DNA of 64,000 nucleotides. It comes from an uncultured archaeon. GTDB taxonomy: Archaea; Aenigmatarchaeota; Aenigmatarchaeia; QMZP01. The stretch covers positions 6,133 through 70,132 of the forward strand of contig CAZCGK010000002.1 in assembly GCA_964498245.1 (NCBI GenBank), written 5' to 3'. Below, piece by piece: positions 1 through 64,000 of the stretch (positions within the stretch are counted from its first letter, which is position 1; each line of letters starts with the position of its first letter). Below the pieces are notes generated by a model. The model did not search any database and was not told the origin of the DNA. It saw only the letters and a list, made by a program, of their open reading frames with translations. Position numbers and translations under genes: made by a program.

Positions 1-12
1 TATTCACAAAGG

Positions 13-201
13 GTGAAAGAGAACCATGAAATAACAAAAATGATAATTCAGAGAGCACTTTTCTCTACCGATTCTACTATTACACAGGATATAGAGGAAA
101 AGGAGATTGAAGAACTTCTGAAAGAACTCGAAAAGGAAGAAGATGAGGATGTTAAAGAAATAATAAAGGAGATTGAAGATGAAAATAAAAAGGGAGAATG
201 A
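13..201 (+). CDS. hypothetical acidic protein, possibly the 3' part of a gene starting upstream of the window
   Basis: The ORF begins with GTG at 13 and the frame stays open back to position 1. The product is Glu/Lys-rich with no recognisable motif. Confidence 0.25.
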   Translation: MKENHEITKMIIQRALFSTDSTITQDIEEKEIEELLKELEKEEDEDVKEIIKEIEDENKKGE

Positions 202-406
202 CAGAATAATATTACATCTTCACAAAGATCTTTACAAGAGTGATTCCATTGATAAAGCGATAGAAGATTTTGCACACCTTTGTAAAATAAAATCAGGCGA
301 AAACGAAAAGTATTTTTTGATCGAATTTGCAGGGGCAGAGGAATTGGAAGAATTGGTTATGGAGTTTGCAAATTATGTACTATCTCTTTTGAAAATTTCA
401 GGGTGA
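173..406 (+). CDS. small hypothetical protein upstream of the rSAM maturase; possible accessory component (HxsD-like or RRE-like) of the peptide-modification cluster
   Basis: A 77-aa ORF lies 4 nt upstream of the rSAM gene on the same strand. It has no catalytic motifs, so its role is inferred from context only. Confidence 0.3.
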   Translation: MKMKIKRENDRIILHLHKDLYKSDSIDKAIEDFAHLCKIKSGENEKYFLIEFAGAEELEELVMEFANYVLSLLKISG

Positions 407-410
407 GTAA

Positions 411-1820
411 ATGCCAGAAAAATACGGAATACTTCCCTATTCCTCATGTAAAATGAATGATGGTTTTCTGATAACCACAATTACAGGTTCTTGGTGTTAT
501 CTCACCTCTAAGGAATTTGCTATGCTTCAAAAAAAACACATAGAAGCAACACTTTACAGAAAACTTGTTGATAGCGGAATCATCATCACAGAAAAAAATG
601 CCAATGCAATTATAACAGAATACAGGCAGATGAACAGGTTTCTTTTTCAGGGACCTTCACTTCATATAGTGGTTCCAACCTTGAGATGCAATCATGAATG
701 TGTTTACTGTCATGCTAAACCGCCTGATGAAAGATACAGCGATATGGATAAAAAAACGGCAATAAATGTTCTTGATTTTATTTTCAGCACCGAAAGTCCG
801 TGTATAGCAATAGAGTTTCAAGGGGGAGAACCTCTATTAAATTGGGATATGGTAAGGTTCATAATAGATGAAGCTAACAGAATTAACGATGAATACGAAA
901 AAAAGGACCTTGAATTACGTCTTGTAACAAATCTTACCGTGATGGATGATGAAAAACTTGAATTTTTACTGGGTGTGAAGAATGCATATATCTGTACATC
1001 ACTTGATGGTCCGGAGACGGTTCATAACAAGAACAGAAAATATAGAGGAGGTGGTGAGACATACAGCGATGTCGTAAAATGGATTGAAAAAATAAAGGAA
1101 AGGTGTAACAGAATAAATGCAATACCCACAATAACCAGATACTCCCTGCCTTATTGGAGAGAGATAATAGATGAATATGTCAAGCACGGATTTGATACAA
1201 TTCATCTAAGATTTCTCAACAAATTAGGTGCTGCCATGAGAAATTGGAATGAAATTTCATACACACCTGAGGAATTTTTACATTTCTGGAAACAATCTCT
1301 TGAGTATATACTGGAACTTAACAAACAGGGTATAAAACTTAAGGAAAGAACAGCAGAAATAATGCTCACAAAGATTCTGGAAAGAAAAGACCCCGGATAT
1401 ACAGAGCTTATGAGTCCATGTGGTGCAGGAAGAACTCAGCTTCTCTACAACTACAACGGTGATATATATACATGTGATGAGGGTAGAATGCTGGGTAATG
1501 ATCTTTTCAAACTGGGAAATGTGAATAAAAACAAATACAGGGATATTGTAAGAAGCGATAATTTTATTGGTATATGTCATGCATCGATTCTCGATAACTA
1601 TTGCGGAGACTGTGTTTTCAAACCTTACTGCGGAACCTGTCCTGTAATGAACTATGTTGAACAAGGAACGCTCGTACCGAAAATAAGAGAAACGATGAGG
1701 TGCAATATATATAAGGAGCAGTTTTTATATTTATTTAACAAGATAATAAATGATGAAGAAGCTTTAGAAGTATTCAAGGGATGGGTGCATGAAGGAGAAT
1801 GTAAAAAAGAAACTACCTGA
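411..1820 (+). CDS. radical SAM/SPASM-domain peptide maturase-like enzyme (HxsB-like candidate)
   Basis: It has the CNHECVYCH CxxxCxxC motif about 90 aa from the N-terminus, a GGEP motif, and a C-terminal Cys cluster (CGDCVFKPYCGTCP) typical of SPASM/twitch auxiliary clusters. About 90 aa precede the core, which could be an RRE-like recognition domain. Confidence 0.75.
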   Translation: MPEKYGILPYSSCKMNDGFLITTITGSWCYLTSKEFAMLQKKHIEATLYRKLVDSGIIITEKNANAIITEYRQMNRFLFQGPSLHIVVPTLRCNHECVYCHAKPPDERYSDMDKKTAINVLDFIFSTESPCIAIEFQGGEPLLNWDMVRFIIDEANRINDEYEKKDLELRLVTNLTVMDDEKLEFLLGVKNAYICTSLDGPETVHNKNRKYRGGGETYSDVVKWIEKIKERCNRINAIPTITRYSLPYWREIIDEYVKHGFDTIHLRFLNKLGAAMRNWNEISYTPEEFLHFWKQSLEYILELNKQGIKLKERTAEIMLTKILERKDPGYTELMSPCGAGRTQLLYNYNGDIYTCDEGRMLGNDLFKLGNVNKNKYRDIVRSDNFIGICHASILDNYCGDCVFKPYCGTCPVMNYVEQGTLVPKIRETMRCNIYKEQFLYLFNKIINDEEALEVFKGWVHEGECKKETT

Positions 1821-2040
1821 AATAAAAAAAAATATAAAAGATTTTATATCCGATGAAAGTGGTTTTGTTTCCAAGGAGAAGATACTTAAAGCAAGTTTTG
1901 CAGTCGGTTTTGCAACTCTCGCTCTTGTAAATACAGCAGCAGCAGATCATACATCACATACAAACAGCATTTCGGGAAGTTTTTCCGGAAGTACTGTTAC
2001 CGGTTCACATACACATCACGGAAGTCATTCAAGTTACTGA
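1789..2040 (+). CDS. candidate RiPP precursor / His-Xaa-Ser repeat peptide (HxsA-like) with a Sec-type signal segment
   Basis: This 83-aa ORF lies immediately downstream of the rSAM gene and overlaps its stop. It has a Lys-rich N-terminal leader and a hydrophobic stretch ending in AAA|D. The C-terminal core DHTSHTNSISGSFSGSTVTGSHTHHGSHSSY is rich in His-Xaa-Ser/His-Xaa-Xaa triplets. Confidence 0.5.
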   Translation: MKENVKKKLPEIKKNIKDFISDESGFVSKEKILKASFAVGFATLALVNTAAADHTSHTNSISGSFSGSTVTGSHTHHGSHSSY

Positions 2041-2073
2041 ATTTATTTTAATAGAAAAAATAAAAAATAAAAT

Positions 2074-2883
2074 ATGGTTTCGAAAAGGATAAAAGTGATC
2101 ATAAGTTTGATTGTGGTTGTTTTAATTGCTATATTTGTTCTTTTCACTGTAATGAAAAAACCCGAATTGTACAGCAAAGAAGATATAGAGCTTATAATCG
2201 AGAACAACCTTCCTTATATGAAAGAAATTCTTCTTTCTGAAAACCCAGTTTTTGCAGGATGTATTGCATATTCAACTGATAATATTTCGGTTTGCAATGT
2301 ATTGAAAGGAGACGATGAAAAACAAACCTGTCAAAACGATTATTGTATCTATACACTCCTTTCCCATCAGTGCGAAAAAATAGAAAGAAATCAACAAATA
2401 ATGTCCATAAAACCAACAAGTATAATAGCATATATGGAAGTATGTAGAGCACTCAAATCAAAATCCTGTAAAGATCTTTCTGGTGAGATGAAAAAGATAT
2501 GCGAACTACTTATATCACTTAATGCCCAAGATTGTATTTCATTTCCTGAGCTGAACGTGTCAAAATCCGAGTGTAAGAGTTTAGTGTATCTATATGCTGC
2601 TATTTCAAAAAACGATAGTAGTTACTGTGAAAACATACCAAAATTTTATGAAAGAAATGTATGTATATCCCTTGTATCCAAAGGAGAATGTGAAACGGTT
2701 TTGAATGATATTGCAAGAGATTGGATACGCTTTTCTCTCTCCAGAACCTTGTATAATCATACAGATATCTCTTTATGCGACTCCATAAAATATAAGGAAA
2801 TAAAAAAAGCTTGTAAAGATCCATCGATAATTTATGAGGAAATTATAAGAAACTCCGACAATCTGGTTAAGTTAAATCAGTAA
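2074..2883 (+). CDS. Cys-rich membrane-anchored protein (N-terminal TM helix, about 20 Cys in the ectodomain), hypothetical
   Basis: It has the N-terminal hydrophobic helix VIISLIVVVLIAIFVLFTV and many spaced Cys residues. No catalytic motif is recognisable. Confidence 0.45.
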   Translation: MVSKRIKVIISLIVVVLIAIFVLFTVMKKPELYSKEDIELIIENNLPYMKEILLSENPVFAGCIAYSTDNISVCNVLKGDDEKQTCQNDYCIYTLLSHQCEKIERNQQIMSIKPTSIIAYMEVCRALKSKSCKDLSGEMKKICELLISLNAQDCISFPELNVSKSECKSLVYLYAAISKNDSSYCENIPKFYERNVCISLVSKGECETVLNDIARDWIRFSLSRTLYNHTDISLCDSIKYKEIKKACKDPSIIYEEIIRNSDNLVKLNQ

Positions 2884-2898
2884 TTAAAAATATAAAAT

Positions 2899-3999
2899 AT
2901 GATTCGACCTGAAAACAATCGCATAGATAAATATCTCTTAAGGGAGTATCTGAAAGAGATAGCAAAGGTTGTGAATTTTTATCAAGGTATAGACGATTAT
3001 TCGGAATACATAAAAAACTTTGAAAATATATTCTGCAAATATATCAATGCAAAACATGCCAAAGCGGTAAATTCGGGAACGGATGCCCTGCAGATATCGC
3101 TTATTTCTTTGGGTATAAAAAGGGGAGATGAAGTAATAGTTCCGGACCTTACATACATATCTACCGGACTTGCCGTGATATATTCCGGTGCGAAACCTGT
3201 GTTTGTAGATGTTAAAAAGGAAGATTTAACAGTTGATGAAAACAAACTCGAGAATGCAATAACAGAAAAAACCAAAGCAATAATCCCTGTTCATATGTTC
3301 GGACATCCGTGCAATATGAAAGTTATAGCAGAAATAGCAGAAAAGCATGATCTGAAGATTATAGAGGACTGTTGTCAGGCGTTTTCCTGCAAAATAAACG
3401 AAAGAATGGTAGGAACGTTCGGTGATGCATCTGCTTTCAGTTTTTCTTATTACAAACCGCTTTCCTCCCTATCTGGTAACGGAGGGATGATAGTGTTTAG
3501 AGATTCAGGACTTGCAAGAAGTATAGAAGATTTGATAAAACTCTGGAAATGTAATGATTTGCTAAAGGTGAGCGGTAGAAAATTTCACAAAATCTCTCTT
3601 GTAGATGTAGCAACGATCCTTGTAAAATTGAAAAACTTCAGGTTGATAGAAAAATCCAGAAAAGAAGCCCAAAAACTTTACAGAGAAAATCTGGAAGAGG
3701 TAGAAGAAATTGAAATTCCAAGTGAAAGAAAAGGTAGAGCCTCTATAATGGAGAATTTTGTGATACTCGTCGAAAAGAGGGATAAACTGATAGAATATCT
3801 GAACAGGAAGGGAATAAAAATAGAACATCCCTACAGACCACTACATACCATAAAGATGTTCGGTTACAAAGCAAAACCTCAGGAATTTTCTGTAACAGAG
3901 AGGTATTATCAAAAAGGGCTTCATTTGCCTTTGTACAGTCTCATGAAACCAGAAGAGGTTGAAAAGGTAACAGAAGCTATCATACATTTTTATTCCTAA
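2899..3999 (+). CDS. DegT/DnrJ/EryC1/StrS-family PLP-dependent sugar aminotransferase
   Basis: It has the GTDALQ motif, the small-domain SFSYYKP PLP-lysine region, and a length of about 366 aa typical of the family. Confidence 0.8.
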   Translation: MIRPENNRIDKYLLREYLKEIAKVVNFYQGIDDYSEYIKNFENIFCKYINAKHAKAVNSGTDALQISLISLGIKRGDEVIVPDLTYISTGLAVIYSGAKPVFVDVKKEDLTVDENKLENAITEKTKAIIPVHMFGHPCNMKVIAEIAEKHDLKIIEDCCQAFSCKINERMVGTFGDASAFSFSYYKPLSSLSGNGGMIVFRDSGLARSIEDLIKLWKCNDLLKVSGRKFHKISLVDVATILVKLKNFRLIEKSRKEAQKLYRENLEEVEEIEIPSERKGRASIMENFVILVEKRDKLIEYLNRKGIKIEHPYRPLHTIKMFGYKAKPQEFSVTERYYQKGLHLPLYSLMKPEEVEKVTEAIIHFYS

Positions 4000-5143
4000 G
4001 CCTTTGCAATTTCTTGTCTATTTCCTTATTAAATTTTATTAAAGGACAGTATCTGCATTCTATCCAGAAATCGTTATCCGTATTTATTTCATATTTGTAT
4101 TTAATTCTGGCTTGATGAAATTTATCAGAATTCCATATTTCTATCAATCTATTACGGTATATGTTACCTACCAAAAACTGCTGATGGTTGCAACAAGGAA
4201 ACACATTCCCGTTGATATCTATATGAACATAATACCATCCAGTGTAGCACCTTATATTATTGGAGGCAAGTGTATTCAAATAAAAGAATCTATTATAACA
4301 AGCATTCTCAAATTGCACAGTTTTTCTGTCGCAATTTATAGACCTTTTAATAATATCAAGCACTTCATATAAGTTTGTTCTGTATTTATATTCTCTTTGA
4401 GCTTTCAACAATTTCTCTATTAACAATTTTAATTCTTTCATTTCCTTAGGTGAAAGTATTAGTGAAGATGTATCGCTATTAGCTTGCATGAGTTTGAACT
4501 CTACATATTCTATACCAAATTTTGAACATATTTTGAGCATTTTGTCTATATCTTTGAAATTATACTTGTTCAAGATGTATACAATATGAACAACAGGTTT
4601 ATTCAGTTTTAATTTATTCTTGCTTTTAATTTCATAGAGAAACTTCAAATTTTTTAAAACCCTGTAAAACATTTTATCAGAGCCACCTGCTTGTAGAAAC
4701 CCGTGTTTTTTTGGTGAAACTGCAGAAAGATTTACCCTTATTAAATCAATTTCTAGCATATGTTTCAAATGCTTAGGATGAATGCTGAGATTTGTATCTA
4801 TCATTACCCTTATGTCACTTTTCTTTGCATATTTTATCATCTTAAAAATATCTGGATGCAGAGTAGGTTCTCCCTCTCCTAAAATAGATATCTGCTCCAC
4901 TCCCATGATACGGGAATCATCCACAATTTCTTTAAATTTTTCAAAAGGAAGTGCTTTTTTCTTTTTGCTTTTTTTGACAAATTTCGAATGATACCAGCAA
5001 AATACACATTTGAAATTGCAGAATGAATTTACATGGAGCTTTACGCATCTAGGTCCTACAAAAACCTTATCCAGATATGCACCAAGAAGCCTTAGACTTT
5101 CTGGGGATGCATTATATTTTTGATACCTTTCTATAAACTCCAT
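3980..5143 (-). CDS. radical SAM protein with a C-terminal SPASM/twitch-like Cys cluster
   Basis: It has the CNFKCVFCW CxxxCxxC motif and a GEGEP motif. The C-terminal Cys motifs CCNHQ...CRYCP are SPASM/twitch-like. Confidence 0.75.
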   Translation of the reverse strand: MEFIERYQKYNASPESLRLLGAYLDKVFVGPRCVKLHVNSFCNFKCVFCWYHSKFVKKSKKKKALPFEKFKEIVDDSRIMGVEQISILGEGEPTLHPDIFKMIKYAKKSDIRVMIDTNLSIHPKHLKHMLEIDLIRVNLSAVSPKKHGFLQAGGSDKMFYRVLKNLKFLYEIKSKNKLKLNKPVVHIVYILNKYNFKDIDKMLKICSKFGIEYVEFKLMQANSDTSSLILSPKEMKELKLLIEKLLKAQREYKYRTNLYEVLDIIKRSINCDRKTVQFENACYNRFFYLNTLASNNIRCYTGWYYVHIDINGNVFPCCNHQQFLVGNIYRNRLIEIWNSDKFHQARIKYKYEINTDNDFWIECRYCPLIKFNKEIDKKLQRLRNKNV

Positions 5144-6185
5144 ACCACTCCCTTATTTCTCTTTCAGGATTGAAATGCTTTTTAACAGTCATATATCCAT
5201 TCTGTCCAAGGGAATACATTTTTTCTCTGTTATTGTAAATTTCAATTAGTTTTTCATATATTTCTTCACCAGAAAACGGCTCAACAAGCAGACCGTTGTA
5301 TTCGTGTTTTATTATCTCTTCTGTTCCGCCAACCCTTGTGGCTATCACGGGAATGCCAAGAGACATCGCTTCAAGAACCGCATTGGGAAAACCCTCAAAC
5401 AGAGAGACCTGCACATAAACATCAAACATCTGCATCTCCTTCAAAACATCTTCATGTTTCATCACACCTTTTATTACAATTTTGTGTTTGATACCGGTTT
5501 TTTCCACGGCTTTTAAAAAATTAGAATTATCCGTTTTGCTTGCTCCGATCAGGACAAGTCTAGAATCCGGAATCTTGCTTGCAAATACTTTAAATGCATC
5601 CAAAAGATATTTCCAGCCTTTCAGCTTTCTTATATCACCTAAATATGAAACGTTTCCCACGATGAATTCTTTGCTTCTTTTTCTCTTACAATTTGGAATT
5701 TCAACGGAATTGTTTATAACTTCTGTTCGGGTTTTTCTTCCTGTAATTTTTTCAAATATCTTTAGATGCATTTTGCTAACAGAAACAATATATTTAGCAT
5801 TTTTTGCGACAATGTTACAAACATCAGAAATGGTGTTTAAAATATGGGAACCTCTCAAACCCACGATTGAGGGTTTGTCCAATAGGGAAGCTGCCTTTAC
5901 AGCAATCAAACCATCCGGCTCTATATCAAAACCGTGAATCACATCAAAATCCAATCTCTCATCAAGCCTTTTAATCACCTCAACAGCATTGTTTTCGAAA
6001 TGATTTAGTCTGTAGATAAAAACTCTATTGTTCTTCTGAAATTTGCTTCCACCCCTTCCGGTTATAATATGAAATTCGATTCCTTTGTATCTCTTTACCA
6101 TTCCGTTTACAATCCTTTTTAGCGATACGCTCCTTCCACCAAGTGGTTGCGTGCTGAAATCATTGGAGATGATGCATATTCTCAT
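5112..6185 (-). CDS. glycosyltransferase family 4 (GT-B, retaining)
   Basis: The C-terminal EGFPNAVLEAMSLGIPVIAT E-x7-E motif is typical of GT4. Confidence 0.8.
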   Translation of the reverse strand: MRICIISNDFSTQPLGGRSVSLKRIVNGMVKRYKGIEFHIITGRGGSKFQKNNRVFIYRLNHFENNAVEVIKRLDERLDFDVIHGFDIEPDGLIAVKAASLLDKPSIVGLRGSHILNTISDVCNIVAKNAKYIVSVSKMHLKIFEKITGRKTRTEVINNSVEIPNCKRKRSKEFIVGNVSYLGDIRKLKGWKYLLDAFKVFASKIPDSRLVLIGASKTDNSNFLKAVEKTGIKHKIVIKGVMKHEDVLKEMQMFDVYVQVSLFEGFPNAVLEAMSLGIPVIATRVGGTEEIIKHEYNGLLVEPFSGEEIYEKLIEIYNNREKMYSLGQNGYMTVKKHFNPEREIREWYGVYRKVSKI

Positions 6186-6916
6186 TTTATTCCTCCTGCT
6201 TCGCTCAGCCTTAGAAACTCTGCACCAGTTTTTAGCAAGTACTTCAAAAATATTGCAAGATTTTTGAACCCGTCTGCATCAAAGACATGATGATGCATGT
6301 ATATGCCTATTACAGGCATGGTTTCTCTAAGTAAAATGAATTTTGCTATCACATCTCTGATATTTGAATTTTCCAGACAAAGCGATACCGGTACAAAGGA
6401 AAAACCATATTTTTTCATATCGAATTTTGCTGGTTTTTTGGCTGAGAATATTTTGAAGCCCAGAATATCAACAGCCTTTAAAGTGTTCTCATCATATTTA
6501 TGGTATGGCGGTGTGAATGCAGGTATGAAGTCCCTCTTAAAAAAATTTTCCATAATCTCTTTGCCCCTTTCTATCTCCTCTCTCTGTTTTTCATAAATCC
6601 TTCCGAAGAATTCAAACTTTATCATTTCACTGCCGTAATTCTTATGTATGTATCCATGCTGACCATATTCTATCAGCTCAGGATTTTCTTCCTTAATCCA
6701 CCTGAGCCTTTTTGCAGATTCCTCTGTAAGTTTTCCCGGTATTACAGCATGGTGAATTGGTATTTTCTTTTTGATAAAAATTCTGGATAGTGTCATAAAC
6801 TTTTTGTCTGCATCAAACACATCATCATTTCTAAAAAACACCTTGATCGTGTCCATTTCATTCACATATTTTTTTAAGTCCACGATACAAATTCTCGAGA
6901 CCATTATACCATTCAT
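6182..6916 (-). CDS. putative polysaccharide deacetylase-like protein (divergent)
   Basis: It has FRNDDV and HGYIH motifs reminiscent of a NodB-type metal site. The assignment is tentative. Confidence 0.4.
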   Translation of the reverse strand: MNGIMVSRICIVDLKKYVNEMDTIKVFFRNDDVFDADKKFMTLSRIFIKKKIPIHHAVIPGKLTEESAKRLRWIKEENPELIEYGQHGYIHKNYGSEMIKFEFFGRIYEKQREEIERGKEIMENFFKRDFIPAFTPPYHKYDENTLKAVDILGFKIFSAKKPAKFDMKKYGFSFVPVSLCLENSNIRDVIAKFILLRETMPVIGIYMHHHVFDADGFKNLAIFLKYLLKTGAEFLRLSEAGGIK

Positions 6917-8003
6917 TTTTTATCTTTACATGCATATTTTTCTCAATCTGCTTTTTTATTTCCTCAGCTATTTTCTCAGGTGAAAGTTTATCATATCTTA
7001 TCACAGAGGAACCTAACAAATCCTTCATCATTCTTGCACGGGATACCTGCTCCATCTCTTTCATATAGGGAATGAGCACGGCTTTTTTTCTAAACCACAT
7101 TGTTTCAACAGATGTATTGTAACCGCACATGCTTACGGACACATCGCACATACTCAAATAATCTGTAAACTCTGCATTCGGAAGAAAGCTGAAGGTTTTT
7201 ACATTTTTGAATCCTTTTGAAAGTTTATCAAATATATTTATCTCTTTTTTGGTAGATGCAGGACCATAGCATACAAACATGAAATATTCATTTCCCAAAA
7301 ACCTCAGAGACATTATAGATTTTGCTATTATACCGGGATAAACCACACCACCACCTCTACTCACAAGTACAATCTTCTTATGCATTTCACGCTTGATTTT
7401 TTTCTTTTCTTTCTCTGAAAACACATAACCTGTGAAGATAATCTTTCCTTTCAATTTTCTAAAAAAATTGACATATTCCTCTGCTTTCTCTTTTAATGCT
7501 ACTTTCATATATTCGTATTCAATTTCTGGTGTATGAATAAAAAGCCTGTCAAAGCCTTTAGAATATTCAAGTATTTCTTCTGTTCTGTTCAAATCTAACG
7601 CAGGATATCCTATGGATGCGCATATCTTGGTTTCGGGCATGGTTTTTCTCATCCAGAGGATGAAGGGATAAAGCTCATACTTCCCTTCGGATCTTCCGAA
7701 GGGAAAAAACTCTGTTAAGAAAAGATCCGGTTTGAACCTTTTCACAATGCTTTTCATGATAAAAAGCCTTTTTCTTATTTTTCCCGTATCCAAGGGCATT
7801 CCAGCTCTGTAAAACTCCCTTCTATCCCGGAGCGGATAAGGAAGGTTCACAATCTCTATATCCGAAAAATCCACATCCTGCTTCTTTCCGCCGTTGAGAA
7901 TGAGAATTTGAGTTCCTTTGCTTTGCAAACACCTCGCTATTCTCAGTGTTCTTGTGGTATGTCCCAGGGTTTCCCTGTGAGTATAATACATCATTATTTT
8001 CAT
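6858..8003 (-). CDS. GT-B fold glycosyltransferase (GT1/GT28-like)
   Basis: It has a two-domain size of about 380 aa and the N-terminal YYTHRETLGHTTR motif. It is translationally coupled to the flanking genes. Confidence 0.5.
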   Translation of the reverse strand: MKIMMYYTHRETLGHTTRTLRIARCLQSKGTQILILNGGKKQDVDFSDIEIVNLPYPLRDRREFYRAGMPLDTGKIRKRLFIMKSIVKRFKPDLFLTEFFPFGRSEGKYELYPFILWMRKTMPETKICASIGYPALDLNRTEEILEYSKGFDRLFIHTPEIEYEYMKVALKEKAEEYVNFFRKLKGKIIFTGYVFSEKEKKKIKREMHKKIVLVSRGGGVVYPGIIAKSIMSLRFLGNEYFMFVCYGPASTKKEINIFDKLSKGFKNVKTFSFLPNAEFTDYLSMCDVSVSMCGYNTSVETMWFRKKAVLIPYMKEMEQVSRARMMKDLLGSSVIRYDKLSPEKIAEEIKKQIEKNMHVKIKNEWYNGLENLYRGLKKICE

Positions 8004-8959
8004 ATAATATCCCTATTGCAGCCTTTCAAAAAACCATGATAGGATAGGCATTTCGGACATTTTCCCTTTAGTGCTTTTTCGATCACAGCTTTTCTCTTTC
8101 CTTCCTCTACAATTCCGGTATGGATGTTACCTACAGGGTCCTGATAAAGACAGGGAAAAATATTACCTCGGGAATCGATAAATAGGGATGTTTTTGGTGT
8201 GAGGCACTTTTTTATAAAATTCAGGTCTGGGTTTTCTGTAAACTTCACAAGTTGCACAATCCATAAATTGTTTTTACCCTTGTATTTATCCTTTAGAATT
8301 TTTAACAGATCTATTTTGGTGTGTTTCAGTTCTCTTCGAGAAAGCTGTATAATCTTGGTTTCTTTTATACGATGATAATACCTGCTTAAATACTCACCAA
8401 ATTTAGGTTCGAAAAAACAACCAAGTTTTTTAGCTAATTCATAAATACTGTAAAGATCCTTATAATTAAGCTTGGTTATTACTGTTTTTATCGAAATCGG
8501 TATAAAAGGATATCTCCTTTTTATCATTCGAATGGTTTTTACTGTTTTTTGAAATGCATTATTCATACCGCGCTGAAGATTATGGGTCTCCTTTAAACCG
8601 TCAAGGCTTATCCCAAATTCCGTACCATGAAGAATAGCTTTACTGTTTTTCAGAAATTCAAGGATTTTTTCTGTGGCATAACCATTTGTCGTAATGTTTA
8701 TAGATATTACCCTTTTCTTGATATATAAAAAATAGAGATATCTGTATATTTTTTCAAATTCCGGGTGAAGAAAACACTCACCTCCTGTGAGAGAGATAGA
8801 AAGCCTGTTTTCAAATTTGCTGACAAAACTCAAAATATTCACCAAATCCAGATCATTTATTTCCCTTTCCTTCCATATACTGCACATTCTACATTTAAGA
8901 TTACATCTATTGGTTATTTCAAATGTAAGGTTTTTTACATCCTCTAAACATTTACTCAT
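8000..8959 (-). CDS. radical SAM protein with a SPASM/twitch-like C-terminal Cys cluster
   Basis: It has a CNLKCRMCS CxxxCxxC motif near the N-terminus and C-terminal CLYQ...CPKCLSY cysteines. Confidence 0.7.
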   Translation of the reverse strand: MSKCLEDVKNLTFEITNRCNLKCRMCSIWKEREINDLDLVNILSFVSKFENRLSISLTGGECFLHPEFEKIYRYLYFLYIKKRVISINITTNGYATEKILEFLKNSKAILHGTEFGISLDGLKETHNLQRGMNNAFQKTVKTIRMIKRRYPFIPISIKTVITKLNYKDLYSIYELAKKLGCFFEPKFGEYLSRYYHRIKETKIIQLSRRELKHTKIDLLKILKDKYKGKNNLWIVQLVKFTENPDLNFIKKCLTPKTSLFIDSRGNIFPCLYQDPVGNIHTGIVEEGKRKAVIEKALKGKCPKCLSYHGFLKGCNRDII

Positions 8960-10272
8960 TCCACCACCAGCGGATCCTCTGCATAATAGCTACCAAAAAC
9001 CTTTTTTGCCATGGTTCTGCTCCCACCTTTGCATACAGGATAGATTTCGCATACTTTACATCTTTCAGGAAGATACTCAAGATTCCTCAGTTTTTTCATT
9101 AGAGTGCTGTTCCATGCAGCATTTATATTTTTCCACGTACCTGCAACATCATCCGAATAATAAACAGGTTTCACATCACCGTTTACAGATATTACCATTC
9201 TATCCCTTCCATCATCCATAAAACCACCCAGGGAAAACACTCGTGCAGTAAAACCTTCTCCAAGAAAACAAAACGGAAAAGCGTTTGTTATCACACTTCG
9301 TGTTCCAAATTTTTCGTAAAATTTTAATGAATGATTGAAAAAGGAACAGAGAGACTTTTTTTCAGCCTCCGCATGAATTAATCGATAGTTTTCATGAACG
9401 AGCCCGAGCTTTTTCTTGATAAGAAGAAATATATCGAAAAGCGAATCACGATTTTTTTCATTGATAACAGTCCCTGCTCTCAGAAATATCCGAGGATTGA
9501 TTCTTTTTATTTTCAGAACGGTTTTGAGCTTATTTTTGAAACTGTAAGGATTTCCTGTGATTTTGGCTTCCCCTTTGGGTGTAGAGTGATGAAGAGGAAT
9601 GAGAACAGAATCTGTATGTTTTATTATATCAGTGTAATGTTTGTTATCCGTAAATGTTCCGTTGGAATTTATCCATACCTCCATTTTAAGTGATTTTGCA
9701 TATTTAACATAGTTGTATAAATTTGAATCCATAAAAGGTTCTCCGCCGGTGAATCTTATTCTCCTGATACCCATTTTATATGCTTGATTTATTACCGAAA
9801 AAACCACTTCCGAATCTATGAATTCATAATCATGTTTTGGAGAAAAACAAAAAAAGCAATTAAGATTGCATTTTGATGTTATCTCTATTGAAATTTCTTT
9901 AGGCAGATCCTTTACCGGCTCTGGGTTATTAGAAAAATCTTCTGGAAAACCTGCACAAAATCTGTTGAATTTACACTCTTTACACTGTGGAGATTTTGTT
10001 TTGTGGTTGCTCGATATATTTATTATATGCTCTTCTGCATCAGGGAGTATGCAGTAGGGAAGGTTAAAGAATATCATGCTCGTTTTTTCTTCAAATCTAT
10101 TAATGAGTGTATAAAGTACGGACCTGATTTTGAAAAAATCAGGAGGATTCTTGCTATCAAAGATTACATCAACCAGAGGTATATTTCGAGTTTCAAGCAG
10201 CTTGATTAAAGAGATGAGATTTTTCACATTTTTTTTGTTTATTTGCAGTGTGAGTTTTTCGGAATTCAGCAT
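8956..10272 (-). CDS. radical SAM/SPASM protein with an N-terminal extension of about 130 aa
   Basis: It has a CNLNCFFCF CxxxCxxC motif, a GGEP motif, and a C-terminal CKVCEIYPVCKGG cluster. Its N-terminal extension contains a CKECKFNRFC motif. Confidence 0.7.
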   Translation of the reverse strand: MLNSEKLTLQINKKNVKNLISLIKLLETRNIPLVDVIFDSKNPPDFFKIRSVLYTLINRFEEKTSMIFFNLPYCILPDAEEHIINISSNHKTKSPQCKECKFNRFCAGFPEDFSNNPEPVKDLPKEISIEITSKCNLNCFFCFSPKHDYEFIDSEVVFSVINQAYKMGIRRIRFTGGEPFMDSNLYNYVKYAKSLKMEVWINSNGTFTDNKHYTDIIKHTDSVLIPLHHSTPKGEAKITGNPYSFKNKLKTVLKIKRINPRIFLRAGTVINEKNRDSLFDIFLLIKKKLGLVHENYRLIHAEAEKKSLCSFFNHSLKFYEKFGTRSVITNAFPFCFLGEGFTARVFSLGGFMDDGRDRMVISVNGDVKPVYYSDDVAGTWKNINAAWNSTLMKKLRNLEYLPERCKVCEIYPVCKGGSRTMAKKVFGSYYAEDPLVVE

Positions 10273-10289
10273 ACTTAACCAATCTATTT

Positions 10290-10310
10290 TTGGAAAATAT
10301 ATAAGTATTA
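10290..10310. promoter_or_regulatory. candidate bidirectional archaeal promoter (TATA-like AAAATATATAAG) between the divergent rSAM operon and the surface-protein gene
   Basis: An AT-rich TATA-like element sits about 25-30 bp upstream of both divergent start codons (10272 minus strand, 10330 plus strand). This suggests leaderless transcripts. Confidence 0.25.
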
Positions 10311-10329
10311 GAAGTAAAAAATAAAAAGT

Positions 10330-13300
10330 ATGAAACAGGTGACCATTTCACTAATTGTTTGCATATTTTCCTTCCTGATTCTTCTGCAACTGAGCGCTGC
10401 AGAAACTCTGACTTGTTATATAAAAGACCCTTCAGGAACTGCTATACGAAGCAGTCAAACTACCTTTGGATTCTATACAAGTGCAACATATACATGTTCA
10501 GCATCATGCCCTTCTTCGGATTCTTCATGTTGCCAGAAAGAAGGACAATACACTTGGCAGGTGGTTTCAAGTTATGACGGAAGCACAGTTTCAGGAAATG
10601 CATACTATGTCAACTGGGATGGTTCCTCTACCTGGTGCTCTTGTCATGGTGATACTTGGGTAAGCAGCGTTTCCAAGTGCTGTGGTGATGATGGTTCAGC
10701 TGATGATTGGTGTGCTGGTGGATATACAAGTTGTTATGATGGTGTTTACTATACAGATGGTGATTCAAATTCCTATACATGTTCCTGTGGCGGAGGTTAT
10801 TGGAACATAGGTGGTGAAGTTGCTGGAAGTTCTTGTTGCGGTGATGATTCAGGAGAGTACAGAAGAACACGCCAGGCTGGAACAGATTCCACATATTCAT
10901 CCGATTCTAACGATGATGCGTGTTGCAATGCAAACAACAAATGTGTATATAATTCTGTATGTTACGCTTCTACTTCAACGTTAGGCTCGATACCCAATAA
11001 GAATTACTGTGATAACGGTGTTTGGGTAGGCGGAGATGCTTCTGAAACAGCCTGCACAGCAATTGCTGGTTCAGGAAGGTGGAGTATAGGCGGAGAAGTG
11101 GCTGCCACAACATGCTGTGGTGATGATTCTGGTGAAAATTACAGGATATGCCAAGATAATAATGAAGGATATTGCGCCAGATCGAGTGATAATACTGCAT
11201 GTTGCGATTCACAATATGATTGTGTATTTGATGATACATGCTATTCTTCTGGAACTGTGCAAGGACAGTGGAGGTGCGAATCCGGGACATGGCATGATTT
11301 TATACCACCTGTTACAACGGATGATGCAACCAGTACATGGACGAATACGGATCAAATAGTCACATTAACCTGTGATGATGATGCAGGTTCAGGCTGTGAT
11401 ACAGTCAGATACTGTATAGGTTCAAATACATGCACTCCAGAAATAACAGAATATGATATTTCAAGTGGTTCTTACAAGGTCTCTGTGACATGCCCAGCCG
11501 GTTCGGTATGCAAACAGTATGTAAGATACCAGTCAAAGGATAAGGCAGGAAACTGGGAAGATATTAAAACCTCAGCAGAAACGAGAATAGATAAAGAAAA
11601 ACCAACAACTTCCATAAAACTTTCCGGAGTCGAAGGGGATAATGGCTGGTATGTATCTGATGTTACGGTGACACTTTCTTGTGATGACGGTAGCGGTTCA
11701 GGCTGTAGTGAGACTTACTATTGTGTGGACCAATCTGATTCCTGTACACCAAGCGTGAAATACACAGGACCATTTTTAATTTCAAATGAAGATATAAACT
11801 ATGTTCGATATCATTCAAAGGATAATGTTGGGAATGTAGAAGATGTTAAATCCACCGAAGTCAAAATAGATAAGACACCACCAACAGCATGGATAAACCC
11901 TCTTCCTGAATGGACGAATTCAAGTGATGGTTCTGGTGATGTATATTTTGATGTATACTGGAATGGAGATGATGGACCTACCGGTTCAGGAATAACGAGT
12001 TACAGCATTCAGTATATAATATACAACAGAGCAACTGGAAATTATGTCACAAATAACTGCGGAACAGCTGATTGGTGTGATTGGATTACAAGGGATGAAA
12101 CAGATCCGAAACAGGAAATATTTGGTCTTCTGGACAATCCCGAAAATGTAGAGGCATTCAACAATCACACATTTCTTTTCAGAATAAGTGCAAAGGATAA
12201 TGCAGGAAATGTAATGGATTATTCTATAAACCCACCCTGGGAAAATACATCTATCGATGTGGTTTCTCCTGTAAGCGCAATATCTACTGTATCCTATCCA
12301 GGAGAACTCATAGTAGAGGCTTTCTGGCAGGGTTGGGATAATGAATCAGGAGTAGCATACTATGATGTTCAAAGCAATATGAGCGGCTCTTGGGATTATC
12401 TCACAGATACAGACGGAAACAGTACATATCATACTACAAAAACTTCAGGTAATTTCAGTGTTTCATCCGATGGAATTTACTATTTCAGGGTAAGAGCAGT
12501 AGATAGAGCAGGAAATGTAGAAACCCCCTGGAAATACAGCTCGGTTCTTGTGGATGTTTCACCTCCTGTTGCTTGGATGGAAGAGCCCTATAATGAATGG
12601 ATGAAATTTTATAATTTCACTGTAAATTGGTCCGGATACGATACAGGTAGTCCACCTTCTGGAATCAAATGTTACGATGTTCAGTGGAGTAATGATACGA
12701 TAAACTGGAACTATATCCAATACAATGAATTTGGTGATTTGACAGAGTGTGTACTTCTAACGGAAACCATATTCGGCCTTTACGGATTTACTGATTTAAA
12801 AGATGGCATTACATACTATTTCAGAGTTAGAGCTACAGACAATAATGGAAATATCGGTAACTGGAGTGTGAAAAACACAACAATAGATACGTATTCTCCC
12901 GTTATTATAGTTAACGTAACAGACGATAAAGGAAGAGAGATAATAGAAGGCTATGTTCCAGCAGATGTAAAAAACATTACCATAACCTCAATGGCATGGG
13001 ACAACATTTCAGGTATAAAAAAGCATACCATTCACTATTGGCTCACTCAAAACAACAAATACACATACGGTGAAAAGGAATGCGGCGAAGCACTACCATG
13101 GGGAGATTGGAGTAACTGTTCCATAACCTTTGCTTATGATGAAGACACGGTGATCAAATATTATGTGAAGGCAGAGGACAGAGCAGGAAATGTAAATACA
13201 ACACCGATAAGGTTTACAACCTCTCACCCCCTTGCAAATTTTGTAATTCACCAGGCAGCTATCGGTTTGGGAGATTCAATTCTTCTTAAAGTTCAGGTGA

Positions 13301-13662
13301 GAAACATCCAAGAAACCGTGGACAATATAACCATATCCATTGAAAGCACGATCACCTCAGCAAAACCAAAATTTGAAAATATAGGCTCTGGAGATTTTGA
13401 AATTCAGGCAGACGGAAAGGTCTTACAAGTTTATAACTTAAATCCAATGGAAGAAAGAGAATTTTTTGTGAGAATATATTCCAGCGAGATAGGGACCTAT
13501 TATCTGAACATGACAGCTCAATCAAACGTTGCACAGCCGGGTCTTATTGATACAGACAGTGCAAAAATAATTATCGGTTATCCCCCTTCATTCCCCGGTC
13601 TTGCACCATGGAGTATTCTCCTGCTTGTAATACTTTCGGTTACGATTTTCTTAATTATTTAA
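10330..13662 (+). CDS. large secreted Cys-rich surface protein with Ig-like repeats and a C-terminal PGL+TM sorting-like tail
   Basis: It has a signal peptide and N-terminal about 330 aa with repeated CCGDDSGE/CCGDDGS Cys motifs. These are followed by repeated (F/Y)R(V/I)(R/S)A(x)D(x)AGN(V/I) Ig-like/FN3-like modules. The C-terminus is PSFPGLAPWSILLLVILSVTIFLII. Confidence 0.65.
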   Translation: MKQVTISLIVCIFSFLILLQLSAAETLTCYIKDPSGTAIRSSQTTFGFYTSATYTCSASCPSSDSSCCQKEGQYTWQVVSSYDGSTVSGNAYYVNWDGSSTWCSCHGDTWVSSVSKCCGDDGSADDWCAGGYTSCYDGVYYTDGDSNSYTCSCGGGYWNIGGEVAGSSCCGDDSGEYRRTRQAGTDSTYSSDSNDDACCNANNKCVYNSVCYASTSTLGSIPNKNYCDNGVWVGGDASETACTAIAGSGRWSIGGEVAATTCCGDDSGENYRICQDNNEGYCARSSDNTACCDSQYDCVFDDTCYSSGTVQGQWRCESGTWHDFIPPVTTDDATSTWTNTDQIVTLTCDDDAGSGCDTVRYCIGSNTCTPEITEYDISSGSYKVSVTCPAGSVCKQYVRYQSKDKAGNWEDIKTSAETRIDKEKPTTSIKLSGVEGDNGWYVSDVTVTLSCDDGSGSGCSETYYCVDQSDSCTPSVKYTGPFLISNEDINYVRYHSKDNVGNVEDVKSTEVKIDKTPPTAWINPLPEWTNSSDGSGDVYFDVYWNGDDGPTGSGITSYSIQYIIYNRATGNYVTNNCGTADWCDWITRDETDPKQEIFGLLDNPENVEAFNNHTFLFRISAKDNAGNVMDYSINPPWENTSIDVVSPVSAISTVSYPGELIVEAFWQGWDNESGVAYYDVQSNMSGSWDYLTDTDGNSTYHTTKTSGNFSVSSDGIYYFRVRAVDRAGNVETPWKYSSVLVDVSPPVAWMEEPYNEWMKFYNFTVNWSGYDTGSPPSGIKCYDVQWSNDTINWNYIQYNEFGDLTECVLLTETIFGLYGFTDLKDGITYYFRVRATDNNGNIGNWSVKNTTIDTYSPVIIVNVTDDKGREIIEGYVPADVKNITITSMAWDNISGIKKHTIHYWLTQNNKYTYGEKECGEALPWGDWSNCSITFAYDEDTVIKYYVKAEDRAGNVNTTPIRFTTSHPLANFVIHQAAIGLGDSILLKVQVRNIQETVDNITISIESTITSAKPKFENIGSGDFEIQADGKVLQVYNLNPMEEREFFVRIYSSEIGTYYLNMTAQSNVAQPGLIDTDSAKIIIGYPPSFPGLAPWSILLLVILSVTIFLII

Positions 13663-13664
13663 AA

Positions 13665-13790
13665 CGCTGGGAGAGGGACTCGAACCCTCAAGCCCTTGCG
13701 GGCACACGCTGTCTGTTTTTCTATCATCTCACGCTGGGAACCACCCAGCATGACTCCAAGCGTGCTCCTTACCAATTCGGACATCCCAGC
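13665..13790 (-). tRNA. tRNA-Ser (anticodon GGA) with a roughly 42-nt intron after position 37 and a long variable arm
   Basis: Manual fold: acceptor GCTGGGA/TCCCAGC, 3-bp D stem, anticodon stem CACGC/GCGTG with loop TTGGAG[intron]A, variable arm TGCCCGCAAGGGCT, T arm GAGGG-TTCGAGT-CCCTC, discriminator G. No CCA is encoded. Confidence 0.65.
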
Positions 13791-13863
13791 ATCTGCTTAT
13801 AAATTTTTTATGGAAGATATGAAACCTTCGAATAAATATGATTCCGCTTTGAATATAAAAGAT

Positions 13864-16302
13864 TTATCTTTTCTTTCTACCCTTCTTTGATGTTCTCTTT
13901 CTGTGTCTCTTTGTATTCTTCCTTCTTTTAGTTTCCTTCTCCTTTACAATTTCCAGTTTCACACCATTCATGAGGTTTATGAGGCTTTCCCTTGTATACG
14001 TTCCTGTATCTCTTCTCTTGTTTTTGAGCCTTATCGTGAGAAATGATATTATCAAGATTGATATAAACAGGGAAGCGGTGTTCACTATGGTTGAAGAATT
14101 TGTTGCGAGATAGGAACCTATAAAATCTGTGAACTGCGATTGTGTTGATGATCTTATTTCTCCACTAATCCCTTCAGGTTTTATATTCAGAACAAAACTG
14201 TCAGCGTTTTTCTTTTCCAGTTCATCACACTCCACCTTCATGGTCACAGTATAACTATTCTTTTCCGGAGATATTGGAGTTATATGAATGTATATCTTCT
14301 TCTCATCTCCCGGGGCAATCTCAGTTATCTCCTTTGGTTCAAAATCAAACCATTCGGAAGGAATTCCTTCTACATTTATTCTAAGATTGTGCATCGTCTC
14401 CTGACCGGTGTTTATTATCGATACCTCGATTGTGGATTCTCCTTTCTCAGGAATCTGTGTCTTGATTGGGAGCGCCCACATCAGTTCCCTCTTTTTCACA
14501 ATCGAAATATCCTTGGTAATACCCGTTGATCTGAATAACGATTTACTGACATTTATATAGAGTATATGCATACCCTCTTTGTCAGGGGCTCTCAAAGTTG
14601 CAGAAAACACACCATCAGAGTTTGTTCTGGTCTCCCCGGAAACGTCACCCAATCTGTATTTCACTATTGCATTGTCCACCACTCTTCCGTCACCTCGCCT
14701 TACAGTCCCTCTGAGTTTTATAATATCATTGAGATAATACTCCTCCCTGTCAGTTCCTGCTTCAATCTCCAGTGTTTCCCTTTCTCCAACAACAAAAGCT
14801 GAGAGGTGGGTTGAATCAAACCTTACAACATTTCTTGTTACATCAACATCCGAATCAATTCTTTCCCATACACCCGAACAGATTCTCGCATCAAGATTCC
14901 AGTTACGACAGGTGTAAACCTCGATATTTGTTTCATCAACAATCTTTGATGCATCGTACTTTATCTGCATAAACACCCTGTCAAACTCCAGTGCAAACTC
15001 CAACGCAATACCAACAGCAATCTTAAGTCCTTCAATTTCCGCATTCTGGAATGAATCATATCTTATCACATTTTTCACATTCTGATCAATCATTACGTTA
15101 TAGAAATCTGCTGTAACACCTGGAAGATTAACTGTTACGGAGTAATTTCCCTTCGGAAGATAACCAGAGTATCTCCCACCACCGAGGTTTATCGTCTTTG
15201 ACCAGCCATTTCTATAAAACTTAATATTCCCTGAAACTGTCTTTCCGTTTGCATTGAACAGTTCTCCGCTGAAGGAAACAACATATTCTATCACCTTCTT
15301 TGATGAAAATTTAATCTCTTCATTATCTCCATCATCATCAACATCTCCTGTATAATCAACCGAGACGATCAATTCATATGATCCAGGAGCCAGATCAGGC
15401 GCCTTTATAACAATCTCATCAGTGCCTGTTCTCTGGAATTCAATATCCTGATTATTCAATCTTACCGAAACACGGTTTATTATGCGACTCAGTATTGGAG
15501 AATCATGATAGAATGCATCGAGTTTTATGGTTATGTTCTCGTTTCCTCTTATTTCACTCGGAGTTATAGAGGAAATACGGAACACAGAAGACGGAAAAAC
15601 ATCTATATATCTCTTATCAGAAACTGTTTTGTTCTCAAAACTAACTCTCAGCGTCAGCGATATGCTTCCATACATTTTCAGTTCAGGAAGGTTTATCACC
15701 CAGTGTCTGTTTATATTATCAAAAAAAATCCTGTTTGATGGTATGATTACATAATCCCCATCATTAACTGAATAGGAGAAACTTACATCCCTTGGACTGG
15801 TTATGATACTTTCCGAATCATCCGTCTTGGTTATTTCTGCAGTTATTTCTAGGGACGAGTCATCATAAATAACGTCTGGATGAACATCAAGAATATTAAT
15901 GTCAAGCCTTTGCACAGTGAGTTTCAGGTATTCCTCTTTCCTGACATTATTTTCAGATTCATCAGCTTCACAGACAACTGTTATGTTATATGTTCCGAGA
16001 TGCTGGGGAATAAAACTATTGGAATACAAATCTTCTGATTTTTCCAGCGGAATGAAAAATGATACAGCAGGGTGGTCAACAAGAGCATAAACCCTTTCTA
16101 CCGTTCCGTTGGTGGTTTCACATTTGCACGATATGGTTACAGATTCACCAACCCATACTTTTGGACCGGGATGCAGTACGATATTACTCAGAAGAACTTC
16201 AGCCCTGACAGAAAGGGGGCATACAATCATTACAACACATATTATCAAAAACAGAGCAGAATTCTTACAAACAAACTCCTTTAATCTCTTCCTGCCCTCC
16301 AT
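13864..16302 (-). CDS. large secreted/membrane-anchored surface protein (signal peptide, C-terminal TM helix and basic tail)
   Basis: It has an N-terminal hydrophobic signal and a C-terminal TM helix followed by an Arg/Lys-rich tail. Sequons are abundant. Confidence 0.55.
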   Translation of the reverse strand: MEGRKRLKEFVCKNSALFLIICVVMIVCPLSVRAEVLLSNIVLHPGPKVWVGESVTISCKCETTNGTVERVYALVDHPAVSFFIPLEKSEDLYSNSFIPQHLGTYNITVVCEADESENNVRKEEYLKLTVQRLDINILDVHPDVIYDDSSLEITAEITKTDDSESIITSPRDVSFSYSVNDGDYVIIPSNRIFFDNINRHWVINLPELKMYGSISLTLRVSFENKTVSDKRYIDVFPSSVFRISSITPSEIRGNENITIKLDAFYHDSPILSRIINRVSVRLNNQDIEFQRTGTDEIVIKAPDLAPGSYELIVSVDYTGDVDDDGDNEEIKFSSKKVIEYVVSFSGELFNANGKTVSGNIKFYRNGWSKTINLGGGRYSGYLPKGNYSVTVNLPGVTADFYNVMIDQNVKNVIRYDSFQNAEIEGLKIAVGIALEFALEFDRVFMQIKYDASKIVDETNIEVYTCRNWNLDARICSGVWERIDSDVDVTRNVVRFDSTHLSAFVVGERETLEIEAGTDREEYYLNDIIKLRGTVRRGDGRVVDNAIVKYRLGDVSGETRTNSDGVFSATLRAPDKEGMHILYINVSKSLFRSTGITKDISIVKKRELMWALPIKTQIPEKGESTIEVSIINTGQETMHNLRINVEGIPSEWFDFEPKEITEIAPGDEKKIYIHITPISPEKNSYTVTMKVECDELEKKNADSFVLNIKPEGISGEIRSSTQSQFTDFIGSYLATNSSTIVNTASLFISILIISFLTIRLKNKRRDTGTYTRESLINLMNGVKLEIVKEKETKRRKNTKRHRKRTSKKGRKKR

Positions 16303-17075
16303 ATGTTCAATTTTATTTTATAGCTTAAATAGATTATTAGAAGAATGATAAGCATTAAAATGATAATAAACGGAGCAAAAGCATCAGACCGAGATTTTTC
16401 CTTTTTCAGAAGGACTGTTTTCTTTTGAATGAAATTTCCGTCCTCTGTGATTAAAGTAAATTCAACAGAGGATTCCTTCCAGATCGATGGTCTGTACGGT
16501 ATTCTTGCTTTTTTTATCTGTCCGGAGTTCATGAAATCTATCCTTGCTGATTCCATTATCCAACCAACAGGGTATTTACTGGGAATTACAATCAGATTTT
16601 TGACATCCTGATTACTTCTTATGTAAATATCTATATAATCATCGAATGTATGAACATCTACTATTTCAAAATTACCGGCTTTGCTTTTCTTTGGTTTTCC
16701 TTCAAAATAATATGGACCGAATTTAAAAATCTCGTTGCAAAAATATATTCTTACATATACTGTATAGTTTCCCTCAGGCAGATTCGAGTAAATATCCATA
16801 TCAGCATGGCTCCCTGGCCATAAAGGCTTTGCCCTGCTCCAGCCTGTGTACACAAGTTTAGAAGTATTATAGAAATCTGCTCTTGCTCTTACCTCGCATC
16901 CAACAGAACCGATATTTTCCCATGTAATTGAGATTTTCTGGGGAGGCTTTGTGCTTATGTTTATCCATGCAAGACTTCCCTGTATTACACTTTCTACATT
17001 CACATCAACATCCAGAGCCGCAACTGCAGGTATTAAACCCATAACCAATAGAACAGTAAAAAATCTCACATTCAT
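16281..17075 (-). CDS. secreted protein with a C-terminal membrane anchor, hypothetical
   Basis: It has a signal peptide and a C-terminal TM segment. Confidence 0.45.
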   Translation of the reverse strand: MNVRFFTVLLVMGLIPAVAALDVDVNVESVIQGSLAWINISTKPPQKISITWENIGSVGCEVRARADFYNTSKLVYTGWSRAKPLWPGSHADMDIYSNLPEGNYTVYVRIYFCNEIFKFGPYYFEGKPKKSKAGNFEIVDVHTFDDYIDIYIRSNQDVKNLIVIPSKYPVGWIMESARIDFMNSGQIKKARIPYRPSIWKESSVEFTLITEDGNFIQKKTVLLKKEKSRSDAFAPFIIILMLIILLIIYLSYKIKLNIWRAGRD

Positions 17076-17103
17076 TTCACCACCCTTAACTTTTGATCTT
17101 TTT

Positions 17104-18084
17104 TCATTTTTTCCACCAGTAGATTCCTATAAATATAATCAAAATTATCATTGAGATTACCCAAAAAGGAAAAACCCCCGGTGCCTGTTGTGCAACAACC
17201 GCTCCTGTAGTTTCCATTTCAGGTGGATGAATTTGAATTTCACCTGTATCCTGATAATCTCCTGTTTCCCATGAAACCCTTGCCGATATGTTGTATATAC
17301 CGGGATTGATATTTGCAGTGTCCAAGTATGCATGTAATGCCACTATCTGTCCAGGTCTGATAAACTCTGATGTTGTTTTAAGCCTTGCTATTATATCACT
17401 CTCATTGTTGCCGTATATTCTTATATCACTTGCCTTCACTCTCATGGTCACAGTCCCGTTATTTTTAAAAAACACATCAATAACCTCCATACCTCCTGCA
17501 CGCCTCGAACCGAATCCTGCTATATAACCGGATCGCACAGCATTTCCAGAAACTCTGAAGATTATTCTGAATTCCACTGATGCTATTGTTCCTATACCAA
17601 GTCCTGCTCCCTGAATACCGGACCTCGGTTTAAACCTTATAACACTTGAATGGTATCCTGGTTCTGCATTTTCAGGAATATTCAATATAACTGTCACCCT
17701 TTTATTCGCAAGCAGTGTTCTGCCAGCTTTTGTCCTAAAATTTTTCTTGTGAGGGGGGAGAAGAACAGGATTTTCGATGAACTCCACCCATCTATGAGAA
17801 TATTCCTCCGAAGCCTCAGAGAGATTGAAATCATAACCAGTTCTCGGTCTTGAGGAACTGAAGAAATCAGGATTTCCCGGGGATGATATCATATCCACTA
17901 CGAGGTTGGTATTACTATCTGTTATGAGGAAAAACTCTATGAGATGGGTTGAACCCGGTCTCACTTCTCCCAAATCAACAAAACCCGGCGAAACTCCTAT
18001 TGAAAGCGACTGTGCACTACCTGTAAAAATACACAGAAACGCAATAGAACTCAAGAAAAAAACACGAAGTTTACCATCCAACAT
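17104..18084 (-). CDS. secreted protein with a C-terminal membrane anchor, hypothetical
   Basis: It has a signal peptide and the C-terminal TM helix VFPFWVISMIILIIFIGIYWWKK. Confidence 0.45.
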   Translation of the reverse strand: MLDGKLRVFFLSSIAFLCIFTGSAQSLSIGVSPGFVDLGEVRPGSTHLIEFFLITDSNTNLVVDMISSPGNPDFFSSSRPRTGYDFNLSEASEEYSHRWVEFIENPVLLPPHKKNFRTKAGRTLLANKRVTVILNIPENAEPGYHSSVIRFKPRSGIQGAGLGIGTIASVEFRIIFRVSGNAVRSGYIAGFGSRRAGGMEVIDVFFKNNGTVTMRVKASDIRIYGNNESDIIARLKTTSEFIRPGQIVALHAYLDTANINPGIYNISARVSWETGDYQDTGEIQIHPPEMETTGAVVAQQAPGVFPFWVISMIILIIFIGIYWWKK

Positions 18085-18195
18085 AGAATTATATACGAAT
18101 CAAATCAATAAAAATCTTGGAGACGGTTTTTTAAAGTTAACAAAGCAATCACTTACATGAAGATTTAAATATCACCTCGCCACTATATATATAAC

Positions 18196-19047
18196 ATGAA
18201 ACAAAGAATTGTTTCACTATTATTCGTTTCTGCCATGCTTCTGTGTTTTGTAGGATTGGTGATTGCAGCTACTGATACCGATACAGCAACATTCGATGTA
18301 ACAGTTTCTTCCATAGTGATGATTGATATACAGCCAAACTCAACCAGCTGGACTGCATATCCAGGAAATACAACATCTGCAGTTGATTTTTCTTTGGTAA
18401 ATATAGGTTCATCAAACATAACAAGTATCTATCTTACTGCCACAGAGCCAAGCTCCATGCCCTTCGGAACAACCACAGCAACAAACTGGGATGCAGGAAA
18501 CTTTCTAGAAGTAAGCAATGATACAGGAACTACATATTATTTTGTCAACAGAGTAGAGTTTAATGAAAGCGATTGGCCGGATTATTTAACCTTACCATCG
18601 AATGCTAAGGCTGTAGGAAGATTCAGGATAGCGGATAATGAATACTTCTGGGCTCTCGAAAGCGGTTTGGTGAACTGCAGCAACGGAACAATATATATAG
18701 GAACCACACCGCATACACCATCAGATAGTGGTGATACAAATCTTACAGATAATTCCCATACATTACAACAAGACGGAAGCTTGACTCATGGTCTGGTTGA
18801 TGCAAAGATAGGCAACCAGTGGTACTGCATCGTAGTAGATGCGGATTGCACCAAGGTGAGGATGGTTAAGTGGAACATCCAATATGATGAGGATGCTGGA
18901 AAGTGTACAAACGATGGATATGTTTACACAGGAACATTGTTACCAGGAGAGAGCTTTGAAATAAAGGTAAGGGCAAGAATACCCTTGGGTGTTGCAAGCG
19001 GTGATGTCACTACAGGAACACTCACGGTTACAGCAAGCGATACATAG
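18196..19047 (+). CDS. secreted protein, hypothetical
   Basis: It has an N-terminal signal peptide and a Thr/Asn-rich product. Confidence 0.45.
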   Translation: MKQRIVSLLFVSAMLLCFVGLVIAATDTDTATFDVTVSSIVMIDIQPNSTSWTAYPGNTTSAVDFSLVNIGSSNITSIYLTATEPSSMPFGTTTATNWDAGNFLEVSNDTGTTYYFVNRVEFNESDWPDYLTLPSNAKAVGRFRIADNEYFWALESGLVNCSNGTIYIGTTPHTPSDSGDTNLTDNSHTLQQDGSLTHGLVDAKIGNQWYCIVVDADCTKVRMVKWNIQYDEDAGKCTNDGYVYTGTLLPGESFEIKVRARIPLGVASGDVTTGTLTVTASDT

Positions 19048-19137
19048 GCAAGTAGAACGGTAATGACAAAACTGTTTATTTTATTCGTTAATTAGTTCAT
19101 TTATTTTTTTGTTTACTAAATAATTATTAGTGAAAAA

Positions 19138-20511
19138 ATGTCAGAAAGTTCCTCCGGCTTCTGTTTATTCCAAAAATCAAAAATCTCTGTTTTACTTTTG
19201 ATACTGATTTTGTTGATATTTATCATTTTTTTTCACCAATTCACGGGTTTTGTGACAAATGTTATTAGATTTGCTATTGAAATATTCCCTTTGACAAAGG
19301 CTTGCATGTGTTTCACATCATATCCTGATGTAGTTGTGCAGGGCACGCAGAGTTATTTCACTGTGAACACCGAAAATTGTGGTAATAGAAATTTATCTGG
19401 AAGGGTTGTTTTCAGCATAATAAATTCATCCAACAATACTGTGCATCAAGAAGTTTCAGATCCATTTTCCCTTTCTGTTTCCGAAGCCAAGAGGATTACC
19501 TTTGGATGGACAGCTGATGTTCCTACTGGTAGTTACAGTGCACATGCAAAATATGTTGTTAACGGAACCGTCTTATCAGAGATACAATACAATTTTGAGG
19601 TTGTTCTGATAATCTGCATTCCAGGTGAAACAAAATGTTTCGATAATGAGGTAAGAGTGTGTTCCTATGATGGAACCAGATGGTTATTTTTAGAATACTG
19701 TGAATATGGATGTAGCAATGGTGCTTGTATTCAACCTCCACCAGCCCCACAACCTGGAATACAGGTGTCCAAACCTGTAGCAAATATTTATGTTGAATAT
19801 CCTGACACTGTTGAAATACCCCAGGGAGTGAACTATACAATCCCGCTGAAAGTCGTAAACATCGGTGATGTTATCCTGCATAATCTTAACCTCTCGGTAA
19901 AGCACTCAGGAAACATGTCGGTTTCAATAACATCTTCGTTCGTACCAGTTCTTGATATCAACTCCTCTGTGATTTTTTCTATTGAAGTCAGTGTGCCATA
20001 TAATATGCCGATTGGAGAGTACTGGATTGACTGGGAAATATCCGCAGAAGAGATATCCAAGAAAGGTAGAATAATCGCAAATATAACTGTAACATCCTTG
20101 AAAGCGAAATGCGAAGAGCTCATATCTCATTATTCCTGGCTTTTGGATTATATGGAAAAGGAGATAAAGATTGCAGAGTTTGAAGGGGCAGACGTAACAA
20201 AACTGAAAAAACTGATTGATGAAGCGAGGGATGATTTCGACATAGCAAAGAAATTCTACTCCTTTGGCATGTATTTAGAATCTCTCGAGAAACTGGAGTC
20301 CGTCAGAAAAAAGATAGAGTATATTGTTATTGAATTAAAGAAAGCCAAAATAGAAGCAATTCCGTTAAAAAAAGAGATTGAGATGCGGCTTCCACTGATA
20401 TCTCTTTATATACTTATAGCATCAGTTTTTGTATGTGCAGCAGTGTTCATAACAGTAAAGAAGTTAAGAGAAAGGAAAAGGCGTACTGAGTTAATCCTTC
20501 CGAAGGTTTAG
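19138..20511 (+). CDS. membrane protein with an extracellular domain and a C-terminal TM helix, hypothetical
   Basis: It has an N-terminal TM helix, a C-terminal TM helix plus basic tail, and an internal coiled-coil segment. Confidence 0.45.
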   Translation: MSESSSGFCLFQKSKISVLLLILILLIFIIFFHQFTGFVTNVIRFAIEIFPLTKACMCFTSYPDVVVQGTQSYFTVNTENCGNRNLSGRVVFSIINSSNNTVHQEVSDPFSLSVSEAKRITFGWTADVPTGSYSAHAKYVVNGTVLSEIQYNFEVVLIICIPGETKCFDNEVRVCSYDGTRWLFLEYCEYGCSNGACIQPPPAPQPGIQVSKPVANIYVEYPDTVEIPQGVNYTIPLKVVNIGDVILHNLNLSVKHSGNMSVSITSSFVPVLDINSSVIFSIEVSVPYNMPIGEYWIDWEISAEEISKKGRIIANITVTSLKAKCEELISHYSWLLDYMEKEIKIAEFEGADVTKLKKLIDEARDDFDIAKKFYSFGMYLESLEKLESVRKKIEYIVIELKKAKIEAIPLKKEIEMRLPLISLYILIASVFVCAAVFITVKKLRERKRRTELILPKV

Positions 20512-20513
20512 TA

Positions 20514-21344
20514 TTATTTATTTTTTCCAGCATACCAGAGAGCTGCTGAAATAACAGCGGTTATTATAAGAATTATTATTGAGGATGAATACGGACCATT
20601 AATTATATTACTGACCGCACCTATCATTCCTGTGATGGTGTTTTCTGGGTTCTCTATATCAATCGGTTCTCTTCTGTCTGATTGCTCCTCTCTGTCCCTC
20701 CTGACCGGTTTATTCTTCACACTTCTCTCAATTTCTGATGATGTATTATCATTCAAGCCAACTGAAAAATTCTCTGCATTTATATAAGTATTGCTTTTTT
20801 CTGCATTTTCCTGATAAATTCCTGTAATATTCTGGTCTCCCATTACATTAACTTCAAATTTAAAGCTTCTTAACTGAGAGGTTGTCAGTATGTTTTCAGG
20901 ACCCTTTACCACTGCAGATAATCTTATATAATACTTCCCTGGTTCTATGTTTTGCGGTGTTTTGACCATAACCCTGACCACTCTTGCTTTGATATCACCA
21001 TGACCCGTTCCGAGAAACTCGTATCCTTCCTCCAGTTCTGAACTTCCAGGCTCTGAATAAGGGAGATAGAAGTTTTTTGGGGTTATTGTTATGTTAAACC
21101 CCTTTGGCAACTCTGTAACATTCATGCTGACATATATTCCAGGTTTTTCATGAATGTTGAAAAGGAGTATTTTGAAGCTTGTTACATCCCCTGGCAGAAT
21201 ATCTATAGATTTCTTTCCATAAGCACTACCAAGAGGTATCACTGCATGGATATTCTGTATTGATAGAATCAAGAAGAATACTAACATTACCAAAAATATC
21301 ACTGCATATCTTCCGTTTAAGTTCACTTTATGGTTCTTCACCAC
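20514..21344 (-). CDS. secreted protein with a C-terminal membrane anchor, hypothetical
   Basis: It has a signal peptide and a C-terminal TM helix. Confidence 0.45.
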   Translation of the reverse strand: MVKNHKVNLNGRYAVIFLVMLVFFLILSIQNIHAVIPLGSAYGKKSIDILPGDVTSFKILLFNIHEKPGIYVSMNVTELPKGFNITITPKNFYLPYSEPGSSELEEGYEFLGTGHGDIKARVVRVMVKTPQNIEPGKYYIRLSAVVKGPENILTTSQLRSFKFEVNVMGDQNITGIYQENAEKSNTYINAENFSVGLNDNTSSEIERSVKNKPVRRDREEQSDRREPIDIENPENTITGMIGAVSNIINGPYSSSIIILIITAVISAALWYAGKNK

Positions 21345-24300
21345 TTTCCACCCCTTCTATATATAGAGTTCCGGTATAGTTATCCGCAGTTATTCCGAAC
21401 GGAATATCTATCCAGTAGTACATGGTTACATTTGTGGATGGCGAAACGGCCTCTTTGAGCAGATTCCAGGAATAACCCAGTCTGTAACCACTGCTGTATT
21501 CATTCGTTGCATTATTCCATGTTATGTTTCCAACCTGAATATAATAATTATCGTTTAATGATCTGTTCAGGTCTGTTCCCTTTATATAAAGATCAACATT
21601 ACATGTTGTTACGGACTCCACTGTAATGTTGTAGTTGTCATTGACATTCCCAGGAGCTGAATTGTTGGTTGTTCCTGGTTGGAGGTTTCCAAAATCTATA
21701 CTATCCCACTGAAGGGTTATGTCAAGAATACAGGACACTATCTGAATGGTATTATTATCTGTGGTGTTATCATCCAGATATGACATGTTTGATTCAAGAA
21801 GCGCGCCGATTTTGTAGCTCGATCCTATGGTGCCTGTAGCATTCACATTCCATACCAGTTCACAGTATTCATCCTTGTCCAAAGGATTTCCGGAGCAGTT
21901 CTGGGGATTGGGATTGTCCGTAATGTAAAAAGGAGTGTCACCTTCAGTTGTGCTTATATCCGTGTCAGGATTACTTGATGTGGAGTTGTATCTGATTCTG
22001 CCTGTTACATTTCCGCAGTAACCCTTTCTACAGTAGACAGTCACGTTTACCAAGAATGTTGTGTTCTGTGCAACATTTTTCTGATCTACAGGCTCCACAA
22101 GCATGACCTCGAGATAGCCCTGTTTTATTGTTATAGAATCATTTGCGCTGAGGGGCTCATAATCCTGTACAGATCCGTTGCAGGTAACATTCCAGGAATA
22201 GAAACCACCCAGGGAGAAAGACCTGTTGTATTCATAAAGAAGGCTGGAGGAATTGAATGTCATGTTGAAGGGACCGTATGGACTTACATTGAAGGATATC
22301 TCACAGTAAACCCCTGATCCATTGATAGGCTCTCCGGAGGTCAGGTTGGTGTAGTTCGCAAAGAATGTAACATTCTCGTTCACATAAACCGTCCTGGATC
22401 CACCTTCAGGATCTGTTTGATCCCATATACTCAGATTGGAATTTGCTGAGGAGGAATAATTGGTGAAATGGGTTACGTTGAATGAAAGGGTTCCAGAGGA
22501 ATAGCTTGTTATAACGCAGTCAGGAGGATTGCATATTTTCCCATCCCTTAATATTACAGGGGTGTGGAGATAGCTTAAACCATAAAATGTGATGTTTGCA
22601 GAGGTATTGAATGTGTCATTCAGGTTTGCAGAATCCACATCCACGAAATTATATCCGAAGGTTATGTAGGTATCAAAATCCGCCCAGCTTGCATTCACGC
22701 AACCGTACCACACAATCCTGAACACGCCCACCTTTCCTAACAAGGGCTGGCACACATTGGTTATATCCTCCACACTCTCAAAGTCTGTGGTTTCAGGATC
22801 ATCGAAGTTTGCATAGGATGGGGAGGGGAATCTTATTGAGAGGCTTCTCTTTTCAGATTCCTTTTCGTTTGCACCATCAGAGCATGTTATCCACCACTCG
22901 TAATCCCCATCAGCAAGAGTTTCATTCACCTGAATGGTTGTTGAGCTATCATTCAGAGCATTCACCGTTCCATAGGGTTTAGGTATTCCGGTTCCTGTAT
23001 CCGTTCTGTTGAGGAAAATCTCGCAGCTCAGGGTTGATGCCCTGTCATCACTGGTATTAAATATGAACTTTGGCACTCTTGTAGTTGTATTTATTGTATT
23101 GTTTGGAGGATATTCAAGATTTACACTTGGCGAGGTCGAATCAATTATAAGGGTTCTGTTTGTATCAGACCAGTCCTCATTCCCTGATGTATCATTGCAG
23201 TACACTCCCCATTTCCATTCTCCTTCAGGAATGCCACTAACGGTTACATACCATACTGTATTGTTTATCGGGCTTGAATTGGTCTGGTTTGCTGACCACA
23301 CACCAGACCAGTCTGACCAGAGCTGGAGATAATCGGGCTGAACATCATCCCAGCACTTTAGTTCGAATGTAATTGTGGACGAAGAGGAGATGTAGTTATC
23401 AGGCGGGTTCGTTCCGAACTTTGCCACAGGTGGGCTGGCATCGGATAGATATGCAAATATTACATCTATGTATGGAGGGAGGTTACTTTCGTTGCTGAAC
23501 GATACGGTTACGTTATGGTTGTGATACTCGTCTGCTACGCTTACCTGCTGTCCTATCGACCTTCCCCTGTCCCAGCTATCAGATGCCCAACTTACTGATA
23601 TGACAAGGTTGTCATGTGTGTGATTTTCCGATCCTCCGGTTGCTCCGTATGCTGTTGAACCAACTATGAACCTCTTGTAGAAATCCCCTCCAGGATTGGA
23701 CATCACTATCCAGTTGGAGGGTGGTGTGCCATCGAACATTCCTATCAGGCCTGTAGGTATTTCTGTATCAGATTCTGCCTTCGCAAGGGTGACATTTATA
23801 AACGGAGGTCTGTGATCTGCTGTGCTTGTTGGTCCTCCAGAACCTGTGTGGGTATGATCACTGATTGCTGCATCTGTCGAATATACCTCAGTACCCACTG
23901 TCCCTTTCGCTATGCTGAGCGTTATCTTCACTGTAGAATGGTAGTGTGTATTATTACCTCCTGTGGATATGCTCGCGTTGCCCATGACAAAATATCCATC
24001 CTGTGCTATGTATAAACTCCAGCCAGGGGGAATGCTCTCATTGAATATTGCTATGGCCCCTGCAGGTATGGTTGTCGGGATTCCGCTGTCATACACTATC
24101 ACCTTCAGGCTTCTGTAAGAGGGCAGGGATGTTGCGTTTGAAACCGAATAGGAACTTATGCCTCCATGGGTGTGGTTTGCGCTTGATGGGTGAGACTCAG
24201 TACCTTCCCTTGCTGATAACGTATCCACACATGCAGTTTCGTTTACGTAAATCACGGCATGTGTGTGTGTCTCAGAACCACCTGTTGCTCCATATTTCTC

Positions 24301-26451
24301 ATTACCTCTGGGAAACCTTTCGTAGAATGGGTCTCCTGGAGAGCAGGATATGCATGTCCAGCCCTCTGGTGCATCAACAGTTTCGTTATCCCAGAATAAT
24401 ATTAAATGTGTTGGAAGGATTATCCTTCTGATCTCTGATTGGTTTTGCTTTGCATAGGCATTGGCACAGCTTATCCACCAATCGTAACTACCCTTTAGAA
24501 GACTTGAGTTGGCTGTAAGGGTTGTGAGGGTGTTATTAAGCACTGAAGTATTTTCATCATAGGGCTGAGGTGTTCCTGAGCCTGTATCTGTTCTGTTTAT
24601 CCAGAGTGTGCAGGAAAAGGTTGTGGAGTAGACATCGTATACTGTGAAGGTAAAGCTGGGTGTTGTGGTGGTGATTTCTGCATTGTCTTCTGGGGAGTGC
24701 AGTTCTATGTGGATTGGTGTGGGTGAAAGAGGAAGGTAATCCTTTGCCCAGGAATAATCAGCAGAGATATTGTATTCTGAGTCGCAGATGCCGTTGCCAT
24801 CCTGGTCTTGGCATGTATCAGAGAAGTTTCCATCCGGATCTGTCCAGTAGTTTCCTCCTATGCAGGGACCTCCTATTATGTTGGTTTGACCTGAGCAGTT
24901 AAGGCTGGTGTTGAAAAAGTTCGGGTTATCTATGTGGTCACCTATCTCTATGTTTTGCGTGTTGTTGAAAAAGTTATTATAGATGCAATTGTATTCTGGG
25001 TCCCAGTTTACATCACCACTTGCAGCCTTAAGACCTATACCTTCAGCATTGTTTGTTATAATGGAAGAGGTTATGTTATTGTAGTCAGAATCCCCATAAA
25101 GGAGGATTCCTTCATCATAGTTATAATTTGCTGTGATATTGGTGAGACTGTTATTGTTACTCTGGCATATGTAGATTCCACGATCGTTGTAATTTACTGT
25201 GATGTTAGTAAGAATATTGGAGGAAGAAGAGTCGAGGCAGATTCCACGATAGTTGTAACTTGAATTGATTTGGGAGAGAGTTGTGTTTTCTGTTCTCAGA
25301 AGGTAGAGCATGTTATTTTTCTTTGTTGGAGAACCGAGGATTGTTATGTTTGTTAGGTTGGAATTGTCTGCGTTGCAGAGGATAAGTTCTGAGAGGGTTT
25401 TATCCTGAAGGTTTACGGAGTAGTTGTAGTATTCTATGGGTCTTCCTCCTGAGCCTGTGATGTTCTGGAGGAGGTTGTTGCAGTGGGAGTCTTCAGAGGT
25501 AGATATAGCGAAATCATATACATCATTTTCCTGCAGGGTTATGTTGTGAAGGGTGTTAAAGGAGGAGGAATAGAGGTAGATTCCATCCTCGCTATTGTAA
25601 TTTGCTGTGATGTTGGTGAGGATGCTATTGTTGCTGGAATATAGGTAGATTCCGTGATAATTGTAATTTGCTGTGATGTTGGTGAGGGTGTTGGAGGATG
25701 ATGAATCAAGATATATTCCATTCCAGAAATAACTTATGTTCCCGCAGTTTTTGATTGTATTATTATCCGAAGAATCATTGAGCCAGATTCCGTAGCCGTA
25801 AGAGTCTCCGTCTCCTGAGATTGTGTGGCCTGCGCAGTCAAAGGTTAGATTGTCTGCTCCTCCGAATTTTATGCAGGATTCTCCGGAGTCTGTGTTATCA
25901 TTTGCGCCTGCATAATTGGTTATGTCTGCTGTAAGCTTTAGAATGTCTCCTGAAATCATGGTTCCGTTCTGGAGGTAGGAAGAGCATTCTTCGCAGGAGG
26001 AGCATGTGTAGACAGCGAAGTTTTCTGTATATTCTATATCCTCACCAAAGCGGAATTCCAATTTATGCATCTGGGATGTGAGAACCCTGAATGTTGCATA
26101 TCCAGTTTTACTGCATGCATAATCCCTCACAAGAATCGAATCCGTTCCATTCAGCCATGTATAATTTAGCATGAGATTCCCGCACCTTATTTCCACAAAT
26201 CTCAAATCATAACCAGAATCAGCATGATTGCTTAAAGTTGTACCCACAGGTGAGATTATGAGATCTGTTCGACCCTTCGTGATAAATGCCACAGTCCAGT
26301 TTCCACCCACAACAGGATAGCTCTGAGGATTCAGTATCTCTATCTCCGGCTGATGTAGAAGAGCCTTATCAGAAGAAATCTGAGACATTCCAAGAATCAC
26401 TATCAATGCTCCAAGCAAAGCCTTGTGAAAAAAACAGACATCCAAACTCAT
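21328..26451 (-). CDS. giant (1707 aa) secreted surface protein with right-handed parallel beta-helix (PbH1/NosD-like) repeats and duplicated His-rich modules
   Basis: It has a signal peptide and repeated NITANYNYxGIYL beta-helix repeats. Two copies of a YGATGGSE(T/N)HTH ... H(T/N)H module are present, and NxS/T sequons are very dense. Confidence 0.65.
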   Translation of the reverse strand: MSLDVCFFHKALLGALIVILGMSQISSDKALLHQPEIEILNPQSYPVVGGNWTVAFITKGRTDLIISPVGTTLSNHADSGYDLRFVEIRCGNLMLNYTWLNGTDSILVRDYACSKTGYATFRVLTSQMHKLEFRFGEDIEYTENFAVYTCSSCEECSSYLQNGTMISGDILKLTADITNYAGANDNTDSGESCIKFGGADNLTFDCAGHTISGDGDSYGYGIWLNDSSDNNTIKNCGNISYFWNGIYLDSSSSNTLTNITANYNYHGIYLYSSNNSILTNITANYNSEDGIYLYSSSFNTLHNITLQENDVYDFAISTSEDSHCNNLLQNITGSGGRPIEYYNYSVNLQDKTLSELILCNADNSNLTNITILGSPTKKNNMLYLLRTENTTLSQINSSYNYRGICLDSSSSNILTNITVNYNDRGIYICQSNNNSLTNITANYNYDEGILLYGDSDYNNITSSIITNNAEGIGLKAASGDVNWDPEYNCIYNNFFNNTQNIEIGDHIDNPNFFNTSLNCSGQTNIIGGPCIGGNYWTDPDGNFSDTCQDQDGNGICDSEYNISADYSWAKDYLPLSPTPIHIELHSPEDNAEITTTTPSFTFTVYDVYSTTFSCTLWINRTDTGSGTPQPYDENTSVLNNTLTTLTANSSLLKGSYDWWISCANAYAKQNQSEIRRIILPTHLILFWDNETVDAPEGWTCISCSPGDPFYERFPRGNEKYGATGGSETHTHAVIYVNETACVDTLSAREGTESHPSSANHTHGGISSYSVSNATSLPSYRSLKVIVYDSGIPTTIPAGAIAIFNESIPPGWSLYIAQDGYFVMGNASISTGGNNTHYHSTVKITLSIAKGTVGTEVYSTDAAISDHTHTGSGGPTSTADHRPPFINVTLAKAESDTEIPTGLIGMFDGTPPSNWIVMSNPGGDFYKRFIVGSTAYGATGGSENHTHDNLVISVSWASDSWDRGRSIGQQVSVADEYHNHNVTVSFSNESNLPPYIDVIFAYLSDASPPVAKFGTNPPDNYISSSSTITFELKCWDDVQPDYLQLWSDWSGVWSANQTNSSPINNTVWYVTVSGIPEGEWKWGVYCNDTSGNEDWSDTNRTLIIDSTSPSVNLEYPPNNTINTTTRVPKFIFNTSDDRASTLSCEIFLNRTDTGTGIPKPYGTVNALNDSSTTIQVNETLADGDYEWWITCSDGANEKESEKRSLSIRFPSPSYANFDDPETTDFESVEDITNVCQPLLGKVGVFRIVWYGCVNASWADFDTYITFGYNFVDVDSANLNDTFNTSANITFYGLSYLHTPVILRDGKICNPPDCVITSYSSGTLSFNVTHFTNYSSSANSNLSIWDQTDPEGGSRTVYVNENVTFFANYTNLTSGEPINGSGVYCEISFNVSPYGPFNMTFNSSSLLYEYNRSFSLGGFYSWNVTCNGSVQDYEPLSANDSITIKQGYLEVMLVEPVDQKNVAQNTTFLVNVTVYCRKGYCGNVTGRIRYNSTSSNPDTDISTTEGDTPFYITDNPNPQNCSGNPLDKDEYCELVWNVNATGTIGSSYKIGALLESNMSYLDDNTTDNNTIQIVSCILDITLQWDSIDFGNLQPGTTNNSAPGNVNDNYNITVESVTTCNVDLYIKGTDLNRSLNDNYYIQVGNITWNNATNEYSSGYRLGYSWNLLKEAVSPSTNVTMYYWIDIPFGITADNYTGTLYIEGVESGEEP

Positions 26452-26481
26452 ATTAGGAAATTACAAGGATGATTAATAAAA

Positions 26482-27228
26482 CTAAGCGATCCTGAAAAGC
26501 CTTCTTATTCTCAAAAATCTCGGTGGTTTGTATTCCTCCCCCACAAGCTCTGCAGCAATTTTCATGAATGCAAGGGAAGCAGGAGAATATTCGTCAAGTC
26601 CGACAATGGGTGTTCTCCTGAAAACACTCTTCTTTACGTTCCTATCTTCCGGTATTTTGCCAAGTATTTTTGACTCACATAACGATTCTATTTCTTCGGG
26701 CAGCAGTTCATACGAATCTGTGCAGCGATTAATGACTATGCTTATATTTCTCTTTCCTAATTTTCTGGCGAGTTTTATCACCTTCATGGCATCGGTGACA
26801 GCTGGAATTTCAGGATTCGTTACCACGATTACTTCTTCACATGCCTTCAAAATCTGGGAAACATTCCTTCCTATACCCGGAGGGGAATCTATCAGCACGA
26901 TATCATCGAGCTTCTGCACGGTATTTTTAAACCTGTTTTGATTATACGTCTGGATATAGTTCATTGAGAGATACGAAGGCAGAACCCTGAGTCCTGAAGG
27001 ATGAATGTATATTGCATCTTCTATATCAATATCACCTGAAAGGACATCCTGTAATGCAGAGGGAAACTGATACATGCCGAGCTGCAGTCCGAGATTTGAT
27101 GTTTCCATATCCGCATCAACCACCGTAACACTCTTCTTCATTATTGTAAGAGCCAGACCTACATTAGAAACAAAGGTTGTCTTTCCAGCACCACCCTTTC
27201 CTGAGACGACCCCAATCAACCGCTTCAT
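26482..27228 (-). CDS. MinD/ParA-family P-loop ATPase
   Basis: It has the deviant Walker A motif GKGGAGKTT. Confidence 0.8.
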   Translation of the reverse strand: MKRLIGVVSGKGGAGKTTFVSNVGLALTIMKKSVTVVDADMETSNLGLQLGMYQFPSALQDVLSGDIDIEDAIYIHPSGLRVLPSYLSMNYIQTYNQNRFKNTVQKLDDIVLIDSPPGIGRNVSQILKACEEVIVVTNPEIPAVTDAMKVIKLARKLGKRNISIVINRCTDSYELLPEEIESLCESKILGKIPEDRNVKKSVFRRTPIVGLDEYSPASLAFMKIAAELVGEEYKPPRFLRIRRLFRIA

Positions 27229-27269
27229 GATAAATCTATCTTACCCGGATATAAAAATCTTCTTTCAAA

Positions 27270-28049
27270 TCACCGGCGTTTTTTTACAATGCTTATTTTC
27301 TCAAGCCCTTCTTTTACATCCTTTTTCATTCTTTCAAATCTTTTTTCATACACAGAAACAAGGTCATTTATATAGCTTATCACATACTCCTTAAACTTTT
27401 TTATCTCTTCTCTATTTTCCTTTATTTTTTCTGATTGTTTGCTTATCGCATTTCTCAGCTTCTTTACAGTTTCCATTACATCAGCATCTCTCATTTTCTG
27501 GCTGTTAATATAGTTTTCAATGTTTTTTACTTTTCCCTTGACTACCGCATCAAAGGCTCTCTCATGTGATTTGATCACACTGTCCACATAGGACTCCATG
27601 TTTTGCTTGAATCTTTTTATATCCGTCCTGCTTTCTATCATGTCAACATCCCTTTTTAATCTCTCAACAACCATTCCCAGGTCTCTGAGCTGAAATTCTA
27701 CCAATTTTTTCAATTCCTGTATATTGTTTTTATTAGTTTTCAGATTCTTTGATATATTTTGGATATCAAGAATGAGTTCATGCATTTTTTCTTCAAGAGT
27801 GTTGAGTCTATCAGAGTCGGTTAAAGTCCTCTTATTTATATCCTCCACACTCTCTCTGAGATTTTTCAAGGAGGATTCAATGGCATTTATTTTGCTGGTA
27901 TTTCTCTCTATGGAATCAGAAAACCTGCGAACAAGATTTTCATAACGTCTTCTCCACTCCTCCCTTTCTTTTTTCAGCAGGATTATTCTTTCCCTCATAC
28001 CCTTTAAATTCATATTATCACAATCTCCTTTATTCCAGAAACAATCCAC
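27270..28049 (-). CDS. coiled-coil protein, hypothetical
   Basis: It is highly charged with heptad-like composition and has no enzymatic motifs. Confidence 0.45.
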   Translation of the reverse strand: MDCFWNKGDCDNMNLKGMRERIILLKKEREEWRRRYENLVRRFSDSIERNTSKINAIESSLKNLRESVEDINKRTLTDSDRLNTLEEKMHELILDIQNISKNLKTNKNNIQELKKLVEFQLRDLGMVVERLKRDVDMIESRTDIKRFKQNMESYVDSVIKSHERAFDAVVKGKVKNIENYINSQKMRDADVMETVKKLRNAISKQSEKIKENREEIKKFKEYVISYINDLVSVYEKRFERMKKDVKEGLEKISIVKKRR

Positions 28050-28109
28050 ATTATCCTTCTCAATCTCTCACCGAGCGAATCAGAGGTACATAATTATTGT
28101 TATCGGGAT

Positions 28110-28316
28110 TTATAAATTCTGTTTTTGTTTTCTTTTTGCCTCACATATTCTGCACAATCCTGTTTCCACAGAAAAATCCTTTGCACAAACTATAGCACCA
28201 CACAGTCTGCATGTATATGCAGGCAGTGCAGGACCTCCACATATCGCACACAAGGCTCCTCTTTCCATAAGTAAAAGAATGGTGAGGGTATTTAAAAACT
28301 TACTTTTCATACCCAT
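28110..28316 (-). CDS. small zinc-ribbon protein (4-6 Cys)
   Basis: It has the CAICGG...CRLCG...CAK...CRIC Cys pairs. Confidence 0.35.
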   Translation of the reverse strand: MGMKSKFLNTLTILLLMERGALCAICGGPALPAYTCRLCGAIVCAKDFSVETGLCRICEAKRKQKQNL

Positions 28317-28627
28317 TTGGTGTTTGTAGCATCGAAGAGAACGGTTTTATAGGCTAGGAAAACATCGCAATTAAGAGAAGTTGAGGCAAACCATAAAAAT
28401 TCAATTTGAGAAATACCTAAAGGTACATAATTTTTTATAGAGCTAACTACAACGCATTTTATTAAAGAGATAGGCAAAAAGATTTCGCCAACAATAAATT
28501 TACAGAACCAGAAGAGATAGAATTAAGTAAGAGACTTGCCCGAGAAGGTTGTTTCTTCTCACCTATCGGAAAGCTTTCCTATCAGGGAAATAAATATCCA
28601 GAATATCCTCATTGGTTCGTCCTTATT

Positions 28628-29671
28628 TTAATGAATATAAAAAGTTGCATCTAGTAGAAATGGATCTGCTCTGAAGTAGAGGTTTTCCCTTCTCATAATA
28701 AAGGAATATTTCATGAGCCTTTCAAGTGCCTGTGTTAGAGTGTTGGGATTTATCTTCTTTCTCATATCCTTACTCACGTAATAATAGAGCTGAGACCATG
28801 TAACGTGATTGGAGTTTCTGATGATTGTAATGTAGAGTTTTTTATTTCTAATCCTTTGGAGGAAACTCTGAAGCTCTGATGCAACGACTTTGGTCGCTAT
28901 TTTCTTGGTCTTCTCAAGCGCGTTACTGTTTTTAAGAACAGCCCTTTCGTATCCATAAAGAGTCAGCCATCCTATCAGTCCGTCCAACTCTTCCACTACA
29001 TGTCTTATCTCCTCCTCGGAAATCCTGAATTTGAGTTGTCGGAAACCCATGGATAGGTACTCTCTCGCCCTTTCCTTATCCAGCCTTTTCATTTCAATCT
29101 TCACTATGTGCCTTCCGAAAAGTGGATGTGCTGCCGCATCCCTCTCGCCTAGGACATCCTCTATTACACCTACCTCGCTTCCAGAGATTATGAAACTCAC
29201 GTTCGGAATCCTGTCATAGAAATAGGAAATGACATCGGCCAACTGAAGGGGACCTATTCGCTGTGCTTCATCAATGAACACATGTATTCTTCCGGCCTTT
29301 CTTATCACTTCCTCCATCTTCAAGAAACTCTCATCAACCTTCCTTATTATTCTCATGCCCACATTTCCTACAGAAAGATCAACAGATTCTATTTTTCCAA
29401 ATATTTTTGATTTTTTCTCCTTAGCTATATCATATATTATGGAAAACAATTCCTTTTTTGGATCCGAGATGATTCTTCCATCAATCCAGACTTTCAGACC
29501 CGAAAGCTCGTGGTAAAGCACATTAAGAAGGCTTGTTTTTCCAACCCTTCTCACACCTATTAATGAGATTATTTTCTCTCCCCTCTTAAGGGCACTTTTT
29601 ATCTCTTCGTATTCTGTTCTGTAATTAAAAAAATCCTTAATCCGACTCTTGGGTTCTATATTGAAATACAT
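28628..29671 (-). CDS. archaeal ATPase (AAA-like, Arch_ATPase family)
   Basis: It has the Walker A motif GVRRVGKTSLL and the characteristic length of about 350 aa. Confidence 0.65.
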   Translation of the reverse strand: MYFNIEPKSRIKDFFNYRTEYEEIKSALKRGEKIISLIGVRRVGKTSLLNVLYHELSGLKVWIDGRIISDPKKELFSIIYDIAKEKKSKIFGKIESVDLSVGNVGMRIIRKVDESFLKMEEVIRKAGRIHVFIDEAQRIGPLQLADVISYFYDRIPNVSFIISGSEVGVIEDVLGERDAAAHPLFGRHIVKIEMKRLDKERAREYLSMGFRQLKFRISEEEIRHVVEELDGLIGWLTLYGYERAVLKNSNALEKTKKIATKVVASELQSFLQRIRNKKLYITIIRNSNHVTWSQLYYYVSKDMRKKINPNTLTQALERLMKYSFIMRRENLYFRADPFLLDATFYIH

Positions 29672-29743
29672 GATTATTCATTTATATCTGTTCTATAAAA
29701 ACTTAACTTAAATTGAAATTTTACTTAAGTTTACTTAACTTCG

Positions 29744-30934
29744 CTAAACAATATCCTTCTTCACGATTTCTCCAGGCAATGTAAACCTTCCAGGCCAGAT
29801 TTTTCTTCCTGGATAGAAAACCGTATTAACACCGGTTTTCACATTATCACCTATAACAGCACCGAATTTTCTTCTTAAGGTATCGATCTTTTCTCCCTTC
29901 ACAAAGGATTTTACCGTCTGTCCATCATGTCTGAGATTTGCTATTATCGTTCCTCCACCTATGTTTACATTGCATCCTATTATCGAATCTCCTATATAGG
30001 AGAGATGGTTTATTTTACTGCCATGCATAACAATGGAATTCTTCACCTCCACACCATTTCCTATTCTGCAATCGTTGCCTATCGCAGTATAAGGTCTTAT
30101 AAAACAATTAGGTCCTATCCTGCAGTTCTTTCCAATAACAACAGGACCCTTTATATACGCTCCGCTCTTCACAAGAGTTCCCTTTCCAATAACAACAGGA
30201 CCCTTTATTTTTACATGCTCTTCAACCTCTCCTTCTATCTTTGTTTCATTAAGATTTTCCAGAATCTTTTCATTCGCTTCAAGCAGATTCCATGGATAGC
30301 TGACCGGAAACCAGCAACCATCTGCATTAACAACATATACATCCCGGGATTTCGCTAAAGAATTCACAGCCTCATTAAGCTCGTATTCACCTCGAGGAGA
30401 TTTTTCAAGTTTTTTTATCTCCTGAAAAATTTCCTCATCAAGAACATAGCAACCGGTATTTGCAAGGTCAGACACGAATTCCTTCGGCTTCTCTGCAAAT
30501 CCACAAACCTTTCCCTCCTTCTCAATCCACACACCGAATCTCTCCGGGTCATTAACTCTGTGAGCGGTCACGCAGAGATCATGTTCAACACATTCTTCCA
30601 GAAGCTTTCTACTGTATATATCATCACCCATCAGAACCAGAAACCTGCCTGAAACATATCCTTCTGCATGAAGAAGGGCATGCCCTGTACCCAGCTGCTC
30701 TCTCTGCTCCACATATGTGAGCTTAATTCCCTGAAACTCTTCACCGAATTTTTCTTTTATCATCTCCTTTCGGTATCCAACCACAAGAATTACTTCATCT
30801 ATCAGGCCTGACAAGGATTCGAGATTGTGTTGAAGAATGGGCTTGTTTGCAACCTCAAGAAGCGGTTTCGGTCTGGTCAATGTCAAAGGATACGTTCTTG
30901 TTGATTTTCCTGCAGCAAGTACAACCGCTTTCAT
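29744..30934 (-). CDS. bifunctional sugar-1-phosphate nucleotidyltransferase / left-handed beta-helix acetyltransferase (archaeal GlmU-like)
   Basis: It has the N-terminal LAAGKSTR nucleotidyltransferase motif and C-terminal hexapeptide repeats. Confidence 0.8.
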   Translation of the reverse strand: MKAVVLAAGKSTRTYPLTLTRPKPLLEVANKPILQHNLESLSGLIDEVILVVGYRKEMIKEKFGEEFQGIKLTYVEQREQLGTGHALLHAEGYVSGRFLVLMGDDIYSRKLLEECVEHDLCVTAHRVNDPERFGVWIEKEGKVCGFAEKPKEFVSDLANTGCYVLDEEIFQEIKKLEKSPRGEYELNEAVNSLAKSRDVYVVNADGCWFPVSYPWNLLEANEKILENLNETKIEGEVEEHVKIKGPVVIGKGTLVKSGAYIKGPVVIGKNCRIGPNCFIRPYTAIGNDCRIGNGVEVKNSIVMHGSKINHLSYIGDSIIGCNVNIGGGTIIANLRHDGQTVKSFVKGEKIDTLRRKFGAVIGDNVKTGVNTVFYPGRKIWPGRFTLPGEIVKKDIV

Positions 30935-32704
30935 TTATTTCACCGTGACGCTTTTACTGAGATTTCTTGGATAGTCCGGATCGTGTCCGTTGAGAATGGC
31001 AAGATGATAGGCCAGTATCTGAACAGGTATTATATTCACTATAGGTGATGCATTGCCAACATCCGGAACCTTTATCCAGTAATCGAAAATCTCATTGTTT
31101 TCAGGTGAAACACCTATTATATAGCCTCCTCTTGCTTTAACTTCCATTGCATTGCTTATTATATCCTGCTTTGCCTCATCATTAGCAACCAAAACAATGC
31201 AAGGCACACCTTCATGTATCAGAGCCAGAGGTCCGTGCTTGAGCTCACCTCCGGCAAAACCCTCAGCATGTATGTAGGAGACTTCCTGTATTTTTATTGC
31301 CGCCTCCAAAGCCATCGGATAGTTCAGGGACCTTCCGATTATATAAATATTTTTCTGTTTGTATATCTTCTCCGCAAGTTTTCGTATACGATCTTCATAC
31401 CTTGGATTCAGCATGTCGTTAACTTTTGCTGCAGTCTCTATCAGGAGCCTTTTTCCCTCTTCGAGTTTTCCTGCACAGGCATATGCGAGAAGCATAACCA
31501 AGGCAAGCTGGGAGGTGGTTGCTTTGGTTGATGCCACAGCTTTTTCAGGACCCGCATTTATAAGAAATGTATAATCCGATTCCCTGTCCAAAGTTGAGCC
31601 CTTTACGTTCACAAGGGATATTATTTTTACCCCCTTCTTCTTTGCAATTCTCACAGCCTCAAGAACATCAGCGGTTTCACCGCTCTGCGATATGGGTATG
31701 AGAAGCGTTCTTTCGGTTAAGAAGTGATGATAGTTTGGAAACTCTGAAGAAAACACTGCATTCACATGTTTTTTTGCTATTTTGGAGAAGAAATATTCCG
31801 CAGCCATGCAGACCTTTCCTGCGGTTCCACAGCCTGTGAAAAATGTTCCATAAGCCTTATTTATCTCCTCTGCAATTCTCATTATTTCTTCTTCTGGCTG
31901 GTTTATGGCTCTGGCTATCGTATCTTTCTGTTCCATTATCTCCTTTATCATGAAATGCTTATATCCTCCCTTCTCTGCCTGCTGGGCATCCCAGTCTATG
32001 GTTATGAGCCTTTTCCAAACCTCTTCGTTTTTCACAAAATTGATAAACTTCGGTTTTTTATCTATAATTACCATTTCATCATCATCTATATACATAACAT
32101 TTTTCGTCTGATCAAGAAAAGCCAGAACATCCGAAGCGAGAAAATATTCCGTGGTTTCGCCTGCAGACTTCACACCCACAATGAGAGGAGAACCCTTTCT
32201 TATGCCTATCATTTTATCCGGATGCTCTGTTGATATCATTACTATTGCATATCTTCCCTCGAGCATTAATGCTGTTTTCTTTGCAGCCTCCTCAAAGCCT
32301 AAATGAAGGTTTTCCTCCATCAAATGTGCTATTATTTCACTATCGGTCTCGGATTTGAAAACGTGTCCTTTATCCATCAACATTTTTTTGAGTTCCTGAA
32401 AATTCTCTATGATTCCATTGTGAACTATCGCTATAGAATTTTTGCAATCTACATGAGGGTGTGCATTTTCTTTTGTAACACCACCATGAGTTGCCCACCT
32501 TGAATGCGCTATACCCACATTTCCTGGAAGATTTATTTCCTTTGCTTCGCTTATTTTTCCTGTATTCTTTTCCAAAAACAATCGGTTTTCCTTCACCGTT
32601 GCAAATCCGTAAGAATCGTAACCTCTGTATTCGAGTTTTTTCAGTGAATTAAAAATTATAGGTGCAGCATCCCTTTTTCCGATATATCCAACTATACCGC
32701 ACAC
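30935..32704 (-). CDS. glmS: glutamine--fructose-6-phosphate aminotransferase
   Basis: It has the N-terminal nucleophile CGIVGY, two SIS domains, and the C-terminal KSVTVK-type end. The start is probably the GTG giving fMet-Cys, as explained in the findings. Confidence 0.9.
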   Translation of the reverse strand: MCGIVGYIGKRDAAPIIFNSLKKLEYRGYDSYGFATVKENRLFLEKNTGKISEAKEINLPGNVGIAHSRWATHGGVTKENAHPHVDCKNSIAIVHNGIIENFQELKKMLMDKGHVFKSETDSEIIAHLMEENLHLGFEEAAKKTALMLEGRYAIVMISTEHPDKMIGIRKGSPLIVGVKSAGETTEYFLASDVLAFLDQTKNVMYIDDDEMVIIDKKPKFINFVKNEEVWKRLITIDWDAQQAEKGGYKHFMIKEIMEQKDTIARAINQPEEEIMRIAEEINKAYGTFFTGCGTAGKVCMAAEYFFSKIAKKHVNAVFSSEFPNYHHFLTERTLLIPISQSGETADVLEAVRIAKKKGVKIISLVNVKGSTLDRESDYTFLINAGPEKAVASTKATTSQLALVMLLAYACAGKLEEGKRLLIETAAKVNDMLNPRYEDRIRKLAEKIYKQKNIYIIGRSLNYPMALEAAIKIQEVSYIHAEGFAGGELKHGPLALIHEGVPCIVLVANDEAKQDIISNAMEVKARGGYIIGVSPENNEIFDYWIKVPDVGNASPIVNIIPVQILAYHLAILNGHDPDYPRNLSKSVTVK

Positions 32705-32864
32705 CAGAAACACCTGTAGGATAGATAGCTTTAGCCTATTTAAATGCTTTATTGAAAATATTTTCACAAGACGGGGTTTCAACACCGCAATAAGAAAGGA
32801 AATTTTATAAAAATTTCTAAAATATTTTTTGTAATATTATAAATTTTTTACTAAGGGTGAAGAA

Positions 32865-33797
32865 ATGAAAGCAAAATACTTTCTTCTAAAAAATATTAAA
32901 AAAAGAAGTGTGCTCATGCCCATAAAAATATTTAAAAATCCGGAAGATTTGAAGGTTCTTGCTAATCCTCTTGGATGGAAAATATTTCAGGAGATGAAAG
33001 TTCCTGCATGTCCTAAGGATGTGGCGAAAAAGTTGGGCATTCATGAGCAAAAAGTTTATTACTATATAAACAGATTCAGAGCTTCAGGACTTATAGAGGA
33101 AGTAAAAACCGAAGCAAGGCACGGAACAATTGCAAGATTTTACAAAGCAAAAAATCATGCGTTTGGTATGTGCATAGACGGAGGAGAAAGCATCAAAATA
33201 AATATACATCCTCCACAGCAATATAAACTTCTTGAACCTTTTATTGCTGAAGGTAGATTCAATGCAAAAATTATAGTGGGCTCACCCGATCCTCATGGTC
33301 CTTGGAAGGCAAGGGGAAGCGATTCCTGCTGTGCAATAGACTTTGCCCTTTTCATGGGCACATTCAGTGCTCATACAAAACTACCAAATTATATGCTGGA
33401 TGTTGAGATAAGAGAAAAGGATTTGAAAGATAACCTTGTGCTTTTTGGCGGTCCTGTTGTGAACATGATCACGAAAAAAATAAACAGCAAGTTACCGATA
33501 TACATAGATATAAAGGAAAATTTTGATATAAAATCCAAAATTTCGGGAAGGGTTTACAAGGACGATGAATGCGGATTCATTGCTATAATAGATAATCCTT
33601 GGAAGAAAGAGAAAAAAATTCTTGTGCTTGCGGGAAAAAGATTTCAGGGAACAAAATCCGCGGTTCTCGCATGGATAAAATATCTGGAAAAAATAATGGA
33701 AGGTAACAAATTTGATAAAAAAATCGTTGCAAAAGTTGTGAGAGGCTATGATATGGACGGTGACGGAGTTATAGACAGTGTGGATATTCTTGAGTAA
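32865..33797 (+). CDS. hypothetical protein with an N-terminal winged-helix-like segment
   Basis: An HTH-like region spans about residues 40-80, and the C-terminus has the Asp-rich DMDGDGVID motif. No close family is recognised. Confidence 0.4.
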   Translation: MKAKYFLLKNIKKRSVLMPIKIFKNPEDLKVLANPLGWKIFQEMKVPACPKDVAKKLGIHEQKVYYYINRFRASGLIEEVKTEARHGTIARFYKAKNHAFGMCIDGGESIKINIHPPQQYKLLEPFIAEGRFNAKIIVGSPDPHGPWKARGSDSCCAIDFALFMGTFSAHTKLPNYMLDVEIREKDLKDNLVLFGGPVVNMITKKINSKLPIYIDIKENFDIKSKISGRVYKDDECGFIAIIDNPWKKEKKILVLAGKRFQGTKSAVLAWIKYLEKIMEGNKFDKKIVAKVVRGYDMDGDGVIDSVDILE

Positions 33798-33835
33798 AAA
33801 TAAAAATTAATAGTTGTAAATTAAAGAAGACTAAT

Positions 33836-33975
33836 GCCGGTGTAGCTCAGCGGTTAGGTTGAAACCACGTGAAGAGCGCCAGACTCATAACATGAAGTGC
33901 AAAGGTTATGAGTGTTGAGGGTTTTAAACCCTGTGAGAAATCTGGAGGTCGCGGGTTCAAATCCCGCCACCGGCA
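33836..33975 (+). tRNA. tRNA-Met/Ile2 (anticodon CAT) with two introns (D-loop and 37/38)
   Basis: Manual fold: acceptor GCCGGTG/CACCGGC, D stem GCTC/GAGC interrupted by a 16-nt insert, anticodon stem CCAGA/TCTGG with loop CTCATA[about 50-nt intron]A, T arm GCGGG-TTCAAAT-CCCGC, discriminator A. G1-C72 argues for an elongator. Confidence 0.65.
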
Positions 33976-33995
33976 TCATTTCTATTCAGGTTGCT

Positions 33996-34274
33996 TTAAA
34001 ATACCCATGCAAAGATTTTATCGTTCATCACAACATAACTCATTTTGGTTTTAACATCGCTTCTCTCCAACATACATGTAATCTCAATACCCTGAGGTAT
34101 CCGTGCATACATTCCAGTATCGTATCCCTTTTCTCTGCAGAAATTTTTTACAAGCACATTAAGACTGTTATCAGATGAGAATATACCAGCATGAGATAAT
34201 ATTGCTATCACAAGGAATGCTGCAATCATTCCCATAACAAATCCTGCGATTAGAGAGATTTTTGTTTCTTCCAT
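33996..34274 (-). CDS. small membrane protein, hypothetical
   Basis: It has one TM helix. Confidence 0.3.
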   Translation of the reverse strand: MEETKISLIAGFVMGMIAAFLVIAILSHAGIFSSDNSLNVLVKNFCREKGYDTGMYARIPQGIEITCMLERSDVKTKMSYVVMNDKIFAWVF

Positions 34275-34299
34275 ATGGAAAAATAGAAGGGTAAGATTT

Positions 34300-34749
34300 T
34301 TAAGGGAATAGGTTACCTAAAAAACCTCCTAAATATCCCACAATAATCGGTGCGAAGAAAAGTGTAATTACATAGAAAATAAGGGCTACAGCTATTGAAT
34401 GAACAAGGCTTAAATCTCCAAAAAAGAGCTTTATAAACACAATCCACACAAGAAGTGGTAGAATAACATTCCCAAAGGGTATCGCAATAACAAACGGAAG
34501 AAGTAATCCCATAAAACCAAACATGTTAATCAGATTTACAATAAGCACCACCAAGAATGCATTTTTTACTGAGACGTTTTCTCCAAATTTATGACCGAAT
34601 ATTTCCAGAATTATCGATAGAATAATTCCTCCAATAAGGGTGGATAAAATAATATTTATACCCATGCTTATCCAGAATTCAAATGAATGTGCAGTTGCGA
34701 GGTCGTAAATGGCTTCTGGATTGAATAAAAAATTAAGGAACTCAACCAT
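34300..34749 (-). CDS. integral membrane protein (4 TM), hypothetical
   Basis: It is a polytopic hydrophobic ORF. Confidence 0.4.
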   Translation of the reverse strand: MVEFLNFLFNPEAIYDLATAHSFEFWISMGINIILSTLIGGIILSIILEIFGHKFGENVSVKNAFLVVLIVNLINMFGFMGLLLPFVIAIPFGNVILPLLVWIVFIKLFFGDLSLVHSIAVALIFYVITLFFAPIIVGYLGGFLGNLFP

Positions 34750-34806
34750 ATTTTATTTTTTGAATAAATAATATTAATAATTGAGAGTTGGGAGGGACTT
34801 CTGTCT

Positions 34807-36840
34807 ATGTACGAGGAAGCAAAAAACGAAATGACATCTTTGGATATAAGATTTCTTGTAAGAGAGCTTAGAAAAATAATTACTGGAGGATTTATAAGGA
34901 AAATCTATCAATACGGTGATTCGCGTTCAAAAAATCTGTTTTTTGAGATTTTTGTTCCAAATAAAGGTGCTTTCTGGCTTTACATGGATAAGAATAAAAT
35001 ATTTCTTACCAAGCACAAAAAACCCGCTCCTCAGGAACCTCCAAGTTTCTGCATGTTTCTCCGAAAACACCTGATGAACAAAAAAATAAAGAATATAACA
35101 CAGGCAGGGTTCGACAGGATAGTGGAAATAGAAACAGAGCAATGTGTTTTTGTTGCAGAGCTTTTCCACTCAGGCAATTTCATACTCTGCGACTCCTTGA
35201 AAAATATTATAATGCCTCTGGAGATTCAGAAATGGAAGGATAGAGAAATAAAACCAAAAATACCCTACAGATATCCTCCAAAACCATTAAATCCTTTCGC
35301 AATGGACATTGAAACCTTTATCTCTTCCTTTTTTAGAACAGAAAAAAAGCTTATAGCCTATCTTGCCTCGAGTCTGGGATTTGGTTCGGTTTATGCTCAG
35401 GAAATCTGCGCGCGGTGCGGTGTGGATGGAAATATACTTTGTAAAGAAATAAAGACCGATGATATTGTTGCAATATATAACACCATTCAGGAAATAGATA
35501 AAGAGTTTAGTCCATGTGTGTACGAGAATTTTGTCTCACCGTTTCCTCTAAAAATTTATGGAAATAGAGATGTGATTTTTAAGCCCAGTTTTTCAGAAGC
35601 ATTAGATGAATATTTTTCCAAACGTGAGGTGGAAACAGTAAAGGAGAGTATTGAGAAGCAAATAAAGGAAGAAAAGGAAAAACTTGAAAGAATAGTTAAA
35701 CAGCAAGATGAGGCATTAGAAAGATGGAAAAAAATAGAAAAGCAATCAAGGGAAATGGGAGATAGAATTTACAGTTATTATTCTGTTGTGGAAGGGGTTA
35801 TTGAGGGTATAAGAAAAGCAAAAGAATCCGGTCTTTCTTGGACCGAGATAAAGGAAAAGATATCGCAGGAATCCTCTCCCGAAGCGGAAGCCATAAAGGA
35901 AATAAGAGAAGGTGATAATGTTGTGGTGCTGAATTTGGGCGGTATTGATGTTGAAATAGATATTACAAAAACACCAGAAGAAAACGCTGCAAAATATTAT
36001 GAAGATGCTAAATGGGCAAAGAAGAAGCTTGAAGGTCTTGTGGAAGCGAAGAGTCTGCATGAGAAAAAGCTTGAGGAGACACAAGAAGAAAGGAAAAAAT
36101 TGGAAACATCAGATTTTGAAAAGTTTGTGTTTGCCAAAGAAAAGGAAAGCATTACAGTGCAGAAGTCTCAAGAACCTGAACAGAAAAAACCGAGAAGGAA
36201 ATGGTATGAAAAATTCAGATGGTTCCTTTCTTCAGATGGCTTTCTTGTTGTGGGCGGAAAGGATGCAAACCAGAATGAAATGCTGATTAAAAAACATACT
36301 GAGCCTAAAGACTTTGTATTTCATGCTGCTACCCATGGAGCAGCATTCGTGGTCATAAAAACTCAGGGCATGGAGGTTCCCGATGAAACGAAAAAAGAGG
36401 CAGCTGAATTTGCGGCCGCACATTCGAAAGCCTGGAGCATGGGTTTGGCAACCATTGATGTTTACTGTGTACGAAGAGAACAGGTTTCCAAGTCACCACC
36501 TTCAGGCGAGTATCTACCCAAAGGCTCGTTCATGATTTACGGAGAAAGAGAATGGTACAGAGATATCGAGCTCAAGCTTGCCATTGGAGTAAAAATAGAC
36601 AGAGAAAATAATACAGCCAAAGTACTTTCAGGTCCGGTAATGGCCATGAGAAAGAATTCCGATTATTTCATCACAATAAAACCGGGATTCAAAAAATCCC
36701 ATGAACTTGCAAGAACCATAAAAGACAAAATCCTCATACGTTCAAGCCCAGAGGATCGGTTTCTGATAGAGAAAATACCTCTGGATGAATTTCAGGTGGT
36801 TATACCTTCAGGCACGGGAGATATTGCAGAATATGTGTAA
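34807..36840 (+). CDS. NFACT-family RNA-binding protein (Rqc2/FbpA homolog, DUF814)
   Basis: It has the N-terminal LDIRFLVRELRKII NFACT-N motif, a central coiled coil, and a C-terminal DUF814-like region. Its length is about 677 aa. Confidence 0.8.
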   Translation: MYEEAKNEMTSLDIRFLVRELRKIITGGFIRKIYQYGDSRSKNLFFEIFVPNKGAFWLYMDKNKIFLTKHKKPAPQEPPSFCMFLRKHLMNKKIKNITQAGFDRIVEIETEQCVFVAELFHSGNFILCDSLKNIIMPLEIQKWKDREIKPKIPYRYPPKPLNPFAMDIETFISSFFRTEKKLIAYLASSLGFGSVYAQEICARCGVDGNILCKEIKTDDIVAIYNTIQEIDKEFSPCVYENFVSPFPLKIYGNRDVIFKPSFSEALDEYFSKREVETVKESIEKQIKEEKEKLERIVKQQDEALERWKKIEKQSREMGDRIYSYYSVVEGVIEGIRKAKESGLSWTEIKEKISQESSPEAEAIKEIREGDNVVVLNLGGIDVEIDITKTPEENAAKYYEDAKWAKKKLEGLVEAKSLHEKKLEETQEERKKLETSDFEKFVFAKEKESITVQKSQEPEQKKPRRKWYEKFRWFLSSDGFLVVGGKDANQNEMLIKKHTEPKDFVFHAATHGAAFVVIKTQGMEVPDETKKEAAEFAAAHSKAWSMGLATIDVYCVRREQVSKSPPSGEYLPKGSFMIYGEREWYRDIELKLAIGVKIDRENNTAKVLSGPVMAMRKNSDYFITIKPGFKKSHELARTIKDKILIRSSPEDRFLIEKIPLDEFQVVIPSGTGDIAEYV

Positions 36841-36939
36841 AATTTACATTTCAATAAAATTCCTTAAGTATATACCGATTCAACACGCGTTTCCTTTTTA
36901 ACCAAATATTTAAATAGGTCTAAAACCAATAATAAAAAG

Positions 36940-37416
36940 ATGCGTATGAAGATGAAAGCACAATCCGCAATGGAATATTTGATGACATATGGATGGGCGA
37001 TTTTAATTGTCATAATAGTGGCTGCAGCGCTTTATGCTTTAGGTGTTTTCAACCCAGCAACATACACAGGAAGCCAGGCAACAGGTTTTCCTAACCTAGG
37101 AGCTCCAAGAGAGTGGCAGTTTGACAGTGCATCAAACCAGCTAACAGTGATTCTCCAGAACCAGAAGGTAGGAAGACAGATCACAGTGAACAATGTTTCT
37201 GCAACCTGCGGATCAGGAGGATCTGCTGTTGAATCCTCTGAAACCGCAGCAGGAACTGTAACAATCTCAGCCGGAGGAACATCTCAATTTACCTTTACCT
37301 GTGATAACCTGAATGCAGGTGACCCCTATAGTTACGAAATCGTTGTAAAATACGTTCCCAGTGGCCTGACACTTGAACAGGTAGATAGAGGAAGAATAAC
37401 AGGAACCGCCCAATAA
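36940..37416 (+). CDS. archaeal type IV pilin-like protein (class III signal peptide, DUF361-like N-terminus)
   Basis: Its N-terminal sequence is KAQSAMEYLMTYGWAILIVIIV. Confidence 0.6.
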   Translation: MRMKMKAQSAMEYLMTYGWAILIVIIVAAALYALGVFNPATYTGSQATGFPNLGAPREWQFDSASNQLTVILQNQKVGRQITVNNVSATCGSGGSAVESSETAAGTVTISAGGTSQFTFTCDNLNAGDPYSYEIVVKYVPSGLTLEQVDRGRITGTAQ

Positions 37417-37464
37417 AAGCATAAAACACAAATATTTAATTTTTCGGTTTTTTTATTTTTATCT

Positions 37465-37806
37465 ATGTATAAACAAGTAATCGTAATACGGAAGGACCTT
37501 AAACTCAGTAAAGGAAAACTTGCAGCTCAAGCAGCCCACGCTTCTTTAGAAGCATATAGGCAATCAAGCAGAAGCATAAGAATTAAATGGGAAAGGGAAG
37601 GTTCAAAAAAGGTGATTTTAAAGGTTGGGAATCTGAAAGAGCTTATGCAGATATTCAGAAAAGCAAAAGCTTCTGGTTTGCCGTGCTGTATTATAAGAGA
37701 TGCAGGAAAAACGGAAGTAAGACCGGGAACGATAACAGCTTTGGGAATAGGCCCGTCGGAAGAGGAAAAAATCGATGCTGTTACAGGCCATTTAAAAATG
37801 CTATAA
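37465..37806 (+). CDS. pth2: peptidyl-tRNA hydrolase, PTH2 family
   Basis: It has the VIVIRKDLKLSKGKLAAQAAHAS signature. Confidence 0.85.
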   Translation: MYKQVIVIRKDLKLSKGKLAAQAAHASLEAYRQSSRSIRIKWEREGSKKVILKVGNLKELMQIFRKAKASGLPCCIIRDAGKTEVRPGTITALGIGPSEEEKIDAVTGHLKML

Positions 37807-37871
37807 AACAATAAAACTTTATAAACCTCTCTTCACTAACCTTTAAAATTCTCTTGCAAATAAGTGAAAGA

Positions 37872-38300
37872 ATGGATGAAAAGAAAACTCAACAAATAGA
37901 ACCAAAAGACCAAGAAAAAATTATTGTTTATCAGCTCTTGCAAAATCAACTCGAAGAGCTTAAGCAGCAAATGATAATGGTAGAGGAACGAATTGCAGGG
38001 TTAAACCTTGCAAGAGAAATTATCGATGAACTCGGGGGAAAAGAAAGAGAAACCCTCATACCTTTGGGGAGCGGATTTTATGCTCATGGCAAACTTATAG
38101 GAGAAAAAATAATAACAGATATTGGTGCAGGAGTTATGATAGAAAAGAGCAAGCTCCATGCAAAGGAAATAATCGAGAAAAGAAGAGATGAACTCAAAGA
38201 GGTAAAAGAAAAACTTCAGGCTAATATTAATGAAGTTATGGAAAACATTAACGAAATTCTTCCTGAAATACAGAAAATAGCAGAGAAATTGAATAAGTAA
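37872..38300 (+). CDS. pfdA: prefoldin alpha subunit-like coiled-coil chaperone
   Basis: It is about 142 aa with two long coiled coils around a central beta-hairpin region. Confidence 0.6.
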   Translation: MDEKKTQQIEPKDQEKIIVYQLLQNQLEELKQQMIMVEERIAGLNLAREIIDELGGKERETLIPLGSGFYAHGKLIGEKIITDIGAGVMIEKSKLHAKEIIEKRRDELKEVKEKLQANINEVMENINEILPEIQKIAEKLNK

Positions 38301-38302
38301 AA

Positions 38303-38640
38303 TCCGTGGTCGGTGAGTGTTCCCGAATTTTAAAGGATTACGCTCCTTGAGCTTTGGTGGGAACACCGAGACCGACCACGACTCTCTCGTTCTCATCTCC
38401 GGGAAGTGTATTTAATTTTCTCTTTACACCCCCCGGAGCGAGAATGATCTGGGGTTGTTATAAAGGGTTCGAGCCGAGAGAGAATGACGCTCAGGGTCGT
38501 CCGTTAGAACCAGAACGGAGTCATCCCCACTTATGAACATGTAATAATGGGGAGTACCTTAAATCCATACACTCCTTTGAGCCAAAGAACCAGACTTCTC
38601 CAACAATTACTCAAAGGAGTTCTCATACTGAATATATTTT
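38303..38640. ncRNA. GC-rich structured RNA candidate (identity unresolved: SRP RNA, RNase P RNA or other)
   Basis: It is a local GC-rich island of about 330 nt with no ORF. A 19-bp near-perfect stem (GTGGTCGGTGAGTGTTCCC / GGGAACACCGAGACCGACCAC) and further hairpins are visible. Confidence 0.3.
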
Positions 38641-38692
38641 ATTTTTTACTATTTAAAAAACTTTCTGAACGATATTTGTCGAATTTTTAGAA

Positions 38693-39028
38693 TCAGTGAT
38701 GCTCGTATTTCTCTTTCATCTCTATATCTATCTTTACTCCTTCGGGAATGGGAATTCTCACAACCTGTTTTAAAGCTCTTTCATTGGAGCCTATATCTAT
38801 AACCCTCCTGTGAATTCTCATTTCCCATCTATCCCATGTAGCATTTCCGTGTCCTGTACCGTCACCGCAGGGTGTTTTCAGTGTGTAAACCCTGAGCTTT
38901 TTTGTAGGAAGCGGAACAGGACCTCTAACAGAAATACCGTATTTTTTTGCAATTTCCTTTATCTGTCTGCAAATTTCATCCAGCTCTTTATAATTCCTTC
39001 CCGCGAGCTTGATTCTTGCAAATTCCAT
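38693..39028 (-). CDS. rps10: 30S ribosomal protein S10 (uS10)
   Basis: It has the ARIKL...GPVPLPTK...WDRWEMRIHRR signature. Confidence 0.9.
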   Translation of the reverse strand: MEFARIKLAGRNYKELDEICRQIKEIAKKYGISVRGPVPLPTKKLRVYTLKTPCGDGTGHGNATWDRWEMRIHRRVIDIGSNERALKQVVRIPIPEGVKIDIEMKEKYEHH

Positions 39029-39061
39029 ATTATTCACCTTTGTTTTCTCTTTAAATATTTT

Positions 39062-39499
39062 TTATCTCTTGCTCCTTTGCTTGTATCTTCTTGATCCCTG
39101 TGAAGATCTGGGAGGTTTGTGGGGTTCGGTTCTTCTAGGATCGTAGACTATTAGATTTCTATCATATTCTATAAATTTCTTTTTCACATTTTCTCCCAGG
39201 ATTTCCACCAGACCCCTGGCTATGGCCTGTCTGGCAGCTTCAGCTTGACCCATTATACCTCCACCAATGACGTTTACCTTTATATCATATCCTTTCCATC
39301 CATCCCCTGCAAGCACAAGAGGCTCATTTATTAAAAGTCTTACCATGTCAGGTTTTACGATTTCAAGAGGAATTGAATTTATTTTTACCCTTCCAGAACC
39401 CGGTCTAAATGTTGCTCTGGCAACTGCTCTTTTCCTTTTACCTGTGGTGAATACGATTTTCTTTTCAACACCCTTCTCTTTTTTCATACTTCTCCCCAT
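39062..39499 (-). CDS. rps9: 30S ribosomal protein S9 (uS9)
   Basis: It has the GGGIMGQAEAARQAIARGL motif and a basic C-terminal tail. Confidence 0.9.
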   Translation of the reverse strand: MGRSMKKEKGVEKKIVFTTGKRKRAVARATFRPGSGRVKINSIPLEIVKPDMVRLLINEPLVLAGDGWKGYDIKVNVIGGGIMGQAEAARQAIARGLVEILGENVKKKFIEYDRNLIVYDPRRTEPHKPPRSSQGSRRYKQRSKR

Positions 39500-39500
39500 A

Positions 39501-39920
39501 TCACCATGTTTTCTTCACACCAAGACTTTCAGATATTTTCTCTAAGGTTATATATTTACATTTTAATTTATTTTCAGCTTCTTCAATTTTTTTTGGTGTA
39601 CCAGAAAGACCTTCAGGAATAGAAACATATACCTTTAATCTTTTCAGAGCTTCTCTTCCCCTGGATTTCTTTGGAAGCATCCCCTTTACAACCCTTTTAA
39701 CTATATCATCAGGTCTTCTCGGATAAAAAGGTCCGTGATACGGATCACCTCTGCTTATCTTTTCACGGAACACCTGTATGTTGTAACCGGGGTTTCCTGA
39801 AACCACAGCCTTTTCAGCGTTTATAACAATTACCTTTTTACCCTTCAAAAGCTCTTTTGCTATTCTTGAGGCCATCCTTCCCAGCACATGATTCTCAGCA
39901 TCTATTATAAGCTCTTCCAT
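39501..39920 (-). CDS. rpl13: 50S ribosomal protein L13 (uL13)
   Basis: It has the IIDAENHVLGRMASRIAK N-terminus. Confidence 0.9.
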   Translation of the reverse strand: MEELIIDAENHVLGRMASRIAKELLKGKKVIVINAEKAVVSGNPGYNIQVFREKISRGDPYHGPFYPRRPDDIVKRVVKGMLPKKSRGREALKRLKVYVSIPEGLSGTPKKIEEAENKLKCKYITLEKISESLGVKKTW

Positions 39921-39925
39921 ACCTA

Positions 39926-40285
39926 TTACCCTATTATTCTTATTTTTTCTCTCCCCTTGTAATTCTCAACAAATTCCCAAATACTCATACATTTTCCACC
40001 AGCGTTTTTTATTTTTTCTCTTGCTGATTTTGAAAATTTATCCGCCACAATTGTTATGTTTTTTGTTATTTCTCCTCCGCCAAGGACCACTCCGGGAACA
40101 ATCACGATCTCATCCGGTTTTGCATACTTTTCAATACGATAAAGATTTACTTCATGTTGTTTTCTTCTAGGCCTGTTTAAAGCCCTTGCTACAGCTTTCC
40201 ATACAGGCATGTCTTCCTCTATTCCTTTTCTATACAGGTTCTTTATCAACTCTGCTTTTACAGGGTTTTTGCTTCTGATTTTCAT
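39926..40285 (-). CDS. rpl18e: 50S ribosomal protein L18e (eL18)
   Basis: It is a basic protein of about 119 aa with the PVWKAVA...RPRR signature, in the conserved L18e-L13-S9 order. Confidence 0.85.
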   Translation of the reverse strand: MKIRSKNPVKAELIKNLYRKGIEEDMPVWKAVARALNRPRRKQHEVNLYRIEKYAKPDEIVIVPGVVLGGGEITKNITIVADKFSKSAREKIKNAGGKCMSIWEFVENYKGREKIRIIG

Positions 40286-40341
40286 GGTTTCACTCTTTTG
40301 AATATTACATCTTTCTGATGATTAGAATATTTAAATATTAA

Positions 40342-40561
40342 TGCGGGGGGCCGGATTTTCGGATTCAAGCTTCTTTTCCAAAGAAGGCTTGTTTTCGAAC
40401 CGGCGAAGGCACTTCCCACTCTTCACACACTTCCATATTTTAGGAAGTGTTAGCTCCTGTGAAGAGTTCTAAGCCACAGGATTTCTCAATCATCATCCTC
40501 TATCAGCTCTCAAGCTTTTCATTCTTGAGTCCTGCCCCTTTAACCACTCGGGCACCCCCGC
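40342..40561 (-). tRNA. tRNA-Leu (anticodon CAA) with three insertions (37/38, variable arm, 59/60)
   Basis: Manual fold: acceptor GCGGGGG/CCCCCGC, 3-bp D stem, anticodon stem CAGGA/TCCTG with loop CTCAAG[intron]A, V-arm GGC...[insert]...GCC, T arm GCCGG-TTCGAA[intron]T-CCGGC, discriminator A. Confidence 0.55.
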
Positions 40562-40574
40562 ATCTAAAGGAAAA

Positions 40575-40720
40575 TGCGGAGGGGAGGATTCTCTTAAAGG
40601 GAGGACATTCTCCCTTAATTCGAACCCCCGAAGGCAATTCTCACCCTCCGTGAGACATCGAAAGGGTTCTAAGCCACAGGGTCCTAAGCCCTGCCCCTTT
40701 GACCGCTCGGGCACCTCCGC
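40575..40720 (-). tRNA. tRNA-Leu (anticodon TAG) with insertions in the variable arm and at 59/60
   Basis: Manual fold: acceptor GCGGAGG/CCTCCGC, anticodon arm CAGGG-CTTAGGA-CCCTG, V-arm TGGCTTAGAAC[insert]GCCTTC, T arm GGGGG-TTCGAA[intron]T-CCTCC, discriminator A. Confidence 0.55.
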
Positions 40721-40732
40721 ATTCCCAAGATA

Positions 40733-40920
40733 TGCTCCCGGCGGGAGTTTCATCCACTACAGGCAAAACCTGCTTGAATTTTGAACCCGCGTCACAGGCT
40801 TTCTTTGATCTTTCATAGACCTTACGGTCTCAACTCTTTCGAGTGATATCTCGAAAGGCCTGTATCCATAGTCACCACTCCTCACGCGGATGTGGTTTGA
40901 CCGGGCTAGACGACGGGAGC
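40733..40920 (-). tRNA. tRNA-Glu-like (anticodon TTC) gene with at least two to three insertions; D-arm not cleanly resolved
   Basis: Manual fold: acceptor GCTCCCG/CGGGAGC, anticodon stem CAGGC/GCCTG with loop CTTTCG[intron]A, T arm GCGGG-TTCAAA[intron]T-CCCGC, discriminator A. The D region has an extra insert. Confidence 0.4.
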
Positions 40921-40962
40921 ATATCCCAACATCCCAGAATATGTATGTACACATTCTGGGAG

Positions 40963-41035
40963 TGGGCCGGGCAGGATTCGAACCTGCGACCCCCGCCACG
41001 TCAAGGCGGTGTCATAACCACTAGACCACCGGCCC
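40963..41035 (-). tRNA. tRNA-Val (anticodon GAC)
   Basis: It folds as a canonical 73-nt cloverleaf with no intron and no encoded CCA. Confidence 0.85.
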
Positions 41036-41101
41036 ATTGGGAAGTTTTAGTTTTATCATATTTATAAATATAGTGATCTGCTCTTAAAGAAGTAAAATTC
41101 A

Positions 41102-41174
41102 TGGGTCGGCCCGGATTCGAACCGGGGATCTCCGCCGTGTGAAGGCGGCGTCCTAACCGCTAGACCACCAACCC
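41102..41174 (-). tRNA. tRNA-Val (anticodon CAC)
   Basis: It folds as a canonical 73-nt cloverleaf with no intron. Confidence 0.85.
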
Positions 41175-41239
41175 TCTCAAAATTGAATTTATAATCAGCA
41201 TTTATTAAGCTTTTGTGATATTTCCTGAGATATCAAAAG

Positions 41240-41407
41240 CGCCGGGGGCAGGATTTTCTATTCCTCGCAGAGACAGTGAGATGAACATAATGAATAGCTT
41301 ATTCTAATTCTCTGCGAAGATTCGAACCTGCACGGGGCAAAGCCCCACGTGGTTTCTTGCAGGAAATTAACTCGAGCCACGCGCGTTAGCCGTTCCGCCA
41401 CCCCGGC
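41240..41407 (-). tRNA. tRNA-Ser (anticodon CGA) with two introns (37/38 and 59/60)
   Basis: Manual fold: acceptor GCCGGGG/CCCCGGC, 3-bp D stem, anticodon stem CGTGG/CCACG with loop CTCGAG[intron], long V-arm GGGGCTTTGCCCC, T arm GCAGG-TTCGAA[about 65-nt intron]T-CCTGC, discriminator G. Confidence 0.6.
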
Positions 41408-41480
41408 AATTGTTACACTGCTTCTCTATATTCCATTGAAAAAGAAATATTTATAAAACAACCTCTGTTAATTTTTCACC

Positions 41481-41846
41481 ATGTTTGAGGAATATTGCAA
41501 TAAGTGCGGAGAGTGCTGCAAAAACCAGAAAGGAATTCTTGTAACCCCCGAAGATCTGGAATTATGGAAGGCGCTAGGCAGGAATGATATAATAGATGCT
41601 GTGGAGGAGATTGAAGAAGATTATTATACAGAAAGCGGAATACTTTTGTTCAGAAAGGGAGAGATGATTTTACCTACAGATAAGAACGAGAGATGTATAT
41701 TTTTAACAAAGGATAATAAATGCTCAATATACAATATCAGACCTAAATTATGCTGGATGTTTCCATACAGAGGAGACGGATTAATGATTTATCCTAAGTC
41801 CTGCAATGTTATAAAACATCTCTACTTTACAGAGGACGGATTATGA
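41481..41846 (+). CDS. YkgJ-family putative zinc/iron-sulfur cluster protein (CxxCxxCC)
   Basis: It has the N-terminal CNKCGECC motif and further conserved Cys residues. Confidence 0.55.
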   Translation: MFEEYCNKCGECCKNQKGILVTPEDLELWKALGRNDIIDAVEEIEEDYYTESGILLFRKGEMILPTDKNERCIFLTKDNKCSIYNIRPKLCWMFPYRGDGLMIYPKSCNVIKHLYFTEDGL

Positions 41847-42046
41847 TAGCGATCGAGGTATCGTATCGGGGAAAAAAGAAAAATCTCAAGATAAAAAACA
41901 CCTCTACTATAGAAGAGGTCCTCGAAAACTTGGGAATAAATCGAGAGGCGGTGATAGTAAGCAAAAACGGAGAGATCGTCCCCGAAGATGAAAGAATAAA
42001 AAATGGAGATAAATTAAAAATCATGGATGTGGTTTCAGGAGGATAA
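41843..42046 (+). CDS. ThiS/MoaD-like ubiquitin-fold sulfur carrier (SAMP-like) ending in Gly-Gly
   Basis: It is a 67-aa beta-grasp-sized protein with C-terminus VVSGG. It sits directly upstream of a PP-loop thiolase and overlaps the stop of the preceding gene. Confidence 0.7.
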   Translation: MIAIEVSYRGKKKNLKIKNTSTIEEVLENLGINREAVIVSKNGEIVPEDERIKNGDKLKIMDVVSGG

Positions 42047-42075
42047 TTTAAATTCTTTCCTCTATAAAAAAGACC

Positions 42076-43005
42076 ATGAAATGCAGATGCGGAAGAAGAG
42101 CTGTCTATTACAGAAGATTTGAGGGAAGCGCTCTTTGCAAAAAATGTTTTCTGAAATCGATAGAGAAAAAAGTAAAAAGAACCGTTAGAAATAACAAGCT
42201 CATAAGACCTGGAGATAGAATAGCTTTTGCACTTTCCGGTGGCAAGGATTCTTCTGCTGTTCTGTATTTGATGCATGAGATTATTTCTCCCAGAAGGGAT
42301 ATGGAAATGTTCGCAATAACGATAGATGAAGGCATATCCTCTTACAGACCCAAAACGATAAAAGCTGCAAAGAAACTCTGCAAAGAACTCGGAATCGAAC
42401 ATTATGTTTTTTCTTTTAAAGATTTTTTTGGTAAAACTCTTGATCAGAAGGTAAAGGAAATAAAGAATTGTGAAATAAAGGAACCGTGCACCTATTGCGG
42501 TGTGGGAAGAAGATATGTGTTGAATCTGAAAGCAAGGGAGTTGGGAGCAACAAAGATATGCACAGGACACAATCTCGATGATGAGGTCCAGAGTATAATC
42601 ATGAATTACATTCGTGGAGATATTCTCAGAGCAGGCAGACTCGGTCCTGTAACAGATTTTTCAATAAGAAAAAAGCATGGCAAGATGTTCATTCCCAGAA
42701 TAAAACCCTTAAGAGAGATACCGGAAAAGGAGATAGCGCTTTATATAATGCTGAAAAACATGGATATATCCTGGGATGAATGTCCCTATGCCTCAGGTAT
42801 AAGATTTGATGTCAGAGATTTTATAAACAATCTTGAGAAAAAATATCCAGGAACAAAATATACAATACTTTACGCGTTTGATAAAATCGTACCATACATA
42901 AGAAAAGCCTCCGTGTTCAAAGAAGGAGAGATATTGAAATGCAAAAAGTGTGGAGAACCCGCGTCAGGAGAGGTATGCAAAGCATGCGAACTATGGAAAG
43001 CATGA
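42076..43005 (+). CDS. ncsA: tRNA 2-thiolation PP-loop ATPase (NcsA/Ncs6/TtuA family)
   Basis: It has the SGGKDS PP-loop motif and CxxC pairs at both the N-terminus (CRCG...CKKC) and C-terminus (CKKCGEP...CKAC). Confidence 0.8.
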   Translation: MKCRCGRRAVYYRRFEGSALCKKCFLKSIEKKVKRTVRNNKLIRPGDRIAFALSGGKDSSAVLYLMHEIISPRRDMEMFAITIDEGISSYRPKTIKAAKKLCKELGIEHYVFSFKDFFGKTLDQKVKEIKNCEIKEPCTYCGVGRRYVLNLKARELGATKICTGHNLDDEVQSIIMNYIRGDILRAGRLGPVTDFSIRKKHGKMFIPRIKPLREIPEKEIALYIMLKNMDISWDECPYASGIRFDVRDFINNLEKKYPGTKYTILYAFDKIVPYIRKASVFKEGEILKCKKCGEPASGEVCKACELWKA

Positions 43006-43391
43006 AAAACAAATCCCAAGCTTCTGTCGAGTATGTGATACTTCTTCTGCTGTTCATGACAGCTTTTTCAATAGCGGTTTTTTTCAGCGTGAATCAAATA
43101 CAATTTGATAACATGCTGAGAATGGATATGGAAGCAGGCAAGGTTGTCAATGAGATTTCCAGAAAAATAAATCTGGTTGTTGTTGAAGGAAACGGTTTTC
43201 AAGCAAATCTGACACTTCCTGAAAAAATTTTGGGAAACAACTATAGTGTTTTCATTCAATCAAATTTTGTTGTTCTTACTGTGCAAAACAAAACCTATTT
43301 TAAACCGCTTCTCACATCGAATATTACGGGAACTATAAAAAAAGGCATGAACACTCTTTACAACAGCAATGGCATGATAATAATTCTGTAG
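43002..43391 (+). CDS. pilin-like protein with class III signal peptide
   Basis: Its N-terminal sequence MKNKSQASVEYVILLLLFM resembles the QxSxEY archaeal prepilin motif. The start is chosen at the internal Met overlapping the ncsA stop. Confidence 0.45.
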   Translation: MKNKSQASVEYVILLLLFMTAFSIAVFFSVNQIQFDNMLRMDMEAGKVVNEISRKINLVVVEGNGFQANLTLPEKILGNNYSVFIQSNFVVLTVQNKTYFKPLLTSNITGTIKKGMNTLYNSNGMIIIL

Positions 43392-43892
43392 GTGAAGGGA
43401 AACATGAAAGCACAGATATGGTCCACTGATTTCATAGCTTCTGTCATAGTATTCTTTCTTATTTTTACCACACTTATGATATCTTGGAACTATTTGAATC
43501 AGAAGAATGCAGAAAGAATGACAATGGAAGAAATGGAAACTGCTGCACTTCTTGTGTCCGATACACTTCTCAGAATCCCCGGATTTCCGGAAAACTGGAA
43601 CGAAAGCACAGTTCAGTCTCTCGGACTCGCAATGAAAGAAAATGTGCTCAATGAAAGTAAAGTAAAAATGTTTTTTTCTTTAGATTATGAAAAAATAAAA
43701 GAACTTCTTGGTCTAAAAGAAAGCGAATTTTATCTGAAAATAACGGAACTCAATGGATCAATCATTATGCTGAACGGAACATATCTTGAAAAAGGTGTGT
43801 ATCCAGAGAATAAAAGTATAATAGTACCCGTAGAGAGATATGTACTGCTGAACAGCACCATAGCAAAATTTTCCCTCGTTCTTTACAGGTGA
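43392..43892 (+). CDS. pilin-like protein with class III signal peptide
   Basis: Its N-terminal sequence is MKGNMKAQIWSTDFIASVIVFFLIF. Confidence 0.45.
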   Translation: MKGNMKAQIWSTDFIASVIVFFLIFTTLMISWNYLNQKNAERMTMEEMETAALLVSDTLLRIPGFPENWNESTVQSLGLAMKENVLNESKVKMFFSLDYEKIKELLGLKESEFYLKITELNGSIIMLNGTYLEKGVYPENKSIIVPVERYVLLNSTIAKFSLVLYR

Positions 43893-44905
43893 GTTTCATG
43901 TTGTGTTTGGGTATAGAGAGCACCGCACACACATTCGGAGCAGGTGTGGTTTCCGAAAAAGGCAAAATTCTCTCGAATGTTCTTGACACTTATAGACCAC
44001 CACAGGGGTGGGGAATAAAACCAATCGATGCAGCAGAGCATCATAAAAAAGTTTTTCGGAATGTAATTGAAACCTCATTGAAGAAGGCAGATGTGAATAT
44101 GAAAGATATAGATGTTATTTCTGTTTCACACGGTCCTGGACTTCCACCCTGTCTTCATGTTGGCGTGAACATTGCCAAAAAACTTTCACAGGAGAATGCT
44201 TTGCCCCTTATTGGGGTCAACCATTGTATTGCCCACATAGAGATATCACGCCTTGCCACAGAGGCGAGGGATCCTGTCGTACTTTATGTTTCCGGAGGCA
44301 ATACCCAGATTATTTCTTTTGTTGAAGGAAGATATAGGTGCTTCGGAGAATCCATGGATATCGGTGTTGGTAACGCCCTGGATAAATTCGGAAGAGCAGC
44401 CGGTCTTGAATTTCCAGCAGGTCCCAAGATAGAAGACTTGGCAAGAAGGGTTGAGAAAAAAAGAAAATTCCAAGGCTATCATGGATATATTGAACTTCCT
44501 TATACCGTAAAAGGCATGGATCTTTCCTTTTCAGGTATCGTTACAGATGCGATAAGAAAACTGGAGAGGGGCGAAAAGCTGGAAGATTTATGCTTTTCAT
44601 TCCAAGAAACCCTATTTTCCATGCTTACCGAGGTTACCGAACGTGCTCTGGCACATACCAGAAAAGAAGAGGTTATCCTGACGGGTGGTGTTGCAGCAAA
44701 TTCACGTCTGAGAGAAATGCTATCGATAATGTGTAAAGAAAGGGGAGCAAAATTTTATACGGTTCCTAAAGAACTCGCTGGTGATAACGGTGCGATGATA
44801 GCATGGACGGGAATCTTGATATATAAATCTTCTGGCTGCAAAGAGCCTGTAGATATAAAACCAAGAGAAAGAACAGATGAAGTAGATGTAACATGGATAA
44901 AATAG
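43889..44905 (+). CDS. kae1: tRNA N6-adenosine threonylcarbamoyltransferase Kae1
   Basis: It has the N-terminal LGIESTAHTFGAGVV ASKHA signature and a length of about 338 aa. Confidence 0.9.
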   Translation: MSFMLCLGIESTAHTFGAGVVSEKGKILSNVLDTYRPPQGWGIKPIDAAEHHKKVFRNVIETSLKKADVNMKDIDVISVSHGPGLPPCLHVGVNIAKKLSQENALPLIGVNHCIAHIEISRLATEARDPVVLYVSGGNTQIISFVEGRYRCFGESMDIGVGNALDKFGRAAGLEFPAGPKIEDLARRVEKKRKFQGYHGYIELPYTVKGMDLSFSGIVTDAIRKLERGEKLEDLCFSFQETLFSMLTEVTERALAHTRKEEVILTGGVAANSRLREMLSIMCKERGAKFYTVPKELAGDNGAMIAWTGILIYKSSGCKEPVDIKPRERTDEVDVTWIK

Positions 44906-45000
44906 CCTGCCAGACCATGTTTCTGACTCAACTGACCCAATAATTTAAATATATATATGTAGAATATACATTGCATACAAAAATCAAACAGGCGATAAAC

Positions 45001-45798
45001 ATGAAAATACCTGTGTACAGCCTTAAAGGAGAGGTAAAGAAAAATGTAGACATTGCCAGAGTTTTCTCTGAAACCGTAAGGGAAGACCTGATAAGAAGGG
45101 CTGTGAGTGCGGAGCAAGCAGCCAAGAGACAACCCTATGGTGTTGATCCACTTGCAGGTAAAAGAACCTCTGCTCACTACCATGGAAGAAGGGGAATAAG
45201 GCACAGTATGATGAACAGAGAGATGGCAAGAATGAAAAGGATTCACCATCCAGGATTTCTTTACATGACCGCAAGATTTGTCCCCCAGGCTGTAAAGGGA
45301 AGAAAGGCTCATCCTCCAAAGGCAGAAAAGATATGGAAAAAGAAAATAAACAAAAAGGAAAGGCTTAAAGCCTTATTTTCAGCTCTTTCAGCCACAATAA
45401 AAAAGGATCTCGTGCTCTCTCGAGGCCATAAAATAAAATCGATAAAACACTTACCCCTCGTGCTTGAAGATAAATTTCAGGAAATAAAAAGAGTAAAGAA
45501 GGTTCGTGAAGTACTCGAAAAATTCGGTTTTTCCGAAGAACTGGAAAGAATCAAAGAAAAAAAGGTAAGAGCGGGAAAAGGAAAGAACAGAGGCAGAAAA
45601 CACAAAAAGAAAAGAGGACCTCTCATTATTATTAGTGAGGATAAAGGCATATTCAGAGCAGCGAGAAACATTCCGGGTATCGAAGTTACTGAGGTAGAGA
45701 ATTTAACGGTGGAAAAACTTGCACCTGGAAGCAAGCCCGGAAGGCTGTGTATATGGACAGAATCTGCATTAACAAAACTTGAGAATATAGGTGAATGA
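45001..45798 (+). CDS. rpl4: 50S ribosomal protein L4 (uL4)
   Basis: It has the MKIPVYSLKGE N-terminus, a basic extended loop, and sits upstream of L23. Confidence 0.85.
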   Translation: MKIPVYSLKGEVKKNVDIARVFSETVREDLIRRAVSAEQAAKRQPYGVDPLAGKRTSAHYHGRRGIRHSMMNREMARMKRIHHPGFLYMTARFVPQAVKGRKAHPPKAEKIWKKKINKKERLKALFSALSATIKKDLVLSRGHKIKSIKHLPLVLEDKFQEIKRVKKVREVLEKFGFSEELERIKEKKVRAGKGKNRGRKHKKKRGPLIIISEDKGIFRAARNIPGIEVTEVENLTVEKLAPGSKPGRLCIWTESALTKLENIGE

Positions 45799-46081
45799 TA
45801 TGAATAAAAAGATTCTGAAACAGAAAGGATGGAACGTGCTCATGTATCCGCATCTTGCAGAGAAATCGATGAACACAATAGAGACTGAAAATAAACTGGT
45901 GTTTATAGTAAAGAGAAATGCCCGCAAAAAGGATATAAAGGAAGAAGTGGAAAAGTTGTTCGATGTAAGGGTTAAAAAGGTGAATGTGGAGATAACACGG
46001 GAGGGTCAGAAGAAAGCATATATTAAGCTCCATCCCGATCACTCCGCAGCTGAGATAGCATCCAGATTAGGAATAATATGA
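45791..46081 (+). CDS. rpl23: 50S ribosomal protein L23 (uL23)
   Basis: It has the expected size and the conserved L4-L23-L2 order. Confidence 0.85.
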   Translation: MNDMNKKILKQKGWNVLMYPHLAEKSMNTIETENKLVFIVKRNARKKDIKEEVEKLFDVRVKKVNVEITREGQKKAYIKLHPDHSAAEIASRLGII

Positions 46082-46082
46082 G

Positions 46083-46763
46083 GTGTTTGATATGGGAAAG
46101 CGTATAATTCAGCAGAGAAGAGGAAGAGGGTCACCGACATACAGGATTCCAAACTACAAATTCAAACCCGTTCTTAGCTATAAGAACATGAAAGGCAAGG
46201 TTGTGGATATAGTTAATAATCCTATAAGCACCGCACCAATTGCTGAAGTAGTCTATGAAGACAACAGCACAGGTTATGTAATTGCTCCAGAAGGTCTGAA
46301 AGTTGGGGAAAATGTAGAAAAATATATCATGCCTCTTTCTCAGGTGCCTGAAGGAACAACGGTTTTCGCAATAGAAACGTATCCAAGCTCAGGACCTAAA
46401 CTTTGCAGAGCCGCAGGTTCAGCGGCTATTGTGGTTTCAAAAACCGAAAAAGAATGTATAGTACAACTGCCCTCAAAGAAAATCAAGAAGTTGCACCCGG
46501 ACTGCATGGTAACTGTAGGCATACCAGCGGGTGAGGGAAGAAAGGAAAAACCAATATTGAAGGCTGGTAAGAAATGGATAATGATGCACAGAAGAGGAAA
46601 ACTGTACCCAAGAACATCCGGAGTTGCAATGAACGCTGTTGATCACCCATTTGGTGGTGGATACACGGGATTAGGAAAACACAAAACAGTTTCGAGAAAT
46701 GCTCCTCCAGGAAGAAAGGTGGGTTCACTTGCCGCGAGAAGAACCGGAAGGAAGAAGAGGTAA
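46083..46763 (+). CDS. rpl2: 50S ribosomal protein L2 (uL2)
   Basis: It has the GKRIIQQRRGRGSPTYR N-terminus and the AMNAVDHPFGGG motif. Confidence 0.9.
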   Translation: MFDMGKRIIQQRRGRGSPTYRIPNYKFKPVLSYKNMKGKVVDIVNNPISTAPIAEVVYEDNSTGYVIAPEGLKVGENVEKYIMPLSQVPEGTTVFAIETYPSSGPKLCRAAGSAAIVVSKTEKECIVQLPSKKIKKLHPDCMVTVGIPAGEGRKEKPILKAGKKWIMMHRRGKLYPRTSGVAMNAVDHPFGGGYTGLGKHKTVSRNAPPGRKVGSLAARRTGRKKR

Positions 46764-46808
46764 AAGTTTTTATAATACTTATATAAGGTTTGATAAGGGG
46801 GTTTAAAA

Positions 46809-47189
46809 ATGGCAAGATTCGTGTATAAGGGAAAAACACTGGAAGAACTCAAGCAGATGTCCTTAGAGGAATTTGCCGAGTTGATACCCGCAAGAAGTAG
46901 AAGAGCGCTTAAGAGAGGGCTCACAGAAATCCAGAAAAAACTCCTCCTCAAAATAAGAAAAAACCCCCAAAAGTTCCATCGAACACATTGCAGAGACATG
47001 GTTATAATACCAGAAATGGTAGGAGTAAAAATCGGTGTTTATAACGGAAAGGAATTTGTACCCGTGGAGATAAAACCTGAAATGCTCGGCCACCGCCTTG
47101 GAGAGTTTGCTCTTACAAGAAAGCGTGTGAAGCACTCAGCTCCAGGATTCGGTGCAACAAGGTCATCCAAATATGTTCCACTTAAGTAA
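46809..47189 (+). CDS. rps19: 30S ribosomal protein S19 (uS19)
   Basis: It has the [11 protein letters not shown] and IPEMVG signatures. Confidence 0.9.
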
Positions 47190-47202
47190 TTAAAGTGATA
47201 TT

Positions 47203-47586
47203 ATGGCAAAGTACACATTCAATCCCAATCCTGCAAAGTGTGTAAAGGCGTACGGAAGGGCATTGAAGATATCCACTAAATATTCCAAAATCGTATGCAG
47301 AAAAATCACAGGCATGACTCTGGAAAAGGGTAAAAAACTCCTGGAAGACCTGATAAATCAAAAGAGGAGTCTTGATGGAAAATACTATACAAAAATTTCA
47401 AAGGAACTTCTTTCCCTTTTGAAACACGCTGAAAACAATGCGGAATATAAGGGTATGGATGTATCCAGAATGATCATTCACGCATCCGCGCACAAGGGAT
47501 TTACATTTAGAAGACCGAGAAACCTTAAAAGAAGGGGAGAAAAAATGAAAATGACAAATATACAGATAGTTTTGATGAAAAAATGA
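47203..47586 (+). CDS. rpl22: 50S ribosomal protein L22 (uL22)
   Basis: It occupies the L22 position between S19 and S3 and is a basic protein of about 127 aa. Confidence 0.85.
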   Translation: MAKYTFNPNPAKCVKAYGRALKISTKYSKIVCRKITGMTLEKGKKLLEDLINQKRSLDGKYYTKISKELLSLLKHAENNAEYKGMDVSRMIIHASAHKGFTFRRPRNLKRRGEKMKMTNIQIVLMKK

Positions 47587-48308
47587 GGCTGATGAGTATG
47601 TTGCTGAAAAGATATTTCATCCAGCAGGTAATCAAAGAAGTAGAAATAGAGGATTTTATAAGAAAGCAGTTTCCGCAGGGTGATTATTCGAGAACAGAAC
47701 TGCAAAGAACACCCTTGGGCATAAAAGTGATAATTTACACACATAAACCCGGAAGGATTATAGGAAGAGGTGGAAAAAACATAGCGGAAATGACAGAGGC
47801 GATAAAAAGAAAATTCGGTTTGGAGAATCCGCAGATTGATGTGAAAGTGGTGGCAAATCCCAACCTGGATGCGAAAATCGTTGCAAAACAGATAGCTTCT
47901 GCAATAGAGAAAGGTTATAATTACAAGAAAATAGGCAATATTATGCTTAAGAGGATAATGGATGCGGGTGCTGTGGGAGCAGAAATTATAATATCAGGAA
48001 AACTTACCGGAGGAAAAGCAATGACAGCAAAGTTCACAGATGGATACATAAAGCACTGCGGTCAACCTGCAAAGGAACTTGTGGATTACGGTTTTGAAGA
48101 AGCGGACACCAAACCAGGAAAAATAGGAGTAAAGGTAAGGATAATGAAGAAGTTCCAGGAAATCACAGGAGAGGTCGTTGAGAAAAGAGAAGAAGAAAAG
48201 AAAACAGAGGAGGATATAGAAAAAGAACTGGAGAAAGAACTTGAAACAGCATCCGAAGAAGAGAAAACAGAAGAGTTTGAGGAAAGAGATAAAGAAAAAA
48301 GGAAATAA
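47583..48308 (+). CDS. rps3: 30S ribosomal protein S3 (uS3) with an acidic C-terminal extension
   Basis: It has a KH-domain GRIIGRGGKNI motif. Confidence 0.9.
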   Translation: MRLMSMLLKRYFIQQVIKEVEIEDFIRKQFPQGDYSRTELQRTPLGIKVIIYTHKPGRIIGRGGKNIAEMTEAIKRKFGLENPQIDVKVVANPNLDAKIVAKQIASAIEKGYNYKKIGNIMLKRIMDAGAVGAEIIISGKLTGGKAMTAKFTDGYIKHCGQPAKELVDYGFEEADTKPGKIGVKVRIMKKFQEITGEVVEKREEEKKTEEDIEKELEKELETASEEEKTEEFEERDKEKRK

Positions 48309-48345
48309 TTTTTTAAATACTTCAATTCAATATTAAGGTGAGCAG

Positions 48346-48558
48346 ATGACTGTGATGAAAGTCAGGGATATAAGAAAGCTTGATATGAAAACACTACAGG
48401 CAAAACTTAATGAGATTGAATTAGAGCTGGCAAAGGAAAAGGCAAACATATATATAGGTGCAAATGCCACTTCTCCAGGAAAAATCCGAGAAATGAAAAA
48501 AACAATAGCCCGTATTCTTACGGTTATTCGTGAAAAACAAAGGGGGGAAAATAACTAA
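48346..48558 (+). CDS. rpl29: 50S ribosomal protein L29 (uL29)
   Basis: It is a 70-aa coiled-coil protein with the LQAKLNEIELELAKEK signature. Confidence 0.85.
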   Translation: MTVMKVRDIRKLDMKTLQAKLNEIELELAKEKANIYIGANATSPGKIREMKKTIARILTVIREKQRGENN

Positions 48559-48863
48559 TGGCAACAATATGTGAAAAGTGTGGCTTACCGAAGGACCTTT
48601 GTGTATGTGAAACGATAGCAAAGGAAGGAGAGAAAATAAAGATTTCTACAACAAATAAAAGATACGGAAAAACCATAACAATAATAGAAGGTATAGGAAA
48701 GGATGTGAACACCAAAAAAATATTAAAGGAACTTAAAACAAAGCTCGCATGCGGCGGAACCATAAAAAATAGTGTGATAGAACTTCAGGGAAATCATAAA
48801 CAAAAAGCAAAACAACTTCTCGTAAAACTCGGATTTACAGAGGATCAAATAGAAGTAATTTAA
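48558..48863 (+). CDS. sui1: translation initiation factor SUI1 (aSUI1/eIF1)
   Basis: It has an N-terminal Zn-ribbon-like CEKCG...CVC motif and a SUI1 fold with the GGTIKN signature. Confidence 0.9.
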   Translation: MATICEKCGLPKDLCVCETIAKEGEKIKISTTNKRYGKTITIIEGIGKDVNTKKILKELKTKLACGGTIKNSVIELQGNHKQKAKQLLVKLGFTEDQIEVI

Positions 48864-48894
48864 AATATAAATCTCATTTGCAAATCAAAATACT

Positions 48895-50106
48895 ATGAAA
48901 ATTGCTGTATTTTCCGATATACATCTCGGATTCGGTACAAACACAGAATTATGGTATGATGCGTTCGATTCTTTTAAAGAAGCTATGAAAAAAAGTCTGG
49001 ACTGTGACGTAATTCTCATAGCAGGAGACATGTTCGATTCAAGAAATCCGGGAACTGATGTTTTGGCAAGGGCGATGGAAATACTTATGGAATCGCTTCT
49101 TGTAGATAATGATGTGAAAATTGTGGAAGGTATAAATAAAGATGTAAAAGAACTCTCTCCTATACATGAAAAAGGTATTCCTGTTATTGCGATTCACGGA
49201 ACACATGAAAGAAGGGTAAAAGGATTTATCAACCCAGTAGAAGCTTTGGAGAAAGCCGGATTTCTCATTCATCTGCATTGCAGTAGCATAATTCTGGAAA
49301 AGAATAATGAAAGAATTTGCGTTCACGGAATGTCTGGTGTTCCTGACCACTACACCGAATCCGTCCTTCAGAACTGGAATCCGAAACCGGTAAGGGGATG
49401 TTTCAATATTTTGATGCTTCACCAATCCTTAAAACCATTTATGTATGCAGAGCATCTTACAGACATAGAAAAATTACCAAAAGGATTTGATATTTACATT
49501 TGCGGTCATATTCACGAAGCCATGAAATACAAGCATCGCGATTCCCTGTTTCTCATTCCCGGATCATTTATAGTAACTCAGATAACAAAAGAAGCACTAA
49601 AGCCCAAGGGTTTCTGGAAGTTTGATACGCGTGATCCGGAAAAAACACTGGAATTTGTGGAGTTTGAGAATCAGAGAAAAATACACATAGAAGAAATAAA
49701 TGAAGAGGCCACAGAGGAGAAAATCACATCGATTATAAAAAACATCATCTCCCAGAACCATGCAAAAAAACCTGTGATAAGAATAAAATTGCTCAAAGAC
49801 AGCAGTATAGATTTGAATTACATTGCAAAAAGATACAGCAATCATGCAATACTTTCGTTTAAAAAATCCCCTTCTTGTAAGGAAGGGTTCGGTTTCAAAA
49901 CTGTTGAGGAGCACAAACTTTCTGTTGAAGAGCTGGGAAAAAAACTTTTGAGAGAAAACATAGCACGATCAGGACTGGATATTCCTGTGTTTGAAAATGT
50001 TTTTGAGTTTTTGCTGGAGGGCAAAGCAGAAGAAGCATTAAATATTTTAAAATCAAAAATTAAAGTGAATGAAGGACGAAACCATGACCAAAACATTTCT
50101 GGATAA
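48895..50106 (+). CDS. calcineurin-like metallophosphoesterase (Mre11/SbcD-like)
   Basis: It has the phosphoesterase motifs DIHLG, GDMFD, and GHIHE/GTHE. Confidence 0.6.
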   Translation: MKIAVFSDIHLGFGTNTELWYDAFDSFKEAMKKSLDCDVILIAGDMFDSRNPGTDVLARAMEILMESLLVDNDVKIVEGINKDVKELSPIHEKGIPVIAIHGTHERRVKGFINPVEALEKAGFLIHLHCSSIILEKNNERICVHGMSGVPDHYTESVLQNWNPKPVRGCFNILMLHQSLKPFMYAEHLTDIEKLPKGFDIYICGHIHEAMKYKHRDSLFLIPGSFIVTQITKEALKPKGFWKFDTRDPEKTLEFVEFENQRKIHIEEINEEATEEKITSIIKNIISQNHAKKPVIRIKLLKDSSIDLNYIAKRYSNHAILSFKKSPSCKEGFGFKTVEEHKLSVEELGKKLLRENIARSGLDIPVFENVFEFLLEGKAEEALNILKSKIKVNEGRNHDQNISG

Positions 50107-50377
50107 GGAAACTGTGGAAAGAATCGCCTCCCTTGCAAGATTAACACTCTCTGAGGATGAAGTAAAAAGGTTTTCTAAGGAGCTCTCTGCTGTACTTGAG
50201 GCTTTTAGAGTTCTTCAAAGAGTTGATACTTCCGGCATATCACCTTCATTTCACCCAATAAATCTCAAGGAAAAAACAAGAGAGGATAAAATAGAAAAAA
50301 GTCTCTTGCAAAGGGAAGCCCTATCGAACACGAGAAACAAAGAAGAAGGTTATTTCAAAGGTCCGAAAGTAGTGTGA
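50084..50377 (+). CDS. gatC: aspartyl/glutamyl-tRNA amidotransferase subunit C-like
   Basis: It has the IASLARLTLSEDEV motif typical of GatC and a length of about 98 aa. Confidence 0.6.
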   Translation: MTKTFLDKETVERIASLARLTLSEDEVKRFSKELSAVLEAFRVLQRVDTSGISPSFHPINLKEKTREDKIEKSLLQREALSNTRNKEEGYFKGPKVV

Positions 50378-50438
50378 TAATTCTTTTTTAAAGCATCGAA
50401 AGCTTAATATTACCTAAAATTTTTACAAGGTGTTATTT

Positions 50439-52187
50439 ATGGAAGATAAAACACGTTCGCCCATATTGGTAAATTTGGGTCATGTTGATCACGGAAAAAC
50501 CACACTGCTAGATAAAATAAGAGGAAGTGCTGTTGCAAAATCCGAACCAGGTCTTATAACCCAGCACATCTCTGCAAGCTATATCCCGATGGATGTTATA
50601 AGAAAAATATGCCAACCACTTCTTCAAAAAATCAAGATCGATCTTAGCCTCCCGGGATTTTTATGGATAGATTCTCCAGGACACGAAGCATTCACAACTT
50701 TGAGAAAGCGTGGTGGTGCGATAGCCGATCTTGCAGTTCTTGTTATTGATATCAATGAAGGATTTAAACCGCAAACAGATGAATCCATAAATTTTTTGAA
50801 ACAGTTCAAAACACCTTTTATTGTGGCAGCAACAAAGATAGATAAGATTTCTGGATGGATTCCACATAACGATGCATGCTTTATAGATTCAATAAATCTA
50901 CAGCCTTCTAGGGTTGTAGAGGAACTTGAAAACAAAGTTTACACACTCGTGGGTCAGCTTGCTGAAAGAGGTTTTCAGTCAGAAAGATATGACAGGGTTA
51001 GGGATTTCACAAAGCAAGTAGCAATAGTCCCTGTTTCTGGTGTTACAGGAGAGGGCATTCCGGATCTTCTTGTAACAATAGAAGGGATATCAGAAAAGTT
51101 TCTCAAAGACAGGCTTGAGATTCAAAGCGATAGGGGAAAAGGAACAATTCTTGAGGTTAAGGAATACCGGGGATTGGGAACAACAATAGATGTTATTCTC
51201 TATGATGGTGAGATGAAAAGAGGGGATTACATTATCATAGGTGGAAGGGAAACAATTGTTACAAAAATAAAGGCTCTTCTGGAACCAAAACCCCTGAGAG
51301 AATTAAGATCAGAAAAGGACTTCATTTCAGTGGAAAGGGTACGCGCTGCTGCTGGTGTAAAAGTAGCAGCACCCAATTTGGATAAAGCAATAGCAGGTTC
51401 TCCCATCAGAGCCACAGGCAAGGAAGGGGACATAGAAGAATGTATAAGAGAGGTTGAAAGCGAGGTTTCTGAGGTTGAAATACAGACAGAGAAAGAAGGT
51501 GTGATACTCAAAGCGGACACACTTGGAAGTCTTGAGGCACTGATAAAAACATTCAGAGAGATGAACATTTCAATAAGAAAGGCGCTTGTAGGTGATGTGA
51601 ATAAAAGCGATATCATGGAGATAAAGGCTTTCTCAGAGCCCTTGATTTTTGCTTTTGGTGTAAAAATTCCGCCGGAAGTTGAGAAAATAGCAAAGGATAA
51701 TAATGTGAAGATATTCAAATCCAACGTGATATACAAGCTTGTGGAAGATTTTGAAAGGTGGCAGAAAGAAAAGCAGAAAAGAAAAGAAGAAATGCTTTTG
51801 GCTTCGGTTACGAGACCTGGAAGGATAAGAGTTCTTCCGGGCTATATCTTCAGACAGAGCAAACCTGCTATCTTCGGTGTTGAAGTTCTGAAAGGCATTA
51901 TAAAGCCAAGGTATAAACTGCGAAAGGGAAAAGAGCTCATAGGAGAAATAAAGGAGATCCAGTTCAGTGGTGAAAATATAAATGAAGCAAAAACCGGAGA
52001 TAAGGTTGCCATTTCAATGGATGATGTGGTTATGGGAAAGGATATAAATGAAGGTGATATTCTGGAAACAGCGGTAACCCCTGAAGATATGGAAAAACTC
52101 GAAGAGCTCAAACCAAGACTCAGGAAAGACGAGATCGAACTTCTGGAGGAATGGAAAAATGAGCAGGAACAGAATTTGCGCTGTTGA
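50439..52187 (+). CDS. infB: translation initiation factor aIF5B (IF2 homolog)
   Basis: It has the GHVDHGKTTLLD P-loop and the DSPGH motif. Its four-domain length is about 583 aa. Confidence 0.9.
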   Translation: MEDKTRSPILVNLGHVDHGKTTLLDKIRGSAVAKSEPGLITQHISASYIPMDVIRKICQPLLQKIKIDLSLPGFLWIDSPGHEAFTTLRKRGGAIADLAVLVIDINEGFKPQTDESINFLKQFKTPFIVAATKIDKISGWIPHNDACFIDSINLQPSRVVEELENKVYTLVGQLAERGFQSERYDRVRDFTKQVAIVPVSGVTGEGIPDLLVTIEGISEKFLKDRLEIQSDRGKGTILEVKEYRGLGTTIDVILYDGEMKRGDYIIIGGRETIVTKIKALLEPKPLRELRSEKDFISVERVRAAAGVKVAAPNLDKAIAGSPIRATGKEGDIEECIREVESEVSEVEIQTEKEGVILKADTLGSLEALIKTFREMNISIRKALVGDVNKSDIMEIKAFSEPLIFAFGVKIPPEVEKIAKDNNVKIFKSNVIYKLVEDFERWQKEKQKRKEEMLLASVTRPGRIRVLPGYIFRQSKPAIFGVEVLKGIIKPRYKLRKGKELIGEIKEIQFSGENINEAKTGDKVAISMDDVVMGKDINEGDILETAVTPEDMEKLEELKPRLRKDEIELLEEWKNEQEQNLRC

Positions 52188-52581
52188 TCCGGTAATTGTT
52201 AAGGAGAATAAGATACTTCTCATAAAAAGGGCATTTGGAATCTTTAAAGGATATTGGGTCCTTCCAGGAGGTAAAATAAAACCAGAAGAAACTGCAGAAT
52301 CAGCATGTATAAGAGAAGCCAAGGAGGAAACAGGACTGGATGTAGAGGTTGTAAAATTCTTGGGCTTTTATGATAGCCCTGAAAGAGATCCGGAAAAACA
52401 TGCAATATCTCTCGCATTTCTCTGCAAACCCTTGAAGGGAGACCTCAAAACCAATTCAGAAGCAACAGAAATAAAATTCTTTTCCTTTCAAAACCTCCCA
52501 GAAAAAATGGGATTTGATCACAGAAAGATAGTAGAGGATGCGATGAAGGTTTTGGGACTATCGAAAGAGCATCTTCGATAA
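52159..52581 (+). CDS. NUDIX hydrolase
   Basis: It has the Nudix box GGKIKPEETAESACIREAKEETGL. Confidence 0.75.
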   Translation: MSRNRICAVDPVIVKENKILLIKRAFGIFKGYWVLPGGKIKPEETAESACIREAKEETGLDVEVVKFLGFYDSPERDPEKHAISLAFLCKPLKGDLKTNSEATEIKFFSFQNLPEKMGFDHRKIVEDAMKVLGLSKEHLR

Positions 52582-52583
52582 AT

Positions 52584-52826
52584 TTATTTCGATTTCTTAA
52601 TCTCCTCCAAAATTCTCTTAACGTCCCACACTTCTATTTCTTCAGGCTTTCTCTCTAAAATCTTTTTTTCAGGCACGATTAGAATTTTTTTGCAATCCTT
52701 AAATTTTCCTAATCTCTCCTCTATTTTTCTTATTTCACCTCTGTTGACATTTTCCTTCCATTTGACCTCTCCTACTATCTCTTTCATCAATAAGTTCCAT
52801 TTTGAATTCAGAAAACTTTTTTGCAA
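52584..52826 (-). CDS. hypothetical small protein
   Basis: It is an 80-aa charged ORF with no recognisable motifs. Confidence 0.25.
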   Translation of the reverse strand: MQKSFLNSKWNLLMKEIVGEVKWKENVNRGEIRKIEERLGKFKDCKKILIVPEKKILERKPEEIEVWDVKRILEEIKKSK

Positions 52827-52899
52827 TCCATAAAGTCGATGAAATCGCGATTAAATTTCCTTTGATCCCAAACGCATGCAATCTATCATGAAACTCTTT

Positions 52900-53433
52900 C
52901 TATACTTTTAAAGAAAACCACCTAAGCCATGCAAACCACAATCCAAGAACAAGCGATATAAGCCCGAACTGCCACAGAAAATCATGAAGAAACGAGGCTG
53001 TCTCCGGTCCGTAGGCAAGCCCTGCAAGGACCGCGCTAAATATTCTGAAAAGATTTGCAACCCAGATAACAGGCAACCCTGCAGCTATACCGTAAAATCT
53101 TTTCTTATTTTTCACAGCCGGAACCGCAAAAACCAGTGCTGAAAAAAACAGAAGGGACTTCCATCCAGTACAATCTTGATCTATCACAAAGGCAAAACCC
53201 ATATTATTCTCAGAAAACACTGAAAGATATGCGCCTTCTCTGGAAACATTCAAACCCGATACTCTCAACATAAACTCAATCTGTCCCGCAACGGTTAATT
53301 GCAGAGGATTCAGAATTTGAGAAAAGGTCAAAACTGCATACAGCGGAATAGAAAGAACAAGAAGACGCAAAAGAAAGATTAGTGTAAGTAGCATTCTTTT
53401 CTGAAGAGATGTGAGTTCAATTTTTTTCCACAT
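52900..53433 (-). CDS. exosortase/archaeosortase-family membrane protein
   Basis: It is polytopic with a candidate catalytic Cys in IDQDCTGWKS and a conserved Arg in NLFRIFS. Its size matches the short archaeosortases. Confidence 0.55.
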   Translation of the reverse strand: MWKKIELTSLQKRMLLTLIFLLRLLVLSIPLYAVLTFSQILNPLQLTVAGQIEFMLRVSGLNVSREGAYLSVFSENNMGFAFVIDQDCTGWKSLLFFSALVFAVPAVKNKKRFYGIAAGLPVIWVANLFRIFSAVLAGLAYGPETASFLHDFLWQFGLISLVLGLWFAWLRWFSLKV

Positions 53434-53435
53434 GT

Positions 53436-53960
53436 CTATATTTTTGTTTTGAGTTTAATATTTATGAATCGATTTATGCTATTTGCTATGTTTTCTCCAT
53501 GAAGCAGTACGCTGGTTTTTACATGATTCTCTGCATCTGCATTTCCTGAAAGACCATATTTACAAAGGCTTGTATTTATTCTTCTCATTAATTGCCGTAT
53601 CCTTTTTCCTGCAAATACAGCAGAAGCCAGAGCATCCCTTTCATGATGATTTGAGAATATATTATCCTCCGTGTATTTTTTTGTCAATTTTATCTTTTCG
53701 TTCACGCTCAATGTCTTTTTCGGTATGATAAGCCTTGCTGAAAATGAGGATGCAATCTTTTCAACCATTTTGCAGGGAGGATTTGTATCCCCTGAAATTA
53801 TAACAGGAATACCGTGCTTTGAGATCTCCTTTGCAATTCTCGATCTGGAGAGATTTTTCTCACTGAAAACAGAAATAACATTTCCTTCAAGATCAAGAAG
53901 AGCGATTCCGGTTGTTGTTCCAGGGTCTATACCAACAATGAGAAGTTTTTTGGAAACCGT
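53436..53960 (-). CDS. RNase H-fold (YqgF/RuvC-like) nuclease-family protein, putative; start codon unresolved
   Basis: The frame is open from 53960 and encodes KLLIVGIDPGTTTGIALLDLEG...ISGD. There is no ATG/GTG/TTG upstream of the conserved N-terminus; the first ATG lies at 53768, inside the conserved region. Confidence 0.4.
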   Translation of the reverse strand, partial: TVSKKLLIVGIDPGTTTGIALLDLEGNVISVFSEKNLSRSRIAKEISKHGIPVIISGDTNPPCKMVEKIASSFSARLIIPKKTLSVNEKIKLTKKYTEDNIFSNHHERDALASAVFAGKRIRQLMRRINTSLCKYGLSGNADAENHVKTSVLLHGENIANSINRFINIKLKTKI

Positions 53961-53972
53961 TTAACCACCTCA

Positions 53973-54287
53973 ATGAGAAATTTAAATCAAACGAATTTAA
54001 ATATTTTCATGGAATATCCGGAATGCGTAATTACTATAAACAGAAAGGGCGAGAGGGAAGTTCGAAGACTGCTTCGCAGAGGAGAGTTTGTGGAATATGA
54101 TTACATAGACCCGGAAACAGGAAGGGTTAAAGAGGGAGGAAAGAAAAGCATAATATTGAAAACCCGGGAGGGAATGCAGCATTACTTTCTCATACCCCTA
54201 AAAACCGAAGGAAGGTTTCTTGCTGTACTGGATAAAGAGACCAAAGAAATAAAATTATGGGATGGAAAAAAAGCGGTTGATGTGTAG
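53973..54287 (+). CDS. hypothetical protein
   Basis: It is a 104-aa ORF with no motifs. Confidence 0.3.
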   Translation: MRNLNQTNLNIFMEYPECVITINRKGEREVRRLLRRGEFVEYDYIDPETGRVKEGGKKSIILKTREGMQHYFLIPLKTEGRFLAVLDKETKEIKLWDGKKAVDV

Positions 54288-54305
54288 TTTTAAATAGAGT
54301 TTTGT

Positions 54306-54923
54306 TTATTTTTCTAATCTTCCCAAAATCTCTTTCTTCCAGAGTTTGATTTTTCTTGGATTCTGAATTCCCAGGTATTGGAATTCTTTTGAAGCAGACA
54401 AGATGATTTCTTTCAGCCTGTTTCTGTAAGAAATGAGTTTAAATTTTTGTAGAAGTTTCAGATATCTTTTCAAATTAATTTCTGAATTCATAAGCAAATT
54501 AATAATATCCACTCTATCTTTTTGACCCTTTACAGAATCCTTTCTTGCAAGTTCTGCTTGCTGTTTCAGTATTAAAAGGATCTCTGGTTCGGGAATTCGA
54601 AAGCCCTCGATTAGAATGGAAGATTTCTGTATTTCCTCCGGAGGAACAGCGAGATCTGAATAAAAGGGAACATAAATATCTATGGATATACCTTCAATGA
54701 GGGCTTCGTATTTTTTCAGGAAGGGTGTTTTTTTAAGGGAATATTTCCTTCTCAGGATTTCAAGTTCTTCAAAACCCACAATTATATCAATATCCTTACT
54801 TTTTATGGTACGGGTTAGCAGATAGCAAGCCCAGCCTCCTATCAGAATGAAATCTATTTCCTTTTTCAACCCTATCAAAACCTTCCAGGATTTTTCTATT
54901 GCAATATCATTCCAGAACTCCAT
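54306..54923 (-). CDS. nucleotidyltransferase-fold protein, putative (AbiEii-like?)
   Basis: It has an ILIGGWA motif resembling the GG(T/S)A of minimal nucleotidyltransferases. The assignment is tentative. Confidence 0.35.
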   Translation of the reverse strand: MEFWNDIAIEKSWKVLIGLKKEIDFILIGGWACYLLTRTIKSKDIDIIVGFEELEILRRKYSLKKTPFLKKYEALIEGISIDIYVPFYSDLAVPPEEIQKSSILIEGFRIPEPEILLILKQQAELARKDSVKGQKDRVDIINLLMNSEINLKRYLKLLQKFKLISYRNRLKEIILSASKEFQYLGIQNPRKIKLWKKEILGRLEK

Positions 54924-55507
54924 CTTACTCCCTCCATAATCTTTTTTTCCAATGCTTTCAAAAACTCATCTGCATACCAAGTATTCAAATTCCAGAGGTC
55001 AACAAAGAGTTGGGCTATAGGAACTTTTCGGAAAGATTGAAGATGAGGGTCGGGTTTAAGGATAAAAAGGTTCGGTCTTCCGGGTTTGGGAGGAAATCTT
55101 TCCATGATAAGATTCCTCTCTCCGTAAACCCAAACCTCTGAGTAATCCGAAGGAGTGGAATCAAATCTAAATTTATACCCTGAGTACGCAGTGAAGAGAA
55201 CCGGAGGAAGCTCTTTCTCTATTTCCTCCACCCTTTGATTTACCCTGGTCTGATAAACTATATCCTTTTCCAGATTTCTAATGCTTGCCCAGTAAAGAAG
55301 GATTTTCTTTGGATTTATCACGTAGAACCCCATGGGTTTTTTCTCTATGGAGTTCATTTTTTCTAAGGGCTTCAAGGCTTTGTGGACATTGCCTGTGGAG
55401 GTTTTACAGATCTTGGCTAAAGAGGATTGTTTAAAAAAATTCTCCTTCTTTTCCAAAACCCTGTAAAGGATCTCCCTGTAAACCCTTTCGGATTTCTTCA
55501 TTTTCAA
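54896..55507 (-). CDS. HTH-domain protein, putative transcriptional regulator (AbiEi-like?)
   Basis: It has an N-terminal winged-helix-like segment and overlaps the downstream gene. Confidence 0.35.
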   Translation of the reverse strand: MKMKKSERVYREILYRVLEKKENFFKQSSLAKICKTSTGNVHKALKPLEKMNSIEKKPMGFYVINPKKILLYWASIRNLEKDIVYQTRVNQRVEEIEKELPPVLFTAYSGYKFRFDSTPSDYSEVWVYGERNLIMERFPPKPGRPNLFILKPDPHLQSFRKVPIAQLFVDLWNLNTWYADEFLKALEKKIMEGVRWSSGMILQ

Positions 55508-55652
55508 TTTTTATGATTTAATATTTATAAATCTTTCACTTTTTGGTGAAAATCTGACTACGAAATATCTTACCGCTTTATTTAGTTCCGATATATGAAT
55601 TCGGAAAAATCTTATCAAGAGAACTCTCAAAAAAAGAATTCAAAAAGCATAG

Positions 55653-56102
55653 CTATTTTTTATTAGCAGGAACAAGTTTTTCATCAACAATTTTGAAGTG
55701 CTTATATTTCTCAAACATATCAAGAATCATATGATATTGGGTTTGATATTTTTTGACCATTTCCTCAACAGTTATCCCGGATTTTAAATTCTTCATTTCT
55801 TCAGTAAAATCAATGACAATCTCTTCCAGATGGTTTTGCAATTCACTATCTATTGGAATGTATTTTAAATAAGAAGGTGGAATTTTTTTACCATTATGCT
55901 TAAATTGGTTACAGCCTCTAAGTTCCTGTTCGAATGTTAACTCAGTACCAATCAAAGAAGGGCAGGACTTGTCATAATAAGGGCTTTTTTCATTTTGACA
56001 AAAATAACCTGCACCATGTCTTCCAACTTCTCGATAATGAACACAATATGAGCACGCCATTACATCTGCCCAACACAAGGGTTGTTGCTTTTTATCTGTC
56101 AT
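55653..56102 (-). CDS. Cys-rich hypothetical protein
   Basis: It has about 9 Cys in the N-terminal 70 aa. Confidence 0.35.
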   Translation of the reverse strand: MTDKKQQPLCWADVMACSYCVHYREVGRHGAGYFCQNEKSPYYDKSCPSLIGTELTFEQELRGCNQFKHNGKKIPPSYLKYIPIDSELQNHLEEIVIDFTEEMKNLKSGITVEEMVKKYQTQYHMILDMFEKYKHFKIVDEKLVPANKK

Positions 56103-56398
56103 AAGATTTATATTAGATACAAAATTATTAAAATTTCCAACAACCGTTCTATTAACTTATTTTTCGTAAAACAACAACATAAAACCGAGAGATAAAACTA
56201 TGGGACCAGAAATTACGAAAATCTCTTTTGGCATCATCATACAAAACTGGAATTGAATAAAGTTTACTGTTAAACCTCTGATTCTCCAAGTGAAACGAGA
56301 ATTTCAGAATACGATTATATAGATCAAGAAACAGAAAAACAGTATTGATATATAATTTTTAATAATTAACCATAAACACATTAAGAGGAGTGTGAAAA

Positions 56399-57682
56399 AT
56401 GCTGGATATAAAACTTATTCGTGAAAGGCCGGAGGTTGTGAGAGAAAATCTCATCAAGAGGAATGAAAAAGAAAAGCTTGAATGGATCGATAAAATTATA
56501 GAATATGATAAGAAGTGGAGAGAATCCCTTCAAAAACTAGAATCCCTTCGGCACAGAAGAAACATTATCACAGAGAAAATAGCGAAATTCAAAAAGGAAG
56601 GAAAAGATACAAGCAGCCTGATAAAAGAGGTTAAAAGCATCCCAGAGAAAATAAAAGATCTGGAAGAAAAAACCCAGAAATACAGAGAAATGATAGATTT
56701 TTATCTTAAAAATCTTCCCAACCTGCTTCATGAATCTGTTCCCTTGGGTAAGGACGAAAATGATAATATTGAAATAAGAAGATGGGGGAGGCCGCCTAAA
56801 TTCGATTTCAAACCCAAAAACCACCTTGAAATTGCAGAAGGACTGGGTCTGATAGATGCAGAGAGAGCAGCAAAGGTCTCTGGATCCAAATTTTTCTATA
56901 TCAAGGGTGAACTCGTTCTTTTGGATATTGCAATTCAGAAATACGCCATAGATTTCCTAATAAAAAAAGGTTTTACACCAGTGGAACCTCCATTCATGCT
57001 GAGAAGGAAACCATACGAAGGTGTGACCGATCTGAAGGATTTTGAAAATGTGATGTACAAAATAGAAAACGAAGACCTTTATCTCATAGCTACATCTGAA
57101 CATCCTATAGCAGCTATGTTTATGAACGAGGTTCTGGAAAAGGATAAGCTACCTCTGAAATTCTGCGGAGTTTCTCCCTGCTTCAGGAAAGAGGCAGGTT
57201 CTCATGGTAAGTACACAAAAGGTCTTTTCAGAATGCATCAGTTCAACAAGATAGAGCAATTTGTTTTCTGTCTTCCAGAAGAAAGCTGGAAAATTCACGA
57301 AGAATTGCAGAAGAATTCCGAAGAGCTTTATCAGGGTTTGGGTTTGCATTACCGTGTGGTAAACGTTTGTACAGGAGATATAGGTCCTATAGCAGCAAAG
57401 AAATACGATATAGAGGTATGGATGGCTGATGGAAAGTTCAGAGAGAGCGGAAGCAATTCCAATTGCACCGACTATCAGGCAAGAAGACTGAATATACGAT
57501 ACCGGGAAAAGGAAGGTCTTCCACCCGCAGGTTTTGTCCACACCCTTAACAACACCGCCCTGGCCACAAGCAGAATAATGGTTGCAATTCTTGAACAGTA
57601 TCAGCAGGAAGATGGATCTGTGGTAATACCCAAGGTTTTAAGACCGTATATGAATGGAATGGATGTTATATCAAAATGGTGA
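56399..57682 (+). CDS. serS: seryl-tRNA synthetase
   Basis: It has an N-terminal coiled-coil arm and class II motifs. Its length is 427 aa. Confidence 0.9.
   Translation: MLDIKLIRERPEVVRENLIKRNEKEKLEWIDKIIEYDKKWRESLQKLESLRHRRNIITEKIAKFKKEGKDTSSLIKEVKSIPEKIKDLEEKTQKYREMIDFYLKNLPNLLHESVPLGKDENDNIEIRRWGRPPKFDFKPKNHLEIAEGLGLIDAERAAKVSGSKFFYIKGELVLLDIAIQKYAIDFLIKKGFTPVEPPFMLRRKPYEGVTDLKDFENVMYKIENEDLYLIATSEHPIAAMFMNEVLEKDKLPLKFCGVSPCFRKEAGSHGKYTKGLFRMHQFNKIEQFVFCLPEESWKIHEELQKNSEELYQGLGLHYRVVNVCTGDIGPIAAKKYDIEVWMADGKFRESGSNSNCTDYQARRLNIRYREKEGLPPAGFVHTLNNTALATSRIMVAILEQYQQEDGSVVIPKVLRPYMNGMDVISKW
57513..57676 (+). repeat. direct repeat copy 1 (164 bp; 3' end of serS)
   Basis: It is identical to 58413-58576. 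Confidence 0.9.
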
Positions 57683-57689
57683 AGAAGTG

Positions 57690-58037
57690 TTACTCTGTTC
57701 CTTCTTCTTTTACGATTTTCTGAAGTTTTTCTTTTAGCGATGGTATATCCTTCATTATTGTATCCCAAACAGCCTCTATATCCACCCCAAAATATGCATG
57801 TATCAATTTATCTCTCATCCCAGCTATTTGTCTCCATGGTATATTTGAATGTTTATTTCTGAAACCTGTTGAAAGATTTTTGGTGGCTTCCCCGATTATC
57901 TCTATTTCCCTTATCACCGCATCTTGGAGCATACGATTATTCCTAAACTCATCATAATCTCTATCTCTCAAATATTCTTCTATTAAATTAATAGCGTCCA
58001 ACATGTGCCTAAGAAATACCAGGTCATCTTTCCTCAT
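57690..58037 (-). CDS. hepT: HepT-family (DUF86) toxin, RNase of a HepT/MNT toxin-antitoxin pair
   Basis: It has the Rx4HxY motif RDKLIHAYF. Confidence 0.8.
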   Translation of the reverse strand: MRKDDLVFLRHMLDAINLIEEYLRDRDYDEFRNNRMLQDAVIREIEIIGEATKNLSTGFRNKHSNIPWRQIAGMRDKLIHAYFGVDIEAVWDTIMKDIPSLKEKLQKIVKEEGTE

Positions 58038-58321
58038 CCAAACACCACTTTCGATTCCTTTTCAATTCTTTTTATTAAATACGGGCTAATAGATGCCTTT
58101 GTAAGCAGATCTACTTTCATGTTCAATGTGTCTTCCAATTCTTGCTCTATTCCCACAAGTTCAAGCAGACTTTTCCTTTTTTCAAACTCCACAATAATAT
58201 CCAAATCACTTCTCTTAGTATGCTCACCTCGGGCATAAGAACCAAATATCTCAATTTTTTTGGCACCGTGTTTTTTTAAGATTGATACCAATTTATCTAT
58301 AATCTTATTCATCTTCTTCAC
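58034..58321 (-). CDS. mnt: MNT-family minimal nucleotidyltransferase antitoxin
   Basis: It has the GSYARGEHTKRSDLDIIV (GSx10DxD) motif and overlaps hepT by 4 nt. Confidence 0.8.
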   Translation of the reverse strand: MKKMNKIIDKLVSILKKHGAKKIEIFGSYARGEHTKRSDLDIIVEFEKRKSLLELVGIEQELEDTLNMKVDLLTKASISPYLIKRIEKESKVVFG

Positions 58322-58390
58322 CTTTTATGAACACATGGTATGTCATAATTTTCAGTTTATGTATTTTATTTCAGTTTGAAAGCTAAATAA

Positions 58391-58579
<189 letters not shown>

Positions 58580-58647
58580 TGAGGATTTTTTACCAATAAT
58601 TGCTTTTCTAATTCAAAGTTCATAACAAGTTATCCAAGCAGCCATTT

Positions 58648-59022
58648 TCAAAGCGGAATAAACTTTATCTTTTTTCCTTCAGTGCTTTCCTCATCTTCAT
58701 AATCCCAAGTTATAACAAGCAGGTTTTTGCATGCGAGCTCCTTGCTCGCTTTCAACAGGGTTTTGATTTCTCTTTTTTCAATTTCATCTCTGGCATTTGC
58801 ATGTGTGACTTGGATGAGCTGCTTAATCCTCAAACCTTCCCTAACAACAAAATCGATTTCTTTGCTCTGGTAATCTTTCCAGTAGTAAACCTCAGAAATA
58901 CCTGCAAGCTCTTTCTTTTTTAGTTCGAGGAAAACCAAGTTTTCCATGAATTTGCCCGTATCAGAAGAAAAGCTGACCAGATTTGAAGCCAGACCACTGT
59001 CATTTATATAAATCTTAGGCAT
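58648..59022 (-). pseudogene. C-terminal (DUF4143-like) fragment of an AAA-family ATPase; likely a truncated remnant
   Basis: Only the C-terminal domain of about 124 aa is present. No upstream ATPase domain is found in frame. Confidence 0.4.
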
Positions 59023-59074
59023 GGAGAGCAGTGATTTTTTATAGGAAAAATGGAATTTTCAGGGATAAATTTTC

Positions 59075-59473
59075 TCAAATTGATGACACATATCTCCTAT
59101 ACATCTCATTAACAGTTTTTTTGTTCACATATGGTCTGTGATGTCTGAAGCCTCCGGCAAAAGATTTGGGTATATGAAGAAGCTCATGAATCAGTGTTTT
59201 TGTTTTTTCCTCTTCAGAAAGCCTATCAAAACGTTCTGATATGACCTCTATTATATAGAAGGCTTGCATACTTAGAGCTTTTTGAAATATTTTCGGTAAA
59301 CTGTGACATCGTGCAATAACATATCTGCTTTTTGAACCGAAACTTCTTATGCATACCAGCCTCGAAAGATCGATGTGGTGCATTTCAAGCTTTAAAACAA
59401 TATCACGAACCTTTCTATCTATATCCCGGGCTCTTTTATACTTTATCATGGTTTTATATTCTTTGAACATCAT
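59075..59473 (-). CDS. putative zinc metallopeptidase (HExxH, YgjP/DUF45-like)
   Basis: It has the LIHELLHI motif. Confidence 0.45.
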   Translation of the reverse strand: MMFKEYKTMIKYKRARDIDRKVRDIVLKLEMHHIDLSRLVCIRSFGSKSRYVIARCHSLPKIFQKALSMQAFYIIEVISERFDRLSEEEKTKTLIHELLHIPKSFAGGFRHHRPYVNKKTVNEMYRRYVSSI

Positions 59474-59482
59474 TTAATTTTT

Positions 59483-60376
59483 ATGGAAAAAGAAATTCTG
59501 GAAAAATACAGAAAAGCCGGAAGAATCGCCGCTGAAGTCAGAAGGGAAATAGAAAAAAAGCTCAGACCCGGAGTTAGAATACTGGATCTTGCCGAAGAAA
59601 TAGAAAGAATGATTTTGGAAAAAGGAGGCAAACCAGCTTTTCCGGTTAATATATCCATAAATGAGATAACGGCTCACTATACACCCTGTATAGGAGATAC
59701 GAGAGAAATCAAAGAAGGAGATCTTGTTAAAATAGATATAGGTGTTCATGTTGATGGATATATAGGAGATATGGCATTCACATACTGTTCTGAAAAAAAC
59801 CCTCTGGTAGAAGCCAATGAAAAAATTCTCAGGGATGTTGAAAAGATCATTCGTCCCGGTGTAACCGTTGCTGAAATCGGAAAAGAAATAGAATCCTGTG
59901 CGAAAAAATACGGTGTGGGTTTAATTGTAAATCTAACAGGTCATGGACTGGAAAGATACGTGTTTCATGCAAATCCCTCCATACCGAATGTTGCAAACAA
60001 TTCTTCCTATACTCTCAGAGAAGGCGAAGTGATCGCATTAGAACCCTTCGTTGTGGAAAGTAACGGCTATGTAAAGGAATCCTCACATACAGAAATTTAC
60101 CGATACCTTCAGGATAAGCCTGTAAGACTTCCAGAAGCAAGGGAAATCCTGCGCATGGCAAGAGAAAAATACAAATCCCTGCCATTCTGCAGGAGATGGC
60201 TATGTAAATCTTTCTCACCTGTAAAGGTTTCCCTGGCATTAAAACAGCTTGAACAGGCAGGAGCAATAGAAACCTATCCCGTGCTTAGAGAGGCAAAAAA
60301 CAGACCTGTTTCCCAGGCAGAGCATACCTTTATAGTTATGGACAAACCTATTGTGACAACAAAACTCGGTGATTAG
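59483..60376 (+). CDS. map: methionine aminopeptidase, type 2 (archaeal)
   Basis: It has the EKYRKAGRIAAEV N-terminus and pita-bread fold motifs. Confidence 0.9.
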   Translation: MEKEILEKYRKAGRIAAEVRREIEKKLRPGVRILDLAEEIERMILEKGGKPAFPVNISINEITAHYTPCIGDTREIKEGDLVKIDIGVHVDGYIGDMAFTYCSEKNPLVEANEKILRDVEKIIRPGVTVAEIGKEIESCAKKYGVGLIVNLTGHGLERYVFHANPSIPNVANNSSYTLREGEVIALEPFVVESNGYVKESSHTEIYRYLQDKPVRLPEAREILRMAREKYKSLPFCRRWLCKSFSPVKVSLALKQLEQAGAIETYPVLREAKNRPVSQAEHTFIVMDKPIVTTKLGD

Positions 60377-60856
60377 ATGAGTATAACAATATGCACAGTT
60401 CTTGCTATTATGAAAGACAACAAAATTCTTTTAATAAGAAGAGAAAAAGAACCCTTCAAGGGAATGTGGGCACTTCCTGGAGGAAAACTCGAACATAGTG
60501 AACATGTAGAAGATTGTGCCTTAAGAGAATGCAAGGAGGAAACCGGGCTGAATGCAAGATTTGATAGGATATGCGGAATTGTTAATGAGCATATATTGAG
60601 CAATGGTTTAGTGGAGAATCACTTCCTACTTCTTGTATGCAAGCTTGAACCCGAACATGAAAACTACATCGAAGGAAATGAAGGTGAACTCAGATGGTTT
60701 ACCGTTGAAGAAATATTTAACATGCATGAAAAGATCGTGCCTAGTGATTTGCATATGATAAAAGATATAATTATTGAAAACAAGGGATATGTATTCAAAA
60801 GCGTTATGGAGAGAATACGGGATAACTATATACAAAGCGCATTTGAGCCGATATGA
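60377..60856 (+). CDS. NUDIX hydrolase
   Basis: It has the Nudix box GGKLEHSEHVEDCALRECKEETGL. Confidence 0.75.
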   Translation: MSITICTVLAIMKDNKILLIRREKEPFKGMWALPGGKLEHSEHVEDCALRECKEETGLNARFDRICGIVNEHILSNGLVENHFLLLVCKLEPEHENYIEGNEGELRWFTVEEIFNMHEKIVPSDLHMIKDIIIENKGYVFKSVMERIRDNYIQSAFEPI

Positions 60857-61194
60857 AATTTTCCGAAGCTGTTTACGAAATTGTGAAGAGGATTCCAAAA
60901 GGAAGAGTGAGCACGTATTCAGAAGTAGCAAAAGCAATCGGAAAACCAAAAGCTTTCCGTGCTGTGGGACAGGTTCTGAAAAGAAACAAAAACCCTGATG
61001 TTCCCTGCCACAGAGTTGTCATGTCTTCAGGCTGTTTGGGCGGCTTCAAAGGCAGGAAATCAAGCAGGGAGAAGGAAATTCTTTTGAAAGGAGAAGGTAT
61101 AAGTATTCGCGATGGCAGGGTGGATCTGAAAAAATACGGTTTCCGGTTTTCAAAAAATAAAAAAATAAAGGAGATTAATTCCAGAAGGTTATGA
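60853..61194 (+). CDS. ogt: methylated-DNA--protein-cysteine methyltransferase (C-terminal domain only)
   Basis: It has the VPCHRVV active-site motif. Confidence 0.75.
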   Translation: MKFSEAVYEIVKRIPKGRVSTYSEVAKAIGKPKAFRAVGQVLKRNKNPDVPCHRVVMSSGCLGGFKGRKSSREKEILLKGEGISIRDGRVDLKKYGFRFSKNKKIKEINSRRL

Positions 61195-61324
61195 TTTCTT
61201 CCTCGGATTCAAGCACAAACCCAAATTCCGAATAGATTGTTGAACAGTTGGGACACTGAAAAACCAGTGGATTTTTGTTCCATACTTTTCCATGCGTTCC
61301 GCACATCGGACATCTTTTGGACAT
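61175..61324 (-). CDS. small zinc-ribbon ORF (49 aa), speculative
   Basis: It has CPMCG...CPNC motifs and overlaps the 3' end of ogt antisense. Confidence 0.2.
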   Translation of the reverse strand: MSKRCPMCGTHGKVWNKNPLVFQCPNCSTIYSEFGFVLESEEEIITFWN

Positions 61325-61352
61325 AGTAAAAACCAAGGATTGTTTCATAAAT

Positions 61353-62180
61353 TTAAAGGTTTTTTATAATTTTAAATTTTTCGGAATTTAAAGCTGATCT
61401 GAAAAAAATTCGCTCAATCTCTTTCGATAAAGAGAGTGACGGTGGAGTATTTTTATCTTTTTCTTCATAAAAGGAGAGACCAAAGACCATGTTTTGAGTA
61501 TGATAAAGAAGCAATACGCGAGGCTGAAGCCATTCGTCCAGTTCGGAAATTATGTACCATGATCCTTTTTCGAGCGGATCTTTTCTTCCCATTATTTCAT
61601 TTGCAATCTCTTTATAAAAACTTGACACTTCAGGATTCTTTATTATTTCCTCACCTCCGCACATATTTGTTAATACCCTGTACAAGAGCTCTCCTGTCCG
61701 AAAGTTATCAGAATTGACGGTATATATGGTTATTAATCCAGACGGGTTTAGTTCATAATTTCTGCCCATTTCTTGGAAAGCATTAACAAGAACCTTCCTC
61801 TTTTCATCAATTTCTTTGCAGAGCGCTTCCTTTGATGATTTAAAAAAATTCACTACATCTTTCAGAGAAAGGTTGTCTTCCGCAAGCATATCTCTTGACC
61901 ACAATTTCCATTTCGGGGTCTTATCCCCTTTTTTGCCACGGACCAGAACATGGGTCTTCCGATATATGTTTTCTCTTCTTTCTTCAGGAAAGAGAAGATC
62001 AGTGCAGCAGGGATATTCAGGATTCAATTTCACATTCCATTTCTTTGCAACAACATCTGCAACATCCATTGCATCAGAATATTCTAATTCAGGAGAATCC
62101 AATAATTTACCAAGTCTAACCACAGGATAATTGTAACCCATGTTGATACTTTTGAACGAAAATTTTTTATAAATTCGCAA
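61353..62180 (-). CDS. hypothetical protein (275 aa)
   Basis: It has no recognisable motifs and occupies the position where L19e would be expected. Confidence 0.35.
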   Translation of the reverse strand: MRIYKKFSFKSINMGYNYPVVRLGKLLDSPELEYSDAMDVADVVAKKWNVKLNPEYPCCTDLLFPEERRENIYRKTHVLVRGKKGDKTPKWKLWSRDMLAEDNLSLKDVVNFFKSSKEALCKEIDEKRKVLVNAFQEMGRNYELNPSGLITIYTVNSDNFRTGELLYRVLTNMCGGEEIIKNPEVSSFYKEIANEIMGRKDPLEKGSWYIISELDEWLQPRVLLLYHTQNMVFGLSFYEEKDKNTPPSLSLSKEIERIFFRSALNSEKFKIIKNL

Positions 62181-62553
62181 TCTTTATCTTCATCTCCTCA
62201 GCTTTTTTGAGTATTTCCGTTCTCTTTTTCTTTCCCACACCTCCAGCTATTACTGCCATTTCTTTTTCCGGATCTATCTTTTCAAGATCTCTGGCATTAA
62301 ATACCCTTACTTCTCTGTATCCAAGTCTGTTCAAGCCTCTCACTTCTTTTGGAGAAGAATAGCCTACAGAAGGACGCTTTCCCCTCGCCTTTTCTCCTTT
62401 TCTTAATTTAGAGTGCCTTCCTCTAGGTCTTCTCCAGGATTCCCCAAGCCTTGAATGTTTGAAACTCTCCTGTCTCTTAAAACCCGGTTTTTTTCTTTTT
62501 AATCTTTTTCTTATCTTCAGTAAAGTGGAAAGCTTCTTCTTTATACTCATCAT
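62167..62553 (-). CDS. rpl32e: 50S ribosomal protein L32e (eL32)
   Basis: It has the GESWRRPRG...GY...VRG signature. Confidence 0.85.
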   Translation of the reverse strand: MMSIKKKLSTLLKIRKRLKRKKPGFKRQESFKHSRLGESWRRPRGRHSKLRKGEKARGKRPSVGYSSPKEVRGLNRLGYREVRVFNARDLEKIDPEKEMAVIAGGVGKKKRTEILKKAEEMKIKIANL

Positions 62554-63101
62554 CCCTCACCGTCTTCGATTGGTGTGCATTTTTGAATAAGATGAATACC
62601 GTCCTGGAAAACCCTTCTATCAAAACCTTTAACCTTAGCAGCACTTTCTATATTTGCTGCGGTTTGACCGACATGTTCCTTATTTATTCCAGTGACAACA
62701 ACCACATCCTTTTTCAACTCCACTCTAACATCATCATATATTCTTGCAGTTCTACCATCCCTTTCTCCCAAAAAGTTCTGGATAACAGCTTTGTTACCCT
62801 CCACACTGAATTTTATAGGAAAGTGAGAATAAACTATCTTTAATTTTGCCTGCCACCCCTTTGTAACACCGATCATCATGTTTTTCACATGAGCGGCCCA
62901 TGTTCCAACTATTGCTTTTATTTTTCTCCTGTTGTTTTCAGAAGAAACCACTATTTTATTATCCTTTACTTCCATTTTAACAGCATGGTGCTGAAACTTT
63001 CTTTTCAGTTCACCCTTCGGTCCTCTGACAGTTAATTCATTCCCTTCCAATTTAACCTCAACACCTTCCAGGATCGGAACCTCTTTTATCATTCCATACA
63101 C
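62550..63101 (-). CDS. rpl6: 50S ribosomal protein L6 (uL6)
   Basis: It has a two-domain L6 fold with the VPILEGVEVKLEGNELTVRGPKGEL N-terminus. Confidence 0.9.
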   Translation of the reverse strand: MYGMIKEVPILEGVEVKLEGNELTVRGPKGELKRKFQHHAVKMEVKDNKIVVSSENNRRKIKAIVGTWAAHVKNMMIGVTKGWQAKLKIVYSHFPIKFSVEGNKAVIQNFLGERDGRTARIYDDVRVELKKDVVVVTGINKEHVGQTAANIESAAKVKGFDRRVFQDGIHLIQKCTPIEDGEG

Positions 63102-63236
63102 CCAGTATTATCAAATGAAAGCCCTTCGGGGTCTGAATAGTTAATTAAAGGCAATAGATATTTAAATGTTCTTCAAGTATTGAAAATAAAAGCATGCTAA
63201 GGAATAATTATATAAACTCGACTTCAAATTTTCCAT

Positions 63237-64000
63237 ATGATACGTCTCAATTTTCATCCAGAAAGGGGAATTTGGTGTGAAGACAGACAGAGCCTTGATA
63301 AATTAAGAAAAAACTTTTTTGGAATAGAGAGAGGCGGAAAGATTTTTCTCTATCCAGAAGAAACACTTTATATTTTAAATTTCATGAACGGTGTATGCAT
63401 CTACAAAAACAGAAAAATGAGCTTTAGCGATCTGGCCACATTTTTTTCAAAGGAAGATCCGAGACTTTTTATACATTACAATGCCTTCAGAGACTGGAGG
63501 GATAGAGGACTTATAATAAAAAGAATAGATTCCGTTCAGGTTGAGCCTAAAAAAAGGAAAAAAGAGAAAAAATATCCGGCAAAAAGCATCGAAAAAGTGG
63601 AAATAAAAGCAAAGGCTTACTGGTATCCGAAATCAATGTTTTCTATTATAGATGATAAACAGACAGGAAAAAGATTGTTTCAAAACTACTGGTTTGGACA
63701 GTATGGTGTGTACAAACAGGACAGAGGAGACCTTTTGAAGCTGGATTTTTTCGAAACTGTGTTTTTAGCAAAGCATTTCGGGATGAAGGTGATAAATACA
63801 AACACAGGAAAAGAAATAAGCTGGGAGGAAGTATTCAGAAGTGTGGTGAAAGAGAGAGACTATGCAAAACAACACTACAATGTTTATGAGGATTGGAGGC
63901 TGAAGGGGTACGTAGTGAAAACAGGCTTCAAGTTCGGATCGCATTTCAGAATATATTTTCCCGGTGCATCACCTGGAAGAACCGGTGAAAAATGGATACA
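63237..64000 (+). CDS. endA: tRNA-splicing endonuclease (EndA), partial at the window end; catalytic domain after about residue 230
   Basis: It has the catalytic signature GYVVKTGFKFGSHFRIYFPG near the 3' end of the window. The long N-terminal region suggests a duplicated or multi-unit form. Confidence 0.7.
   Translation, partial: MIRLNFHPERGIWCEDRQSLDKLRKNFFGIERGGKIFLYPEETLYILNFMNGVCIYKNRKMSFSDLATFFSKEDPRLFIHYNAFRDWRDRGLIIKRIDSVQVEPKKRKKEKKYPAKSIEKVEIKAKAYWYPKSMFSIIDDKQTGKRLFQNYWFGQYGVYKQDRGDLLKLDFFETVFLAKHFGMKVINTNTGKEISWEEVFRSVVKERDYAKQHYNVYEDWRLKGYVVKTGFKFGSHFRIYFPGASPGRTGEKWI

Follow-up and report, generated by a model that had tools for sequence, protein, structure and literature searches.

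Which type of tRNA-splicing endonuclease (EndA) is encoded by the gene that runs off the end of this stretch of archaeal DNA, and which tRNA introns would it cut? The stretch analyzed, called here the window, is 64,000 nucleotides long. An ATG at 63237 (+), the first after an in-frame stop lying seven codons upstream and with no other start codon between, opens a frame of 254 codons that meets no stop before the window end. Positions 63237..64000 (+) hold codons 1-254 and two bases of codon 255 (the terminal CA, beginning His255) of an endA gene of 396 codons, 142 of which lie outside the window. The motif YVVKTGFKFGSHFRIYFPG (63909..63965, +) occupies residues 225-243, in agreement with a preliminary description that had placed the catalytic signature after about 230 residues, and includes K232 and R238 of the pocket as well as the catalytic Tyr240 (63954-63956), the only residue of the triad inside the window. 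About 25 nt upstream of the ATG, a TATA-box-like TTATATAA was read by eye at 63208..63215 (+); it is a candidate archaeal promoter and may suggest a leaderless endA mRNA.

The truncated product was recognized without the rest of the gene. It matches the Pfam domains tRNA_int_endo (catalytic C-terminal domain; E 1.2e-11, residues 212-251) and tRNA_int_endo_N (E 1.3e-8, residues 137-199), PDB chain 4FZ2_A (E 1.9e-54, residues 10-254) and several NCBIfam EndA models, all of the latter under their full-length cut-offs. With these Pfam, NCBIfam and PDB matches from the fragment alone, the EndA signature is real and far beyond what chance would produce. The full-length product was found by protein database search as a protein of 396 residues (P0001), 100% identical across the 254 window residues. 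It is encoded by contig L001 (Logan assembly of SRR7051320), which overlaps the window by 5588 bp with 0 mismatches, extends 10 kb past it, and carries endA at L001:4825-6015. The catalytic residues His255 and Lys286, both beyond the window end, were read from L001 and rest on the identity of this overlapping contig.

The recovered protein matches the epsilon2 endonuclease of Candidatus Micrarchaeum acidiphilum ARMAN-2 from end to end. Crystal structures of that enzyme are available as 4FZ2 and 9W2K (PMC3488258, PMC12397907). Residues 10-396 of P0001 align with residues 12-387 of 4FZ2/9W2K (E 6.7e-100, HMMER), with 43% identity over 387 columns and 15 gap positions (BLASTP). With unit borders mapped from those published for ARMAN-2 (PMC3488258), the protein falls into three units, alphaN, alpha and betaC, joined by two linkers.

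The alphaN unit (residues 1-95, 63237..63521, +) aligns to ARMAN-2 alphaN residues 2-97. It is a degenerate EndA N-terminal domain followed by one helix and a strand, has no catalytic residues, and closes at its C-terminal end with an invariant RDWRDRGL motif. Taken alone it gives only a sub-threshold match to Pfam tRNA_int_endo_N. Together with residues ~155-228 it makes up a repeat within the protein (26-27% identity, E 5e-5 to 3e-4). It is modeled with a pLDDT of 92-97 and matches the alphaN unit of 4FZ2 in structure. The possibility raised at the outset that the N-terminal region is an unrelated fused domain does not hold, these ~95 residues being EndA-derived. Linker 1 (residues 96-124, 63522..63608, +; ARMAN-2 linker 1, residues 98-125) is Lys-rich (PKKRKKEKK) and contains an invariant Y113-P114, and the pLDDT dips there to 69.

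The complete, catalytic alpha unit (residues 125-292 by Pfam and alignment; ARMAN-2 alpha residues 126-288) is represented in the window by residues 125-254 (63609..63998, +), and in the full protein the tRNA_int_endo match reaches residue 298. Beyond the window end follow linker 2 (residues 293-306) and betaC (residues 307-396), a structural remnant consisting of a C-terminal domain only, which alone gives just a sub-threshold match to the C-terminal part of the Pfam catalytic-domain model. The protein has one complete catalytic domain. The multi-unit enzyme proposed in the preliminary description is thereby borne out in its three-unit, epsilon2 form; a plain duplication is not found, the order being half-unit, complete catalytic unit, half-unit.

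An AlphaFold2 model built from 49 homologs (mean pLDDT 88.4, pTM 0.84) gave the same assignment. Foldseek against the PDB returned TM scores of 0.86/0.89 to 4fz2_A and 0.84/0.86 to 9w2k_B, followed by the alpha-beta fusion of M. kandleri at 0.57, the A. fulgidus alpha'2 enzyme at 0.49 and single-unit enzymes at about 0.35. From the alignment to 4FZ2/9W2K, the fold, and the presence of all ARMAN-2 functional residues, the protomer is therefore a three-unit alphaN-alpha-betaC chain, and the protein is an epsilon2-type single polypeptide.

All residues important in ARMAN-2 have counterparts here, and these are invariant in the 49-sequence alignment except at position 160. Their roles in ARMAN-2 are known from mutagenesis and crystal structures (PMC3488258, PMC12397907). 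The catalytic triad Y240, H255 and K286 (ARMAN-2 Y236, H251 and K282) is single and located in the central alpha unit only, as in epsilon2 enzymes. The bulge-base clamp typical of epsilon2 is formed by an Arg and a Trp, R279 and W393 (ARMAN-2 R275 and W384), both encoded beyond the window end. The residues of the dimer salt bridges K232-D366 and R238-E368 correspond to ARMAN-2 K228-D357 and R234-E359.

The specific loop (ASL, the L2 equivalent), a further epsilon2 feature, is found toward the N-terminus of the alpha unit as GVYKQDRGDL (residues 157-166, 63705..63734, +) and aligns to ARMAN-2 residues 158-168. Its pair Y159-K160 aligns with ARMAN-2 Y160/K161, the Tyr-Lys residues whose roles have been described for that enzyme (PMC12397907). 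Y159 is invariant across the 49 homologs, and position 160 is Lys in 38 and Arg in 11. The geometry of the loop is predicted at low confidence, since the pLDDT is <50 for residues 159-163 and 231-233.

The two proteins belong to the same length class (390 aa in ARMAN-2, 396 aa here) and share, with the ARMAN-2 enzyme (VSEN; Fujishima, 2011; Hirata, 2012; Miyata, 2025), the alphaN-linker-alpha-linker-betaC order, the triad, the R/W clamp, the Y-K loop, the insertion around the catalytic His and the L10-loop and pocket residues. They differ in a few respects. The specific loop is one residue shorter here (ARMAN-2 has GTYKVSEHGNL), the alpha unit's N-terminal domain is longer by about 6 residues, about 5 more are added around linker 2 and where betaC begins, and linker 1 is strongly basic, whereas it is acidic in ARMAN-2. 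The ARMAN-2 enzyme has been characterized biochemically, whereas the present protein is known from sequence and a model. The phylum differs as well, the closest genomes here being labeled Aenigmatarchaeota.

A mechanism can be proposed by homology with the crystallized ARMAN-2 enzyme. The alphaN and betaC units would pack together as a pseudo-subunit next to the catalytic unit, so that each protomer would mimic an alpha-beta pair. Two protomers are predicted to form an epsilon2 homodimer with two active sites, in which the acidic L10 loop (D366, E368) of one would insert into the other's basic pocket (K232, R238); the salt-bridge residues are conserved. Dimerization would set the active sites as far apart as the two bulges in the motif called bulge-helix-bulge (BHB), and each site would cut one bulge by RNase-A-like chemistry. 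In such a site Y240, H255 and K286 would catalyze the in-line attack of the 2'-OH that yields a 2',3'-cyclic phosphate, R279 and W393 would clamp the flipped bulge base, and the Y159-K160 loop would grip the ribose and phosphate at the scissile position. In ARMAN-2 the specific loop is needed for activity and lets the enzyme cut relaxed BHB and BHL introns that lie at non-canonical positions (PMC3488258, PMC12397907). Probable substrates of the present enzyme are the five introns of three tRNA genes in the window, including those in a D-loop and a T-loop.

The window contains five tRNA genes, three of which carry the five introns, two of these at non-canonical sites, and the intron-rich tRNAs noted in the preliminary description are thus present. 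ARAGORN with intron search reported four tRNA genes, two being intron-less tRNA-Val. The same run gave tRNA-Ser(GGA) (13664..13791, -) an intron of 43 nt at 37/38, the canonical site, with 3/4 pairs in the central helix and no contiguous h' under the BHB scoring used here.

The gene for tRNA(CAU) (33836..33975, +) has two introns, of 17 nt in the D-loop and of 50 nt at 37/38. The Rfam tRNA model on 33836-33975 gave the anticodon CAU, with D-loop and anticodon-loop insertions of 19 and 52 nt, respectively. Removal of the 17 and 50 nt leaves a clean 73-nt cloverleaf called tRNA-Met(cat) by ARAGORN. An ARAGORN prediction of tRNA-Ser(tga) at 33835-33977, with one intron at 32/33, was dropped in favor of this Rfam-supported two-intron gene. 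The 50-nt intron is a strict hBHBh' (4/4 central pairs, 3-nt bulges, flanking helices), and the 17-nt D-loop intron is non-canonical, with a relaxed BHB.

The third gene, for tRNA-Ser(CGA) (41240..41407, -), was missed by ARAGORN and Rfam and was found by a T-loop motif search and reading of the sequence. Its two introns are one of 17 nt at 37/38 and a non-canonical one of 67 nt in the T-loop, at about 59/60, and splicing in silico gives an 84-nt product called tRNA-Ser(cga). Other T-loop motif matches, at 11273, 11419 and 50760, were dropped, the sequence there reading as coding or non-tRNA. An ARAGORN 'tRNA-Gly(acc)' with a 10-nt intron at L001 7361-7452 (-) overlaps a called YbjQ gene and is regarded as a false positive. 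An Rfam tRNA scan of the window at E <= 1 gave no further tRNA. With default settings ARAGORN under-reports the tRNAs of the window, and so does an Rfam gathering scan; standard tRNA finders miss genes of this kind, one of the five being invisible to both programs.

Four of the five introns depart from strict hBHBh', each with 3/4 central pairs, as assessed by a rigid scoring of our own on hand-placed splice-site models. Among these four, the unpaired central position is in three a G-A mismatch beside the 5' bulge, and three, including the D-loop and T-loop introns, have no contiguous outer or inner helix. The modeled splice sites have a register ambiguity of 1-3 nt, which affects the borders of the D-loop and T-loop introns. 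A single strict BHB among five introns fits a broad-specificity enzyme, and organisms that have (alpha-beta)2 or epsilon2 enzymes are reported to show such an intron profile (PMC5829648). With D-loop and T-loop introns encoded in the same window, we infer that the present enzyme would accept relaxed as well as strict BHB.

It might be argued that the epsilon2 architecture comes here with a narrow specificity, that only near-canonical BHB are cut, and that the odd tRNA insertions are mis-modeled or otherwise handled. The loop is, after all, a residue shorter than in ARMAN-2, where a K161R mutant retains partial activity only (PMC12397907), and Arg stands at position 160 in 11/49 homologs; the M. 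kandleri enzyme shows, furthermore, that subunit type alone does not set specificity (PMC5829648). Against this, Y159 is invariant and position 160 always basic, and the ARMAN loop grafted onto A. fulgidus EndA suffices to broaden its specificity (PMC3488258). The cloverleaf also needs the D-loop and T-loop insertions removed, the in-silico products are recognized by ARAGORN, and no other endonuclease gene was seen nearby. Narrow specificity is considered improbable, and a broad-specificity epsilon2 enzyme is preferred.

Much less probable still, and scarcely to be entertained, is an enzyme of the alpha'2 type (Archaeoglobus, Haloferax, Thermoplasma), a homodimer of chains with two complete tandem alpha-like units that is strict for canonical BHB. 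The alpha'2 EndA of Archaeoglobus fulgidus (1RLV, 2GJW; Cluster II Euryarchaeota) is likewise a fused multi-unit homodimer with the same chemistry. A long EndA-like N-terminal region precedes the catalytic motif here, two stretches match A. fulgidus EndA (E 5e-18 with the catalytic unit), and there are weak matches to the NCBIfam PRK09300 models of two-unit enzymes of about 290-350 aa. The PRK09300 scores are, however, 28-60 bits against cut-offs of 292-518, and Foldseek TM values are 0.41-0.49 as compared with 0.86 to epsilon2. The N-terminal unit ends after its N-terminal domain, without a C-terminal subdomain, and the catalytic unit has betaC (~100 residues) behind it; alpha'2 enzymes consist of two complete units, the catalytic one being C-terminal. 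The Y-K specific-loop insertion present here is absent from A. fulgidus alpha'2 (PMC12397907). An alpha'2 identity is contradicted by 4FZ2, to which the protein aligns from end to end and which it matches in fold, and epsilon2 is left as the type.

The preliminary description had tied fused forms in general to relaxed BHB; this stands for epsilon2 and fails for the strict alpha'2 enzymes, while the two-gene (alpha-beta)2 type is also relaxed (PMC5829648). 'Fused forms' is too broad a class, because alpha'2 is strict and only (alpha-beta)2 and epsilon2 are relaxed.

Comparison with the remaining EndA families was also in favor of epsilon2. A simple alpha4 subunit, the other reading that the preliminary description had set against its own, does not describe the protein. 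The alpha4 EndA of Methanocaldococcus jannaschii (1A79) matches the central alpha unit with its whole 171-residue chain (E 7e-21) and aligns only to residues ~160-308. That enzyme is a homotetramer of a single-unit subunit of about 180 aa, without alphaN, betaC or specific loop; alpha4 subunits in general have about 170-180 aa, as against 396 aa here.

The (alpha-beta)2 EndAs (Crenarchaeota/TACK, Nanoarchaeum; Aeropyrum pernix 3AJV/3P1Z) are nearer in several respects. They likewise pair a catalytic with a structural unit, have a Trp in place of the second clamp Arg, and combine an inserted loop and a key Lys near the active site with relaxed-BHB breadth (PMC3488258, PMC5829648). However, they are encoded by two genes, assemble as heterotetramers and carry a CSL loop unrelated in sequence, whereas a single fused gene is found here, and the two ends of its product each supply part of the structural pseudo-subunit. 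In Foldseek, (alpha-beta)2 structures are matched over about 170-210 alignment columns only.

Separate alpha and beta genes are not seen in the window or in the 10 kb of L001 beyond it (~74 kb). There, tblastn queries with the complete protein and with its single units found no second endA-like sequence and recovered just endA itself and its alphaN/alpha internal repeat. An inactive or structural paralog, e.g., a beta-like accessory subunit, is hardly credible, for although two of the three units are degenerate and the search for other endA genes covered 74 kb of the genome, the triad, base clamp and dimerization residues are invariant across 49 homologs and the homologous ARMAN-2 protein is active alone as a homodimer (PMC3488258). 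The ORF is, very probably, the 5' part of an endA gene of an Aenigmatarchaeota-like DPANN archaeon, encoding a 396-residue epsilon protomer that would work as an epsilon2 homodimer of broad specificity.

The surroundings of the gene are not shared widely. endA is divergent from rpl6 and rpl32e and lies upstream of a DHH-family gene. When L6, L32e, DHH phosphoesterase, YbjQ and ThrRS neighbors were sought in 80 related loci, only the closest relative, contig L002, had them, and there is therefore no conserved operon.

The enzyme itself is distributed more broadly. A protein search gave 962 relatives, and the best 120 of these 962 are mostly full length (391-439 residues); those with names are tRNA-intron lyases or endonucleases of Aenigmarchaeota or 'Nanoarchaeota' MAGs. 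In a scan of one genome per GTDB species, a relative is encoded by 334 species-level genomes. Among the best 80 of these 334, about 40 are labeled Aenigmatarchaeota, including two complete chromosomes, and 8 Micrarchaeota. The best matches within these 80, at 54-72% identity, are overwhelmingly titled Candidatus Aenigmatarchaeota, and the Micrarchaeota stand at 44-48%. Throughout the genomes labeled Aenigmatarchaeota the architecture, the loop and the interface residues recur, and the window most probably derives from a member of that phylum.

The published accounts searched know the epsilon2 type from Micrarchaeota only. A 2018 survey knew it from ARMAN-1 and ARMAN-2 only, added Mancarchaeum, and called its origin 'elusive' (PMC5829648). 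ARMAN-2 is the sole epsilon2 entry in a 2019 review, and in a 2025 structural paper the specific loop is aligned among five Micrarchaeota only. The literature searched on EndA or epsilon2 in Aenigmarchaeota or DPANN held no report of it, an absence that is not proof of absence elsewhere.

The type of enzyme is an established one, of known structure and mechanism; databases label such proteins tRNA-intron lyases, and the gene itself is ordinary. What is new is apparently a modest and unreported phylogenetic extension of epsilon2. The balance of evidence tips slightly toward the view that epsilon2 and its 'ARMAN-specific' loop extend beyond Micrarchaeota and that Aenigmatarchaeota, a second DPANN phylum, have them as their standard EndA. 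The two phyla are usually assigned to different DPANN sub-clusters. An epsilon architecture shared between them would either be older than the divergence of these lineages, with losses since then, or have passed from one to the other by lateral transfer.

If so, the origin of epsilon2 and its co-evolution with disrupted tRNA genes would become testable by phylogeny, and a wider sample would be at hand for two questions, how the fusion of three units came about and whether non-canonical introns always go with the Tyr-Lys loop. The window, with one endA and tRNAs bearing D-loop and T-loop introns, offers candidate enzyme-substrate pairs outside ARMAN-2.

The endA gene on the forward strand is divergent from rpl6 (-), and the two are separated by a 135-bp intergenic region (63102–63236). 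Within this region, TTATATAA is found at 63208–63215, about 25 nt 5' of the endA ATG, which suggests that the endA mRNA would be leaderless. The assignment of the ATG at 63237 as the start codon is supported by the N-terminus MIELKFDP..., which is conserved in homologs. An ENA protein of 410 aa (P0121) shares a 90% cluster with the full-length 396-aa EndA (P0001), and its 14 additional residues may come from another start-codon call.

EndA of locus L053 (JAADIF010000047.1), from a genome titled Micrarchaeota, has 59% identity to the window protein, inside the range of genomes labelled Aenigmatarchaeota (54–72%), and two genomes titled 'Nanoarchaeota' (L006 and L061) have EndA 62–68% identical to it. 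Either imprecise naming of MAGs or lateral gene transfer may account for these cases.

The tRNA(CAU) gene at 33836–33975 (+) has two introns, one of 17 nt in the D-loop and a canonical one of 50 nt. ARAGORN mis-called this locus as tRNA-Ser(tga) with a single intron at 32/33. The tRNA does not resemble an initiator, because G1:C72 is present and the anticodon stem has no G-C triplet; it may be either an elongator Met or an Ile2 tRNA. The tRNA-Ser(CGA) gene at 41240–41407 (-), whose T-loop carries a 67-nt intron in addition to the 17-nt one at 37/38, was detected neither by ARAGORN with intron search on nor by the Rfam tRNA model; two tRNA-Val genes lie just downstream on the same strand. On L001, the public contig that extends the window, the ARAGORN call of tRNA-Gly(acc) with a 10-nt intron at 7361–7452 (-) is probably spurious; a YbjQ-family gene is predicted at an overlapping position. 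A weak Rfam match to the CRISPR direct-repeat family CRISPR-DR45 occurs at 56446–56469 (-), below the gathering score (29 bits vs 37; E 0.54).

In tRNA-Ser(GGA), the 43-nt intron (13711–13753, -) contains the hairpin GCUGGG UGGUU CCCAGC, and the two arms of this hairpin recapitulate the tRNA's own acceptor-stem sequences (GCUGGGA / UCCCAGC). With modelled splice sites, three of the five introns have a G-A mismatch as the fourth pair of the central helix of the bulge-helix-bulge motif, beside the 5' bulge; these are located at 13665–13790 (-), 33856–33872 (+) and about 41254–41320 (-). The mismatch may be an artefact of splice-site placement, or it may represent a lineage-specific trait of the recognition motif.
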